Source of the DNA: a virus
Lineage: Duplodnaviria > Caudoviricetes
DNA length: 64,000 nucleotides
Strand: one strand, 5' to 3'
Virus record (IMG/VR): IMGVR_UViG_3300029305_003110
Coordinates: 64,001-128,000 of that record
In this document: piece after piece, positions 1 to 64,000 of the stretch
Numbering within the stretch: the stretch's first letter is position 1
Layout of the letters: each line of letters opens with the position of its first letter
Notes under the pieces: generated by a model
What the model was told of the DNA's origin: nothing
The model's input: only the letters and a program-made list of their open reading frames with translations
The model's database searches: none
Translations under genes and position numbers: made by a program

Positions 1-1
1 T

Positions 2-184
2 AATCTGTTTGGAACAACAGAATTATGGTCTTTATTATTAAAAGTTAATAATATGACATCGGTTGCACAATTTAATTCAAAATCATTTTTAACATTTACT
101 GATAATATTTTTACAGTATTAAATGAAATACTCATTTTAGAAAATGATAATATTGCTAAAAATAAAGTTAGTATTGAAGGATAA
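2..184 (+). CDS. 3' end of probable baseplate wedge protein (T4 gp53-like), truncated by window edge
   Basis: Frame 2 reads NLFGTTELWSLLLKVNNM...IEG* (stop 182-184). LxGTxELWxLxLxxNN resembles the gp53-like motif. Confidence 0.5.
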   Translation, partial: NLFGTTELWSLLLKVNNMTSVAQFNSKSFLTFTDNIFTVLNEILILENDNIAKNKVSIEG

Positions 185-189
185 AATTT

Positions 190-224
190 ATGGTAGTAGA
201 ATAATCAGCTTATTCTACTACCAT
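190..224. terminator. Bidirectional hairpin between convergent genes
   Basis: Perfect 15-bp stem atggtagtagaataa/ttattctactaccat with a 5-nt loop. Confidence 0.75.
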
Positions 225-233
225 ATTATTTTA

Positions 234-668
234 TTACTTTTTATTTCCGTTTATAGAACTTGAGAAATCAAATATATCATCTTCTACAGTTTCTCTTTCT
301 GTAGCATTTCGCTTCCCTTTTTTATTCAACAAATCCACTCCATCAAAATCTGAAGTTAAGCTATCTTCAGATAATGATTGTGGTAGATGTATATCGTCTA
401 TTAACTGCATTCTATTATTAGATTCATACGGATGGTTAAAGTATCCCAAATCAGATAAATCTTTATATCGTATTTTAACACGTTTGAATGTCAAATAATA
501 TTGACCAGTTTCACGTTTCTTTTCAACGTTTATAATACATACCCAGTCCGCGTTTTCAATTACTTCCCAAGCGCTTCCTACATTAGACCTTCCTAAAAAT
601 CTAGCTAAATCTTCTTTATTAGATTGCATAGCTGCATCGATTGTCGATGCACCCGACCTATTTAACTG
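234..668 (-). CDS. dnaB: DnaB-like replicative helicase, exon 2
   Basis: Begins CAG TTA AAT AGG (QLNR), completing the motif PVITAH|QLNR. It also contains IENADWV and the KRVKIR arginine-finger-like region. Confidence 0.88.
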   Translation of the reverse strand, partial: QLNRSGASTIDAAMQSNKEDLARFLGRSNVGSAWEVIENADWVCIINVEKKRETGQYYLTFKRVKIRYKDLSDLGYFNHPYESNNRMQLIDDIHLPQSLSEDSLTSDFDGVDLLNKKGKRNATERETVEDDIFDFSSSINGNKK

Positions 669-1791
669 CATTTATCTTCCATTAGAGTCGTTAATTCTAA
701 TGCGTTCTCTTACGAACTGCTATATATTTCTATATAGATGAGACTATATCTTCAACTATCGTACTGATAGTTGCTCTCCATTTCCACTCACTTGAGTGTA
801 CTCTACTCGGTCATTCATACAAATCATTAGATTTATATTATCCTTTCGATAGTCGTTGAACCTTACTTATTTATATTAAAAGTTATATTTATCAGATATG
901 TGTTTCCAATTTTTACGTCGTTTTATTTTAGAAATAAAATCTTTAGAATATCCTGTTTTATTATGTATATCTACGATTCTATTTCCAGATTCCAACATAG
1001 TACACACTATTATAGCATCAGAATTATTATATTTCGCCGATGGATTATTTTCGCCAATCAACACCCCTGAAGTAAAACAATATTTATTTGAAATAGTCTG
1101 CCATCGTCTTCCATTTCGTATATCACTAATTAAATCTCGGTCATAAATATTTACTGTCGACATAATATAATCAGTAGAATACCCTTGAGACAATAGTTTG
1201 CATATATTTTCTATTTCATCATTAGTGTATTTTGAGCGTCCCACATCTTCTCCATATTTTATTTTTTTCAATCCCAATTTTATAGCGTGAAGTTGATTTT
1301 CAGAATTATTACACCATTCTAAATTACCAACATAGTTATATTTTTTATTTCCATTAATATGATTTACTTGAAATTTATCTGAATTTTTGATTGGATTATA
1401 TGTTTGTAGAACTAATCGATGGATATAATATCTATATTCTTTATCATTATAATATAATGACACTTGAAGATATCCTGATGTGTGCGGTCTTGGCTTAAGG
1501 ATTTTTCCAGATTTCATATTTTTTACACGACCGTAACTGCTCACACAATAATGAGTTTCTATACCATCAATTATACATGGTTTCCATTCTTCTCCAGTAT
1601 TAATGTAAATAAACACACATATCACCTCCTATTGTATATAAAATTTCACATATCTTTTAATTAATATAAATAAATCTTGGCTGCTGATTACCCAATCATA
1701 AGAATTATCACACAGAGGTACCTTATGCTCTAAGGGCGTTCCAGCATTTAAAAGAGTTTTCAATATATTTTAATATATTGCCACCTTGTTG
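669..1791 (-). ncRNA. Group I self-splicing intron (IA-like, 1123 nt) in helicase gene
   Basis: Minus strand has P AAATGCTGGAA (1739-1749), Q AATCAGCAGCC (1679-1689), R GTTCAACGACTA (850-861) and S AAGATATAGTC (742-752). Exon 1 ends in U (CAT) that can pair with GUGG in P1, and the intron ends in G at 669. Removal restores the reading frame. Confidence 0.92.
876..1625 (-). CDS. Intron-encoded NUMOD4-HNH homing endonuclease (likely start GTG at 1616)
   Basis: EEWK..YCVSSYGRVK (NUMOD4), HRLV..VNHINGNKKYNYVGNLEW (HNH), and two tandem C-terminal helical repeats. Lies between intron elements Q and R. AGGAGG is 8 nt before the GTG at 1616. Confidence 0.9.
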   Translation of the reverse strand: MICVFIYINTGEEWKPCIIDGIETHYCVSSYGRVKNMKSGKILKPRPHTSGYLQVSLYYNDKEYRYYIHRLVLQTYNPIKNSDKFQVNHINGNKKYNYVGNLEWCNNSENQLHAIKLGLKKIKYGEDVGRSKYTNDEIENICKLLSQGYSTDYIMSTVNIYDRDLISDIRNGRRWQTISNKYCFTSGVLIGENNPSAKYNNSDAIIVCTMLESGNRIVDIHNKTGYSKDFISKIKRRKNWKHISDKYNF

Positions 1792-3003
1792 ATGGGCTGT
1801 TATTACGGGAATATCTAATGTTTTGGCTAAGGTTTTTAATTCATTTGTTACATTTTTCAATTCTTCCTTCTCGTCTTTGGCTCTTTCTGCCGGACGTATA
1901 CGTTTAATATAGTCCAATATAAATGCCATAACTTCTTTACCCTCATCACTTAAATCATCTATGATGGTGTAAATATCATCAGTGCTTATAGTTCTATTTG
2001 CATGATACTGAATTATTATATCTATATTATTATCATCGGTTAATGTAAATTCACCAGATTCTTTTAACAGTTTAAGCACTTGTTTTGGTGTAAAGTTCCT
2101 TATATCTTCACTAGTTGTTGTCATATTAAAAAGACGTTCAACTGTCTCTTCAACAGAGTTTTCCATCGTTATCATCAATACACAGGGTTTCTTACCAGGT
2201 TTCTTCACCTGAATACCGTTGTTATATTTACGAATATCTCTCATTGTTTTTAATAGCATACCGGATTTCCATCCACCAGGCAATCCCATAAAGATATATA
2301 AACGCCCACCCATAAATGCTGGAGCCAATATCTGATTTAACTTCTGAATTCCTGTTTTTAATAACCTTGATGGATTTTTTAATTTTGTTACAATATCTAT
2401 TACATTATTTTCAAAATTATCATCATCCAAACTAAATGTATCGGTGTTGTCTACACTCTTAGCTTTTCTAACTCTATTTAATAAATCCGCACAAATATTA
2501 ACCAATTCAGAATTAATTTCAGAAAAACTTTTGTATTCCCCACTATCAAGTTTTTCTACAGTGTCATAAATGAGATCTTTATAATTATACAAATAATAGT
2601 ATTGGAGTCGGTCCTGTATTGCTTTATTAATATACTTTATTTCTTCAAAATTTATTTTTGAATACATCGGTATATTTTCTATAATTTCTTCATTTTCTCT
2701 ATCATACACATCCGACCTACAATAATTGATTATAGCATCATTATTTTCAAAGCCTTTATCAACACGAGCTTCTAATGCTTTTACAATAAATTTAAATCGA
2801 GCTTCCATTTGCTCATTATTTTCATAAACAGTCTCATCAATAACATCAAATAACTGCTTCATTATACTTAATGATTTTCTATTTATTTGGACAGACCGTT
2901 TAAATAAATAACCAATCAACATATTTAACATGGTTACATCAAATTTTAGAGGAATTTTCCTGTCCTCTGATGGTGTTTGTTTTATATTTGTCTTAAATAA
3001 CAT
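1792..3003 (-). CDS. dnaB: DnaB-like replicative helicase, exon 1 (spliced product ~548 aa)
   Basis: KTGIQKLNQIL, Walker A-like GLPGGWKS, ITMEN, Walker B FILDY, LKTLAKTLDIPVITAH. Confidence 0.88.
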
Positions 3004-3101
3004 TTCTCCCCACTTCCTCCAATTTCTTAAAATGTATTATAAAAATGTATGAATGGATATTTAATTTCACCATTCATACATTTTGTAAATTTACCCGGAA
3101 G

Positions 3102-4274
3102 CTATATATTTATTTTCTGATATAAATAATCCCTCATTTTATCGTATGATATATTTTTATTAAATTTTATTTTAATAAATCTTGACAACTTTTCCTCGGT
3201 AGGAGTTGCTTTATCAAAGATAAAATCATATGTGCTTAACAAAGTTTTTATCTTTTCTTCCATTTCTCTCTTCTTAATCTTTTCTTTACTATTGTTATTA
3301 ACAACTGTTTTTATATTCTTATACTTAATAAATATATCATTAATTAAATTTGTTAACAATATTGGATTTGGATAATCTTCAGGTATATTGAATACTATAC
3401 GAAGTCTATCGACTTTAATATTATTAACCAAATTAACTATATATTCGATTTGCTGAGTCTCATCGGTTCTATAAAATGAAGAATTATAATCAATTGTCAT
3501 AGTATCGAATTTCTTTGCATGTTTATTTTCTATAAACTCTATATCGTAGTTAGATGTATGCGGTGTGTATGCTACAGTAAAGAATCCTTTCGGCTCTTCT
3601 TCACCAAAAATCCATCTACTAAAAGAACCTACATAATAAATCCTCTCTTTAATACATTGGGACTTATGGATATGTCCAAAGAATATTGGTCCTTTACAAA
3701 TGTCTAATAATGTATCCGATTTAAATATTGGAGCTCTAGCCATAGTAACTTCGCTCTCCTGAAGCTTTGCAACAAATGCGACCTCATTAATCAGTCCGTG
3801 ACCAAAGATCATATCATATTTATCCGATTGATTGAAATACTCTTTATAATATTCATCTTTATCCTGAACATACTCTTCTGGTATATATAATACATTAAAA
3901 TCTTCGAACAACTCTTCATCAGCAACCGTTTCAATAACCTTGATATCGCAATTAGAATTTGCTAAAAATTTCAATATATCCAACTGTTTATTATCATGGA
4001 ATTCTGTACCCTTTACTATTCTTAATTTAGCATTATGCTTTATACAAATGTCGATAAGCTTTCGTAAGAATACGAATAAATATTTTGTATGATCCGAGTT
4101 TAGTGATAATTTATTATCAAATAGGTCGCCGGCAATAACAACAAAATCTAATATTTTTAATGATTTGAGATATTTGATAAATGACTCATCTAATTCGTAT
4201 ATTAAATCTTCCGCTTTAAATGCTCCACCATGGATGTCAGCTATAACAACACCAACATACGTTTTGTCTGCCAT
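3102..4274 (-). CDS. sbcD: SbcD/Mre11-like metallophosphoesterase nuclease
   Basis: ADIH, AGDLFD, GTEFHD, FGHG, FGHIH and YVGSFSRW motifs. The RBS favours the ATG at 4274. Confidence 0.85.
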   Translation of the reverse strand: MADKTYVGVVIADIHGGAFKAEDLIYELDESFIKYLKSLKILDFVVIAGDLFDNKLSLNSDHTKYLFVFLRKLIDICIKHNAKLRIVKGTEFHDNKQLDILKFLANSNCDIKVIETVADEELFEDFNVLYIPEEYVQDKDEYYKEYFNQSDKYDMIFGHGLINEVAFVAKLQESEVTMARAPIFKSDTLLDICKGPIFFGHIHKSQCIKERIYYVGSFSRWIFGEEEPKGFFTVAYTPHTSNYDIEFIENKHAKKFDTMTIDYNSSFYRTDETQQIEYIVNLVNNIKVDRLRIVFNIPEDYPNPILLTNLINDIFIKYKNIKTVVNNNSKEKIKKREMEEKIKTLLSTYDFIFDKATPTEEKLSRFIKIKFNKNISYDKMRDYLYQKINI

Positions 4275-4287
4275 ACGATTCACCTTC

Positions 4288-4944
4288 TTATTTAATATAT
4301 TCAGACCATTCTGTCTGTTCGTTTAAATTATAATATGAGTGATAGAAATCTACAATTTTATATGCAAATTTTATATATGGTTCTAAAGAATTTCTATCTA
4401 TAAATTTTGTTGCATTGTTTTTATCATTTGCCAATACTATACCAACCTGTTCGACTGTATATCCACGTAACTCTAATAATATTGTGTATAGTGCTAATTG
4501 AATAAACATTGTCAATCTTATTTGCTTAGATGTTTTAAAATCGACAATAGTATATTTACCGTTAACCTTTCCATAAAAGTCAACAGTCCCCCCAAACAAT
4601 TCACTTACAAATTCCTTCTCTTGAAATATTGGTTCGATATCATTATTATTGAACCAAGTAAAGAAATTATTTAAATATTTAAAAACTGTGGCTCTATCTA
4701 TATTATCTATAGGTATAAATAATATATACTTTTTAGATATAATTCCTTCTATTAATAAATGTATCAATGAGCCTAGTTTAGATGTTTCTTCCAATACATC
4801 ATCGACATTTTGCCGTTTAAACCCAAGATAATTTGCCCATTTTACAAGGGCAGGTTTATTTAATATTTTTAATATTGTGGTCGCGCTAGGTATCTCAACT
4901 CCTCTATCATTATAATATGCTTTATGAGTTTCTGTATATTTCAA
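4288..4944 (-). CDS. PD-(D/E)XK (RecB/Cas4-like) exonuclease
   Basis: PSATTIL, GSLIH, GTVD, IVDFKTS and QLALY motifs. TTG start with an AGGAG RBS. Confidence 0.8.
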   Translation of the reverse strand: MKYTETHKAYYNDRGVEIPSATTILKILNKPALVKWANYLGFKRQNVDDVLEETSKLGSLIHLLIEGIISKKYILFIPIDNIDRATVFKYLNNFFTWFNNNDIEPIFQEKEFVSELFGGTVDFYGKVNGKYTIVDFKTSKQIRLTMFIQLALYTILLELRGYTVEQVGIVLANDKNNATKFIDRNSLEPYIKFAYKIVDFYHSYYNLNEQTEWSEYIK

Positions 4945-5033
4945 GTCGCTCCTCTCCTTTAATATCTGTTAACTTCAAAATAATTATATAATATTTTATT
5001 ACTATATTAACAAAATATTAGAACTAATTATAT

Positions 5034-5110
5034 TGGGCTGTAGCCAAGTGGGTAAGGCACCAGATTTTGATTCTGGCATTTCGCAGGTTCGAGTCCTACC
5101 AGCCCAGCCA
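5034..5110 (+). tRNA. trnQ: tRNA-Gln (TTG)
   Basis: Acceptor stem TGGGCTG/CAGCCCA, anticodon arm CCAGA-TTTTGAT-TCTGG, GTTCGAG T-loop, encoded CCA. Confidence 0.95.
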
Positions 5111-5150
5111 TTTATTTTTTATTATATGAACACAATTATAATTATATTAT

Positions 5151-5237
5151 GCGAGAGTGGCAGAATAGGCATATGCAGCGGACTTAAAATCCGCCGTCCG
5201 TGAGGAATTGAGGGTTCAAGTCCCTCCTCTCGCACCA
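5151..5237 (+). tRNA. trnL: tRNA-Leu (TAA)
   Basis: Acceptor stem GCGAGAG/CTCTCGC, anticodon arm GCGGA-CTTAAAA-TCCGC, long variable arm, GTTCAAG T-loop, CCA. Confidence 0.95.
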
Positions 5238-5284
5238 CCAAAATACATTTCCCCAAGAGTAAATGTGTTCATTTTTTTCTCCTA

Positions 5285-5320
5285 AGTATCCATACGGTTT
5301 TTTAGTACCGTATGGATACT
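5285..5320. terminator. Hairpin terminator after tRNAs
   Basis: 14-bp stem agtatccatacggt/accgtatggatact followed by a T tract. Confidence 0.75.
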
Positions 5321-5379
5321 ATTTTTTTATAATATATATTTAATAAACTAGCAAAATAGTTTCATTTTTAACCTGACAA

Positions 5380-5391
5380 AACAATATATTA
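5380..5391 (+). promoter_or_regulatory. Late-type promoter AACA-N6-TA (representative plus-strand copy)
   Basis: The same motif occurs upstream of, and oriented with, plus-strand units at 5009, 5129, 9695, 18896, 19586, 22623, 24075, 31283, 44995, 60884 and 61158. It matches the AR9 late promoter consensus. Confidence 0.75.
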
Positions 5392-5423
5392 AAAGTTTAA
5401 ATATATAGAAAGGGGCATTTATT

Positions 5424-6371
5424 ATGGGTTTAAAATCACTTGAAAAAACCTTTATATATACTCATTTGAATAGATCCAATGGATTGACAAATAATATTGC
5501 CGGATTATTATCAAATGGTATAATACTAACGGAAAAAAATTTAGAAGAGCCATTCATGATAATAATGAAAAACTTTAAATTCCCATTAAAATATAAAGTT
5601 ATGGAAGACTTTAAAAATGGCAATATAGTTTTGATGTATTCAACAAACACAAAATTACCGACAGCATTACCATTCTTTTTAACAAAGAATAATGAAGGAC
5701 GTGTTGTTGCTGTAGTATCTGTAAATATATATGGATCTATGAATAAAGAAACAGGAGACGTGACTATTGATGCTAAGAAATTATATTGCATGATGGAGTC
5801 TGCGTATTTAGCTAAGGTATGCTTTTTCCATGATAAACAATTGTCTGCAAGAAATGTATTATTATCCAATGGTAGTAATATATACTCATCTATGTTTGCA
5901 AGAGTACTTAATAAAAAATATGCATTAAATTTAGATAAAACTAAATTACATAAAGTATTACTACTATCTAGTAAATTTTATCTTATAAATATTCTTGGAT
6001 TACCTGATAATGAATTAGTATTTAATTATGCAATAAAAAATTGCCCTAATGGAAACTTATATTCATTAGAAGAAACAAATAATATATTAGCTATGAAAGA
6101 TTATGAAAATCTCGAAACCTTTATAAAGGCATTAACAAAACCAGAATTAGGATTAAATTTCAGAGATTTGACTACACATAATTACTTGGAAGCGTTCATA
6201 AATATGTATGATGCAAGTAATTTATTATCATTAGAATCGTTTCCATATTTTGTATATAATATCGTATCAGTTACAAATGGTGCATATATAAATAATCAAT
6301 ATGTATTAGAAGATATAGTTGGTTCTAGTGGTGCTAAAATTTATAATGATATTATGAATCTCGATAAATAA
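5424..6371 (+). CDS. Hypothetical protein, probably virion-associated
   Basis: 315-aa ORF with RBS and late-type promoter, at the head of the structural block. Confidence 0.6.
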   Translation: MGLKSLEKTFIYTHLNRSNGLTNNIAGLLSNGIILTEKNLEEPFMIIMKNFKFPLKYKVMEDFKNGNIVLMYSTNTKLPTALPFFLTKNNEGRVVAVVSVNIYGSMNKETGDVTIDAKKLYCMMESAYLAKVCFFHDKQLSARNVLLSNGSNIYSSMFARVLNKKYALNLDKTKLHKVLLLSSKFYLINILGLPDNELVFNYAIKNCPNGNLYSLEETNNILAMKDYENLETFIKALTKPELGLNFRDLTTHNYLEAFINMYDASNLLSLESFPYFVYNIVSVTNGAYINNQYVLEDIVGSSGAKIYNDIMNLDK

Positions 6372-6382
6372 TATGAAAGGAG

Positions 6383-9300
6383 ATGATATATATGAGCGGA
6401 CAAGAACAAATTGTCAGCACCATTCAACGTGTTAAAACCAAGGATGGTTATCAGACAATATTTCCAATAAATACAACACGTGATGTATATTATAAATTAT
6501 CTGATAATTTAGATGATAGTATAACATTACAAAAATATTTAGAAACTTCATTTATACCTAAATCAAATTCATCTATTGATGGAGATGGCACTATAACTAC
6601 GTTCAGAGATGTATATTCTGGTGCTGTGAATGGTACAACCGAAGATACTGATATTAGGATAAATTTACCGATTAAAGGTACTACCGCCGGAGTACCTTTT
6701 ACTCTCGATATGAGTATTGGTGCAGATGAGCGGGTCATGTTAAATAATTTAAATAGCCACAAAGTTGAAGAGTTTATGGCGAATGAAACATCAGGTCTTA
6801 ATACTGTAATATGCTCTTCAATATCATCACTTGGAACAAATCTTATCATTAGTGGACGAGGTAATGGGGCAGAAGTTAGAGCATATAAGATTATAGATAA
6901 TGCGTTAAAAGTTATGACGATTTCTCCAGAACCCTCTACTGAAATCGGTAGAGTGGAATTATGTGCACTGTCCGATGATGGGCAATATATGGCATTATAT
7001 GGAGAATTAAATGAACTCGCAATCTATACAAAAACTGATGATTTAACATATACTAGAATTGGTCAGTTAAACCCTATCAATGTTAGCACAGATATAACAA
7101 ATCTTGATAATTTAACGATACTCGACCCAAATAGAACTAGCTCGTCATCTACTAATAGACAACTATTCATTATGCTTGGCGGTCCTAATAGAGCCGCAGC
7201 TTTATTCAGCTTTGATAGTCTCGGTTCATTTTCACAATTAAAGGAAGACTTTATTCCCACTTATCGTCCATATGTAGTGACAACATCTACCGATAGTTCA
7301 ACTATGGTTATTGCTGCAAAAACAGGCGCATCGACACCTATCACTTATGTATACATATATACTTTTAATAGTGAAACTGCACAATACATTCTTAGGTACT
7401 CATCAGCATTATCTAGTCTAGTAAATAATAGTAGTGGTGATATTCAGAGTATATCCTTAAGACCTGATGGTGCCATGGTATCGTTTGTGTTAGCAAGTAA
7501 TAAGAAGGTAATCTATAGAGCAAATATTGTTAATGGAACAATACCTACTAACGACGTGAAGGGTATCACTCTGCAGCACGAGGTAGTCATACACAACCAT
7601 ATGCAAGATGACAATATACTGGCATCGGTAATTAAAGAATATAATACATTCAATCCGGTTATATCGGTATTCAATGTATCTACTGGCGAATCGGTATATA
7701 ACACAGATAATATAGATAACTTATTTAAAAACCCAGCAAGTAATATAGGACTGTCTGCAAATAAAAAATATGGATTTATTATTAAACAAAAAGAAACAAC
7801 AACTGAGGCAGACCCATATAATAATGAACCGCAAATAGTACCATTTGAATTCGGTATAAATGAATTAGTTCCGTCAATTGGAACTAATCCCTCACAAATG
7901 GTAGTTGGTGAACATTGCGTAGTATCAAAAAATGGAATGTATTTAGCGGTGTTACCATCAAGAAGCGGAAGCGAAATGTCAAACTTGACGGTATATAAAA
8001 CAACCGGTGGTTCATATTTAAAAATAAACGATACTATATTAAATACTACAAATATAAACGCCAATGATGCAACAGACATAATCATGTCGCCAGATGGTAT
8101 GGTTATAGCCGTAGTGTTATCAAGAACTATCCACGTATTCTATAATCTTGGCAACGATGTATTCTTAACAGAAACCGCAACAATGTCTCAATCCGACATA
8201 ACATGTGCTGCCATATCAAATAAAACTACCAGAGGATATGCGATGTTTATGGCTGGAATTAGTGGAGCTGCAGGATATTTGATAACCGCAACATCGGTCA
8301 AATTGACGGTGGCTGGTGCGCAATCATCTGCACCATCAATATTCTATGGAATACCAACAGGTATGTGTATACACGATAATAAATTCGTATACGTATCATC
8401 ATACAATGCAACTAATCAAGAAACTAGAATTGAACGATTTGTATTAATAGATTCTGGCACAATGAACACATCAGCAACAAACATGGGAACATTGCCCGAA
8501 GCCCCAAAGAAATTGCTATTAAATACTACAGAAAATGGATATGTGTATGCAATAAAACCACCCGAATCGGTAGAAGACGGATCATCTTTAATAGGAATGT
8601 GGATGGCAACAAATAATGTAACAAACCCATCTGTAGAAATTATTCTTAATGGTTTAGATATTTCTGATACATCATATATAACATTTGATAAGTCGAATAG
8701 ATATCTATATGCGTTATCTTCAAATAGAAAGACTATTCGCTGCTATAGTATAAGTACTCCCGATAATATTGTGAACGAATTAACCCTTACCCTTGTATCT
8801 GAATATTCATCAAAAAATATGATAGGTGTAAAGCGATTATTTGTTTCTACATATGATGACAGACTAGTTGCATATTCATCATTATTCCCATATGTTTTTG
8901 TATTTAATCATACCACAGTATCTGGATTATCGGATTTGAAATTCTCTGGAACTATAATGGCTAATCCTCAACTAGATGAATCCGGAAATCAAATTCAAGC
9001 AGCATTGTGGGCAAATACATCAGCTAACTACGATAATACACAATTCATAAAATCAGTATATGTTGGTACAAATGAAGATCTCTCCGGATATATAATAATA
9101 GAATTAAATAGTTTTGGACTAACAAATGCATCAGTATATATTCGTGAATTATCATTATACAGACAACCCGATGAGTCTATCGATTATTCAAATATATCAG
9201 TAGAAGCATTAGACTTAACTAATACTAACCTCGAAAATTTGGAAATTGTGAACATGACCCCATCAACAACCTTTAGAAATATAGATGTTTCTGAATCTCT

Positions 9301-9613
9301 TACAGTGGATGGTTGTCGTGTGGTAACTTTAAATAGAGTTCGTGGATTTGTATTAAGTCCTGGTTCCTGGAACGAAGAAACCATAATTGAGAATGGTGCG
9401 ACTATTCAACATCACAGATATCGTATATATAATGACACTATAACACCTGATAGTATTGTAAATATTGATATTGTTGATAACACTAGCTTAGCTATATCAG
9501 TTAGTGCTAATGTCAAATCAATTACAGTAGAAGGGGATGGATATGTTGATATATTCGCATATTCAAAACCAACAGGAGATATTATTGTAGACATTAACAT
9601 CATGAATAATTAA
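6383..9613 (+). CDS. Large beta-propeller-like virion/tail protein
   Basis: Repeated WD40/YVTN-like blades (ALSDDGQYMAL, SLRPDGAMVSF, VSKNGMYLAV, MSPDGMVIAV, FDKSNRYLYA). Likely start at 6392. Confidence 0.6.
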   Translation: MIYMSGQEQIVSTIQRVKTKDGYQTIFPINTTRDVYYKLSDNLDDSITLQKYLETSFIPKSNSSIDGDGTITTFRDVYSGAVNGTTEDTDIRINLPIKGTTAGVPFTLDMSIGADERVMLNNLNSHKVEEFMANETSGLNTVICSSISSLGTNLIISGRGNGAEVRAYKIIDNALKVMTISPEPSTEIGRVELCALSDDGQYMALYGELNELAIYTKTDDLTYTRIGQLNPINVSTDITNLDNLTILDPNRTSSSSTNRQLFIMLGGPNRAAALFSFDSLGSFSQLKEDFIPTYRPYVVTTSTDSSTMVIAAKTGASTPITYVYIYTFNSETAQYILRYSSALSSLVNNSSGDIQSISLRPDGAMVSFVLASNKKVIYRANIVNGTIPTNDVKGITLQHEVVIHNHMQDDNILASVIKEYNTFNPVISVFNVSTGESVYNTDNIDNLFKNPASNIGLSANKKYGFIIKQKETTTEADPYNNEPQIVPFEFGINELVPSIGTNPSQMVVGEHCVVSKNGMYLAVLPSRSGSEMSNLTVYKTTGGSYLKINDTILNTTNINANDATDIIMSPDGMVIAVVLSRTIHVFYNLGNDVFLTETATMSQSDITCAAISNKTTRGYAMFMAGISGAAGYLITATSVKLTVAGAQSSAPSIFYGIPTGMCIHDNKFVYVSSYNATNQETRIERFVLIDSGTMNTSATNMGTLPEAPKKLLLNTTENGYVYAIKPPESVEDGSSLIGMWMATNNVTNPSVEIILNGLDISDTSYITFDKSNRYLYALSSNRKTIRCYSISTPDNIVNELTLTLVSEYSSKNMIGVKRLFVSTYDDRLVAYSSLFPYVFVFNHTTVSGLSDLKFSGTIMANPQLDESGNQIQAALWANTSANYDNTQFIKSVYVGTNEDLSGYIIIELNSFGLTNASVYIRELSLYRQPDESIDYSNISVEALDLTNTNLENLEIVNMTPSTTFRNIDVSESLTVDGCRVVTLNRVRGFVLSPGSWNEETIIENGATIQHHRYRIYNDTITPDSIVNIDIVDNTSLAISVSANVKSITVEGDGYVDIFAYSKPTGDIIVDINIMNN

Positions 9614-9623
9614 TTTTTTTATT

Positions 9624-9659
9624 AATGGTTAGTAATGGATTTTACCATTACTAACCGTT
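9624..9659 (+). terminator. Intrinsic terminator
   Basis: aatggttagtaatgg/ccattactaaccgtt stem followed by a T run. Confidence 0.7.
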
Positions 9660-9749
9660 TTTAATGCTTTTTTATATAGATATTGGGCTCTTCAAACATT
9701 CTAATAATAAAATTTTAATAAGTAAAATTATGAAAGGAAGTGTTTATTT

Positions 9750-10406
9750 ATGGGTGTAATTAATACAGGTGTTGATACCGTATATATTCTTGGACGAATC
9801 TCCAAACTAGAATCTAAATTAGAAGAGTTATTATATGAAGATGTAGCTATTAATAATTTTTCAACTAATAAACCAACTACTGAATATGGCTCAACTATAA
9901 CTAGCGTTATTTTATTGTGGGACATTAATAAAACCCCTACTAGTCTAACATTAGATGGTGAATCCATAGATGTAAATTCTAAAAACAAAGTTATTTCTAA
10001 ATTAGAAATAACATTCGATAATAATAAAACCTGGACTCTAATTGCGACTGGCGAACATGGAGAAACGTCTAAAATGACTACAAGCGTTTCTTTCTCTAAT
10101 GGTGTATATTATGGAACATCTTCAGAACCAGAAACATATAATAGTGAGTTTGTTTTAGGGCTTACAAAAACATTAAGGACTACAAAATTACCAATATTTA
10201 CTGTAAATGCTGCAGAAGATAAATATATTTACTATTGTGTGCCATCTAGGTATGGTAAATGTAAATTTATTATAGGTGGATTTGAAGGTGGTATAGTACT
10301 TAAAGAGACTATATCATTTACAAACTCTTCAGGTTATACCGAGTCATATGATATATACAGATCCGATTATAGCGGTCTTGGAGAAACGATAGTAAACGTA
10401 CAATGA
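9750..10406 (+). CDS. Putative tail-associated beta-rich protein (paralog of 24114..25031)
   Basis: C-terminal FTVNA..YYCVPSRYG..Y.IY region parallels FTISA..FAYPSTL..YRVY in 24114. Directly precedes a fibre gene. Confidence 0.55.
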   Translation: MGVINTGVDTVYILGRISKLESKLEELLYEDVAINNFSTNKPTTEYGSTITSVILLWDINKTPTSLTLDGESIDVNSKNKVISKLEITFDNNKTWTLIATGEHGETSKMTTSVSFSNGVYYGTSSEPETYNSEFVLGLTKTLRTTKLPIFTVNAAEDKYIYYCVPSRYGKCKFIIGGFEGGIVLKETISFTNSSGYTESYDIYRSDYSGLGETIVNVQ

Positions 10407-10425
10407 TATGGAGGTGTAATATATT

Positions 10426-12519
10426 ATGGCTAAATTAGATAATTATATCGGTAGTACGGAATTAGCTTCTGGCTTAAAACAAAAAGGAGACAAAGACTTC
10501 CCCCTTGTTGAAGCTGGAGCTGTTCAAGTCGATGAAACCGGAAAACGATTGGATGAAAAATTAGAATCTATACCAGGTCAAAAAAATGCTAACTTGGGAG
10601 AAATATTTAATGATTATAAAAATAATAAAGCTATAAGCGAGTATTCCCACTCAGAAGGATTAGAAACATTCTCTGGAAGCAAAGGATTTTATATCGGTTC
10701 TATTAAAAAAAATGATGATGAAACATGGATATTATACTTATCAGATACCGCAACAGATTTACCATCTGACACTTGTGATATAAGTGGTATAAATAGCGAT
10801 GATGTGTTGTCAATAAATAATAATTATAAATATGATGAATGTTGTTCAGTAATATCTACAGATACAAGTAATTGTAGCATTATAGTCAATACATTACCAT
10901 TTACATCATTAGTAGATGGGGCAGAATGGTCAATTGTTGATGTGACAAACCCGGAAGTAGGGGTTATAGATCTTGGAATAAATGCTCATGCTGAAGGTCA
11001 GGGAACTATAGCATTAAGAAGAGCTTCTCATGCTGAAGGAGCTGACACTAAAGCAATTGGAATGTATTCTCATACAGAAGGTAGAGAAACTAAAGCATAT
11101 TATGCAGCTCACGCAGAAGGAAGAGGTTCAGAGGCTTTAGGTGAGATGTCTCATGCTGAAGGCGGTTGGACAAAAGCTTTAGGAAATAATTCCCATTCGG
11201 AAGGAAATACTACTACTGCAAGAGCAATATATTCTCATGCCGAAGGATATATAACAGAAGCAAATGGTATAGCATCTCATTCTGAAGGTAAAAAAACTAA
11301 ATCTAATGGGCATTTTTCACATACGGAAGGCGAATATACAATAGCCACTGGTAGAGGTGCTCACGCCGAAGGTCTTGTTACAGAAGCTAATTATGAAACA
11401 AAAGGTGCATTAGCTGACGCATCACACTCGGAGGGTAACAACACTCTGGCATCAGGAGTATCTTCTCATGCCGAAGGACATTATACAACCGCATCATCTC
11501 ATAGTTCACATTCAGAAGGCTATGAAACTGATGCATATGGTGGTATAGGTGCTCATGCTGAAGGATATGGATCTCAAGCTAATGGACAAGGTGCTCATGC
11601 CGAAGGACATCAATCGACGGCATCTGGAACAGGAGCTCACGCAGAAGGTTCTTCACAGGCAACTGGCGATGGTGCTCATGCAGAGGGTAATAATACTATA
11701 GCGGAAAAAAGAGGTTCTCATTCAGAAGGGGTGTCTACTCAAGCTTTAGAAGTAGGAGCTCATGCTGAAGGTTTACAAACAAGAGCAATTCAACAATACC
11801 AGCATGTTCAAGGTAAATATAATATTGAAGATACTGAAAACAAGTATGCACATATTGTAGGTAATGGAAAGAATGGTGCACGTTCTAATGCACATACATT
11901 AGAATGGAATGGTGATGCTTGGTATGCTGGTGGAATGATATTAGAAAACGGCGAATTAAATATTAAAAATGGAAAAATAACCGTTAATGGTAAGGGTTTA
12001 GTGGGCGAATGGCAAACTGGTTCTGTTAATGGGGAAATATTTAATAATTATGAAAATAATACCGCCAATGGATACTATTCGCATGCTGAAGGATATGGAA
12101 CTGACGCAGATGGGTATGCGTCACATGCTGAAGGTTATTGGTCTGAAGCATACGGAAACTATTCCCATGCTGAAGGTTACTTGACTAAAGCTAAAGGAAG
12201 TTGTTCACACGCTGCTGGTGATGGTACTATAGCAACAGGACCCGCATCATATGTTGTGGGACGATATAATATAGAAGATACTGTCGATGACATTACTAAA
12301 AAAGGAAAATATATATTCATAGTAGGTAATGGTGTATCCGAAGATAATAGAAGCAATGCACATACATTAGAATGGGATGGTACTGCTTGGTATGCTAAAT
12401 CCGTAGAAGCACCTACAATATATACAAATCAGGTTGTATTATTATCTTCAGGAAATATTAAATTTGCTCTTAAAGTAAGAGATGACGGTACTTTATATAC
12501 AGAGGAGGTTATTGATTAA
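10426..12519 (+). CDS. Tail fibre/adhesin with ~14-aa (S/A)HAEG beta-roll repeats
   Basis: More than 20 xxSHAEGxxTxA repeats, and a duplicated GxYNIED..IVGNG..RSNAHTLEW.G.AWYA block. Confidence 0.75.
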   Translation: MAKLDNYIGSTELASGLKQKGDKDFPLVEAGAVQVDETGKRLDEKLESIPGQKNANLGEIFNDYKNNKAISEYSHSEGLETFSGSKGFYIGSIKKNDDETWILYLSDTATDLPSDTCDISGINSDDVLSINNNYKYDECCSVISTDTSNCSIIVNTLPFTSLVDGAEWSIVDVTNPEVGVIDLGINAHAEGQGTIALRRASHAEGADTKAIGMYSHTEGRETKAYYAAHAEGRGSEALGEMSHAEGGWTKALGNNSHSEGNTTTARAIYSHAEGYITEANGIASHSEGKKTKSNGHFSHTEGEYTIATGRGAHAEGLVTEANYETKGALADASHSEGNNTLASGVSSHAEGHYTTASSHSSHSEGYETDAYGGIGAHAEGYGSQANGQGAHAEGHQSTASGTGAHAEGSSQATGDGAHAEGNNTIAEKRGSHSEGVSTQALEVGAHAEGLQTRAIQQYQHVQGKYNIEDTENKYAHIVGNGKNGARSNAHTLEWNGDAWYAGGMILENGELNIKNGKITVNGKGLVGEWQTGSVNGEIFNNYENNTANGYYSHAEGYGTDADGYASHAEGYWSEAYGNYSHAEGYLTKAKGSCSHAAGDGTIATGPASYVVGRYNIEDTVDDITKKGKYIFIVGNGVSEDNRSNAHTLEWDGTAWYAKSVEAPTIYTNQVVLLSSGNIKFALKVRDDGTLYTEEVID

Positions 12520-13757
12520 TGAGTACTAATATACATGCAACTCAAAAATGGGTTGAAGACAAATTATCTAATATCGTGCCCTCTGAAGGTGGAGGAGTGG
12601 GGTTAATTAAAGTCCCTGAACAAGTCGTTGGAAAATTAAATAATATTCTTGTATATGATAAAAATGGAAATTCGACAACCATTGTTGAAGATGTCTATGA
12701 TGGTTTATTTGAAGTATACGTAAAATTTACATCAGATAATCCCGATGATTTGGAATATTATACAATTCCAGAAAGACATTTACTGATGGAACAACGAATT
12801 GTAATAGAGGCTGATGGTGCAAACACATATATAGTCCAGACAATATTAAAAGATAATGTTATATACACAAGATCGATTACTATGTTTGACCTTAGTGGAG
12901 AAAATCCTAACCCGGACTATAACTTTGTCGAATGGAATCCTTTTTATGCTATTAATTTATCCCCAAGTAGTTATTTTGATTCTGATAATAATAAAAATAC
13001 ACCATTATCCGTTTATGCGGGTAAGGTGCTTAATGAACAAAAAGAAGAGATATCAAATAAATCATTAGTAATTGACAATACTGCGGACGATACAAAATAT
13101 CCTACAACAAAAGCAGTTAAAGATTTTGTTGAAGAAGTGTCCGGAGGCATTATTGATGTAGAATATGAAAGCGATAATCATCAAGTTAATTCTGGTGATC
13201 TTAGGACAAAAATCGAATATTATGACTCTAAAGGAAACTCTGTAGATTTAAATAATGAACAAGCCCGTGAAAAACTTAGTACAGGATTATATCGAATCAA
13301 AGTAAAATCAACTTGGGATATACCAGAAATTGATGATGATTTAAACGAAATAGGTCGTAAGGTTAGTAACGCAATTGCTGAAGATATTGTATTCCAACGT
13401 GTAATTAAATATGATACCACAGCTAGTCCAGAAACAATGTATGGTAACTTAATTGTAAATCAATATTTAATTTCATCGTTATCTGAAGAAGATCTTAAAT
13501 GGAGACAAGCGATGATAAAGATTGATGGTTCTGTGGTATCAACAGGTTGGCAGAGTGTCTTGCATAAATTTGAACTATCAGCATATAGAGTATCTGATAT
13601 AGAAAATCCTGAATATGAAGGTTATGAAGAGGAATACTATCCGAATATTAAAGCAGTTAAAGATTATGTCGGTAATATTTCAGGAAATAATATTAGGGCA
13701 TTTATAGATGAGAACAAAGTATTAAGGATAACTAAAAGTGACGTTATGGATTCATAA
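12519..13757 (+). CDS. Putative tail fibre component
   Basis: PLSVYAGKVLNE and DDTKYPTTKAVKDFV fibre-type motifs. Translationally coupled to the upstream gene (TAATG overlap). Confidence 0.6.
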   Translation: MSTNIHATQKWVEDKLSNIVPSEGGGVGLIKVPEQVVGKLNNILVYDKNGNSTTIVEDVYDGLFEVYVKFTSDNPDDLEYYTIPERHLLMEQRIVIEADGANTYIVQTILKDNVIYTRSITMFDLSGENPNPDYNFVEWNPFYAINLSPSSYFDSDNNKNTPLSVYAGKVLNEQKEEISNKSLVIDNTADDTKYPTTKAVKDFVEEVSGGIIDVEYESDNHQVNSGDLRTKIEYYDSKGNSVDLNNEQAREKLSTGLYRIKVKSTWDIPEIDDDLNEIGRKVSNAIAEDIVFQRVIKYDTTASPETMYGNLIVNQYLISSLSEEDLKWRQAMIKIDGSVVSTGWQSVLHKFELSAYRVSDIENPEYEGYEEEYYPNIKAVKDYVGNISGNNIRAFIDENKVLRITKSDVMDS

Positions 13758-13818
13758 CGTCACTGCAGTAATAAAATATCAATAATATCATAATTTTTTA
13801 TTTTAATATGGAAAAGGA

Positions 13819-16800
13819 GTGTATTTTTTTATGAATTTTATGCCATATTTAAATGTATTTGGTATCGACTCAATGCAGGTTGCATGTATAACCGGAGCAG
13901 GTGAACCGACAGCATCAACAGAAGGCGATGTTGGTTGTTTCTACATGGATACCAATACTGGCGATGTGTACAGATGTACAAAAGTCGAAAACGACATTTA
14001 CACATGGGAAAAAGAGAATGAAGGAATTATTCAGGTTTCTCATTCACCAACAGATTATAATAAAATACCTGTATTCAGTAAAACAGGAACTGTAGCACAA
14101 TCAATTGATGATGCACATATAGGTATTTTCAAATGTTCAGGTGTTCACTATTCATCAAATAGTAAGTTTATTGCATCTGCACTCATATTCCAAACACGAT
14201 ATGAAAAGGAAGATACTGAATCTAATGAAACTGTTGAAGATGTCATTAATCAAACAATGTTTAGTGATGATGGAAAACTAAGAACAAGAACAGTAAATAC
14301 TAGTAATTTCCCTGTAACCGATATGGAATGGGAGACAGTAGATATTTCTAGCATGTCTAATCTATTATCAAAAATAGAAACCCATGCTAATAATTCGGAT
14401 AATCCTCATAATGTTACAAAGGAACAGGTTGGACTTTCTAATGTAGATAATACATCAGATATTGATAAACCTGTAAGTAGTGCGACACAGACTGCACTTG
14501 TTGAAAAAGAAGATATTGTAAACAAATCAACAGTAATAGACAATACTGCGGACGATACAAAATATCCTACAACGAAAGCTGTAGTCGATTATGTTGAAAA
14601 CGAAGTTGATAATGTTGTGTTGAATAGACTAATGCCAATTTTTGAGATTTCAGAAGGACAACATAATATATTAAACCCAGATAATTTCGAAAGCGGATAT
14701 TATGAAACTACATTAGAGAAAAAACCAAGTACTAACCATATGAGAACTATTACACCAATTCCAATTTCCGAAGGGATTACTAAATTATATGAATATATTA
14801 ATATCCCATCTGATATTGATGTGGGTACCGATGCTCTATTAAATATCATGTTTTTAGATAGTGATGGAGCTTTCATTAAAAACCAGATCTCAAAATTTTA
14901 TTTATTCGAAGATAGTTCATCTGCTCTATCTGAAAACGTTCCATCAAACACAACAAGTGTACATGTGTGGATTAGTGGAGTAACTCGGGGTATTGATATA
15001 ACACATGTTTGCATATCCGAAACTGAGATTGATGAATATGAACCTTATACAAATGAACCAATAATTAAATCTATAAAACCAGAAATGGTTGATTACAAAG
15101 AAGAAATCAGTAACAAAGTGTCTGAAATAACAGAAGAAAATACTGATACAGAACACTATCCGAATACTAATGCGGTTATTGATTATGTTAATAAAATGGT
15201 TCCATCAAATAAAAAAGAGGTTTTGTCCGATAACAAATTTGATGGAATATTTGACACAGAAGGGTACTATATTGATGTAGTTGCAGATAGTCCTACATTT
15301 GATCAATTAGTAAAAGGTACTTCATTTAAATGCACTTCAAGATATATAAGCATATTTGATAACCCTGTTACAGAATATACTCTGTGTATATCAAAAGAGT
15401 TTACTACAAAAAGCATGTGTATAGTTTTTTATGATGAAAATAAAAATTATATATCACATCGAGTATTAACTACAAGCACGAGTCCCTCAACATTGTTCAC
15501 CTATTATCTTACGAGTGGCGCGAAATATTTTAGATTACATGTTGAGAAAACTTACGATGGTCAAATATTTATATCCCCTCATAATCCGAGTAATATAGAA
15601 TTTGTTAATTATGAGTATATAGAAAGTGTTGACCAACGTGATAAACTTAAAGGTAAAACCATTGTAAATTTTGGTGATAGTATCTTTGGTAATTATAGAT
15701 ACCCGAATGATATTTCTACTGAAATTTCAAGATTAACAGATGCTACAGTTCATAATTGTGGTTTTGGTGGCTGTCGTATGGCAAAACATACTATTGCTAA
15801 TTTCGATGCATTTAGTATGAAAAGCCTTGTATCAGCAATAGTATCAAATGATTTTTCTATTCAAGATGCAGCAATTGAATCTGGGAAAATAGCGGAAACT
15901 GAAGGAACTGGTAAGTTACCATCATATTTTGAGAATACTCTTGCATTGCTTAAATCGATTGATTTTACAGATGTTGATATTATTACTATCGCTTACGGTA
16001 CAAATGATTTTGCTGGCAATATAGTTATTGATGATGAAACAAATTTATATAATACCGATTGTTTTGCGGGTGCATTAAGATATAGCATTGAAACTTTATT
16101 AAACACATACCCTCACTTAAAAATATTTATTTGCTCTCAGACTTATAGATTTTGGGCAGACAAAGAAAACGATTATGCATTTATTAATGATAGTGATACC
16201 CGTACTCGTAATGATGGTAAAATGTTAACAGACTTTGTTGAAAAAACAAAAGAAGTGGCAGTAGAGTATCGTTTGCCGTATATAGATAATTATTATTCTT
16301 TAGGAATGAATAAATTTAATAGAAGTATATATTTTTCTAAAACAGATGGTACTCATCCGTTATTAACAGGTAGAAGACTGATTGCAGAGCATATTGCTAG
16401 CAATCTTGTTGACTCTAAAACTGATGTGGCATCTATTTATGAATTTAAAAAAAATAAATCAACTATAATAGACGACACTGCGGACGATATAAAATATCCA
16501 ACAACTAAAGCTGTAGCCGATTATGTTGAAAATGCTACAATGCTCCAGATTACTTCATTATCCGGAAAAAGGAATGAGTTCACTATAGTTGAAGGTAGTG
16601 GAGATTATTTAAGTATCAATGGTGATAATAGAGTACTTTATGGTGCAGATTCTACAAATTATACAGATATAGCAAAGCTTATTAAAGATCATATATACTT
16701 CTTATATGTTAATTTTGATAAACTTGCAGAGTTCTCTTTAACTGTTAATAGAATTAAGTTATTAACAGGATCGTCAACTATTGCAGGAACAATAAAAAAT

Positions 16801-18483
16801 GTTTATCAACCAACCAATAATGAAGCATGCATTACTTTTGTAGCCTCTAAAGAAACATTACAAAATATACAATTTAGACCAAGTGTAACCATGTCTAATA
16901 ATGACAGTGTACCTAAGTACTATTGTATTATAGATGTTACTGATATATATGGTCACGAATATTATGCTTCTCAATTATACGAATATTTAAATTCTAATTT
17001 AGAAGAACTTGGTACTGTTGGAATTAGTACTATAGACAAATTATCTAATAAGTTATTATACTCAGATAAAACAGGAATTACTAATATTCAGGATAAACTT
17101 GAAACAAATATGCAACGAGTATGTGATTCTATTAGCGATAACGCTAATTTAATTTTTGGAGAACCTGTATTTTCTAAAAATAATATAGTTTACACATATA
17201 ATGCAAATGAAAGCTATAAAAATGAAATATTATCAGAAATTGATGTTGTTGAATTATCAACATATACTGTAGTATATACTGGTGCTACCGGATTTGATAC
17301 TTCAAATGGTGGTTTAGTTGCATATTATTATGATGAATCAAATGCTAAAACAAGTACAAAACTTTCATTAAACGGTAGTGGAACTTCAGAATTTACAGTA
17401 CCAAAAGGAACTGTAAGATGCGAATTAGCTATTCAAAAAGTTGCTGCAGCATTAGAAACCGGAGGAACCATTAAAATAACTACTTTAGGAGTATATCGTC
17501 ATGAATCAGATGTTCCGCCATATTTCGTTAGTCACCTATCTGAAAAAGAGGATATTATTAGAGATAAGAATACTATTAGTGCTATAAATGGAGATAGTTT
17601 TATATGGATTACAGACTATCACTTACAAACTGATGACCGTACAAATCCAGAAAATTCTCCATCATTAATCAAACATATTATGGATAATACGAATACACGT
17701 TTTGTTGCATTTGGTGGAGATTCATTTACAAATTATTATAGTGGATTGGCACAAAATGATCGTGATAAAATATTAACTGGTGTTAGAAATTTCTATAATA
17801 AATTTAAAAAATCATTTGATTTCTTACAACCTTGGAAGTTCCGTAAAGTAATAGGAAATCATGAATGGAATAATCCTGGTGTAAGTGAGGATTATGCACT
17901 TGCACAATTAACACCAAATGAGGTTTATTCATATTATTATAAAGAAAATGAAGATTTTACTGTATTCAGTCCTAATGGTATGAATTATTATTTTGATAAT
18001 AAAACTCAAAAAATTAGATATTTTTGCTTAGGTTGTAATGAAGCTGCTAAAATAGTTGATGATACATATCCATGGTTACTCGAACAATTTGTTGAATTAC
18101 CAGAGGATTATTCTGTTATAATTCTCACGCATTCTGCATTATCATTGGATGGAACTAAATCAAATCAGTCAACATTAATGGGAGCTTTAGCTACTTTAAA
18201 AACTGGTGGCGATTATGTATATAGTGAAAAGACATATACTTTACTTGCTCATGATGTTATCGGAATAATTTCTGGTGATATTCATCGCGATGCTAATATA
18301 GTTGAGTCGGGTATAAATATCATTGCTACCACAGCGGATTCTTTATATCAAGATAAAGTTATGGAAAGAACTTTAGGCACTGTCACAGAACACGCATTTG
18401 ATGTAATAAACATAGATAAAACAAATCGAAAGATATATTTAACACGTATTGGTGCAGGTGAAGACCGCGAAATAGATTTTTAA
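13819..18483 (+). CDS. Tail fibre/spike protein with SGNH(GDSL) hydrolase and C-terminal metallophosphoesterase domains
   Basis: NPHNVTKEQVGLSNVDNTSD fibre motif. SGNH motifs FGDSI, YGTND, DGTHP. Phosphoesterase motifs ITDYH, GGDS, GNHE, LTH, GDIHRD. Confidence 0.75.
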   Translation: MYFFMNFMPYLNVFGIDSMQVACITGAGEPTASTEGDVGCFYMDTNTGDVYRCTKVENDIYTWEKENEGIIQVSHSPTDYNKIPVFSKTGTVAQSIDDAHIGIFKCSGVHYSSNSKFIASALIFQTRYEKEDTESNETVEDVINQTMFSDDGKLRTRTVNTSNFPVTDMEWETVDISSMSNLLSKIETHANNSDNPHNVTKEQVGLSNVDNTSDIDKPVSSATQTALVEKEDIVNKSTVIDNTADDTKYPTTKAVVDYVENEVDNVVLNRLMPIFEISEGQHNILNPDNFESGYYETTLEKKPSTNHMRTITPIPISEGITKLYEYINIPSDIDVGTDALLNIMFLDSDGAFIKNQISKFYLFEDSSSALSENVPSNTTSVHVWISGVTRGIDITHVCISETEIDEYEPYTNEPIIKSIKPEMVDYKEEISNKVSEITEENTDTEHYPNTNAVIDYVNKMVPSNKKEVLSDNKFDGIFDTEGYYIDVVADSPTFDQLVKGTSFKCTSRYISIFDNPVTEYTLCISKEFTTKSMCIVFYDENKNYISHRVLTTSTSPSTLFTYYLTSGAKYFRLHVEKTYDGQIFISPHNPSNIEFVNYEYIESVDQRDKLKGKTIVNFGDSIFGNYRYPNDISTEISRLTDATVHNCGFGGCRMAKHTIANFDAFSMKSLVSAIVSNDFSIQDAAIESGKIAETEGTGKLPSYFENTLALLKSIDFTDVDIITIAYGTNDFAGNIVIDDETNLYNTDCFAGALRYSIETLLNTYPHLKIFICSQTYRFWADKENDYAFINDSDTRTRNDGKMLTDFVEKTKEVAVEYRLPYIDNYYSLGMNKFNRSIYFSKTDGTHPLLTGRRLIAEHIASNLVDSKTDVASIYEFKKNKSTIIDDTADDIKYPTTKAVADYVENATMLQITSLSGKRNEFTIVEGSGDYLSINGDNRVLYGADSTNYTDIAKLIKDHIYFLYVNFDKLAEFSLTVNRIKLLTGSSTIAGTIKNVYQPTNNEACITFVASKETLQNIQFRPSVTMSNNDSVPKYYCIIDVTDIYGHEYYASQLYEYLNSNLEELGTVGISTIDKLSNKLLYSDKTGITNIQDKLETNMQRVCDSISDNANLIFGEPVFSKNNIVYTYNANESYKNEILSEIDVVELSTYTVVYTGATGFDTSNGGLVAYYYDESNAKTSTKLSLNGSGTSEFTVPKGTVRCELAIQKVAAALETGGTIKITTLGVYRHESDVPPYFVSHLSEKEDIIRDKNTISAINGDSFIWITDYHLQTDDRTNPENSPSLIKHIMDNTNTRFVAFGGDSFTNYYSGLAQNDRDKILTGVRNFYNKFKKSFDFLQPWKFRKVIGNHEWNNPGVSEDYALAQLTPNEVYSYYYKENEDFTVFSPNGMNYYFDNKTQKIRYFCLGCNEAAKIVDDTYPWLLEQFVELPEDYSVIILTHSALSLDGTKSNQSTLMGALATLKTGGDYVYSEKTYTLLAHDVIGIISGDIHRDANIVESGINIIATTADSLYQDKVMERTLGTVTEHAFDVINIDKTNRKIYLTRIGAGEDREIDF

Positions 18484-18513
18484 TGTATATTATTTTTAAG
18501 GAGAGGATACTAG

Positions 18514-18831
18514 ATGGGATTAAAAACTACAAATTATGAAGTTAAAGAATTCGGAATTTCTTTACCTAATGCGTATGCACAAATTACAAATCTTAGTGTA
18601 GATTTAAAAGGAAGTGCTCAAGCGATTGTTGAAATTCAACAAACTAGAGCAGATATAGGTGTTAAAAATGCATTAGATAGAAAAATTGTTAGATGTGATA
18701 TCAATAAAGAGCGTCCTGTTCATGAACAAGTTTATATTTATATAAAAGAAAATCTCTTGAACGATTGGGAAGATGATATTGTTGAAGAGAAAGAAGGTTC
18801 TAACGGTGAAGAAACTCCTGTAAAAGAATAA
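18514..18831 (+). CDS. Hypothetical protein (possible fibre assembly factor)
   Basis: 105-aa ORF with strong RBS directly after the fibre gene, followed by hairpin 18852-18883. Confidence 0.55.
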   Translation: MGLKTTNYEVKEFGISLPNAYAQITNLSVDLKGSAQAIVEIQQTRADIGVKNALDRKIVRCDINKERPVHEQVYIYIKENLLNDWEDDIVEEKEGSNGEETPVKE

Positions 18832-18927
18832 TTATGTAAAATATCTTCACATGAGGAATGGATATTGATTTATCCATTCCTCACTTTTATTTATCAACAT
18901 TAAAGTAATATATAAAATACTATAAAG

Positions 18928-19527
18928 GTGGTGAACAGATTTATGACTGAAGAATATACGGATATATTGTCAAAAGTCCTACAGGAAACACAAAATGATG
19001 TAATAGTATTTACAATTGTTTTGTTAATTGGATTTGCGGCAGTAATGCTTCCATTATATATATCATTGAGTCGGTCTAAGAAAACAGCACAACAACAACA
19101 ACTTGAAGAGAAACAACAATTGATTAGTGTTGTTCAGCAAAATACGGATGCAATAAGTACATTAAAAACATCTTTAGATTTGAATAATGCCACAACAAAC
19201 ACTTTATTACAAAATATAAATGATAATACTAACGAGGCTGCTATTAAAATTGCTAAAATTTTAGCTTCTCAAATTCAGATTGCTCCAAAGATTGAAAGAA
19301 TAATAGGAGATAATGATAATTTGCATGACTATGTGCATGAACATAGACAGCATATTGAGGAGATTGCGGTATTAAAAGAAGAAAGTATTGAAATAAAAAA
19401 TGAATTAGAATCTTCTAAATTACAATTAAATTCAATCGATGAACGTACAAAGAGTATTATAACTAAACTTATCGATATGAATAATAATATACTTCGTCTC
19501 GGTGAGTCTGAATCGAACCAAAAATGA
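18928..19527 (+). CDS. Single-TM coiled-coil membrane protein (holin/BhlA-like)
   Basis: Hydrophobic VIVFTIVLLIGFAAVMLPLYI, then LISVVQQNTDAISTL and heptad repeats. Has its own late-type promoter and a terminator. Confidence 0.5.
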   Translation: MVNRFMTEEYTDILSKVLQETQNDVIVFTIVLLIGFAAVMLPLYISLSRSKKTAQQQQLEEKQQLISVVQQNTDAISTLKTSLDLNNATTNTLLQNINDNTNEAAIKIAKILASQIQIAPKIERIIGDNDNLHDYVHEHRQHIEEIAVLKEESIEIKNELESSKLQLNSIDERTKSIITKLIDMNNNILRLGESESNQK

Positions 19528-19624
19528 AATAGAATGCAATAGTTTACTTAGTATTACTATTGCATTCTATATTTTTATCGAATTTAACATTAATATAATT
19601 ACAAAATAAAAGGAGGTTTATAAA

Positions 19625-22600
19625 ATGGATGACAAAAAAGAAATATTTGAATTATTGAATAATAATACCTTCAATTTACAAATATTAAATGAAACTTTAT
19701 TAGAAATTAAGGGTAATTCATATAAAACCTTATATGATGCGCAAAAACATCTTACAGATATTCATAGATTTGATATTCCTATGGATGATTATATCGATAA
19801 AAAGTCTGAAATTATATATAATATCAATTATAATTTTATAGATGATTCCAGGAGAAAACAATTTAGAGAATCTAGATTTTATAAAAATTTAATTTCTCCA
19901 GAAGACATAGCAAATAACCCAGCAGATCATGAGTATGATATAGTAACTTCTAATGGAGTAAAAAAAACAGTTACTAAATTAGGTATATTTACCAATATGC
20001 TATTGTTATTTATTAATGGGCAGATGTACACTAATTTTTTTGTAAGAGCTGACGAAGATAATTTACAATTAGTATTCAAAATAGATTCTCCACCAAAAAT
20101 ATATAAAGTAACAAATCGTCTCAGTCGTTCTGTTGGTACCGGATTTAGTAGAGCTGAATTTGAAAAATTAGTGTATGGTTACGATAAAATTGAATTTTAT
20201 AAAACTAATAAAAAATATTCTAAAGATGACGTTGTAAAAATTTCAACAGAAAATGGTATTGAATATTATAAATGCAGTTCAAACGGGATCATTACAGGTA
20301 AATTTAATGAATATGTTTGGGACCGTATTATACCTAGCAGTAAAATGACATTAATTTCGATACCTAATTGTGCATCATTATACTCTAATCCAAATAGCTT
20401 ACTGTTTGAGAAAGATAATATAAAAACCCAATTTACTTTATATGGTCGTGGTAATATAGGATTAAACTCTGAGAGATTTATTAGATTTAATGATGTGATT
20501 AATAACAAGCGTGACGCACATATATTTATGACAGTAGATGATACTGCATTGTATAAATATGAGTTGATTGGTGATGGTCGAATACAACAGCTATCTACTC
20601 AAACAGAAAATGATGTATCACATTGTTTATTTTTTGATAATCAAACAACTCATTATTATTATTATATTAATAATATTACAGATTATAATAACCACACAGC
20701 ATTAACCCGAACATATTTTACATTAAATAGATTAATGAAAATGCGCATTAGTAGTAATTTGAATTTTTTCTCAATACCTATTAAAGACATGCCTATTCCT
20801 ATAGAAAATATAATGATTTTTACTGATGATTATGGTAGATTATTATTTAATCATGATGTGAAGTTAGAAAAATATTATCCGAATATATATAAGATAAAAC
20901 GTTCTGTTAATGAACCGCGTCGCCCATTATGGGTTTATATATATTATTCAGATGATACTGTATCAATAGGTAATAAGCATGAGAATGAATTAAAGTTATA
21001 TCATAGATTTACTGAAAATATTTTATATAAATATACGAATGATTCTATACCTGATACTATAAAAAATTATAAGCCCATCTATGTTAATTATAGTATATCA
21101 AATTATCAAGGATCAGAATATTATGATAATAATGATCATCTTTCATATAAATTAAATTATTTTAAAGAATTAATTTCACAAAATGGTGATTTTTATAGAA
21201 TTTATTTAGATAAATTAGTTGGATACGTATCCGCATTTGATATTTATGCAACAGATATTGAAAATAGTGATTACGGGTTTGATAAAAGAATAAAAACTCA
21301 TAATCGCGATGAAATTAAATCTACTTCATTGCAAAAAGATTTTAATGAGGACAGATATTTATTTACATTTAGAAATGATGGGGACAGAATAAATACCATA
21401 TTATTTTTAGATAATAAGTTATATTATCCTGATGAAATATATAGCGATGATGAATACACGTATATATACATACCAGCAAATCTTATCAATATAGATACAG
21501 ATCCATCAGTATTACATGTTGAAAATTATCAAGATGTATCTTTTAATAAAAAAATTAATTATATAAGACCTGACGAATACATTCATATTAATATTCCTGA
21601 AGAATTAAAACTTTCAATAAATGATTTATTTATAACCCAAAATGTAGATGGTATAGAAAAATATATAACAAATTCAGAAAATAATACCAAATATAAAATA
21701 TATGTAAAGAATACCGATTCTGATGAGTATATATTAGCTGATGAAACATCATTCTTTAGATATACTGATATATATATTAAATTTGAAGAAGATGCAACAT
21801 TACAAAATTCAGATATTTTTATAAAGGCAAATAAAACCACTATTATGGATAGAAATGTAGGAGATAATAGTTTTATTATAAATCAACCAATAGATAATGA
21901 TGAAAAAAATATTCTTGTATTTAAAAATGGTCAATTAGTCCCACCATCGACGGTTGTGGTCGATTTTAATGAAAATATCGATGGTCCACATACCGTTAGA
22001 ACACTTATGAGAACAGATAACGATGATGAATTTGTTTTATTATATACACCAAACAAATATACTAATGTATTAGAACTGGATTCTATCCCATCAACCGGTA
22101 TTGTTAATTTGGAAGGACGGATAACTAAACCTATAGATTTGAAGTGGCATGATATTTACATTAATGGTGAAAAACTTACGGAGAAAAATATTGATATGCT
22201 GACTCCATATTCATTTATATTGAAAGATATGGATACTTTAAAGTATTTGACAATTTATGAAAAAAATCTAGATTCTGATATTTTGGCTCCTGAATATGAT
22301 TATGACAATATAAATAACACAATTCTAGACCCAAATAATGATTATATAGAATTGCCTGATGCCGAAATTATTGATAATAGTAAGGACATACGCGATGATA
22401 TTACTATAGATATTATAGGCTGTCTTGATAAATATTTATTATCGATGAATTTAATAAATCCCGATAAACAACAAATAACTGATGAAATGATTTCTGAATA
22501 CCCATCATTATTCTTATCAGACGATTATAATATATTTATAAACCCAGATTTGTCAGTTCATAACTTCGCTAAAGATATGCTATTGAATCCAGATGCATAA
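19625..22600 (+). CDS. Large virion structural protein
   Basis: 991 aa with repeated (L/V)F.NG beta motifs (LLFINGQ, LVFKNGQ, IYINGE) and a late-type promoter. Confidence 0.6.
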   Translation: MDDKKEIFELLNNNTFNLQILNETLLEIKGNSYKTLYDAQKHLTDIHRFDIPMDDYIDKKSEIIYNINYNFIDDSRRKQFRESRFYKNLISPEDIANNPADHEYDIVTSNGVKKTVTKLGIFTNMLLLFINGQMYTNFFVRADEDNLQLVFKIDSPPKIYKVTNRLSRSVGTGFSRAEFEKLVYGYDKIEFYKTNKKYSKDDVVKISTENGIEYYKCSSNGIITGKFNEYVWDRIIPSSKMTLISIPNCASLYSNPNSLLFEKDNIKTQFTLYGRGNIGLNSERFIRFNDVINNKRDAHIFMTVDDTALYKYELIGDGRIQQLSTQTENDVSHCLFFDNQTTHYYYYINNITDYNNHTALTRTYFTLNRLMKMRISSNLNFFSIPIKDMPIPIENIMIFTDDYGRLLFNHDVKLEKYYPNIYKIKRSVNEPRRPLWVYIYYSDDTVSIGNKHENELKLYHRFTENILYKYTNDSIPDTIKNYKPIYVNYSISNYQGSEYYDNNDHLSYKLNYFKELISQNGDFYRIYLDKLVGYVSAFDIYATDIENSDYGFDKRIKTHNRDEIKSTSLQKDFNEDRYLFTFRNDGDRINTILFLDNKLYYPDEIYSDDEYTYIYIPANLINIDTDPSVLHVENYQDVSFNKKINYIRPDEYIHINIPEELKLSINDLFITQNVDGIEKYITNSENNTKYKIYVKNTDSDEYILADETSFFRYTDIYIKFEEDATLQNSDIFIKANKTTIMDRNVGDNSFIINQPIDNDEKNILVFKNGQLVPPSTVVVDFNENIDGPHTVRTLMRTDNDDEFVLLYTPNKYTNVLELDSIPSTGIVNLEGRITKPIDLKWHDIYINGEKLTEKNIDMLTPYSFILKDMDTLKYLTIYEKNLDSDILAPEYDYDNINNTILDPNNDYIELPDAEIIDNSKDIRDDITIDIIGCLDKYLLSMNLINPDKQQITDEMISEYPSLFLSDDYNIFINPDLSVHNFAKDMLLNPDA

Positions 22601-22680
22601 GTTAAGTGCATAATTAGGGTTAAACATATTAATAACTAATATATTTATACTTAAAATAAATAAAAAGAAGGTGATATTCA

Positions 22681-23370
22681 ATGAGCGATAATACATCCAT
22701 AGAACAAACATATTCTGGTGAAATTGTTGATAATGGTAATAAAAGATATGGTATATCTGCACTATCTAAACAAAACAAAGACATAGCATATAATGAAGAA
22801 ATTATGGTTCATAAATCTACTGGTGAGATTTTAATAAAAACTCCGGATTCCGATATAATATCATATGGTTATAATTCCCGTTTATATACAAATTTAGAAT
22901 TATTAACTATTAATGCATTTAATAATGGTATTTATGGAAAGATTTATTCAATAACTCCAGATATTATTGATGAAAACGGTTCTACTGTTGGGGAATATGA
23001 TCTGCCTGATGTAATTTCTTTCAATAAAAACATTATTGACAATTGTACACTTAATACATCTATAGATGGATCTTTTAAATTTAAAAAATTTATGATTAAC
23101 ATCGATTTAGATTGTATACTTATAAATACCTATGAATACATAAATAAAAGAATATATCCAAAAGTTATTTTAAAATATAAAGTTCAAAATAATGATATAA
23201 TTGAATATGAAACAACTATCGATGAATTAAATTCACATGTATTCGAAACTTCCCCTACAGGTATTAATAATGATGAGTTGACTTTAGTATCATTAACAAT
23301 TATTAATGATGATTTATCTATTGGTGACTGGCGTTTAATACTAAATAATATTCTTATTATAGTTGATTAG
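22681..23370 (+). CDS. Hypothetical structural protein
   Basis: 229-aa ORF with RBS, late-type promoter at 22623. Confidence 0.55.
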   Translation: MSDNTSIEQTYSGEIVDNGNKRYGISALSKQNKDIAYNEEIMVHKSTGEILIKTPDSDIISYGYNSRLYTNLELLTINAFNNGIYGKIYSITPDIIDENGSTVGEYDLPDVISFNKNIIDNCTLNTSIDGSFKFKKFMINIDLDCILINTYEYINKRIYPKVILKYKVQNNDIIEYETTIDELNSHVFETSPTGINNDELTLVSLTIINDDLSIGDWRLILNNILIIVD

Positions 23371-24025
23371 GGGGTGTTTAGAATTGGCAACAGTAACGCT
23401 ATTAAAAGATTTAAAAAATAGTAATAAAAGTTTATTGGAAATTTTAAATTCATTTATTTTCGGTAATAAAAAAATCGAATTTCATGATAAAAATAAAATA
23501 TATAAAAAGGGTGATTTGATATTATTAGATACCGATGATGGGGTATTAATTAAACAAGCAAAATATGATAGTATGGATGCAGAATATATCGACGAACAAT
23601 GGACTAGTTCTATTATAATGGATTGGTATATAAATACTGGTAATAATTTTGCAATAATATCAAAAAATGAACCAATAGATCGACCCGGAAATGTTTTATG
23701 GTATATTCCAATATCATATCATGATGATATTAATATACCTGAAGTAAATGATGATGATTATACGCACTTGACAACTTTATTTACTCCTAGAGCATTTGCT
23801 ACCGGAGAGTATGAAGAAGGTGAAACTCCAGCGCAATTGGATGAAGGATTATTCTTTGATATTGAATCGTCTGAAATTATTGAAAATTATACATCGGATG
23901 ATATGTATGAAGAACATCCTATAACACCATTAACAGATAACAATCAAGTATCAATTAGTGATGATCCTCCAACTGACAATGAAACAAAACTTTGGGGAGA
24001 TACTGACCTTACTGATAATATATAA
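23363..24025 (+). CDS. Hypothetical structural protein, acidic C-terminus
   Basis: ISKNEP...LWY and ISDDPP...LW tail-protein-like motifs. Start uncertain. Confidence 0.5.
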   Translation: MIRGCLELATVTLLKDLKNSNKSLLEILNSFIFGNKKIEFHDKNKIYKKGDLILLDTDDGVLIKQAKYDSMDAEYIDEQWTSSIIMDWYINTGNNFAIISKNEPIDRPGNVLWYIPISYHDDINIPEVNDDDYTHLTTLFTPRAFATGEYEEGETPAQLDEGLFFDIESSEIIENYTSDDMYEEHPITPLTDNNQVSISDDPPTDNETKLWGDTDLTDNI

Positions 24026-24113
24026 CAATTTATCCTAATACATGTATTATTTCGCATGTATTAGGATATTTTTCAACATTTAGTTAATAAATTAAAAAAG
24101 GAGTGAATTTAAT

Positions 24114-25031
24114 ATGGCAGATATTATAGCTGATCTTTTGATGAAGAATAAAAATTCTGATGGCAGTTATACGATTTTACATCCTATAACAAAAACCAGT
24201 AATGTTAAGACATCATCAGAGATCCAGGTAATGTTACCCGAATCAATGGGTTCATTTAAAGATGGTGATATAATTCAACCAGAAACATCTATCGACGATA
24301 TTATTAAAAAACTTGTACAGGTTCAAATATTACCGACATATACAGAACCAACAGTAACTATTGCTGGAACTGTATCAACTACAGGTAGTTATGAAGCTGG
24401 TACAGAATTAACACCAACATTAACTGCAACATTCACACAGAATGATGCTGGTGCATTAACAAAATTACAGATTTTAAAAAATGGCACAGAAATAGCTAGT
24501 GATACATCTTCTCCATTTGCATATGATGATACATTTACAATTGGTGTTGAGACTGTTAAGTATAAAGCTATTGCAAATTATTCAGATGGTGCTGTTAAAG
24601 ATGATAACTTTGGTACTCCATATCCAGATACCGCAATTAAAGCAGGTAGTAAAACAACATCTGAAATATCTTATACCGGATATAGAACATATTTTTCTAC
24701 ACATGATACTGGTAGCGTTGCTGCTACATCATCAGCAGATGTTCGTGGCTTTGTAACAAAAGGAACTAAAGCTGCTGCTAATGGCGTATCATTTACAATT
24801 TCAGCTAAGGCTGGAGATACTCGAGTATCTTTCGCATACCCATCAACACTTAGAGAAGTTTCTTCTGTTAAGTATGTTGAGGCTGGTAATGATGAATCTA
24901 AATCACTCTTCACAGAGACAAAAGTTAATGTTGAAGGTGCAAATGGCTTTACAGCAACAGAATATAGAGTATATACAATGATAGGTGCTCAGCCTTTCTT
25001 AGCTGATATGACCTTCAGTGTAACAATATAA
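24114..25031 (+). CDS. Putative tail-associated Ig-like/beta-rich protein
   Basis: Thr/Ala/Gly-rich, YTEPTV..YEAGT motif. N-terminal ILHPIT resembles TIFPIN in 6383. Confidence 0.6.
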   Translation: MADIIADLLMKNKNSDGSYTILHPITKTSNVKTSSEIQVMLPESMGSFKDGDIIQPETSIDDIIKKLVQVQILPTYTEPTVTIAGTVSTTGSYEAGTELTPTLTATFTQNDAGALTKLQILKNGTEIASDTSSPFAYDDTFTIGVETVKYKAIANYSDGAVKDDNFGTPYPDTAIKAGSKTTSEISYTGYRTYFSTHDTGSVAATSSADVRGFVTKGTKAAANGVSFTISAKAGDTRVSFAYPSTLREVSSVKYVEAGNDESKSLFTETKVNVEGANGFTATEYRVYTMIGAQPFLADMTFSVTI

Positions 25032-25050
25032 GGAAGGGAGGAACTAAACT

Positions 25051-27669
25051 ATGGCTAATTTACCTTATATTACAGAATTTCCAAATAAAATATTTAGTGC
25101 ATTAAAAATGTATTCTAGGGTTGGAGCATTTCCTCTCGATCCTACAAGCGTAGTTAATACAAAAGCTGACCTTGAAAGCTATATTAACGAAACAGGTTCT
25201 TATGCATATCCTGGTCAGGTAGTATCTGTTGCCAATGGTACTACTGCGGCTGAAAATGGCGTTAAAGACTATTCATTATATGTAATCCGTTCTGATAGAA
25301 GCGTGCAGAAAGTTGGCGGAACAATCGCATTCGAAACACTTACTGCTGCTGAAACATGGGTTGCTGAAAATACTGTAGCGGCTCCTGCCGGTGAAATTAT
25401 TTCTGTTCTCGTTGATGGTGTATATGAATTATACATGATTCAGACAGACAGAAGTCTTAAGAGAGCTAGTTTCGATGCGGCTGATATTCCGGACATTTCT
25501 TGGGATTCATTAACAGGAAAACCAACATCAAGCACAACAGACATCGATAGTTCTGTAACATTCTCAAAGAAATTTACAGAAGGCGATAGACTTTCTTACA
25601 ATGACAAAGAATTAGCATATGTAGAAGATATCACTTGGGCTAATCTCCAGGATATTCCTACAGAATTTGCTCCTTCTGCACATACACATGGTAATGATGA
25701 TATTACAGATTTAGATGCATCTAAGATTACATCAGGTACTATCAGTATCGATAGGTTGCCTCATGGTGCTCTTGAAAGATGCGTTGTTGTTGCTGATGAT
25801 GATGCACGTTTTGCATTAACATCCGATAACGTTCAACTTGGCGACACTATTAAAGTTACAGCTACAGGTAAGATGTACTTTATTGTTAATGCTGAGAAAC
25901 TTGATAGTGAAGAGGGTTATGAAGTATATACTGCTGGTTCTGCTACAAGCGTTCCGTGGAGTGGTGTTACAGGTACGCCAACAACATTAGCTGGTTATGG
26001 AATTACAGATGCTGTTGCTGTTACTGACCTCGTTGAAACTGCTAACGTTAATAACGCTGGTAAAGTTCTTAAAGTAAATGCTGAAGGTAAGCTTGATGCA
26101 TCTATCACAGGCGATGCAGCTACTGTTGGTGGTAAAGCCGCTAGTGCGTTTGCAGAAGCTGTTCATGATCATACAACTGCTGAAGTTGAAGGATTAGATA
26201 CAGAACTTGCTAACATCAAAGCTGGTACATCTATCACAGCTCTTGATGCTTCTAAACTTACAGGCACAATCAATAAGAGCGTATTACCTGCCGAGGCATT
26301 AAATAATCTTGTTAAAGTATCTTCTGATGCTGAACGTCTTGTATTAACATCTGCACAGGTGCAGAATGGCGATACAGTTATTGTAGAAGCTACTGGAAAC
26401 ATGTACTTAGTTGTAGATGATTCCCAGCTTACAACAGAAGCTGGATACCAGATCTATACAGGTTCTGCTACAAGTGTTCCGTGGACTGGAATAACAGGTA
26501 CACCAACAACATTAGCTGGTTATGGTATTACCGATGCTGTTAAATCTGATGAAGTTGTAGAAACTGCTACTGCTAATAAGATTCTTAAACTCAATGCAGA
26601 TGCTAAACTTCCTGCATCTATCACAGGTGATGCTGCTACTGTTGGTGGTAAAGCTGCTGATGCATTCGCAGAAGCTACACATAGCCATGGTGATGCAGAT
26701 ATTACTGATGTCGCTTGGACAAAACTGACAGGTACACCTACAACACTAGAAGGTTATGGTATCACTGATGCTGTTAAATCTGATGAAGTTGTAAATACTG
26801 CTACTGCTGATAAGATTCTTAAACTCAACAGCGAAGCTAAATTTGATGCTGACATCACTGGTGATGCTGATACTGTTGATGGTAAACATGCTTCCGACTT
26901 TGCAGAAGCTGTTCACGGTCACACTATCACTGAAGTTGAAGGCTTAGATACAGAACTTGCTAACATTAAAAACGGTACAGCAATCACAGCTCTTGATGCT
27001 TCTGTTATCACATCAGGTACTATCAGTATCGATAGATTACCTCATGGTGCTCTTGAAAGATGCGTTGTTGTTGCTGATGATGATGCACGTTTAGCTTTAA
27101 CTACTGATTCAGTTCAGACTGGTGATACAGTTAAGGTTACATCTACAGGAAAAATGTACTTCGTTACAGATGATTCCAAACTTAACAGTGAAGATGGATA
27201 CATTGTATATACTGCTGGTTCTGCTACAAGCGTTCCATGGAGCGGTGTTACAGATACACCTACAACCTTAGCTGGTTATGGAATCACAGATGCAATGTCT
27301 GCCGATGCTGACGTTGTTTACAACACTGATGTTGTTGACGTTGCTAATGCTGAAAATGCTGGCAAAGTTATTAAAGTAAATGCTGACGGAAAACTCGATG
27401 CATCTATCACAGGTGCCGCTACAAGCGTTCCGTGGACTGGTATAGAAGGTCGTCCTGAAGCAACTGCTGAAGAAATCGATACCGCTGTTGCCGATGCAAA
27501 ACACGAAAACAGAGAAGTTCTCGATAATCTTGCTGAAGTCGATGGTTCTCTCACTCACAATGACAAAGCTGTTGCATATGTTGAAGATATCAGCAAATTT
27601 ATGCAGGTATCAGCAACAGAACCTACAGATTTACCTGTTGGTGGTTTCTGGTTTGAGGTTATTGAATAA
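25051..27669 (+). CDS. Long tail fibre with internal repeats
   Basis: Four TPTTL(A/E)GYGITDA repeats, HxH motifs, and a duplicated ITSGTISIDRLPHGALERCVVVADDDAR block. Confidence 0.8.
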   Translation: MANLPYITEFPNKIFSALKMYSRVGAFPLDPTSVVNTKADLESYINETGSYAYPGQVVSVANGTTAAENGVKDYSLYVIRSDRSVQKVGGTIAFETLTAAETWVAENTVAAPAGEIISVLVDGVYELYMIQTDRSLKRASFDAADIPDISWDSLTGKPTSSTTDIDSSVTFSKKFTEGDRLSYNDKELAYVEDITWANLQDIPTEFAPSAHTHGNDDITDLDASKITSGTISIDRLPHGALERCVVVADDDARFALTSDNVQLGDTIKVTATGKMYFIVNAEKLDSEEGYEVYTAGSATSVPWSGVTGTPTTLAGYGITDAVAVTDLVETANVNNAGKVLKVNAEGKLDASITGDAATVGGKAASAFAEAVHDHTTAEVEGLDTELANIKAGTSITALDASKLTGTINKSVLPAEALNNLVKVSSDAERLVLTSAQVQNGDTVIVEATGNMYLVVDDSQLTTEAGYQIYTGSATSVPWTGITGTPTTLAGYGITDAVKSDEVVETATANKILKLNADAKLPASITGDAATVGGKAADAFAEATHSHGDADITDVAWTKLTGTPTTLEGYGITDAVKSDEVVNTATADKILKLNSEAKFDADITGDADTVDGKHASDFAEAVHGHTITEVEGLDTELANIKNGTAITALDASVITSGTISIDRLPHGALERCVVVADDDARLALTTDSVQTGDTVKVTSTGKMYFVTDDSKLNSEDGYIVYTAGSATSVPWSGVTDTPTTLAGYGITDAMSADADVVYNTDVVDVANAENAGKVIKVNADGKLDASITGAATSVPWTGIEGRPEATAEEIDTAVADAKHENREVLDNLAEVDGSLTHNDKAVAYVEDISKFMQVSATEPTDLPVGGFWFEVIE

Positions 27670-27696
27670 TATTTAAAAAATAATCAAAAAAAATAA

Positions 27697-27728
27697 TGGG
27701 TATATGGTGATAATCACCATATACCCTA
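27697..27728. terminator. Bidirectional hairpin between fibre gene and ppk1
   Basis: gggtatatggtga/tcaccatataccc stem between convergent genes. Confidence 0.7.
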
Positions 27729-27733
27729 TTTAT

Positions 27734-29857
27734 TTATTTCTTTGTAGACATCATTTTCGGTATGCTCTTAAGTTTATATTTCTCGATAGCTTCTTTCATA
27801 AATAATTTATGAATATCGACGGATTTATCAGAAATAACTTTAGCATACTTACCTTTCTTTGTCATTTCAAAACTATTAAATGAATCCTTATAATACATTG
27901 ATAAAATCTTCATAAGTTTCGATTTTGCTTCAGTATCCTTAACAGGTATTAATAATTCGAATCTCTTATCGAGGTTTCTTGTCAACAAATCTGCACTAGA
28001 AATATATATTTCCGGATTTTTATTATTATGAAAATAATATATTCTGCTATGCTCTAAAAATCTTCCAACTATACTGCGTATTTTAATATTGCTATTTATT
28101 GGCTTGATGGAACATATACCTCGACAGAATATCATTATCTTAACACCTTTCTCAGATGCCTCATATATCTTATCTATCATTTTCTTATCTGAAATAGAAT
28201 TCATTTTGAGAGTAACTATTGCTGTCTTTCCATTTTTAGCATTCTTAATTTCATTATCAATAGATTCGATAATAGTTTTTCTAAGATTATATGGTGAAAA
28301 GTATAATTTATTTATCTTGGTAGTCGGTTCAGAAAAGCCAGATAACATATTGAACACTGTAATCAGATCAATACCTACTTTGTAGTTCGATGTGAAGTAA
28401 GATATGTCAGTATACAGCTTAGCAGTCTTATCATTATAGTTACCGGTCCCAACATGAGAATAAATCTTCAATCCTTTCTTTGATTTTCTAACAACTATTA
28501 TAAATTTACAATGTGTCTTTAACTCTTCATCACCATATATTAAATTACATCCAGACATTTTAAGCTTTTCTATAAGAGAAATATTTCTTTCCTCATCAAA
28601 TCTGGCTTTTAATTCTAATATAACCGCAACCTGTTTTCCATTACGAGCAGCCTGACACAATGCCTCGACAATTGGAGAATCTATTGAAGAAACTCTATAC
28701 AGAGTTTGTTTTATAGATATAACATCCGGGTCATTTGATGCGTGCTCAAGGAACTTAATTATTGGGTCGTATGATTCATATGGATGATGTAATAGTATAT
28801 CTCCACCATCAATAGCAGTGAACATATCGTGTTCACCTATAAGCTCTGATGGATACTGCGGAGAGAACTTATCATACTTTGTCCCGTCTTTATTAGAAGT
28901 AATCTCTTGAAGAGATTTAAAATCGATAGGCTCATCGCTAACATAAACATGCTTCTTATTTAAATCAAAAATCTTTGTTAATAACTTTACCATAGATTTA
29001 GATAAATTACTTGTAACATCCATATATATTGGTCTACTGTATCGTCTTTCCAATAATGTGCTTTTCATTCTATCTGTAATATAAACGTCTTTATCATGAT
29101 TTACTTCTATATCTGCTTCACGAAGAATTTTAATTGTTCCATAGTCCACAATCTTTTTATTATAATATATTCTATCCAAAAATGAATATATTATTTCTTC
29201 TAATAAAACATATTTTTTACGATTATTAGATGTAGGAACCTCGTAAATCCTTACCAATGAGTTGTCTAATGGTATAAATGACACAACCTGATTGTTTGTA
29301 TTCTGTGTATCTTCTAATGAAACAACAATATTTAATTGTTTTGACATAAGATCGGGAAACTCTTTGGTTGTATCGAAGTTAATTGGTGTTAACAAAGGAA
29401 ATATTTTATTATTAAATATATTAGTAATATAACCTTTTTCGCTTTTACTCAAATCATCAAATGTGCATATTTCTATTCCTTGCTTTTTAAGCTTATCTAA
29501 TAGTTTATTATAACATTTGATTTGCAAATCTCTAAACTTCTGTATTGATTTTAACAAAGTCTGATACTCTACTTCAGGACTCATTCCTGATAGTTCTTTT
29601 TCACGAGTCCCTTTAATTAATCTGTTAATGACTGTTGAAAATCTTACCATAATGAATTCGTCTAAATTGGATGTTGTTATAGCTAAAAAGTTTAACCGTT
29701 CTAACAATGGGATATCTTTTCTCATTGTCTGAAACAGTACTCTTTTGTTAAACTCAATCCAACTTAGTTCACGATTAATATATTTCGGATTATTGAAATA
29801 ATTATCATGAATCGAATCCTCAAACTTTTCTAAGATATTACGTTCGTCCTTATTCAT
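27734..29857 (-). CDS. ppk1: Polyphosphate kinase 1
   Basis: YINRELSWIEFNKRVL, SNLDEF.MVR, LHHPYES, ELKARFDEERN, KTHCK, HVGTGNYN, GRFLEHSR, SSAD...RNLDKRFE. Confidence 0.97.
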   Translation of the reverse strand: MNKDERNILEKFEDSIHDNYFNNPKYINRELSWIEFNKRVLFQTMRKDIPLLERLNFLAITTSNLDEFIMVRFSTVINRLIKGTREKELSGMSPEVEYQTLLKSIQKFRDLQIKCYNKLLDKLKKQGIEICTFDDLSKSEKGYITNIFNNKIFPLLTPINFDTTKEFPDLMSKQLNIVVSLEDTQNTNNQVVSFIPLDNSLVRIYEVPTSNNRKKYVLLEEIIYSFLDRIYYNKKIVDYGTIKILREADIEVNHDKDVYITDRMKSTLLERRYSRPIYMDVTSNLSKSMVKLLTKIFDLNKKHVYVSDEPIDFKSLQEITSNKDGTKYDKFSPQYPSELIGEHDMFTAIDGGDILLHHPYESYDPIIKFLEHASNDPDVISIKQTLYRVSSIDSPIVEALCQAARNGKQVAVILELKARFDEERNISLIEKLKMSGCNLIYGDEELKTHCKFIIVVRKSKKGLKIYSHVGTGNYNDKTAKLYTDISYFTSNYKVGIDLITVFNMLSGFSEPTTKINKLYFSPYNLRKTIIESIDNEIKNAKNGKTAIVTLKMNSISDKKMIDKIYEASEKGVKIMIFCRGICSIKPINSNIKIRSIVGRFLEHSRIYYFHNNKNPEIYISSADLLTRNLDKRFELLIPVKDTEAKSKLMKILSMYYKDSFNSFEMTKKGKYAKVISDKSVDIHKLFMKEAIEKYKLKSIPKMMSTKK

Positions 29858-29917
29858 TTTTTTTTCTCTCCTTATTAATATTAAAATATCATTAAGATTT
29901 ATTTTTTGTATACACTT

Positions 29918-29927
29918 ATAATATATA
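29918..29927 (-). promoter_or_regulatory. Early-type promoter motif TATATATTAT (representative copy)
   Basis: Identical 10-mer upstream of, and oriented with, transcription units at 39290-39299(-), 50564-50573(-), 53819-53828(-) and 57078-57087(+), also at 5329-5338(-). Resembles phiKZ-type early TATATTA(C/T). Confidence 0.6.
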
Positions 29928-29988
29928 TTCGATATTAATACTGAAAAATATGAGAAGAATATATTTTGAATATATTCTTCTCATATCA

Positions 29989-31242
29989 TTATTTTTCTTC
30001 ATCTAAATCAAATAAGTCTTTAATTAATGAATTGATGTAAAAAGTATTAACAAATATTATCAGCCTATACGTTGATGATGGGTTTATTTTTTTAGTTATT
30101 AGTTTAAATTCATCAAAATCTAATTCATAATCAATATGTGGTTTAAGAGTTTGATTATCTTTCATAACAGTATATTGCATAAATGTCGACAATGGTATTC
30201 CATGCTCTTTATGATATTCAATACACCGCATCATACTATTGTTAAATAGTTGTTTTATATCCATAATATCCGGATCAGCATGTGCATCTACCATATATAT
30301 TGGTGAAGTATATATGTTCCAACCATCAGCAATACGTTCTTTATATAAGTTATTTATTGTAAATAACGGTATTAATCTATTTGGGTCTCCATCGTGCATA
30401 CCTATAACAAAGTCGTCAATCCATTCGGGATGCTCTGCAAAATAATAGTATAAGCCAGATGCATTAAATTCTGTAGATACAGTAAAAGATATAGTATGTG
30501 TATCTGCGATCATGCCCTTTTTATTTCCTTCATCTATCGCAAGACCTGATATAGTGGTATCAATATTTACAGGATAAAATCTAAAAAATTCATCATTTCC
30601 AGTCGAGTTTTTCATCTTATAGGAGATTGGATACATAGAAACACTATTAACATAGTCTAAAAATGGTTTAATAGAACCATTTTCGTCATACATTTCCATT
30701 CCTATATCTTTTGCCATTAATTCAAACAATTCCCTTGGAATAAAACTCTCCAAACATGTTTTCAAAAAAAATGGCTTCTCTTGTCTTACTCTATTTTTAA
30801 AGAAATGAGCTTGATTAAGTTGTTCCATTTGGGTTTCTGTAACAATAGTAATATCAAAGAACATCTTCAATCTATTTAATAGAAATTTTATTTGATTTCC
30901 TTTAGATTTATCATTTATAAATGGTTGTAAATTAGTAAAGCTTGTATCTATATAGTTATCCATCATTCGAGTTGTCAACAGTGTATTATATAAAAATGTA
31001 TCAGAATCATTCAATTCAACCCTAGGTCGTATGATTAACATAGGTTTAGATTTTCTTAGGAATTCTTTATTGGTATTCTGAAATATATTAAATTGTCTAT
31101 ATGCTATAGTTGAACTAATATGCACTGTTTTAAAATAATTTTCAGGAAATAATCCTTTTATATATTCAGTTATAAAACAGGTAATATTTCCATATGTATG
31201 TGCTAATGATGTTTGAGCCATACAATAACCCATTACAATCAC
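29989..31242 (-). CDS. Hypothetical protein, probably structural
   Basis: 417-aa ORF with a late-type promoter at 31256-31267 (-). Confidence 0.6.
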   Translation of the reverse strand: MIVMGYCMAQTSLAHTYGNITCFITEYIKGLFPENYFKTVHISSTIAYRQFNIFQNTNKEFLRKSKPMLIIRPRVELNDSDTFLYNTLLTTRMMDNYIDTSFTNLQPFINDKSKGNQIKFLLNRLKMFFDITIVTETQMEQLNQAHFFKNRVRQEKPFFLKTCLESFIPRELFELMAKDIGMEMYDENGSIKPFLDYVNSVSMYPISYKMKNSTGNDEFFRFYPVNIDTTISGLAIDEGNKKGMIADTHTISFTVSTEFNASGLYYYFAEHPEWIDDFVIGMHDGDPNRLIPLFTINNLYKERIADGWNIYTSPIYMVDAHADPDIMDIKQLFNNSMMRCIEYHKEHGIPLSTFMQYTVMKDNQTLKPHIDYELDFDEFKLITKKINPSSTYRLIIFVNTFYINSLIKDLFDLDEEK

Positions 31243-31293
31243 TTCCTCTCATATTTATTTAAATGTTTTTAGATATATTATCAACATAAAATT

Positions 31294-31585
31294 AAAAAAA
31301 AAGATACCTGCTGGTTACAGATATCTTTTTAAAGTTATATTGTTACATCTACGGTAATAATATGTAAAACAATCATTCAAAATCACGGATTTATCATATT
31401 AGATAAATCCGTAAAATATATTTTTAAATATTATATGATGGTATTAACATAATTATAATTATCAACGTTAATTACTCTTTAAGATATATACATTTATAGT
31501 CACCTCCTTATAGAATATAAATATATACCGGTATCTTAAAGAGTAATTTATTTGCGGAATCTAGAAATTAATCTAGATTCCGCAT
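31294..31585 (+). ncRNA. Candidate structured non-coding RNA
   Basis: AACA-N6-TA at 31283-31294, several hairpins, no ORF of note, ends at hairpin 31553-31584. Confidence 0.4.
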
Positions 31586-31593
31586 TATATTTT

Positions 31594-32655
31594 TTATTTA
31601 CCTATATAACGTAACATATTTCTTATCATTGTTGCAACTTCTGCACGTGAAATTAATCTTTCTCCGTCAAAAGTACCGTCTTCATATCCATTGATAACTC
31701 CCATATTGTATAAGTCGTTAACATGATAATATGCCCAATGGTCTTTAGCAACATCTAGCATTGTCTTATTATGAGCAATACTCGGTTTACCGATAAGATA
31801 ATTCATTGCATTACGAACTATTACGGCAACTTCAAATCTGGTAATTTTTCTGTCTGGTGAGAATTTGCGAACACCTGTTCCATTAACAATTCCCATATTA
31901 TATGCAGCAGTAACATGTGTGTATGCCCAATTAGATTGAGCGATATCACTAAATACTTTATCTGTATATGTGTAATTGTATTTAGTACCACAATATTTTA
32001 AAGCTTTCATACTCATTACAACAGTTTCTGCACGAGTAACATTTTTTTCAGGTACAAATGTTCCATTAGGATATCCATTGATAATGCCTTTAATTCTTAA
32101 ATCCATAACAGATTCAAAAGCCCAATGTGTTGATGGTAGATCGGTAAATTTTGCAATAAGATGCATTTTAACCATATTTAAAAATCTTTCCCAACCCATA
32201 TCTAATGTTCTATGTGGGCAGTATTTTCCAGAATACGATTGGTGTGTTGTGATCTTTTCGATTCCCCAACCATATTTAGTCAATAAGTGTGCACAAAATT
32301 CTGCAGCATTCTTTTCAGCTTTTTCAAAACGTTCTCCACCAGATTTAGAATAGCAGATTTCTATACCAATGCCTTCTCTGTTTCCTTTTCCAGAACCACC
32401 ATCACCAGCATGATAAGCATTTCTGTTTTCTTCAATACCCTGAACGATTTCTTTGTCATCTACTGCATAATGGAATGATGTTTTTGCAGCATTTCTTATC
32501 ATGTACTTAACTTCATTTTCAGCAGATGCGTCATTTGCCGTATTATGCACAACGATGCGGGATGGAACCATGGGATACGGACATTTGTTCTTATAGTTGC
32601 TTGGATCAACCATAATTCTTTTAATTGGTACCATTATAGTCACCTTTCCTTTCAA
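31594..32655 (-). CDS. N-acetylmuramoyl-L-alanine amidase (Amidase_2) with three SLH domains; endolysin
   Basis: VVHNT, SFHYAVDD, AYHAGD, GIEIC, THQ...KYCP. SLH repeats FTD...HWA...GIING...F.P...TRAE. Confidence 0.92.
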   Translation of the reverse strand: MKGKVTIMVPIKRIMVDPSNYKNKCPYPMVPSRIVVHNTANDASAENEVKYMIRNAAKTSFHYAVDDKEIVQGIEENRNAYHAGDGGSGKGNREGIGIEICYSKSGGERFEKAEKNAAEFCAHLLTKYGWGIEKITTHQSYSGKYCPHRTLDMGWERFLNMVKMHLIAKFTDLPSTHWAFESVMDLRIKGIINGYPNGTFVPEKNVTRAETVVMSMKALKYCGTKYNYTYTDKVFSDIAQSNWAYTHVTAAYNMGIVNGTGVRKFSPDRKITRFEVAVIVRNAMNYLIGKPSIAHNKTMLDVAKDHWAYYHVNDLYNMGVINGYEDGTFDGERLISRAEVATMIRNMLRYIGK

Positions 32656-32766
32656 ATTAAAAATATATTAATAATTTGTACATCAGATAATAAAATAAAA
32701 AAATACTAAGCAAATTTTGTGGTGTCGGGGAGATATATTTTTCAATATCTCCTCGACATAATATTA

Positions 32767-33147
32767 TTATTCAATAGCATACTCAATAATGTCATATCCG
32801 GCATTACGTAACCAATCTGCAACAAGATGTCTATGACAAACTTCATCATTATCCTCATGGCAAACTAATACAATGTCAATATCTCTAAATGCGGTTTGTT
32901 GACATTTTAATTGTAAATCAAAAGCGACATCATCAGGATCTCGTACCATAAGAGTTTCATATATATAATCTTTTGTAAATTTTTCAATATCTCTCGTTTG
33001 ATGATATTCGTTCAACACCTTTAAGCTCGGAGCAAGACCTTTATATTCAAATCCTTCCCAATTTGCCGGAGAATTTCTTGCTATAGAAATTGGTACTATA
33101 TTTTTTGGAAGTTTTTCTAAATTTTTAAAACTTGTTGTATAAAACAT
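32767..33147 (-). CDS. DUF488-like protein
   Basis: ISIAR.SP, LAPS, VLVCHE...CHRHLVADWL. Confidence 0.75.
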   Translation of the reverse strand: MFYTTSFKNLEKLPKNIVPISIARNSPANWEGFEYKGLAPSLKVLNEYHQTRDIEKFTKDYIYETLMVRDPDDVAFDLQLKCQQTAFRDIDIVLVCHEDNDEVCHRHLVADWLRNAGYDIIEYAIE

Positions 33148-33148
33148 A

Positions 33149-33439
33149 TTATTCTTCTCCTTCGTATATCATTAAACTACCATCAGGGTTGTATAATGGA
33201 GTCATAACTCCCCTATTATAGTCTCCTTTAGATACAGAATACATTACCTTTGTCTTAAGATTATATACAACTCCTATTTCGTCTGTTTTAGATAAATATT
33301 TAAATGATGCTTCGGGTCTCCCATCAACATAAGCGAGATACCCTCTGTCATATTCTTGATTGGAGGGTCCACTAGAATCTCCACAACCTACCAGTAATAA
33401 TAATGATAATATTAGTAATATAGATAATAATTTTTTCAT
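33149..33439 (-). CDS. Lipoprotein (DUF6440-like)
   Basis: Signal peptide with lipobox LVGC, and TKVMY...GVMTPLYNPDGSLMIY. Confidence 0.7.
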   Translation of the reverse strand: MKKLLSILLILSLLLLVGCGDSSGPSNQEYDRGYLAYVDGRPEASFKYLSKTDEIGVVYNLKTKVMYSVSKGDYNRGVMTPLYNPDGSLMIYEGEE

Positions 33440-33442
33440 GCG

Positions 33443-34390
33443 TTATCTTCCTTCCCTACGTTTATCATATATGTGTTTTAAACAAGCACCATAATCATTA
33501 ATTCTTTTCTGAATATCTTCTTGCAAATTAGTCTGCATATTATCAAACAATGCTGTTTGGGCACCTATTTGTGACATATTTTGTGCAGATGCTCCGTAAT
33601 TCACTACATCCTGATGGGCATACGCAGAATTACCATTTACACCATTTAGTATAGAATTTTCGATAGTATTGTTTATGGTATTTATATGAGAATCGCCAAA
33701 ATCAAATATAGCACCAAGTAACGTCATAATAGCAGAATGTATGCCAACTTTACTTTGTAGATTACCATTACTATCAACACATTTTATTCTAGTCCATCCT
33801 AAATAATCTGATATTCTTAAGGATGTTTCATATGTGCGTTTTAGATATTCTGTGTCGTCTTCATGTATATCTGTTTTCATTCCAGATGACGCTAGACCTC
33901 CAGTTTCTTCTAAACGTTTCTGTTTCAATTCTTGAGCTTTTTCTGGAGGCATATCTAATAATATAACCTCAGTTTCTCTTGGTATTTTTAATATATTGGT
34001 CTCAAAGTCGTATAACCAATCAATAAATTCTTTTTGTTCTTTCCAAGAATTGTATTTAGATGCCTGATGTATAACATTAGATGATATATATCTTGAAAAT
34101 AATATATTGGCATTGTTATCTTCCCTATATGATTTGCCCCACTCTTTTGAATGGAATGATTCATATCTATCCATTGCAAAGAACACAGAAGCAGTCTTTG
34201 GGTCAATATCCATAGCATGTTTACCATACGCACCTTTTAAATATTCTCTAACAAAAAAGCATCCAGGACTATCATAGTTTGGAAAACTATCAGTCTTAAT
34301 ACCATAAGGTTGTAATGCTTTTAATGCCATTTCATATTGTGTAGTTTTACCACTACAATCAGTTCCTTCAATAACTACTATTTTGCTCAT
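33443..34390 (-). CDS. tmk: Thymidylate (dTMP) kinase with C-terminal extension
   Basis: IEGTDCSGKTTQ P-loop, SFPNY, FAMDR, SRY..SN..HQ, DIHE. Confidence 0.9.
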   Translation of the reverse strand: MSKIVVIEGTDCSGKTTQYEMALKALQPYGIKTDSFPNYDSPGCFFVREYLKGAYGKHAMDIDPKTASVFFAMDRYESFHSKEWGKSYREDNNANILFSRYISSNVIHQASKYNSWKEQKEFIDWLYDFETNILKIPRETEVILLDMPPEKAQELKQKRLEETGGLASSGMKTDIHEDDTEYLKRTYETSLRISDYLGWTRIKCVDSNGNLQSKVGIHSAIMTLLGAIFDFGDSHINTINNTIENSILNGVNGNSAYAHQDVVNYGASAQNMSQIGAQTALFDNMQTNLQEDIQKRINDYGACLKHIYDKRREGR

Positions 34391-34413
34391 GTGATTCCCT
34401 CCTTATTTGCAAA

Positions 34414-34695
34414 TTAACCAAATATTAGTATTTGATCATTATTTTGTTTACTGATAATACCTGTCAACCATCCGAAACTATCACCATCGCCACGTCTAAC
34501 ATTATACCCATATTCTTTAAGCTTGTTAATATTATCCCAATTTGGGTTACCATTATCAGTAATGAGACGCTCACATGCAAGAGCTATAACCGCTTCAGCT
34601 TCATCAGTGTATTCTATAGAATCGTCATCAATATTCCTAGATACTATAAAATTTGTATTAAATAATTCATCAAGCATTGTAATAAAAAGATCCAT
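34414..34695 (-). CDS. Hypothetical phage protein
   Basis: RBS favours start MDLFITM at 34695. C-terminal GDGDSFGWLTG.I motif. Confidence 0.65.
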   Translation of the reverse strand: MDLFITMLDELFNTNFIVSRNIDDDSIEYTDEAEAVIALACERLITDNGNPNWDNINKLKEYGYNVRRGDGDSFGWLTGIISKQNNDQILIFG

Positions 34696-34714
34696 TTTTA
34701 TTCTCCTTTTTTTA

Positions 34715-34837
34715 TTATTTTTTATTTTTTCTTTTGGGAAAATAATATTCTCGTATTCCATCAAAGCAATATATTATCCAATATATTCCAAGAATTATAA
34801 GACAAACTAGAATTATTATATATATAAGTCTTTCCAT
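34715..34837 (-). CDS. 40-aa single-TM peptide (not in ORF track)
   Basis: AGGAG RBS; MERLIYIIILVCLIILGIYWIIYCFDGIREYYFPKRKNKK. Confidence 0.6.
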   Translation of the reverse strand: MERLIYIIILVCLIILGIYWIIYCFDGIREYYFPKRKNKK

Positions 34838-34852
34838 TTTTTATTCTCCTGT

Positions 34853-35002
34853 TTATTTGTTATCATTTTCATTTGTGTATCTAATATAATCATGGAATGA
34901 TTTTAATGATGACTTTATACAACCATTAAATAACCATTGCCATAATACACCAATAACGATAAGTGCTACCAGTACTACTATGAGTATTAAAAATATTTCC
35001 AT
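34853..35002 (-). CDS. 49-aa single-TM peptide (not in ORF track)
   Basis: AAGGAG RBS; MEIFLILIVVLVALIVIGVLWQWLFNG...DNK. Confidence 0.6.
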   Translation of the reverse strand: MEIFLILIVVLVALIVIGVLWQWLFNGCIKSSLKSFHDYIRYTNENDNK

Positions 35003-35006
35003 AAGT

Positions 35007-35273
35007 TTACTCCTTGTCAATATCAAATTCTGGGAATCTTCTCCAATGGGTTATACCTTCTTCACCGGGTATTGGTGTATACTGCCACACATCATTTGTC
35101 CAATGTATACCATCACTAAATTTTCTGCGACATGCCCAAAATACGGTTTTACTAGAACCTCTTGCAACTATAACCGTCTCATTAAGTGGTGGATATAAAT
35201 TTGTTTTCTTAATATCCACCCAGTTATTAGTATCAATATAATTGTCCATAATAAATTCTCCTTTCAAAACCAT
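35007..35273 (-). CDS. DUF551-like protein
   Basis: NWVDIK...PPLNETVIV...ITHWRRFPE pattern. Confidence 0.6.
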   Translation of the reverse strand: MVLKGEFIMDNYIDTNNWVDIKKTNLYPPLNETVIVARGSSKTVFWACRRKFSDGIHWTNDVWQYTPIPGEEGITHWRRFPEFDIDKE

Positions 35274-35542
35274 TATTCGCCAAAATTAGTGACATACTGC
35301 TTATGTTCATATACTTTAACATCTTTAGCATTGGCTTTTATTTTCATATGAGATTTAATCCGATAGATATCTATGCCTTGTTTTCCGATAAGTATACCTG
35401 GTCGGTTTGTTGTAAGTTCGACAACTCCTCGTCGTGTTATGTTATACGTTATAAACATCGAACATGACGGATTTACTGTTTTTATAAACTGGTATAAAAT
35501 ATCGCGAACTTTGTATTTATCAACAACTCTTTTTTTAAACAT
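35273..35542 (-). CDS. Stand-alone type II KH domain resembling ribosomal protein S3 N-terminus
   Basis: VELTTNRPGILIGKQGIDIYRIK compared with the uS3 consensus IHTARPG.VIGKKG..IE.LR. Confidence 0.65.
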   Translation of the reverse strand: MFKKRVVDKYKVRDILYQFIKTVNPSCSMFITYNITRRGVVELTTNRPGILIGKQGIDIYRIKSHMKIKANAKDVKVYEHKQYVTNFGE

Positions 35543-35561
35543 ACATTAATCCCCTCATAAT

Positions 35562-36119
35562 TTAAAAATCAACATCTTTAACTATTTCGAGTAAAGCTTC
35601 TAATTTATTTCTAGTATTTGGTGCTAAAATAATTTTATCTTTTCTTTCTCCATAATAATCGTTTGGATTATTATGGAATTTATATGACATAGCAACCCAA
35701 TCACAGAATAATTCTACAAGATAACCATCGTCCATTTCTATTGCTTCAATAGAACCATCATCGTTTATATTTACCCAATACTGCCAATGATGTGGGTTAT
35801 TAGCAATGTGATGCAACCATGCTTTATCATATGATAATTTATCCTTTTCTTCATTCTCCATTGGATAGAACCACTGTCGGTATGGCTCAAACTCATATGG
35901 ACTATACTTAGATTTATCGTGTTCAAGTATATTGACATTAATAATATCAATATAGTCATGACTTATTGTGAGGGTATCTACTATTTCTTCACAATATTTT
36001 TTCCAAGCGATTCTCACATTATCTCTATGCTCAACAATATACTTATCATACTCTCTAACTTTAATTTCGTTCTCAGAGAGAATTTTCGGTCTATTATTTG
36101 TAAATATGCTCATCAACAT
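35562..36119 (-). CDS. HD-like protein (DUF5662-like)
   Basis: EH..NV, HDKSKYSPYEF, AWLHHIANNPHHWQYW, ELFCDW. Confidence 0.7.
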   Translation of the reverse strand: MLMSIFTNNRPKILSENEIKVREYDKYIVEHRDNVRIAWKKYCEEIVDTLTISHDYIDIINVNILEHDKSKYSPYEFEPYRQWFYPMENEEKDKLSYDKAWLHHIANNPHHWQYWVNINDDGSIEAIEMDDGYLVELFCDWVAMSYKFHNNPNDYYGERKDKIILAPNTRNKLEALLEIVKDVDF

Positions 36120-36748
36120 TCCTCCATTCCTGGGGAGTTTAAATAAATTCTCCCCATTCTTATTCCTTTTCCAATATCCATTAGTTTACTATTAGCATTT
36201 TCAACACAAAGTAACCAATCTACCAACTGTTTCAAACAGTCATCACAAAGCTTTATATCATCTCCAACAATCTTATCTGCCTTTAATAACGATATGCCTT
36301 CAGTAATTTTCATGCCTCGATGGTCAAGATCACATACAAAATCATTATTTATATATTTTTTCTTACATCTATAACATGTCTCAATTGTCAAAGAATCCTT
36401 ACTTTTTGAATAGTTATTTATAGCTTTAAGTACAACCTCAGCCTCATATGGCTCACCGTTGATAAATATAACATCTTTTGGATTATTTGTGTCTACACTG
36501 GTTGTATCATCATCATTAAGACACGGTTTGTGTTTGTCATCTTCGACATCTTTATAAACAATATCCGGCGATATGTATATTAAATTTACAACCTTTCCAC
36601 ACTTTTCACATTTATGTGGATATTGTGGTGGCGATGTTGTTAGTATTGTAGATAAATGATTTTCATCCGCATTTCTCACAAGTTTACCACCACATTCGCA
36701 TAATGCATATCTTTTAAATGCAGTTACTTTTTCATTCTTAAATTCCAT
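36113..36748 (-). CDS. Cys-rich zinc-finger hypothetical protein
   Basis: CECGG..HKCEKCG and CYRC..LCDDC. RBS favours the MEFKNEK start. Confidence 0.55.
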   Translation of the reverse strand: MEFKNEKVTAFKRYALCECGGKLVRNADENHLSTILTTSPPQYPHKCEKCGKVVNLIYISPDIVYKDVEDDKHKPCLNDDDTTSVDTNNPKDVIFINGEPYEAEVVLKAINNYSKSKDSLTIETCYRCKKKYINNDFVCDLDHRGMKITEGISLLKADKIVGDDIKLCDDCLKQLVDWLLCVENANSKLMDIGKGIRMGRIYLNSPGMEEC

Positions 36749-36768
36749 AATAAAACCCCTCCTAAAAA

Positions 36769-37002
36769 TTAAATAAAAAATCTTAACCACAATATTGATA
36801 TTGCGGTTGAATATATTATACATATCAAAATATAAAAAATCATTTTCCAGTATATACGCAATTTAAAGCTTTGAAATGCTCCGCAGATAGATGCAACTAT
36901 TATAAGAAAACAGCATGCGACTTCAATACCCACATAGTTTATATTCAACATAAAAAATTTATATACTCCTTTCCAATATAAAATGTGCGGTTTACTAATC
37001 AA
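36769..37002 (-). CDS. Small membrane protein
   Basis: Two hydrophobic segments, in the operon direction. Start uncertain. Confidence 0.4.
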   Translation of the reverse strand: MISKPHILYWKGVYKFFMLNINYVGIEVACCFLIIVASICGAFQSFKLRIYWKMIFYILICIIYSTAISILWLRFFI

Positions 37003-37498
37003 TAATAATTTTACCTTTATTAATAGGACACTGTTCGCAATTTCTGCAAGGTCCTCTGTACGAATAATATGATGAAAATAGTAATGCTCGTTCCTGCATT
37101 GTTAGTTTCTTAAGTTCCTCGCAAATTAATCGAACAAGCCCAACTTCTTCTTTATCTTTGTTTTCTTCTAAATCACATAATCCAGCAACAAACTCTATTG
37201 TTTTGTCATCAAAATTATTATCATCAACTAGCACATGTGCTATTCCACCACATATACAATCTTCAAGATCATATAAACATTCAATAAGTTTAGCTATAGT
37301 AAGTAATCTTTTACTAAAATATTTACAATCCTGATTTATATCTTGTAAATTACGATTATATGGTCCTTGTAATTCCATTATATCAATACAATCTAAATCT
37401 CTTCGTTTTTCTCTTTCTTCATGTGCTAAATTCATATTAGTATATATTCCGGTCACAGGAGTTCTTGGTGAATTTTCGTATGTTATATATACATTCAT
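36995..37498 (-). CDS. Hypothetical protein
   Basis: GGIAHVLVDDNN motif; overlaps both neighbours. Confidence 0.6.
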   Translation of the reverse strand: MNVYITYENSPRTPVTGIYTNMNLAHEEREKRRDLDCIDIMELQGPYNRNLQDINQDCKYFSKRLLTIAKLIECLYDLEDCICGGIAHVLVDDNNFDDKTIEFVAGLCDLEENKDKEEVGLVRLICEELKKLTMQERALLFSSYYSYRGPCRNCEQCPINKGKIIID

Positions 37499-37698
37499 AT
37501 AAATCTACCCTCCATACAACAGCCTATCATTATTATACTTATAATATTTAAAATGCCGATTATGACATAAAGAATACTATATCCAATATCATCTCTTTTC
37601 ACACTAACAGAACATGATACTATAGATATTAAGCAAGCAATCCCACAAACTATTATAGTATAAGTAAGTCCGCTCATCATATCTTTTATCATCATCAA
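37495..37698 (-). CDS. Small two-TM membrane protein
   Basis: GGAGGGG RBS and two hydrophobic helices. Confidence 0.55.
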   Translation of the reverse strand: MMMIKDMMSGLTYTIIVCGIACLISIVSCSVSVKRDDIGYSILYVIIGILNIISIIMIGCCMEGRFI

Positions 37699-37772
37699 AT
37701 CCCCTCCAATATCTTTAAATTTTATATACTGATAATGAGACTATCGCATCTCATTATCAGTATAATTTTATT

Positions 37773-39206
37773 TTAAATATTATTAAATTCATAAAGACCA
37801 ATTAACTGGTCTTTGTATAGATTAAAATCGTTATTAAACAATCCGTCATTTCTGCTTATATACATATTGAATTTTGGATTGAATACTTTATTATATGCCT
37901 TTTCCAATTTCTTTATTTTTAATGATACTATATTCAAAATATCACCGTCAAAGTCAGCATTCAATACAGGCAAAATTTGTAATGGTAAGCTCATTGTGTA
38001 ATCTTCGGAGTATTCATTTTTAACACTCTTCACTTTAACACACAATAAAGACCCATAGTTAATTGTGGGGTTACGATTGATTAATATTTTTGGTTTTCTT
38101 TTCTTTAAGATATAATTCATAACCTCATATATTTTTGGGCTATATTTTATTCGTGCTTTGAACCACTGCTCATATGCATCGTTTTCTGTAATATTTGCCA
38201 TCTTTACAAGACATGCTATTATTTCATATTTAAACAATTCAAGGAAACACATATAACTCAATCTTACTTCATCAGATTTTAATGTGGCATCTGGTATGAT
38301 TACACATCTTGATGAAAAATTAATCATACCTCCAAGTATTTCGCTTTTAATATGCCCATCCTTCTGATCTATCTGCTCAAATATTAGCGACCACAATTCC
38401 ATTAATTTTTCCTGAATAGATGACAATATTTTTGATGTATCCATTCTTTCTCTTTTTTCTTTTGTCCATTTCTTTCGTCTTGCTTCAAATAATTCAGAAT
38501 CATTTAATAATCTAGTAGATGAAAATATCGAATTATATTTTTTATCTATAGCAGAATAAAAGAAACTTTCACCTTTAAAACTTATTGGTCTAAGAACTGA
38601 TGAATACACTGGTATACATGATGCAAATAGTTTATGTTTTTCTTTCATAATATCATCAATTTCTTCTCGTTTATTCTTTTTCTTATTTTTATAAAAATCC
38701 ATAATTTCGTCAAATCTATCACGGAATTCGATAATCCCAATACCTTTAAATGGATTATTCTTATCATCTTGCTTCTCTTCGAGATGCCCATCTTTATTTA
38801 CCTTTTTATCAAATCGAACTATATCGGCAAATTGTTTATTGCCTATTATAGAGCTTAATTTATTATAGAAAATTGGCTGTATGATCTTATGATTATGAAG
38901 AATAATCCAACCTGTAATAGACAAATCAACATCTTTAAATTTAATTTCTGTATGACAATTCGGACATGTTTCTCCCTCGAATACTTTTCCTCTCATCTCT
39001 CCACATTCACAAGTATATCTTTCTGCAAATGCATCTTCATCAGACCAGTCGGAGCAAAATAATGGAGACTGAATTCCATACATAGATTTTTGGTCTTTTC
39101 CTTTTACAGCAGGCTCAGTAATTTCAAATCCTCGCCCTGTAATAAAATCCATTTCACATTCTTTATCCCAATTTAGAGTTACTAATCTAGCTCCATTGTT
39201 ATTCAT
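37773..39206 (-). CDS. rpoC: RNA polymerase beta' subunit, N-terminal part with catalytic motif (probably non-virion RNAP)
   Basis: Zn finger CECG..CPNC, GG.INFSSRCVI, INRNPTI, LNADFDGD. Preceded by the early-type motif. Confidence 0.92.
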   Translation of the reverse strand: MNNNGARLVTLNWDKECEMDFITGRGFEITEPAVKGKDQKSMYGIQSPLFCSDWSDEDAFAERYTCECGEMRGKVFEGETCPNCHTEIKFKDVDLSITGWIILHNHKIIQPIFYNKLSSIIGNKQFADIVRFDKKVNKDGHLEEKQDDKNNPFKGIGIIEFRDRFDEIMDFYKNKKKNKREEIDDIMKEKHKLFASCIPVYSSVLRPISFKGESFFYSAIDKKYNSIFSSTRLLNDSELFEARRKKWTKEKRERMDTSKILSSIQEKLMELWSLIFEQIDQKDGHIKSEILGGMINFSSRCVIIPDATLKSDEVRLSYMCFLELFKYEIIACLVKMANITENDAYEQWFKARIKYSPKIYEVMNYILKKRKPKILINRNPTINYGSLLCVKVKSVKNEYSEDYTMSLPLQILPVLNADFDGDILNIVSLKIKKLEKAYNKVFNPKFNMYISRNDGLFNNDFNLYKDQLIGLYEFNNI

Positions 39207-39350
39207 TTCTATTCCCTCCTAAAAAATATTCATTTTTAATCCTCAAATTATTGTTAACTGATAAATACGTTATCATATTTATCGGATTTATAATATATAA
39301 AAGAAAAAATAGATGAGATATGGATTAAAAAAATCCATATCTCATAATAA

Positions 39351-40565
39351 TTATAATGTGATCGTCTTTAAATCAATCTTCTTTATAGATGCTGTACTAT
39401 TGTGGAATTTCTTCATATTTAAATTAAGCATAGTTGACGATACTTTAGATGCTGTCAATCCGATATTATCTATTCCTAGTTTATCATACATTGAGCCTGC
39501 ACAAACTCTACATAAGTTATCACTAGTACAGTACATAGGAGAGCGAAGTTTTACTGTTTTATTCATATATTTATCAATATTAGTTTCATCTAAATGAACG
39601 ATTTTTCCATTCTCAATAATATTTCTATACATTAAATCTTGTTTGACCCAAGGTGTTATTGTTATTTCAAGATATCCTTTACTTCCACAATCCGAGCCAG
39701 GGGCATCTAATACAATACCCTGAAATGCTGCTGTTAATTGTTTTGAAAAATAACCAGAAGTCTGTGTTCCTACTGCTTTAGGATAAGCACCGGTTATAAT
39801 CGCCGTACCATATGATGGAATTTCTTCTTTTCGAATTCCTTCCATAAAGTTAGATTGAACCATATCCCATTTTCCTGTAGTTGGATTAAATACGGGTCCT
39901 TTCATAACGGCAATATTTTTATAGTTGTTATCGAATGAACCTTTTGCACCAGAATTATATAAATCCATACCAGGATCATCTTTCATTTCTTTTCTTGCTA
40001 AAGCTTTAACCTCTTCTTCAACTTTAACAGCAGTAACGACATTACCGTCATCTAATTCTTTTTTATTTTCTTTTATCAATTTATCTCTCAATTTAATAAC
40101 ATTTGCATCCGGTTTTAATATTTTCATTGTAAAAGACCCAGAAAATATTGAATTGAACTGGTATCCTAACCACTGAGTTCTATTTAAATATTTTGCCATA
40201 TCCTCTACAGTGATCTTATCTGTTAATAAAGCTTTTGATAATTTATCTTCAATACCGGAATGTGTTTTTGCATTTATTGGTGTATTTATATACCCAACAA
40301 TATCAGAAAAACTTTCTTCTATTATCAATTTATTATAAATAAATAATCCGATATTTGTAGTTATCTTTTCCTTATTAAAATATTCCCCTTTTTCCAATGT
40401 AAAAGTATCATATGTTTTATACTTACTTGGAATTACACGAAATTTTTTTGTTTCTTTATCGACAATACTTCTATCAGCAAAATTGGTTTCAATAAATTCT
40501 GCTGTAATATCATCAGGTTTTAAATTTAAAAAGAATTGTTTTTGCTCATTTGTTAATATAGACAT
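39351..40565 (-). CDS. rpoC: RNA polymerase beta' subunit, C-terminal part (probably virion RNAP)
   Basis: TTNIG...N, SGAKG, SNFMEG, TQTSGYFSKQL (bridge helix), DCGS, LRSPMYC, CRVCAG, NIGL, MKKFH (trigger loop). In a late-promoter unit. Confidence 0.88.
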   Translation of the reverse strand: MSILTNEQKQFFLNLKPDDITAEFIETNFADRSIVDKETKKFRVIPSKYKTYDTFTLEKGEYFNKEKITTNIGLFIYNKLIIEESFSDIVGYINTPINAKTHSGIEDKLSKALLTDKITVEDMAKYLNRTQWLGYQFNSIFSGSFTMKILKPDANVIKLRDKLIKENKKELDDGNVVTAVKVEEEVKALARKEMKDDPGMDLYNSGAKGSFDNNYKNIAVMKGPVFNPTTGKWDMVQSNFMEGIRKEEIPSYGTAIITGAYPKAVGTQTSGYFSKQLTAAFQGIVLDAPGSDCGSKGYLEITITPWVKQDLMYRNIIENGKIVHLDETNIDKYMNKTVKLRSPMYCTSDNLCRVCAGSMYDKLGIDNIGLTASKVSSTMLNLNMKKFHNSTASIKKIDLKTITL

Positions 40566-41017
40566 AAGTCATTATCCCACCCTTCAGTTGGTGCTAATAT
40601 ATTATTATCTATTACAAATTTAATTATTTCGAGATAATCTGAATTTGTTATATTATATGTCATGTTTAATGTATATGTCGGAACGCCCAATGCTTGTGAT
40701 AAAATTGCTGTATATATTTTTTTATATGCCTCATTTTTATTATGCTCACAATAATACAGCGGATGGTGTATTAGATAATCTATAATGGCTAAAGTAATAT
40801 CAGTTTCTTTCAATCCGTATCCAATATCTATTATATTAAATAATATCGAATCATAGATATTTTCAGCTCTTTCTCTTGATATAATATTAAGTGTTACTAA
40901 TACTGACAATTTTGTAGAAATTATTTTTCGTAATAAAATATACTCATGAAGATACTCTTTATCCGTTTTCAAATCATCCACATCATCGTATATTGTATCA
41001 TATATTGTGTTTTTCAT
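40553..41017 (-). CDS. Hypothetical protein
   Basis: 154-aa ORF with RBS, late-type promoter at 41054-41065. Confidence 0.6.
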   Translation of the reverse strand: MKNTIYDTIYDDVDDLKTDKEYLHEYILLRKIISTKLSVLVTLNIISRERAENIYDSILFNIIDIGYGLKETDITLAIIDYLIHHPLYYCEHNKNEAYKKIYTAILSQALGVPTYTLNMTYNITNSDYLEIIKFVIDNNILAPTEGWDNDLCLY

Positions 41018-41139
41018 TTTTCTCCCTCCTGATATTTAATTTGTGGGGTGTATTAAAATACTGTTCACGACATATATAAAATGTAGTAATACAGATACAA
41101 TAAAATACCTGTATTACTACATAATGTAAAAGTTTATAC

Positions 41140-42030
41140 TTAGGAGGTATAAATTCTATATACTATAGTTAAGTCTTTAGAAAGTGTTAACATTTCGTTA
41201 TTAATATTTAATTTAGAGAATAATTTACAATATGTATAATCATCACCATCTTTAACTCCAGTAAATAGACCTATTGAGTTTATTCTGGCTGATTCTATAT
41301 TTGATTCAAAATATTCTCTGACATCATTTTTACTAAGTTTAAGTGTTAATTCGATAAATGTTTCAATAGCTTCATTTTCACCCGTATACAATTTATCATC
41401 GACAGCAGCACCATCTTCATCACCTTCTGCATCTTTCTTTAATACTTTAATAGGAGAGATAGTACTTCCATCAGAAGATGCAAATGGTTCAAATTTTTTT
41501 AAATAAAATGCAGTTTTGCCATCAGTTTCTACTTTTCCAAAATACATGGGGTTGTCAAGTTTATTGACAGTATCCGGTTCATCAGTTAATCTAATTGGTA
41601 TCATATCAAAAATTTCACGTTCACGATATTCAACAGATTTTACAGAAGACATAGATTCTCCAGAACCACCAATTCCGACACCAAATAAACATACTAGCGC
41701 ATCCGATTCTTTAACACTTCCGCTCGGCGATTTAAATTTCGGACGAGGCAATGTATTAGATCCCGGATCACTATCGGTAAGTTCATGTAAATATTTTACT
41801 TTGAATCCTTGATTTACTCCAAATAATTTTTCAAGAGTGAACTGCGCTCCACCCAATACAATCATATTTTCAGTTTCAAAGGCAACTTCACCGAAACGTG
41901 TTACACCATTTTTATCGCAATATGCATCATAACCACCAATGATTTTAGTTCTTACAAATGGTTTATTTTGTAATCCTGCAAGAGCATCATGATGATTAAG
42001 AGTATCCTTTAAAATAGTATTATTGCTCAT
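41140..42030 (-). CDS. Probable virion structural protein (baseplate/tail-like)
   Basis: ENMIVLGG, FGVGIGG, INSIGLF, L.IVYRIY pattern seen in fibre-collar/baseplate proteins. Late-type promoter at 42062-42073. Confidence 0.55.
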   Translation of the reverse strand: MSNNTILKDTLNHHDALAGLQNKPFVRTKIIGGYDAYCDKNGVTRFGEVAFETENMIVLGGAQFTLEKLFGVNQGFKVKYLHELTDSDPGSNTLPRPKFKSPSGSVKESDALVCLFGVGIGGSGESMSSVKSVEYREREIFDMIPIRLTDEPDTVNKLDNPMYFGKVETDGKTAFYLKKFEPFASSDGSTISPIKVLKKDAEGDEDGAAVDDKLYTGENEAIETFIELTLKLSKNDVREYFESNIESARINSIGLFTGVKDGDDYTYCKLFSKLNINNEMLTLSKDLTIVYRIYTS

Positions 42031-42061
42031 TTTATGTCATCCTTTCTTTTATTTAAATTCT

Positions 42062-42073
42062 TATAGTTATGTT
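42062..42073 (-). promoter_or_regulatory. Late-type promoter AACA-N6-TA (representative minus-strand copy)
   Basis: Other minus-strand copies upstream of genes or units at 31256, 41054, 51893, 57037, 59577, 60458, 60464 and 60836. Confidence 0.72.
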
Positions 42074-42076
42074 TTA

Positions 42077-44941
42077 TCAGCTATCCCAAATTATAAATAA
42101 TTTATCTCGCATACTTTTCATATTATTAATATAGAGCGAATTATTCATATCATTAATATCATCACAATATTCAAAATCTATTATATCATTTTGCAATACT
42201 GTAGATTTGATATGGGACTTTTCTTTTAATAAAATATTTGTATAAACTTTTGATAATATGGTAAATAATAAATTTTCACTATATTTTATTTCATCATTAG
42301 TTAATAATTTTTTCGATATATAACTTAGTTTATCTTCTGCACTTAATTGATGATTAGATTGTATATATTTACAAATATCATCAATATCATCATCTTGTTT
42401 TAATTCATCTTTACTATTTATAAAAATTGACATAATAATATTATCTATATATGACGAATATGAGCTAATATTTATATCCTTTTCAGTAGTAATATTATCT
42501 TTTAATCGACTATTAAAATATTCCTGTATCATCGATTTCTTAGATATAGCCATTATATAATCGATTATAGGAACTTCTACATTGTTATCAGTATATTTGT
42601 CTTTAAGATATATTTTTAAAAAGTATTTATACCTATCAATTATAGAAAGTTTGTCAGAATTACCATCTATAGAAATTGATATTGATTTTATTATATCAGA
42701 ATAATCCTGTCTCATATTAGTAGATGGATGTATAACTTTTTCTATATAGTTAATATCATCTATTATTTTTATAGCATTATAATGCTTTGAATCAAATAGA
42801 TAAACTATATTAAATCCCGTTAGATCCGTTGTATATGATTTAAAAAATCTTAATAATTTTATTAATGCAGTAAATGCAGGATTTTGTGAATCGTTTATTA
42901 TATACAAATACTGTAATGATGTTATTAATTCATTTATTTTAAATATAGTATGTTCAATTGCACCATTCAATTCTGACGTTTCTAAATTTACTAAAATAGT
43001 ATATAATTTATCGTCATTATATTGTAAATATTCTGCATACGTATCAGCAGTTTGTTCTACCATATCACCATTATCATCGAGTTTTTTTATTTTAAACATA
43101 TTATTTTGTGCATCAGTTGACATAGATATATTAAAAATCCTCTTATATATCCTGTATTCTTCAATATCTGTAGCAGTATACATCTTCTCTACAATGTAAT
43201 CATTATATTCTCGTATCTTTTCATATAGTGAATTAACATGCTCTGGTTTTGTTATAGATAAATCGTTAAAATATTTTTTTATTATTGGTTTGCCATCTCC
43301 ATCTTTTTCAAGTTTATCTGCATTATCATCAATAAATTTATGAATAGCAGTAAGTTCGTCTTCGTTAAAATTGAATCCGTATATATGTGATATTTGTGAT
43401 GATGTTGAATTAATATTGCCGGCAAACCCATTAAGTTTACATACCACTGCTATTAAAAATACTACAACGTCAAATATTTTAAACTGTGCATCTTGCTCTT
43501 GATACAGTTTTGGTAAATCTAATGTATAATTAACTAACTCATCCTTCTTACTAATTAGCATATTAAATGCATATGTTATTTCAAACAGCATTTCTGTCAT
43601 TTTATACATAAGATTTAAACTTAAATACTTAGTTTCAACGAAATTAAAATCATTGGCGTATTTAGCATTATCTAGGTCAGAATCTTCCCACCAATATGGA
43701 TCATTAGATGTGACTTCATCGTAATCTAATTTATTTGTATTATTGAGCATAGCTAATACCGTATTACGTTCATTCACATTTACTGATTGAAAATATAATT
43801 CATACATCGCATCGCGGTCTTCAATTAATACTGGATTACCTTGTTCATCTAATATTGTATTTCCTTGTTCATCTTTACTTTCAATATATTTAAATATAGG
43901 ATTTCCATCAGGATCTAGTTTATGTTGCTTAACTAGATAATATTTAAATATATTCATTCTTTCATATCCTAATAAAGAGCATATATCAAATAACACTTTA
44001 TCTGTCGATTTATATCTTAACAGATTATTTAAATTTTTTACTAAAGTAACATGTTTTTCTATAGGCAAATCTTCAATGAACGGAACATTGTACATTTTAT
44101 ACATATTTTGAATAAATGTCCAATCATAAAAATCTCTTTGTATCCCCATTTTAAATGTAGTAGATACGACTCGTTGTATAGTCATTATCATTATACATAA
44201 TGCTATAAAATTATCATACATATCATATTTGGCAGAATAATCTTGTATAAATAATGCTACCATAAAATACTGACGATTCTGCTCATATATTGTCAAAAAT
44301 TCATTATAAAATTCATCGGGCACATCTTTACCTATTTTTATTATTGAAAAGTTATTAGCTTGTCGAGCTGTTACTATAGATATTTTATTTTCTCCTAAAT
44401 ATTTTAAATATTTTTTATCCGGGTTTTCTTCAATAATTTTATCAATAAAACCAGCTTTGTTTAATGTGTAAATAATTTCATTAGAACATTCATGAATATA
44501 TATGTAATCTACATTTATTTCTATATTATATTTACTTAATTCATCTTTTGTTAATTTAATATATTCATTCGGTTCTTCTTCTATATCAGGTAGACCATTA
44601 AGCATTCTGTAGTAATTATTCTTTTCAACATAATTTTCAATTATTTCTTTACGTTGTTCTCTAATAACAGCATCTCGCATGCTATATGGTATTTCATATT
44701 TATTATTAGATAATTCAAATGGATCATATTCTGAACCTAATGTCATGCCCACCTTTTCCAATATATCAATACTAAAATTAGGATATCCGTCAAAACTATC
44801 TGTTTCCATAACAGCATTAATATACATATCAGCATCTCGCAAACTATCAACTGTTTCATATTTTTTTGCAATTTTAGTATATTTTATTTCAGATGAATTG
44901 AGCAAATATCGTATATCTTTAATTAAAGTTTCTAATAACAT
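42077..44941 (-). CDS. Large probable virion structural protein
   Basis: 954 aa with YVEKNNYYRMLNGLP and LLRYKSTDK motifs, adjacent to a structural gene. Confidence 0.6.
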   Translation of the reverse strand: MLLETLIKDIRYLLNSSEIKYTKIAKKYETVDSLRDADMYINAVMETDSFDGYPNFSIDILEKVGMTLGSEYDPFELSNNKYEIPYSMRDAVIREQRKEIIENYVEKNNYYRMLNGLPDIEEEPNEYIKLTKDELSKYNIEINVDYIYIHECSNEIIYTLNKAGFIDKIIEENPDKKYLKYLGENKISIVTARQANNFSIIKIGKDVPDEFYNEFLTIYEQNRQYFMVALFIQDYSAKYDMYDNFIALCIMIMTIQRVVSTTFKMGIQRDFYDWTFIQNMYKMYNVPFIEDLPIEKHVTLVKNLNNLLRYKSTDKVLFDICSLLGYERMNIFKYYLVKQHKLDPDGNPIFKYIESKDEQGNTILDEQGNPVLIEDRDAMYELYFQSVNVNERNTVLAMLNNTNKLDYDEVTSNDPYWWEDSDLDNAKYANDFNFVETKYLSLNLMYKMTEMLFEITYAFNMLISKKDELVNYTLDLPKLYQEQDAQFKIFDVVVFLIAVVCKLNGFAGNINSTSSQISHIYGFNFNEDELTAIHKFIDDNADKLEKDGDGKPIIKKYFNDLSITKPEHVNSLYEKIREYNDYIVEKMYTATDIEEYRIYKRIFNISMSTDAQNNMFKIKKLDDNGDMVEQTADTYAEYLQYNDDKLYTILVNLETSELNGAIEHTIFKINELITSLQYLYIINDSQNPAFTALIKLLRFFKSYTTDLTGFNIVYLFDSKHYNAIKIIDDINYIEKVIHPSTNMRQDYSDIIKSISISIDGNSDKLSIIDRYKYFLKIYLKDKYTDNNVEVPIIDYIMAISKKSMIQEYFNSRLKDNITTEKDINISSYSSYIDNIIMSIFINSKDELKQDDDIDDICKYIQSNHQLSAEDKLSYISKKLLTNDEIKYSENLLFTILSKVYTNILLKEKSHIKSTVLQNDIIDFEYCDDINDMNNSLYINNMKSMRDKLFIIWDS

Positions 44942-45042
44942 GAATTACCCTCCAATCCTCTAAATGTTGTTTTGTTATAGTTTTTTCAGCACTAAACAAT
45001 GTAATAATTACTATAATGTAGTTTAAATATATTTGAAAAGGA

Positions 45043-45696
45043 GTGTTAGTAATGGATAGTTTACCTAATATCGATTATAAAAAACCATCGAAAAATCCAA
45101 CTATCGATTCTGATACAAGCTTATATTCATTACCATATTACAAAGATTCTGAATATTTTTCTAATTTAGATAATTTTGTCTCGTTTATTAAAGCTGTCGA
45201 ACAAACAGTTCGAACATCTAAATATTATTCAAGGTATATAAAATATTTAAAAGAGGATGTTGGATTAAATTTCTGTCAGGTATTATCTAATATTAAATCA
45301 GAAGACGAAGATGCATATACTAAAATAGAAATGCATCATGGACCGATATTAACATTATTCGATTATATAGCAATAATCGTAGATTACTATTTATATCATG
45401 ATAAAAAAATAAATACATTCATAATAGCGGATGTTGTCCTTGAGGAGCATTTTAATAATAACGTGCAGGTCGTTATGTTATCCGAAACAGTTCATCAAGA
45501 AGTCCATGAAAATAATGTTTTTTTAAATATTAAGCATGCATTTGGTGACTTAAATACATTCTTAAAAAAATATAAAGATGGAATAAGTGATGAACAAATA
45601 TTAAAAATAAATCGTTATCTTGAATTATGCGATCAATATGACTCATTCGATAAGCATACGTTAGATTTAAGAGAAATGGTTAAAAAATGGAATTAA
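45043..45696 (+). CDS. HNH-like protein (paralog of 51209..51865)
   Basis: C..L.NI, IEMHHGP.LTLFD, MLSETVHQEVH. Confidence 0.55.
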   Translation: MLVMDSLPNIDYKKPSKNPTIDSDTSLYSLPYYKDSEYFSNLDNFVSFIKAVEQTVRTSKYYSRYIKYLKEDVGLNFCQVLSNIKSEDEDAYTKIEMHHGPILTLFDYIAIIVDYYLYHDKKINTFIIADVVLEEHFNNNVQVVMLSETVHQEVHENNVFLNIKHAFGDLNTFLKKYKDGISDEQILKINRYLELCDQYDSFDKHTLDLREMVKKWN

Positions 45697-45720
45697 TTAA
45701 TTTTTAAGGGGGTATAAAAT

Positions 45721-46176
45721 GTGAGTCCACAGGCGATATATATTATAGTAGGGCTTTCTGTATCTATAATAACCTTGTTATTATTTATTATAGGTTTTGC
45801 AAATATTGTCAAAAAGAACAATGAAAAAAATAAAAAAATAATATCTAGTCAAGAGGATGAAATTCATAAGCTTCTTGAAGCAAATAGTTTATCTTTACCA
45901 TATGACTCTATTATTAAAATAATTAATGATACAATAGATACTATTTGGAAAGATAAATATTTATTGTATTATAGACTAAAAGAAATTCGTATAATACCAA
46001 ATATGGATGAAGAGGTTAAAAATATAACAACCGAAATAATAGAGTCTTTTAGCAAACCATTCATAGATAATACTTTAAAATATTTTAGTTTAGATTACTT
46101 TACCGTTATGATTACTCGTAAAGTACAAATGTTATTAATTGAGTATACAAATACATATAAACCGAATACTAAGTAA
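45721..46176 (+). CDS. Membrane-anchored hypothetical protein
   Basis: N-terminal TM helix followed by a basic patch. Confidence 0.6.
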   Translation: MSPQAIYIIVGLSVSIITLLLFIIGFANIVKKNNEKNKKIISSQEDEIHKLLEANSLSLPYDSIIKIINDTIDTIWKDKYLLYYRLKEIRIIPNMDEEVKNITTEIIESFSKPFIDNTLKYFSLDYFTVMITRKVQMLLIEYTNTYKPNTK

Positions 46177-46191
46177 TTACTTAGTATTCGG
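46162..46191. terminator. Perfect 30-bp palindrome between convergent genes
   Basis: ccgaatactaagtaa|ttacttagtattcgg, overlapping the stop codon of 45721..46176. Confidence 0.65.
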
Positions 46192-46194
46192 GTT

Positions 46195-46947
46195 TTATAT
46201 TAATAGATTTATAATCGGAATAATATAGTGAATAAAGTTATAGTTAATATCAATATCTGTTATATCATCTGTATCGATAACACCTACCATTGTTTTCATT
46301 AATGATATATTTAATTTAAATAATGAGTCTTTATTAAGTTCTCTATAATAACCTATCTCTAATTGCCTAGTCTTATAATAATATGAAAACTCTTTAATGT
46401 TTTTAATTACAATATCTCTCGATGTAGTTTCCATCATTTTAAATATTTTAAACAAGAAATCTAGCATGTAATCTTTATGTAATTTTAATTTATCATCATT
46501 TATTCCTTTTACATCTATACTATCTGTACTTAAATAAAATTCAAACTTATTTATGTAATAATATGATGTATATATATGTTTTTCCACGAACTCAATATTA
46601 TCAAAAACTAATTTATCACATCTTCGGGTTGTTATAATTGCATCTTTTTTTATTGATAGTATATCTTCATCCACCAAATTATTACTTTCAAAAAAAATTC
46701 GTCTAGCTTCAACAAATGCATTATTTAATGATTTTTTTAAATCTTTATCATTCTTTTCATATAACCCAATCATTATTTGACGTTTCTTTTTATCTAAACT
46801 TTCTAGATGTTTGATTTTACTTTCACTTAATAATTTAAATTTTTTAATTAAATTAAAACCCGCACTTTTTATATCATATTCAATTATTTCTTGTGATACA
46901 ATATATGGAACGGATTTATTTAAATAGTTGTGCTTCTCCCACAACAT
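46195..46947 (-). CDS. Divergent family-B DNA polymerase palm-like protein
   Basis: IIEYDIKSAG (motif A-like) and ILSIKKDAII (motif C-like), then IDVKGI. Confidence 0.55.
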   Translation of the reverse strand: MLWEKHNYLNKSVPYIVSQEIIEYDIKSAGFNLIKKFKLLSESKIKHLESLDKKKRQIMIGLYEKNDKDLKKSLNNAFVEARRIFFESNNLVDEDILSIKKDAIITTRRCDKLVFDNIEFVEKHIYTSYYYINKFEFYLSTDSIDVKGINDDKLKLHKDYMLDFLFKIFKMMETTSRDIVIKNIKEFSYYYKTRQLEIGYYRELNKDSLFKLNISLMKTMVGVIDTDDITDIDINYNFIHYIIPIINLLI

Positions 46948-47029
46948 ATTAGTAACCCCCTCCTATTTTTTTATATAGATGAGAATGAGATACCAGTGAG
47001 CCGGTTCTCATTCTCATCATTTTTTTGTT

Positions 47030-47725
47030 TTAGAATAATGTCTTTATAATCTTCTTAACCATATCTGATTTTTCCATAGACTTCTTTAATTTAAGTCCTT
47101 TAGATTTAGCAAATTCTATAAGTTCAGATTTCTTAAGCTGTTTAAGTCTTTCTTTTATCTCAGACTTATCAATTGTAGCTTCAGCATCTGTATCTATATC
47201 ATTTAACTTTTTCTTAAGGACCTTAATTATTTTTTTCTTATTATCTCCGACACTATTGCACTTTTTAGGATTCTTTTTATATTTTTTATAGCTAAATACT
47301 TTTGCACCATATATAGCTGTAATATAATCTCCTAAAATATCGAGATAACCATATTCGTCTTCGTCTTTGGAACACAATAGTACCACATTACTGTTTTCAA
47401 CAGTTGCTAATTTAACCAATACAGTTATCAAAGACTCAACCTTTGGATTGGATAAATAGTTAACGTATTTCTTTTCATATTTTGAAGCATTTCCGCTTCC
47501 TAATAATTCAGAAACAACATTTGGTGGCGGAATTAACGATGGTGTTGCATAAACATTATCATATTTCTTTTCTGTTTTAATATCCTGAGATACTAACAGG
47601 AAATTATATTTTTTGTAATTAAAATTCTTAAGAAAATCATCTAGAAATTCTTTAGAATTCATTTTAATAATCGCCGCCATATCCATTTCCTCTCTTCTTA
47701 CTATACTTATATGACATATTTTCAT
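47030..47725 (-). CDS. Hypothetical protein with C-terminal Rho-N/SAP-like nucleic-acid-binding helix pair
   Basis: LKQLKKSELIEFAKSKGL..MEKSDMVKKI. The N-terminal LIPP..Y..YL..VVLLC region is weakly DUF488-like. Likely start is MDMAA. Confidence 0.55.
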   Translation of the reverse strand: MKICHISIVRREEMDMAAIIKMNSKEFLDDFLKNFNYKKYNFLLVSQDIKTEKKYDNVYATPSLIPPPNVVSELLGSGNASKYEKKYVNYLSNPKVESLITVLVKLATVENSNVVLLCSKDEDEYGYLDILGDYITAIYGAKVFSYKKYKKNPKKCNSVGDNKKKIIKVLKKKLNDIDTDAEATIDKSEIKERLKQLKKSELIEFAKSKGLKLKKSMEKSDMVKKIIKTLF

Positions 47726-49490
47726 TTACAGAATCATCATACATGTTTTCCATTTCTTCTTCACTGATGCTTGATCTTAATGTATTTCTCATTGATTCAA
47801 CATCGTCTGAAGATTCATCTGTATCTGGTTCAATGAATTTTATAAAACTCTGTTCATTTTCAGATGGCAAATCCTCAGCAATGTCTTCTTCAGGAGTCTC
47901 TACATCATATACCTGAGGTTCTTCAGTATCATCTTCAGTCACAACATCTTCTACAGATTCATAGAATTCTTCTGTAACTACCTTGTCTGATGGTTCGATA
48001 TCGATATGAACAGACTGACCTGCGTAATTTGATACTGTGATTTCAATTTCTTCTTCATCACAATCTACCGTAGCTTCTGGAGCTTCGCAGAAGTTTTCTT
48101 CAATCTCTTCTTCCTCATATTCACAAGGATCATCCTCATCAACTTCACATGAATCGACCTCAGTAATAAATCTTACACTTGATACAACTGCATCGACAGC
48201 ATCAATATTATCTTCTTCTGTCGAATCTGTTACAACACACTCAGGATCGTCTTTAATTTCATTATATTCGTCATATAATTCATCAGATACTGCGGTTGTT
48301 ACAGTTTCAGATATGGTTGATGGCTTATCAATATCTTCAATAGCTGATTCCGTATCAATTCTATCGATTACCGCATCATATGAGTTCTGTACATATTCAT
48401 CATTTTCAGGATCTGTATAAAATTCATCATCAGAATCCTTATCATCATCTTCAATATCCTCACGGATATCATCATAAAATTCATCTGCAACATCAAGAAC
48501 TTCTCTCATATTAATATGGAATGATGGTTTTGTCTCTTCTGTTGCTTCTTCAGTAATATTAACTTTTGGTTCATCTGTAGAACATACAGGAATGCTTGGT
48601 AAAGCATCAACTGCACTTTCATACATATTTTCCATTTCTTCTTCAGAAATTTTTACATCAAATTCATTCTCTCTATCATACATATCGTCATCTTCCTTTC
48701 CAAATATGTCTTCTCTTGTTACTTGCTTTTGTGCAACCGCTTTATTATCTCCTTCGATAACAAGAACGGCGTCTGTTAATTGATATGCTAATTGTTTAGA
48801 CATATCTATCTCTTTCTTTTCATATTTAGGGTCTATTCTTCTTCGTATATCATAGAATGTATAGCTTTTTCTACATTTTGGACATGTTAACTTATAAAAG
48901 TTCTCATCATATTCGAGAAACTCTTCACACATATCACCATTAGCATTAAGCCCCCCACATATCATTTCGTCGCCTTTGATTTTATAAATATATGCAAAAT
49001 CAAGAATGACTAGTTGACCATCATCTCGATATCCCCAGTTCATGAAGTTCTTCGAAATAGTGCCGACATCTCCCATAATATATCCTTGGGCTAAATAAGA
49101 CAATATTTGTCGAATTTTATCCTTCTTATCCATAAACTCTTCTTTCGAAATAACAGTCACATACTCTGCAACAACAATAAGACCATTACACTCATATGTC
49201 TTTGTTACATAAGGTTGCAGTTCTTTTGCTATAGCGAATTCTGACCAGTTATCCTTTATACCATATTCATCCATCGCAATCTTAAATACGAATCCATCAA
49301 TCAATATAGCATATCTATTGGTTCCTGGTCCAAGTTCAGTATAGTCAATATTGTATTTATCTAGCACGCTTACCATTAAATCAACCTTTGTATTATTATC
49401 CGCTATTGTAACGTCGTTACATATTTTATTTAAAGCCAATAATACATCTCTTGATAAATACTCATGAATTTTACTTTTAATAACTTTCAT
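47664..49490 (-). CDS. Protein kinase-like domain + Zn ribbon + long acidic tail
   Basis: LGPGTNR (Gly loop), VFKIA, N.SE, GDVGTISKNFMNWG (catalytic loop), ILDFAY, CPKC. More than 300 D/E-rich residues follow. Confidence 0.65.
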   Translation of the reverse strand: MKVIKSKIHEYLSRDVLLALNKICNDVTIADNNTKVDLMVSVLDKYNIDYTELGPGTNRYAILIDGFVFKIAMDEYGIKDNWSEFAIAKELQPYVTKTYECNGLIVVAEYVTVISKEEFMDKKDKIRQILSYLAQGYIMGDVGTISKNFMNWGYRDDGQLVILDFAYIYKIKGDEMICGGLNANGDMCEEFLEYDENFYKLTCPKCRKSYTFYDIRRRIDPKYEKKEIDMSKQLAYQLTDAVLVIEGDNKAVAQKQVTREDIFGKEDDDMYDRENEFDVKISEEEMENMYESAVDALPSIPVCSTDEPKVNITEEATEETKPSFHINMREVLDVADEFYDDIREDIEDDDKDSDDEFYTDPENDEYVQNSYDAVIDRIDTESAIEDIDKPSTISETVTTAVSDELYDEYNEIKDDPECVVTDSTEEDNIDAVDAVVSSVRFITEVDSCEVDEDDPCEYEEEEIEENFCEAPEATVDCDEEEIEITVSNYAGQSVHIDIEPSDKVVTEEFYESVEDVVTEDDTEEPQVYDVETPEEDIAEDLPSENEQSFIKFIEPDTDESSDDVESMRNTLRSSISEEEMENMYDDSVNENMSYKYSKKRGNGYGGDY

Positions 49491-49509
49491 TATTTGTTAA
49501 CCTCCTATT

Positions 49510-50526
49510 TTAATCATATAAATCTGCAGAAGTCATCTTAAGCATATCTTTTGAAAATTCATCAAAATCATCATAACCACTATCGGTCATAATATCGACT
49601 AATATACTATCAAACTTCTTACTCTTCTTTTTTCTTTTCTTTTCTTTTTTCTTTTTCTTCTTTTCATCAAATAGATCGGTTACACGTTTACTAAAGTTAG
49701 CCTTCTTCATAAGTTTATAGGTATTCCAACCCATATCGTTTAATTTATGATAAACGTTTAAGTCCTCGTTACCTGTACGGGATAGCAATAATCCACCAAA
49801 TACATCATAATCGGAACTTTCTTGATACTGCTCGAAGTCTTTCAGATAATCACTCTTCATAAGATCACTTATGCGGTAATCATTCATTAAATCTCTGTCT
49901 TTATTCTTTTTCTTATTTTTCTTCTTAAGAGATTTCTTAACGCGTTTATTCTTTAATTTAAAATATTCATCAAGGTAATCCACATCGGATTTAAATGATT
50001 TACTCTTTGTAAATCTCATACCTTTATCTAATTCAGTTTCGGCTATCTTTATAGCTTCTTTATTCTTAACGAATGTGGTCGTCGTTTTATCCACATCAAT
50101 CTCACTATAATTTTCATCAAGATACTCCATAAGCTCATCATCATAAATATATCCTTTACCAGAACTTACTATTATTCCTTTTTCATAAGCATTCTTTAAA
50201 AACTTACTGTCTCTAAGTTTTGGCTTATGAGGAACATAGTCTTCTATTATCTCATATTTAATTTTAGCTTTTAATATATCTCGACCACCATGTTTATTAG
50301 CAAGATAATCCATCCATTCATTATACAATGCGATAGCATCATTAAACTCGTTTAAATCTTTATATCTTCTACGAATTTTACGAACTTCTTGTTCAAATTC
50401 GCTAGAAGGTTCTCCTTCAAGCCTATGATAATTGTCATCATAGTCCCATACATAGACATTAAATAACGATTCGTTAGCTTGTTTAAACCTAGATGAACCA
50501 TTATCTATTGTTACATTAATTTCCAT
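49510..50526 (-). CDS. Hypothetical protein with Lys-rich tracts
   Basis: Two poly-Lys segments; first gene after the early-type motif at 50564. Confidence 0.6.
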   Translation of the reverse strand: MEINVTIDNGSSRFKQANESLFNVYVWDYDDNYHRLEGEPSSEFEQEVRKIRRRYKDLNEFNDAIALYNEWMDYLANKHGGRDILKAKIKYEIIEDYVPHKPKLRDSKFLKNAYEKGIIVSSGKGYIYDDELMEYLDENYSEIDVDKTTTTFVKNKEAIKIAETELDKGMRFTKSKSFKSDVDYLDEYFKLKNKRVKKSLKKKNKKKNKDRDLMNDYRISDLMKSDYLKDFEQYQESSDYDVFGGLLLSRTGNEDLNVYHKLNDMGWNTYKLMKKANFSKRVTDLFDEKKKKKKEKKRKKKSKKFDSILVDIMTDSGYDDFDEFSKDMLKMTSADLYD

Positions 50527-50581
50527 GAATTCACACCCTCCATATTTATTAGTTGATATACATATAATATATAAACTAATT

Positions 50582-51136
50582 TTATTTCTTATTTGTAGTT
50601 ATTTTTTTCATTTGCTTATAGGTGGATTTAACAATTTTATCGCATTTTTTATTTTGTTGGTAAATAAATATGAACTTATTTAATGAAATATTGCATGAGT
50701 TTTCAATACAAAATTCATAATAATTTCGTTTTATCCATTTGGTACCAACGTGCGATTTTATATGGAAAAAAGATATTTTATCTTCACCAATCTTATTAAT
50801 TAATTCCACAATTTCTTTAACTAAATAATCATATACATAGTTAATTTCTTCACCTAATAATGCCGAATTGATTATATTGATAGATATTAATGAATCAGTA
50901 TATACCTCAATACAATAATCGGTATCATCATCCATTTGGGATATCATTCCATATGATCTTGATATGGCTTTCTTTATTGCAAAGATTTCGGAATAATTAC
51001 TATTTTTGCCCTCGATAAATTTTTTAAATGTAAGAGCATTTTTCCCATCAATACATATTAATCCAACAGATACAGCTATTGATTTATATTTAAAAGCTCC
51101 GCCGTCTGTGAATATTTGTATCAGTTTTTGACTCAT
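50582..51136 (-). CDS. Ribonuclease H-like protein
   Basis: IFTDGG, SNYSEIFAI, VYTDS, HIKSH, NKKCDKI (D-E-D-D catalytic set). Confidence 0.8.
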   Translation of the reverse strand: MSQKLIQIFTDGGAFKYKSIAVSVGLICIDGKNALTFKKFIEGKNSNYSEIFAIKKAISRSYGMISQMDDDTDYCIEVYTDSLISINIINSALLGEEINYVYDYLVKEIVELINKIGEDKISFFHIKSHVGTKWIKRNYYEFCIENSCNISLNKFIFIYQQNKKCDKIVKSTYKQMKKITTNKK

Positions 51137-51208
51137 AATCTATATTCACCTCGATACAACATAAATATATCCGAATAACATTTTTTAGTGTTATTCGGAT
51201 ATAAATAA

Positions 51209-51865
51209 TTATCTTTCTATAATTTGTGGTAATGTAAATCCTTCTACCGTTAAATATACATATCTCTTTTCAAGTATAGAAGTATCTGCATTGTTAATGT
51301 CTTTAGACAATTTCAATTTCATTTCCAGCATATTATTAATTTCACTAGGAATATACTGAGCATATTCTTTTAAGAATTTAACATAGTCTCCATATACATT
51401 TTGTAATGGAATAAATAACTTTCCATCATGAACTAACTGATGTGGAGTTGTTGATAGTGGAATTAATCCGACCATGTCTTTATAATGAAGTTTCATGACT
51501 TCATCAGAGATTAACAATGGATTTAATTCTCTATCTTCGTCAATGAATTTTTCAACAACTATCTGCGTAATATCAAATAATGTAAATGGTTCATGATGTA
51601 TTTCGATACCAATGGACGTATTATTTTTTGAAGAAACATTTTCGAAGAAAGAACAACAGGTCATATCGATTTCATCTTTAAGAAATTTTATATACTGTTT
51701 ATATTCCAATGAACGACGTACTATCCTTTCAACTGTTTTAATTAAGTTAATTTTGTCTTTATCGTTAATGACAACATAAGTTTTCTCGACAGGAGAAACC
51801 TTCGGAATGTCCATATTGGTAATTAATAAATTATTTTCATAATTTTCTATTGTCGGAAGTCGCAT
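51209..51865 (-). CDS. HNH-like protein (paralog of 45043..45696)
   Basis: CCSFFENV, IEIHHEPFTLFD, PLSTTPHQLVH. Confidence 0.55.
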   Translation of the reverse strand: MRLPTIENYENNLLITNMDIPKVSPVEKTYVVINDKDKINLIKTVERIVRRSLEYKQYIKFLKDEIDMTCCSFFENVSSKNNTSIGIEIHHEPFTLFDITQIVVEKFIDEDRELNPLLISDEVMKLHYKDMVGLIPLSTTPHQLVHDGKLFIPLQNVYGDYVKFLKEYAQYIPSEINNMLEMKLKLSKDINNADTSILEKRYVYLTVEGFTLPQIIER

Positions 51866-51913
51866 TATTATATCACCTCTTTCAATGGTTCTTATAATAA
51901 TGTTATTCGGCGT

Positions 51914-52441
51914 TTACTCATTTATAATAGTATATTTGATATATTTATTGATATCAAATATATCTTCATATAAAAATTCCTCTTCTATAGAAATACTATT
52001 CTCTATAGTCTCTAATATTTTAGTAAAAGATGTTATTATTAAATCAAATTCCAATTTTTTAAATTTTATAAATTCTATTTTTTCACAAAGTTTAGTAAGG
52101 CAAGCGTCTAATATCATAACATCATCCCTAAATGAATCGTGAACTATATCTATTTCATAATTAAATAATGGATATTTATATAATATTTCTGCACCATACT
52201 CATATCTGAAATAATCCAGCTCAGTCTGTTTAAACTCACTACTATTAAGGATATTTTTATCTATTTTATTCTTAGATACTTTTATTATTTTATATTTATT
52301 TGGGCGAATTTTTAAAAATTGATCTAGTGCCCGTTTATCAGTGGTGTGTCCTACAAATTTATCTTTTTTATATATTAAATAGATTTTAATAATAACCACC
52401 ACCCAGTTCTTTATTGACTTTAACATTCTTTTTAATCTCAT
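51914..52441 (-). CDS. Hypothetical protein (family with 52386 and 59656)
   Basis: IYLI.K...VG.T.DK..L..F...R N-terminal pattern. Start probably downstream of 52441. Confidence 0.5.
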   Translation of the reverse strand: MRLKRMLKSIKNWVVVIIKIYLIYKKDKFVGHTTDKRALDQFLKIRPNKYKIIKVSKNKIDKNILNSSEFKQTELDYFRYEYGAEILYKYPLFNYEIDIVHDSFRDDVMILDACLTKLCEKIEFIKFKKLEFDLIITSFTKILETIENSISIEEEFLYEDIFDINKYIKYTIINE

Positions 52442-52925
52442 TATATAAAAGATTTTCTATAAACCATTGCAACGCATTAGCATATGACCAATAATGCATG
52501 TCGGTACCCGTATCTTCATCATATAATGTACCATGCTTCATAGCATGTATGTATTCTGCGATTTCTTCAAGTAATGGTCTCAATATTTCTTTTTCATCAT
52601 CATCAAATTTTAAATATGATAATAATTTTAATCCAGTTTCAAAATGTCTTGTTAAATCAATTTTATATTGTTCAAAAGAGCCCAAAAAATATGCTTCTTC
52701 ATCTGAAAATAAAAATACACCATATATTTTAAGAGCTTCATTTGACGAATTCATATCTATATTCTTTTTATTGGGGTCGAACTTAAGATATGAATAATTT
52801 CCTTTTCTTTGCGATATTAATTCTTTAGCATCAATTTTATCACAGCAATAGCCTCTAACGCCCTTTTCATTACCAACGAGGTATATATAGTTATCTTTAT
52901 TCTTTTTAGACATACTTATCACCAA
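52386..52925 (-). CDS. Hypothetical protein (family with 51914 and 59656)
   Basis: IYLVGNEKGVRGYCCDK..A..L..QR and YLKF.DDE. Confidence 0.55.
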   Translation of the reverse strand: MVISMSKKNKDNYIYLVGNEKGVRGYCCDKIDAKELISQRKGNYSYLKFDPNKKNIDMNSSNEALKIYGVFLFSDEEAYFLGSFEQYKIDLTRHFETGLKLLSYLKFDDDEKEILRPLLEEIAEYIHAMKHGTLYDEDTGTDMHYWSYANALQWFIENLLYNEIKKNVKVNKELGGGYY

Positions 52926-53175
52926 ACTCTTTATTTAATTTTTTAATCTTTAATACACTAGACGCGTCTTTTATAGATTTTGACTTTTTAATACTTTCTA
53001 ATTTATCATCTAATAACGATAATGCTTGTTTTAATTCTTTATTAAATTTTTTATCAGTATTTAAGAATTTAACAAATCTGCGCATTTCTCTAAGTTCGAT
53101 TTCCAATTCTTCAGCAAATTTTTCAATTTTAATTTTTGTATCAAAATCACCATTCCCCATAGATATCACCACCAA
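52906..53175 (-). CDS. Small helical hypothetical protein
   Basis: 89-aa ORF overlapping the downstream gene. Confidence 0.5.
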   Translation of the reverse strand: MVVISMGNGDFDTKIKIEKFAEELEIELREMRRFVKFLNTDKKFNKELKQALSLLDDKLESIKKSKSIKDASSVLKIKKLNKEFGDKYV

Positions 53176-53235
53176 TAAAACTAAAATAAATTAGAGATAG
53201 ATATATTTTTATATCTATCTCTAATAATATAATTA

Positions 53236-53778
53236 TTATAAAAGTTCTTTAGATAATGCTAATAACGACTGAATCAAATTCTTATCACTAGTCATATATA
53301 TAACATTATCGTACTGATTTATTATTTCTATTGCTTTAGTCAACATTTCATGGTCCATATCAGGATCTAATCTGACGATAACATATTTACTCTTAATCAT
53401 TTCTGATTCGAAGTTTTCTTTCAATTTATCGACAGAAGAAACTCCATCAGTTGCATGAATATTGAATAAAACTATTTCGGATTTCATCATCATTCTTGCA
53501 ACCCATCTTGTGTATTTCTCCTGGTCATAATTTTCATCCATAAGCATTGTTGTATCAACAATATCCATCGGAACCTTATTATTCATTATCATTTCAATAA
53601 CTTGGTGTTTCCATTGATATTGGTTAAATACATGGTCTACGAGAATAATAGTTACAGCATTCCAGTATGGACTAATCAATCTATAATTTGATTGTTCTAA
53701 GACTCCTGCCTTTTGGGATTGAACCTTCTCCTGAATTTTCTTATTATTTCTCTTTTTGTTTTTTTGATTTTTACCCAT
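53236..53778 (-). CDS. Hypothetical protein, weak nucleoside 2-deoxyribosyltransferase-like fold
   Basis: WKHQVIE and W..RMMMKSEIVLF pattern. Has its own early-type motif and terminator. Catalytic residues not evident. Confidence 0.35.
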   Translation of the reverse strand: MGKNQKNKKRNNKKIQEKVQSQKAGVLEQSNYRLISPYWNAVTIILVDHVFNQYQWKHQVIEMIMNNKVPMDIVDTTMLMDENYDQEKYTRWVARMMMKSEIVLFNIHATDGVSSVDKLKENFESEMIKSKYVIVRLDPDMDHEMLTKAIEIINQYDNVIYMTSDKNLIQSLLALSKELL

Positions 53779-53897
53779 ATTTAATTCCTCCTATTTTATT
53801 TTTTTTAATTGTATAGTAATAATATATACTTTAAAAAAATATAAAGGAATAATTATAAAATGAAATTATTCCTTTATATTTAAGGTGGGTTGTGAAT

Positions 53898-54326
53898 TTA
53901 CTTATTGTTCTTTTTTATATCGACCAATGTTTTTTCAATTAAATTCGTTATGTATATTTCCAAATTACCAAATACTTTAGTCAATACTTCTTTCATTTCA
54001 TCAGACATCATATTGAGCATCATGTCTAGTGCAGTTTTTCGTATTTCTGCAACTTCTTCTTCAGTTAATTTTCCATCTGAAGCTTTAGCTCTGTATTCTT
54101 TTACAATAGTAGCATTCAACGATTCTACTACTTTTACCGCATTATCTGCGGCATACGATACAAACATAGCAATCTTCTCGTTATTTGTTTTTTCGAGAAT
54201 TTCTTGCTTTTTAGTATTGATGAATTTAGTAATTAGTGCAGCGAGATATGAGAATATTGCGAGAAGTAAAATACTGCCACCATTATCCAAAAGAACATCA
54301 ATGTTGCTTAAAAAATTACCATCCAT
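53898..54326 (-). CDS. Holin (LL-H-like)
   Basis: N-terminal TM helix, DGKLTEEE, YITNLIE. Confidence 0.7.
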   Translation of the reverse strand: MDGNFLSNIDVLLDNGGSILLLAIFSYLAALITKFINTKKQEILEKTNNEKIAMFVSYAADNAVKVVESLNATIVKEYRAKASDGKLTEEEVAEIRKTALDMMLNMMSDEMKEVLTKVFGNLEIYITNLIEKTLVDIKKNNK

Positions 54327-54369
54327 TTAATATACACTCCTCTCAAAATGTTTATTAAATATATGTATA

Positions 54370-54993
54370 TTAAATTACAAACGCGTCAATACCTTTTTCT
54401 TTAAGCTCTTTTGCAAACTTTTCAGCTACTCTTCTATTAGTTCCCACAGCAGCTTGTACTCTATAAACTTTATCACTCTTCATTTCAATGTCATCAGCAA
54501 GATATCTGCGAATAGCTTTTGCTATAGCACACCCGATAACTTCTGTAGATTTTATTTCTGAAAATATTGTGATGGATGGATAAAGTATCTCTATTTTAAC
54601 CGATGGAATAACGTTTGATAAATTCTGATCAGTTTCACATTTTACGCCAAGACCCTTGATACGTGATTTGTTTCGTCTTATTTCTTTATAAATTCGTATT
54701 GCACAGTTTTTACTCACTCTGTCGTCTTCTGGATATGATGCTCGGATTTTAAAGCCACCTTCAACATATTTGTGCGAAATGTGACAAAACAAAGTTGCCT
54801 TCATTTTTTCTGCCTCATCATCTCTTTTATTTATTTCTGTGGATTTAGCTGCAGTAAACACGGAAATTCCTCTTGAACGCAATTCCCTATCCACAATTTT
54901 GGCAATTTTTTCAGAATATTTATAATCACCGTGTTCTAAAAAAGGAAACGGTTTTTCTACAGCTATTGGTGACAAATAAACTATTTGACTCAT
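54370..54993 (-). CDS. Amidase_3-like protein with C-terminal SPOR domain, active site degenerate
   Basis: VYLSP, R...A....A.LF..ISH, PSVKIE, AIAKAI..YL, VYRVQAAV..NR..AE.FAKELKEKGIDAFV. Confidence 0.65.
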   Translation of the reverse strand: MSQIVYLSPIAVEKPFPFLEHGDYKYSEKIAKIVDRELRSRGISVFTAAKSTEINKRDDEAEKMKATLFCHISHKYVEGGFKIRASYPEDDRVSKNCAIRIYKEIRRNKSRIKGLGVKCETDQNLSNVIPSVKIEILYPSITIFSEIKSTEVIGCAIAKAIRRYLADDIEMKSDKVYRVQAAVGTNRRVAEKFAKELKEKGIDAFVI

Positions 54994-55006
54994 ACGGAAT
55001 CCCTCC

Positions 55007-55480
55007 TTAAAAATATTTATTAACAGTATTTAACAAAATCTGTTCCAATTCTGAACTATAACCAAATCTATCTTTATTACATTTAATAGATTCCTTTATG
55101 TCCCCATTAGAATGTCTCATGCTTGCGGCTTTCCAATCACAAATCATTTCGACCAAATCAACTAAAGTCATTCCAAGAATACCATCATCGTGGTATTCTG
55201 GGTGATGGGGATTATGTTTATAGTGATGGTCTAATGCGACATTCATTTCTTTTAAAAAATCTTTATATTCATCAGACATATAAGTGGAATTTTTAAGTTT
55301 TGGAGTATACTCATCAAAAATCTCTTTTTCCGGAGATTTTAATTTTGAATCATCATGCGTTGTTGCTCGCAAAATCAATTCATCAATAAGTATTCTCATA
55401 TTTTCCTTTACATGAGATTTATGCTCTAATGTATCATTAGAGCTAGAATATTTCGGTATAGAAGTATTTCCAAAAATCAT
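55007..55480 (-). CDS. HD-like protein (DUF5662-like)
   Basis: TLEHKSHV, HDDSKL..PE, ALDHHYKHNPHHPE, EMICDW. Confidence 0.75.
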   Translation of the reverse strand: MIFGNTSIPKYSSSNDTLEHKSHVKENMRILIDELILRATTHDDSKLKSPEKEIFDEYTPKLKNSTYMSDEYKDFLKEMNVALDHHYKHNPHHPEYHDDGILGMTLVDLVEMICDWKAASMRHSNGDIKESIKCNKDRFGYSSELEQILLNTVNKYF

Positions 55481-55495
55481 TTTAGTTCACCTCAC

Positions 55496-55681
55496 TTAAA
55501 TAGTTAAAAGCCAGATTATTATATTATATATACTTACCATAGTGCATGTTAATAATATTATCATAAATAATGAATTGATATTTAACTTTTTTATATTACA
55601 CATTAATATTACGCATATGGTTAAAATTATACATGACATTGCAAACAATGCATCGTTTAATGACAAAACCATTACAATCAC
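55496..55681 (-). CDS. Small two-TM protein
   Basis: Hydrophobic 61-aa ORF coupled to thyX. Confidence 0.5.
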   Translation of the reverse strand: MIVMVLSLNDALFAMSCIILTICVILMCNIKKLNINSLFMIILLTCTMVSIYNIIIWLLTI

Positions 55682-57000
55682 TCTTTTTTATATTTTTCTT
55701 TAAGTTCTGCTGATCGACCACAACTCATTTTCCCTTCTTTACATACACCATATACACAAGGCGGTAAAGCATTTTTAAATATAGTCGGTGAAATTTTAAC
55801 CAAACTATCGTATTTTTTGGTATACATATTTCTTATCTCTTCCTGTGCAGTTAGGCATAAACGTTCTCTAAATATAAATGTATCATTTCTAGCATTAGAA
55901 GACACAATAAATTTTATATAAAAACAGTTTAAGAATAAAGGATAATAATACTCATGATTAACAGAACTTATGTTATTAAATAGGAATGTTTTATATTCTG
56001 AAACCAAATCAACATATTCATCATAAAAATCAGAGTTCTCAATTGTTTTAGGAACATAGAAATCTCTATATTTGTCGTATATTAACATATCTAAATCTTC
56101 TGTGTATATATTTTGCAATCTATGTCTTATCACTTGATGATATGCTGATAATGAGCATGACATGCCATAAGTTGTTCTCGATTGTTCGAGTATACCCATA
56201 TGTCCATATCCAAATGCCACTCGATTTATTAATCCTTCGGTTTTAGCTTCTTTATCATCCCACGAGTTGTATACTTCTAAACCAGAACAACTATTTGTAC
56301 TTGTGAGTGCACCAATTGCTATATTGTCGTCTGAATTTATTGAATCAACACTTACAATGTCGCCAGGGTTAATCATATGAAGTAATGGGTCGTAAACTGA
56401 ATGTATTAATTTATAATCTTCGTTAAGAGAAAACGCTAAACCGTAAAGTTTAGCATGTAAAGTGCTTCCTATATACAAGTTCAGTTTAGTTGTAACATCT
56501 TTAAATACTATTGGATATTTAAAACATAATCGATACAGATCAACCAATTTATCACCACTCATAGTTACTGCAATATTTGTAGTCGTTGCTAAAGGCAATA
56601 TGTATCTAGCATCTTCATATGGTATTCCATGCACAAAATCATCAGCAGTCAAACGACCTTTTTTATTAGGGTCTTTCAATTCTGTCATTTTCTCATATAA
56701 ATGAAAAGATTTGTGTATCAATTCTTTAGCATTTCCGTGTTCTGTAACATAACTATCAAAATGTGGATGGAGCACATATGAGTCCGCACCCATACCAACA
56801 TATCTCTGTGATTGCTGAACGTATGAATCTCCTAATTCGCACAATAACATACTTTGTACTCTATTAGCCCCAGTTATAAGAAAACTAATATTAGCAGTTT
56901 TAAGAATAGTTCTCATAGTATGTTCATTTGCTTGGAATTTTTTGTCAAGTTCCATATTAATCATATTCAACATACTCATTTTAAAATTTTCAATTTTCAT
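55678..57000 (-). CDS. thyX: FAD-dependent thymidylate synthase, tandem-domain type
   Basis: SYVQQSQRYV, GIPYEDARYILP, GHMGILEQ, HQVIRHR, ERLCLTAQEEIR. Confidence 0.88.
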   Translation of the reverse strand: MKIENFKMSMLNMINMELDKKFQANEHTMRTILKTANISFLITGANRVQSMLLCELGDSYVQQSQRYVGMGADSYVLHPHFDSYVTEHGNAKELIHKSFHLYEKMTELKDPNKKGRLTADDFVHGIPYEDARYILPLATTTNIAVTMSGDKLVDLYRLCFKYPIVFKDVTTKLNLYIGSTLHAKLYGLAFSLNEDYKLIHSVYDPLLHMINPGDIVSVDSINSDDNIAIGALTSTNSCSGLEVYNSWDDKEAKTEGLINRVAFGYGHMGILEQSRTTYGMSCSLSAYHQVIRHRLQNIYTEDLDMLIYDKYRDFYVPKTIENSDFYDEYVDLVSEYKTFLFNNISSVNHEYYYPLFLNCFYIKFIVSSNARNDTFIFRERLCLTAQEEIRNMYTKKYDSLVKISPTIFKNALPPCVYGVCKEGKMSCGRSAELKEKYKKE

Positions 57001-57149
57001 TGCATTTTCCTCCTTATTTTTAAATCCGTTATAAATTACTGACTTGTTTATAAAATAGTATTTTTTAACATTTTGGGTATATATTATTTATGTAAGATTA
57101 AAGAAATTTAATCAAATATATTTTATTTAAAAAAGGAGTATCAAACATC

Positions 57150-58034
57150 ATGAAAGAACAGAAAGTAACAAACAAGTTAGAAGAATTGCTTGAAAAAGCA
57201 TCCATTGGTGGAGGAAACATAACAAAGCGTGACTTAAAAGGTATCGAAATAACTTCAACAGAAGCTCGTTTTCTTGTTGAAAGATATTATGATATGCAAA
57301 AAGCACGTATTGCTACAGGTAATCAAAAGTTCGCGAATGAACAAAATGAAACAGAATCAGGAATTCTTAAACTTATAGTCCAGTCATATAGAGATATGGA
57401 AGACTTGATAAGAAAGATTCTGGATATATATGTCGACAGTCACCCCGTAGGTCAGTGGTTAAAATCCATAATCGGAATAGGACCAGTTCTGGCTGCAGGA
57501 CTTCTTGCATATATAGATATGAGTAAAGCTCAAACAGCAGGAGCTATTTGGAAATATGCTGGATGGGATGTTGGTTATAAAAGACCAAAGAGAGGTGTAA
57601 AGCAAGATTACAATCCTAAGTTTAGAACACTTTGTTGGAAAATTGGAGATTGCTTTATTAAATGTCAAAATAATAAAAACGATATATATGGTCATTTATA
57701 CAAAGAGAAAAAGGAATGGTATATTGAAAAGAATGAAGCTGGTGGATTTGCTGATAAAGCTGCATATGAGTTATCATTAAAGAATTATAAAACAACTTCA
57801 GAACCTTATAAATACTATTCCGAAGGTAAATTGCCTGCGGGTCACATTAATGCTATGGCATCCCGTTTTGCTGTAAAGATTTTCTTATCACACTTATTTG
57901 AAGTATGGTATAAATATGAGCATAACGGTGAAATGCCACCAAAACCATTTGTTGAAGAACATATGGGTCATGTCCATATTATTAAAGCTCCAAATATGGA
58001 AATAATTGATAATTACATAGCTACAAAAGCATAA
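57150..58034 (+). CDS. IS110-related Nop-domain protein without RuvC domain (TIGR-Tas TasA-like)
   Basis: LVERYYDMQKARIATGNQ coiled coil, WLKSIIGIGPVLAAGLLA, IWKYAG, YNPKFRTLCW, GHINAMASRFAVKIFLSHLFEVW. No DEDD RuvC and no SG motif of IS110 Tnp. Confidence 0.65.
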   Translation: MKEQKVTNKLEELLEKASIGGGNITKRDLKGIEITSTEARFLVERYYDMQKARIATGNQKFANEQNETESGILKLIVQSYRDMEDLIRKILDIYVDSHPVGQWLKSIIGIGPVLAAGLLAYIDMSKAQTAGAIWKYAGWDVGYKRPKRGVKQDYNPKFRTLCWKIGDCFIKCQNNKNDIYGHLYKEKKEWYIEKNEAGGFADKAAYELSLKNYKTTSEPYKYYSEGKLPAGHINAMASRFAVKIFLSHLFEVWYKYEHNGEMPPKPFVEEHMGHVHIIKAPNMEIIDNYIATKA

Positions 58035-58050
58035 TTATCAAAAAAAAAAT

Positions 58051-58090
58051 AAATAAAGGTAATGGACGGTTAAATCCATTACCTTTATTT
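58051..58090. terminator. Bidirectional terminator
   Basis: aaataaaggtaatgga/tccattacctttattt stem flanked by A and T runs. Confidence 0.8.
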
Positions 58091-58092
58091 TT

Positions 58093-59019
58093 TTATATCA
58101 TTTTTATGTGTGTTCCGTGAATATATCCTTCATCATTATCATATTTTATTTTATACCAACCATCTGGTGTTATATCGAGTATATTAACTTGCGATAATTT
58201 TGGTATAGTTCTAATTTCCTTAGATTTATAAATTCTCGGATGACGCCTTATGTGCGAACCTCCATTGGATATTATTATCCCTTTCCGTTCAACCCCATCA
58301 TATGTGTTATATATATGCTTATTTTTACTATATACAATCAATGCAGAAGGTGAACGTCTTTCTTTAAATATTGATTTATTTACAGTTTCATTTCTATATA
58401 TCATTTGGGATGACCTATTTCCTATATCAAAAGCTATTTTACATCCAAGGTCTATCATTAATTCCGAAGATTGTTTTATAGTTAATCCTCTATTTAATAA
58501 TCCTTTTTTATCGACAACACATAGAACAAAATCACCATTATGTTTTTGACCAAGTAAAGTTCTTTGATTTCTTTTTCTTGGTTGTTCCGGCATAACAAAT
58601 AATTCATCTTCAGTCATATGATAATTTCGTTTACCATTAATAACTAAAGTCCACATGCACCTAATAGCCCATTTGGCGCCTAGTTGATAATCTACATACC
58701 GTTCAGGATTAGTGGTATATTCTGCAGATAATATACCATTATTCCATAAAACAGCAATAGGATATTGATCTAATAATTTGGTATAGTATAGGTCTTCTTC
58801 TGATATTGATGATATATACTCGGGATGATTATCTAGTGCAGAAAATCCTCCGTTTACTTTTAAAATAACTTCTTCATCTTTATTAGGCGTACCATCTATT
58901 TTAGATATATATTCCATTTTATTATTTCCTACGGAAACATCTAACCTACAATCATCTGTAGAAAATTCAAATATATGACAATCAGATGAATATTTACGTA
59001 GTTTTTTATATTTATACAT
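58093..59019 (-). CDS. Phosphodiester glycosidase (NAGPA-like) with C-terminal SH3b
   Basis: VNGGF, RTLLGQK.NG..VL.VVD, GLTI.Q..ELM.DLGC..A.D.G, and the SH3b pattern IR..P....GWYKIKY...GYIH. Confidence 0.7.
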   Translation of the reverse strand: MYKYKKLRKYSSDCHIFEFSTDDCRLDVSVGNNKMEYISKIDGTPNKDEEVILKVNGGFSALDNHPEYISSISEEDLYYTKLLDQYPIAVLWNNGILSAEYTTNPERYVDYQLGAKWAIRCMWTLVINGKRNYHMTEDELFVMPEQPRKRNQRTLLGQKHNGDFVLCVVDKKGLLNRGLTIKQSSELMIDLGCKIAFDIGNRSSQMIYRNETVNKSIFKERRSPSALIVYSKNKHIYNTYDGVERKGIIISNGGSHIRRHPRIYKSKEIRTIPKLSQVNILDITPDGWYKIKYDNDEGYIHGTHIKMI

Positions 59020-59132
59020 TAATATTACCCCCTCAAATTTCTTTTTAAATAAAAAAAGAAATTGATATTTATTATAAAGTTTTTATAGTTTTTAAAAATA
59101 ACATAGATAGATAGAATGTAAAATCATTCTAT

Positions 59133-59537
59133 CTATCTATTTTTTATAATATATTTTATTTTTTTAATGGCATCATGTAATGAATTAAATAAAAACAATT
59201 CATCATCATTTTTACGTAAATTCGTATCCTTTGAACGTTCATAAAATGGTTTTATTGCAGAGACCCATCGTATTGGACGAAGAGTATGATAGACTACATT
59301 ATGTAGATATATTTCTATCATCATCGACCTGTCACTTCTATTCCAATTGTCAAGGTTGTATATTTCTGCAAATTGTTTAATTCTTTCGATTAGATGTACC
59401 CTATCAGCGTGTCCTTTTACCATATATGTATTAGTTACTCTTATATTTGGGTTCTTATCCATAGTATAATCTTCAATTCTAACTTTAATTCTATAAAGTA
59501 TATACTTATGGTTATGTGGTTGCATACTATATTTCAT
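59133..59537 (-). CDS. Hypothetical protein
   Basis: 134-aa ORF with RBS, late-type promoter at 59577 and a terminator at about 59104-59140. Confidence 0.55.
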   Translation of the reverse strand: MKYSMQPHNHKYILYRIKVRIEDYTMDKNPNIRVTNTYMVKGHADRVHLIERIKQFAEIYNLDNWNRSDRSMMIEIYLHNVVYHTLRPIRWVSAIKPFYERSKDTNLRKNDDELFLFNSLHDAIKKIKYIIKNR

Positions 59538-59655
59538 TGTATTTTACCACCTACCTTTCTTCCAATATAGGAGATTTACTTTATTGTTTTAATTATATGG
59601 TATATAAAAAATAATAAGTGATATACATTAAATTTATTTATATATCACTTATTAT

Positions 59656-60153
59656 TTAATCTGTTTTATTTATATTATATTTGAATGATTTTTCTAATTG
59701 TAATAGATTATTTCTTATAGATGGCATATTATAATATGCCCGTATAATAGATTCTGTATCGATAAAGTATTCTAAATCTTCTTTTTTATTTTTCTTTAAT
59801 ATAGAAATGGTTTTACTTATAGATTTAATTTCTGATTGTGTTAAATTATAATCAGATTTGATATATTTTAAATATTCTATAGTATCAAATAATTTATTTT
59901 TATTATAATTTATAATAGATTCTATACTATCTTTATCTTTAGGTCTGATAATAAAATTATCAAATTCTTCTAAGTAGTAATCGTCTAACATAATTAGATA
60001 ATTATTTATTTTTGTTTTATCGGTTAATTTAGTTATTGTATAAATATCTCTATTATAATTATTTTGTAAATAGAATGCTATTATATGATATTTAAATTCT
60101 GATATAGCTACAATTTTATTATTTATTTTATTTAATATAATATATAGTTTCAT
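59656..60153 (-). CDS. Hypothetical protein (family with 51914 and 52386)
   Basis: AAGGAGG RBS; LYII.NK...IVAISE.K....F N-terminus. Confidence 0.6.
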   Translation of the reverse strand: MKLYIILNKINNKIVAISEFKYHIIAFYLQNNYNRDIYTITKLTDKTKINNYLIMLDDYYLEEFDNFIIRPKDKDSIESIINYNKNKLFDTIEYLKYIKSDYNLTQSEIKSISKTISILKKNKKEDLEYFIDTESIIRAYYNMPSIRNNLLQLEKSFKYNINKTD

Positions 60154-60333
60154 TATAATTCCTCCTTAAAATTATATAAATAGCAAATAAAAATTAAAAA
60201 TAGAAGAAAAAATAATATCGTTTGATACTGTTTTCTTCTATTTTTTATCTTCTTTTTTTATTCTCTTATTATTTCTTTTTCTTTTTCTATTCTTTTCTAT
60301 ATACTTATATTTCTATTTATACTATTCTGAGCT

Positions 60334-60362
60334 CCCCGCACTCCCGGTACCCACTTACACCC
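60334..60362 (-). other. Canonical G-quadruplex motif overlapping a hairpin
   Basis: Minus strand GGG-tgtaagt-GGG-tacc-GGG-agtgc-GGGG. The first G run is in the stem cccaaactattt/aaatagtttggg. Confidence 0.55.
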
Positions 60363-60506
60363 AAACTATTTTTTCAAATAGTTTGGGTTATTTAGTCATA
60401 TTCTTGTACTCAAGAAAAAATAAATTTTTAAAAATAGTATATAAATAGATATAGTTTTATTATTATGTTATTGTTAATTAAAAATTATTTTTAATTATGT
60501 ATTACT

Positions 60507-60788
60507 TTAAATAAGTTTTTTATTTTTAAGAAATGCTATCCTTCTATCTATAGCACGTATACTTCTACCAATTTCATTACTTATAGTTGTTATATCACAA
60601 TTTTCATTATATAAATTTATTAATCTTTGTTCATCCTCTTCTGTCCACGGTACTGGTTTTTTACTTCTATTTTTTATTATATTTTCATAATGATCAATAA
60701 TTGTAGTATATGCTTCTATTCCTTCTTTTGGTATTTTATTTGATATGCACAATTTTGTCATTATCTTTTTTGCTTCAAGAAAATTCAT
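60507..60788 (-). CDS. Myb/HTH-like DNA-binding protein
   Basis: WTEEDEQRLINLY...TISNEIGRSIRAIDRRI. Confidence 0.7.
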   Translation of the reverse strand: MNFLEAKKIMTKLCISNKIPKEGIEAYTTIIDHYENIIKNRSKKPVPWTEEDEQRLINLYNENCDITTISNEIGRSIRAIDRRIAFLKNKKLI

Positions 60789-60894
60789 ATTAATTCCCCC
60801 TTGAATTTGCTCGTATATGTATATTATATATATTTTACAAAACTGTTAATATAGTTTTTAAAATAAATTTGTAATAAAAATAGAACAAAGTTTT

Positions 60895-61128
60895 AATGAC
60901 GTTAAAGACATATAAATTATATATGTTGACGACGTCAGGAGGTTAATGGTGACATCTGCAGAGACAGTGCCCATTAATATCAAAACTGATTTACTTATCC
61001 AAGTTTTTAGAAACCAGCTTTGTGGTTATTCTATTAATGAGGAACATACAAAATTAGAGAATACACTCGTATGAGTATTTATATATGGAATCCAATATAG
61101 TATGTGACTATATTGGATTCTTTTTTTT
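60895..61128 (+). ncRNA. Candidate structured RNA (contains a 42-codon ORF 60946..61074)
   Basis: AACA-N6-TA at 60884-60895, stacked hairpins, and terminator gaatccaatatagt/actatattggattc plus T tract. Confidence 0.4.
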
Positions 61129-61197
61129 AAACGAATTTGTGCTTTTTTAACATAGGAAACAATAAGTTAAATATATAAAATGAAGGAGGATGTATAT

Positions 61198-64000
61198 ATG
61201 GTTTATTTACAAAATATTCCTCATCAAAAAGTTTATCGGCAACGTGTATACTTGCCAAAAGATGAAAAAGCTGCAACTATGTATAATATTATATTTAGTA
61301 ATAATAAAGATATTAGTGCAACTTTAAATTTAATGAAACACCCATTATTATTATCAAATCACAAATATCTTAATTATTACATAGAACCTATGTATTATAC
61401 TAAAATTGGTGCAAAATCTGTACGTCTAAATTATAGACAGGATAGAAAAAATGTTTATGATAAAATAGATTCGTCTATAAAAATGATTAATACGCCAACA
61501 ACGTTTGATTTATTAAAAAATCGTAATGTGTATTACGATTTATTTATGAATAATTCTATATTTTTTAAGAATATTAAAGCTACTTCAATTCAGAAAAAAG
61601 TTGAGATATATGTACAATATTTAAAAAATTTAATAGTTGATAAAAAGTTCGATAGCTATAAAACTAAAATTATAGCAATGGACGTAGATTCTTGGATGTC
61701 TAATTCAGATATTATAAATAATCCTATTATGTTATTATTTATAGCTTATAGAAAATATTTTGACATATTTAAATCTATAGGCAATATCGATATTGTATTT
61801 TACACGGATTCATTAATTTTAAGAGTTAATCCATCTCAATGTAGCGAAAAGACATTTCCTATATTTAAACGTGAATTAAATAAATTAATAAAAACTGTAA
61901 ACATTGAAGATGATGATATCGTCGATAAAGAAATAGAACGTCAAGAAGTTAAGGATGACATTAAAGACATTGTAAAAGATGACGTGTTTCATTTTGTTGG
62001 TGATACTGACAACGATGATGTAGATGAAACTATTATCGATGATACCGTTGATGAAATTGTAGATGATGCTGAAGATAAAGAATTAACTAAAAAGGAAATA
62101 GAAAAGCGATTAGAAGATAAATTATCTAATGATACGGAAATTTTAAAAACTATGCATGAAATACGAAAAGAAAAAGTTATCGGAAAATCGGCAGCATCAA
62201 TAAAGCGTGATGAAGAATTAAGAGAAAAACAAAAGAAGTTAAAACTCGATAATATTAAAATTGAGGATTACAAAGACTTCTATGATAGAAATGTTGAAAT
62301 TCCAGAAATAGATATTTCCGATAAGATAACTACTACTAATGAAAATGTAAAAAAGATTAAATTTACCAATTTTGAAAAGACTTACAATGATACATTAATG
62401 AAAAAAGATTTTGTAAATATTATAACCAATCTTAATACTAAAAGTGTTCCAGTTTATATTAAAGATATAAAAGTAGAAGACACTTCTGACGAGCTTAATT
62501 ATAAAGAAACTTATACAGTAAGTCTTGAAGATACAAATAGAGTTAGACATACCATTAAGGTTGATATGCCGAAATTTATTGAAGATAAATTTTTATATCT
62601 CGGTGGTAATAAAAAAATTATTGTTAAGCAATTACTTATGAAGCCTATTGTTAAAATAGACCCAGATAGAGTAAGATTAACAACAAATTATAATAATATT
62701 ATGGTAAGTAGATATGGGAATAAAGTATCTGCTAAGAATGAAAAACTTAAAAAAGTTTTATCTAATACAATTCCTGGAGTTAAAGTTGAACATGGCGATT
62801 CAACTATGGTTAATGTAAAATACAAATCTATATTAGAATATGATGACATAGCTAAAACTATATTAAAAATAAAGACCAATAATTATGAATTGTTATTTAA
62901 TCAGGATGAGGTTCATGATAGATTGGGTAATTTAAAATTAACTTCAGATGATTTTTGTGTTGGATTTTATTCTGACGGGAAACCTATATTGATGAGTTAT
63001 AAAACTGAAAAAATCGGTGATATTGATTTATGTGATTTTATAGTTTCTAACAGTAATGATAAATTAAAAGAAATTTATGAAAATACTAAATCAACAGGAA
63101 CTAGATTTATGTATTCTAGAGCAAAAATAATGCATAAACATGTACCATTAATATTACTTCTTGGGTATTGTGAAGGTATTTCGACTGTATTAAAGAAAGC
63201 GGAAATAGAGCATTATTTTACAGACAAACGACCATCGTTAACAGACCAACAAGGATATATACAATTCGAAGATGGATACTTAATATATGATAAATATCCA
63301 TTTGAAAATTCATTATTATTAAATGCATTACAAGGAATTCCAACAAAATCATTCACATACGATTCATTTGATGATAAAGAAGTTTATATTGAATTATTTG
63401 AAATTCTTTATAATGCAAGAAATCTCGCAAATGCATTTGATTCATTTTATGAATTTATGATTGACCCAATTACAAAAGAAGTGTTAAATGATTCAGATTA
63501 TCCAACAGATTTTGTGTCATTATTATTATTTGCCAATTCGTTATTAGTTGATAATTCATACGTGCTGGAAAATGATATGTCGTTATATCGTGTACGTTCA
63601 AATGAAATAGTAAATGCTATATTACACAAACATATTGCAGATGCATATGCCAAATATAGAGTTACAGCTAATAATAGAAATCCTGTTAAAATATCAATAC
63701 CTAGAGATGCGGTAATTAAAGAAATATTAACATCAAATATTGTAGAAGAATTTTCAACACTAAATCCGATATATGAAACAGAAAAACTTAGAGCAATTAC
63801 GCCTAAAGGTCCAAGCGGATTGAATACTGAAGGCGCATATGACCAAGCAAAGCGTTCATATGATAAATCTATGGTAGGACTAATGGGCATTTCAACATCA
63901 CCAGATGCTAATGTTGGTATAGTACGTCAGTTGACAATGGAACCAAATATAGTTGGACCTAGAGGATATATAAACGTTTCTGATAATCTTAATGATATCA
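61198..64000 (+). CDS. rpoB: RNA polymerase beta subunit N-terminal part (probably virion RNAP), runs off window; not in ORF track
   Basis: AGGAGG RBS, ATG at 61198. Contains VDMPKF....FLYLGGNKK and ends ITPKGPSGLN..KRSYDKSMVGLMGISTSPDANVGIVRQL (beta fork-loop region). Late-type promoter at 61158. Confidence 0.88.
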   Translation, partial: MVYLQNIPHQKVYRQRVYLPKDEKAATMYNIIFSNNKDISATLNLMKHPLLLSNHKYLNYYIEPMYYTKIGAKSVRLNYRQDRKNVYDKIDSSIKMINTPTTFDLLKNRNVYYDLFMNNSIFFKNIKATSIQKKVEIYVQYLKNLIVDKKFDSYKTKIIAMDVDSWMSNSDIINNPIMLLFIAYRKYFDIFKSIGNIDIVFYTDSLILRVNPSQCSEKTFPIFKRELNKLIKTVNIEDDDIVDKEIERQEVKDDIKDIVKDDVFHFVGDTDNDDVDETIIDDTVDEIVDDAEDKELTKKEIEKRLEDKLSNDTEILKTMHEIRKEKVIGKSAASIKRDEELREKQKKLKLDNIKIEDYKDFYDRNVEIPEIDISDKITTTNENVKKIKFTNFEKTYNDTLMKKDFVNIITNLNTKSVPVYIKDIKVEDTSDELNYKETYTVSLEDTNRVRHTIKVDMPKFIEDKFLYLGGNKKIIVKQLLMKPIVKIDPDRVRLTTNYNNIMVSRYGNKVSAKNEKLKKVLSNTIPGVKVEHGDSTMVNVKYKSILEYDDIAKTILKIKTNNYELLFNQDEVHDRLGNLKLTSDDFCVGFYSDGKPILMSYKTEKIGDIDLCDFIVSNSNDKLKEIYENTKSTGTRFMYSRAKIMHKHVPLILLLGYCEGISTVLKKAEIEHYFTDKRPSLTDQQGYIQFEDGYLIYDKYPFENSLLLNALQGIPTKSFTYDSFDDKEVYIELFEILYNARNLANAFDSFYEFMIDPITKEVLNDSDYPTDFVSLLLFANSLLVDNSYVLENDMSLYRVRSNEIVNAILHKHIADAYAKYRVTANNRNPVKISIPRDAVIKEILTSNIVEEFSTLNPIYETEKLRAITPKGPSGLNTEGAYDQAKRSYDKSMVGLMGISTSPDANVGIVRQLTMEPNIVGPRGYINVSDNLNDI

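Follow-up and report, generated by a model that had tools for sequence, protein, structure and literature searches.

A putative RNA-guided protein whose gene has no guide array beside it raises the question of where its guides come from. The gene considered here, tasA, lies in a 64,000-nt stretch of DNA (the window). This stretch occupies genome positions 64001-128000 in a virus record that is linear, 209,768 bp long, and ~85% complete. A sequence-only reading of the window had proposed that the gene is a domesticated orphan, that its nuclease-less product belongs to the Nop/IS110-related family of RNA-guided proteins (TasA), and that its guide is supplied in trans by an RNA of another architecture, two presumed RNAs near 31.3 and 60.9 kb of the window being the candidates.

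The tasA gene and its product

The ORF map agrees with that reading's description of a lone gene on the plus strand inside a minus-strand block; tasA is the sole plus-strand gene within a run of minus-strand ORFs that extends from 53.9 to 60.8 kb of the window (Table 1). The upstream motif and the terminator that had been described are also present. The motif, TATATATTAT, has 43 copies in the 209.8-kb record, many of which precede an RBS and ATG by 30-70 nt, and is modestly enriched in the window (11 copies vs 4.86 ± 1.81 in shuffles; 11 was reached in 1 of 100 shuffles); judged by its sequence context it is a putative promoter. The terminator hairpin is common to tasA and the convergent gene at 58093-59019, and two terminator-like sites were found where 0.3 were expected. 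All of the peptide motifs that had been singled out occur in the tasA translation (IGIGPVLAAGL, IWKYAG, YNPKF, and GHINAMASRFAVKIFLSHLFEVW).

Table 1. Features of the tasA locus and of the distal array (window coordinates unless marked as genome coordinates).
Feature	Position	Strand	Description
ORFs upstream of tasA	53898-54326, 54370-54993, 55007-55480, 55678-57000	-	
Promoter-like motif TATATATTAT	57078-57087	+	63 nt before tasA start codon; putative, from sequence
RBS GGAG	57135-57138	+	11 nt before tasA ATG (57150); putative, from sequence
tasA	57150-58034	+	294-aa ORF; nuclease-less TIGR-associated protein with coiled coil, Nop domain and C-terminal loop
Intrinsic terminator hairpin, bidirectional	58051-58090	.	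16-17 bp stem, T-runs on both strands
ORFs downstream of tasA	58093-59019, 59133-59537, 59656-60153, 60507-60788	-	
Two ORFs in the slot after tas	58093-59537	-	308 aa with NAGPA and SH3_3; 134 aa, no family
Palindromic hairpin directly 5' of array	genome 10435-10402		17 bp; -23.2 kcal/mol, z -5.5
Dual-repeat TIGR array, 36 units	genome 10401-9087 (L083 2588-3902)	-	period-36 scan; outside the window
Array terminator	genome 9092-9048		19-bp stem and T-run; last edge repeat runs into the stem

The protein matches the NCBIfam model NF052498 (TIGR_Tas_endo, "TIGR-Tas system RNA-guided endonuclease") with 190.7 bits (E 3.2e-56; cut-off 100), and the match to NF052498.1 spans amino acids 39-253 and model positions 1-214 of 215; there is only one Tas match (191.3 bits) in the whole 209,768-bp record. 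Against PDB sequences, a profile of 26 homologs finds TasR (9mty) at E 6e-29 and TasH at 1.5e-18, with the recombinases IS621 and ISCro4 at 1.6e-6 and 2.6e-5. The AlphaFold (AF2) model of the protein (pLDDT 85.8, pTM 0.83) begins with a short helix, followed by a hairpin of two coiled-coil helices (residues 36-65 and 71-96), a Nop-type domain made up of helices, a 26-residue loop (258-283), and a last helix. In Foldseek, the ten best matches to this model are without exception chains of TasH or TasR (E 1.3e-7 to 1.3e-6, TM 0.53-0.73), after which come ISCro4 (7e-3) and IS621 (3e-2). The HMM and structure comparison that the sequence-only reading had suggested thus places the protein nearest to TasH and TasR, far ahead of IS110, and bears out its assignment to a nuclease-less Tas. 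It gives no match to the Nop family proper, as PF01798 is absent from the Pfam scan at E values up to 10 and no Nop5 chain is among the Foldseek matches listed. No nuclease family was found in the protein in the Pfam and NCBIfam scans, and the modeled helices agree with the earlier estimate of about 35 residues before the coil and no RuvC domain; such a short N-terminal segment leaves no room for RuvC or HNH, which makes the protein one of the TasA subtype.

The protein shares a homologous Nop-like RNA-binding domain with the IS110, IS621, and ISCro4 bridge-RNA recombinases, to which its matches are weak, and it could be asked whether tasA is simply what is left of an ordinary, truncated IS110-family transposase. 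Pfam Transposase_20 (PF02371) matches amino acids 103-140 with 20.9 bits, and the name "transposase" is attached to PHROG 4285 (E 2.5e-42, no cut-off) and to one nr record. However, the Pfam score lies under the gathering score of 21.3, a PHROG label is a name and not a test, and with the NCBIfam IS110 equivalog NF033542 the score is 24.5 bits where the cut-off is 140, whereas the Tas model is matched far above its cut-off. The structure and sequence matches to Tas proteins are likewise orders of magnitude better than those to IS621 and ISCro4. The N-terminus is too short for the DEDD RuvC-like domain of the recombinases, which moreover use a bridge RNA and not arrayed tigRNAs. Finally, 922 homologous proteins were found (E ≤1e-3, among 1644 candidates), many of them encoded by 160- to 320-kb contigs, an alignment of 26 sampled sequences has 33 invariant columns, and relatives of tasA adjoin TIGR arrays (below). 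A transposase remnant is therefore exceedingly improbable and, on its sequence and modeled fold, the protein is a genuine TasA, a Tas protein and not a truncated IS110 transposase.

Relatives closer than those from IMG/VR described below (P0002-P0004, 67-75% identical) are encoded on ENA or Logan contigs. An IMG/VR query with the single protein gave no match, and a query with an alignment recovered the related loci discussed below; the 6 kb surrounding tas matched none of 50,697 phage records in a megablast search. The structurally known proteins SpTasH (Salicola phage CGphi29; PDB 9w03, 9w04, and 21kl) and TaTasR (9mty) have the same coiled coil and Nop fold and are 20-27% identical to TasA, which unlike them carries no HNH or RuvC domain. 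Like SpTasH, TasA has a C-terminal loop, with a counterpart of the catalytic histidine. Y289 and H296 of SpTasH are given as the residues that are catalytic in tigRNA maturation (PMC13421893), and these align with F267 and H274 of TasA. H274 is invariant in the aligned sequences (26/26 and 8/8), and the tyrosine position of this Y/H dyad, which is Phe in TasA, is F or Y among its relatives. Because the Tyr of the processing dyad is Phe, self-processing by TasA is uncertain.

The guide array

The statement that no tandem array flanks the gene is true for the whole window. TRF gave no row of period 34-38 among its 74 rows for the window, self-identity scans at periods 17-19 and 34-38 show no array-like peak there, chains of box C/D-like motifs in a scan of the whole record reach at most 3 in the window, and no repeat-motif pairs lie near or inside tas. 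The same scans applied to 80 related IMG/VR loci as a positive control recover classic dual-repeat arrays beside tas.

Over the whole record, the self-identity scan at period 36 rises to peaks of 0.57-0.68 between 9.3 and 10.3 kb of the genome, where there is a 36-unit dual-repeat TIGR array. It lies ~110.7 kb from tas; on a circular genome the path in the other direction would be at least ~97 kb. The search of the whole genome for arrays of 36-nt period, which the sequence-only reading had proposed, thus found one ~111 kb away, and the description of tasA as an orphan does not hold. TRF run on the array region itself did not report the array, and a strict chain scan (box C(3)-N9-box D(2)) caught only 4-unit fragments of it because the spacers vary by ±1 and the repeats are degenerate. 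The top match of this chain scan, at genome 38.9 kb, was rejected as part of the coding region for a hexapeptide-repeat protein (339 aa, period 18/54), and a period-36 peak at genome 179.5 kb was rejected as an acidic low-complexity coding region. There are no further array units elsewhere in the 209,768-bp record; the ~15% of the genome that is missing from it may contain another array or a closer arrangement.

In the minus-strand reading, edge repeats of AAYGARTCA alternate with loop repeats of ATAGTATCA. There are 36 loop and 37 edge repeats, of which the first edge is truncated at its 5' end and the last at its 3' end (the parse used for the repeat analysis took in 72 repeats); the spacers are 9 nt long except for 10 of 71, which are 10 nt, and the region contains no long ORF. 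Truncated first and last edge repeats and a terminator form the array layout reported in Faure 2025 (PMC12045711). The hairpin directly 5' of the array is preceded by an ORF of 154 aa that belongs to no known family and carries its own TATATATTAT motif.

Position 6 of each edge repeat can pair with position 3 of the next at 33 of the 35 junctions (22 A-U, 8 G-C, and 3 G-U), and a fraction of 1e-5 of 100,000 permutations reached 33 pairs; the two control pairings (same-repeat and skip-one) contain 8 A.C combinations each. It is this covariation of neighboring repeats that identifies AAYGARTCA as the edge repeat, and the three G-U pairs, which would be C.A on the plus strand, identify the minus strand as the RNA strand. 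An extra edge base pair with covariation support is also described for processed tigRNAs in Faure 2025 (PMC12045711). Edge positions 7-8 are TC in 35/35 repeats, and the loop repeat would place U opposite U where the canonical arrangement is a pair of box D-G with box C-C. The array departs from the published dual-repeat consensus in having a box C of UCA rather than CCA and A-U rather than G-C at the box D position.

The closest described system is dual-repeat TIGR-TasA, exemplified by FpTIGR of Flavonifractor plautii (PMC12045711), with which the comparison is made by its published description. Both have a solo Nop-domain Tas that is phage-borne, two alternating 9-nt repeats, 9-nt spacers, a 36-nt period, and edge covariation. 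They differ in that arrays of the FpTIGR type lie directly upstream or downstream of tas, whereas the array of this phage is ~111 kb away on the opposite strand, and in that it has 36 units where 5-15 are most frequent (PMC12045711). All parts of the system are canonical for dual-repeat TIGR-TasA save the separation, the array length, the UCA box C, and the Phe at the processing dyad.

These findings bear directly on the proposed guide of another architecture. That proposal has in its favor the lack of an array within the 64-kb window and the nature of the regions near 31.3 and 60.9 kb of the window, both of which are intergenic and end in a hairpin; in addition, Xu 2026 (10.64898/2026.09.09.750476) leaves open another guide source for one arrayless branch of TasR. 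That branch, however, is described there as compact TasR without a coiled coil, unlike the phage protein, and TasA retains the C-terminal loop of the dual-repeat type. In neither region do edge and loop repeats occur as pairs spaced 18 nt apart, and an Rfam search of both at E values up to 1 gave a best E of 0.046, far below gathering scores, so the two presumed RNAs find no support as guide candidates. Above all, a canonical cognate array is present in the same genome. It is very unlikely that tasA is a domesticated orphan served by such an RNA. Since an ordinary cognate array lies in the same phage genome, the guides should come in trans from that array and not from a new architecture, and on this point, supply in trans with no array adjacent to the gene, the sequence-only reading was right. 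Its observations and its identification of a TasA stand, and the orphan status and the other guide architecture do not. Quite probably, then, tasA belongs to a TIGR-Tas system of the dual-repeat type, encodes its nuclease-free effector, and is physically separated from its guide array.

Related loci and the position of the array

The closest IMG/VR relatives of TasA (loci L003, L004, L005, and L009) are 47-52% identical and lie on contigs of 65-320 kb. In each of them an array of AATGAATCA/ATAGTATCA repeats, the same two repeats as in the distal array, adjoins tas on the tas strand, directly downstream in L003, L005, and L009 and directly upstream in L004. More generally, an array-like signal is found within 3.5 kb of tas in 72 of the 80 related loci (65 downstream and 7 upstream, median distance 219 nt); as a null control, 1 of 32 6-kb chunks of this phage's genome was at or above the signal threshold. 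The eight other loci include four with adjacent arrays by eye (L004, L013, L077, and L079), one cut 91 nt after tas (L033), two that are ambiguous (L015 and L029), and one, L044 (record G001), with two sub-arrays 8-9 kb upstream of tas. Prokaryote assemblies contain 57 relatives, at most 47% identical and from many phyla, which give no clue to the host; an array-like signal lies within 2.5 kb in 30 of these 57.

The surroundings of tasA are syntenic with those of L003 and L005, which share thyX and further genes upstream and a 165-aa ORF and a large ORF downstream. Between these flanks, the slot that is occupied by the array in L003 and L005 here contains the 308-aa and 134-aa ORFs (Table 1), which have no counterpart in the 80 loci. 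Since the flanks of tas are syntenic and the array slot is filled by other genes, tas would have stayed and the array would have moved; by this comparison of gene order, the locus indicates that tas is in its ancestral place and that the array was relocated. The ancestral layout would then be thyX, tas, array, with the slot after tas now taken up by a cell wall hydrolase-like gene and a small ORF, and with the array now behind the hairpin that ends the unrelated 154-aa gene.

An apparent separation of this kind could also arise if the contig were chimeric or mis-joined. The record stems from a metagenome and is classed as a linear viral contig, and although the array is matched with 0 differences in contigs of four faecal-metagenome DNA runs, these are short, of low depth, and none is spanning; they show the presence of the array in the samples and are uninformative on selection, expression, or spacer turnover. 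Against an artefact, the exact TasA protein is encoded on 11 contigs, the longest of 209,779 bp, the TATATATTAT motif is common to both loci, and the relative G001 also has arrays 8-9 kb from its tas. In addition, because the slot after tas is occupied by real genes and its flanks are syntenic with L003 and L005, the array is not merely missing through collapse. An error of assembly is accordingly most improbable as the cause of the separation, and a relocated array is the reading followed below.

Proposed function of a divided system

By analogy with the described systems, TasA would dimerize through its coiled coil and bind 36-nt tigRNAs cut from the transcript of the 36-unit array, ~111 kb off and on the other strand, perhaps by its own conserved C-terminal loop (His274). 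At an 18-bp site, spacers A and B of a tigRNA would pair with opposite DNA strands, and the nuclease-free complex would occupy the DNA and so may block transcription or replication. Binding of 36-nt tigRNAs by TasA is reported in Faure 2025 (PMC12045711), and the Xu 2026 preprint (10.64898/2026.09.09.750476) describes TasA as repressing transcription under RNA guidance. MbTasA and catalytically dead TasR of the latter work, which are nuclease-free RNA-guided DNA binders, are the best available functional model for the phage protein; as described there they belong to stem-loop systems and have no C-terminal processing loop, unlike the phage TasA, which is of the dual-repeat type and has kept the loop.

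Targets were sought with 35 of the 36 units (the first was left out) in two half-site geometries. Matches in the phage's own genome are at chance level (10 with ≤2 mismatches vs ~10 per control round), as are those in the 80 related loci (9 matches vs 16 in 3 control rounds). Because the phage's own genome contains no above-chance targets, the targets are probably outside the phage, most likely in genes of the host or in competing mobile elements. One site with a single mismatch, to unit 11, is present at genome 136089-136106.

Do the two parts still cooperate? The array might be a relic or serve some other purpose, or TasA might have lost guide loading; the distance between the two, their location on opposite strands, the replacement of Tyr by Phe in the processing dyad, and the search in which no targets were identified are all compatible with this, as is the listing of sequencing runs that contain the array, among which there is no RNA run. 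The state of the parts argues otherwise, in that edge covariation is kept across 35 junctions, the repeats are well conserved (with the TC of the edge repeats invariant), the truncated ends and the terminator of the array are intact, and TasA retains the invariant residues of the Tas family. The array is also identical in contigs of the four runs, which shows that it is present and says nothing on selection. Loss of cooperation is thus unlikely, though less so than the other alternatives considered above, and a working effector with a distant array is preferred.

According to Faure 2025 (PMC12045711) and Xu 2026 (10.64898/2026.09.09.750476), published loci have their arrays beside tas. Faure 2025 inspected 5 kb on each side of tas (PMC12045711), and TIGRFinder works "surrounding tas loci." The literature searched yielded no split or orphan tas loci, and no publication was found in it that joins a TIGR term and "jumbo." The catalogue, as given in Xu 2026, holds 20,096 tas loci and 6,685 arrays, so that roughly two-thirds are without a detected array (10.64898/2026.09.09.750476).

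CRISPR arrays remote from cas genes offer a parallel, in which the effector and the guide array are at separate loci and act in trans. The protein family there is unrelated and the guide architecture is different.

It is possible, but decidedly tentative, that a split TIGR-Tas system is regular in large phages, with the effector and a long array placed ~100 kb apart in different transcription units and separately timed, and that the 36 guides silence genes of the host or of rival elements during take-over. If this is true, then among the catalogued tas loci in which no array was detected, roughly two-thirds of the total, many would be split and not arrayless. A seemingly arrayless tas may have a canonical array beyond the few-kb neighborhood inspected by published pipelines, and arrays that are missed by TRF are found when whole contigs are scanned for self-identity at period 36. 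The phage provides a natural trans case, with the array presumably transcribed separately from tas and with 36 natural guides, and the targets of these guides could reveal the role of a nuclease-free TasA in a large gut phage.

Arrangement of the tas gene and its arrays

The slot directly downstream of tas, which the TIGR array occupies in the close relatives L003 and L005, is filled in this phage by a 308-aa ORF that, given its domains (see the table), is likely a cell-wall-acting enzyme. Another nonadjacent tas/array arrangement is present in the related 62-kb phage record G001 (L085–L088), where two TIGR sub-arrays (39540–39880 and 40530–40890), with an ORF between them, sit 8–9 kb upstream of the tas gene.

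Features of the phage and its relatives (genome, whole record; L083 and L002, stretches of that record)
Feature	Location	Strand	Remarks
ThyX-type thymidylate synthase	window 55678–57000	minus	long, 440 aa
308-aa ORF	window 58093–59019	minus	phosphodiester glycosidase (NAGPA) and bacterial SH3 domains
Very large ORF	window 61180–63999	plus	over 940 aa; no known family
Homolog of PHROG "RNA polymerase beta subunit"	L083 1–1248	minus	near TIGR array
Intergenic gap, 350 nt	window 31243–31593		several hairpins
G+C-richer noncoding stretch	window 60900–61130	plus	flanked by a 93-aa ORF and by the very large ORF, which starts at 61180
Hairpin directly 5′ of array, this phage	genome 10402–10435
Hairpin directly 5′ of array, L003	5890–5950
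Hairpin directly 5′ of array, L005	6596–6660
Hexapeptide-type repeat ORF, 339 aa	genome 38556–39575 (L002 2557–3576), outside window	minus	247-aa paralog just downstream

Array structure and the preceding hairpins

Within the TIGR array (minus strand, outside the window), genome 9503–9557 and 9866–9920 share near-identical repeat variants in the order ACTGTACCA, AACGA(A/T)TCA, TTAGTA(T/A)CA, and their spacers are also similar, which suggests a segmental duplication. L003, L005 and this phage all have a hairpin immediately before the array, and that of L003 doubles as the tas terminator; read-through or processing at these hairpins may be the route of array expression. The 339-aa ORF was picked up as a TIGR array in motif-chain scans and is a mimic, its repeats having a period of 18/54 nt with the 54-nt unit in about 9.5 copies.

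Noncoding regions and gene content

Two regions of the window had been proposed in the sequence-only reading as orphan guide-RNA candidates. The noncoding stretch near 60.9 kb is closed by a strong hairpin and T-run (about 61087–61130). It matches no Rfam family, lacks TIGR repeats and could represent a small RNA or leader. The gap near 31.3 kb, with hairpins at, for example, about 31300–31330 and 31553–31585, gave only noise-level Rfam matches. The ThyX protein, the very large ORF and the RNA polymerase subunit homolog together are consistent with a large phage that carries an RNA polymerase of its own.
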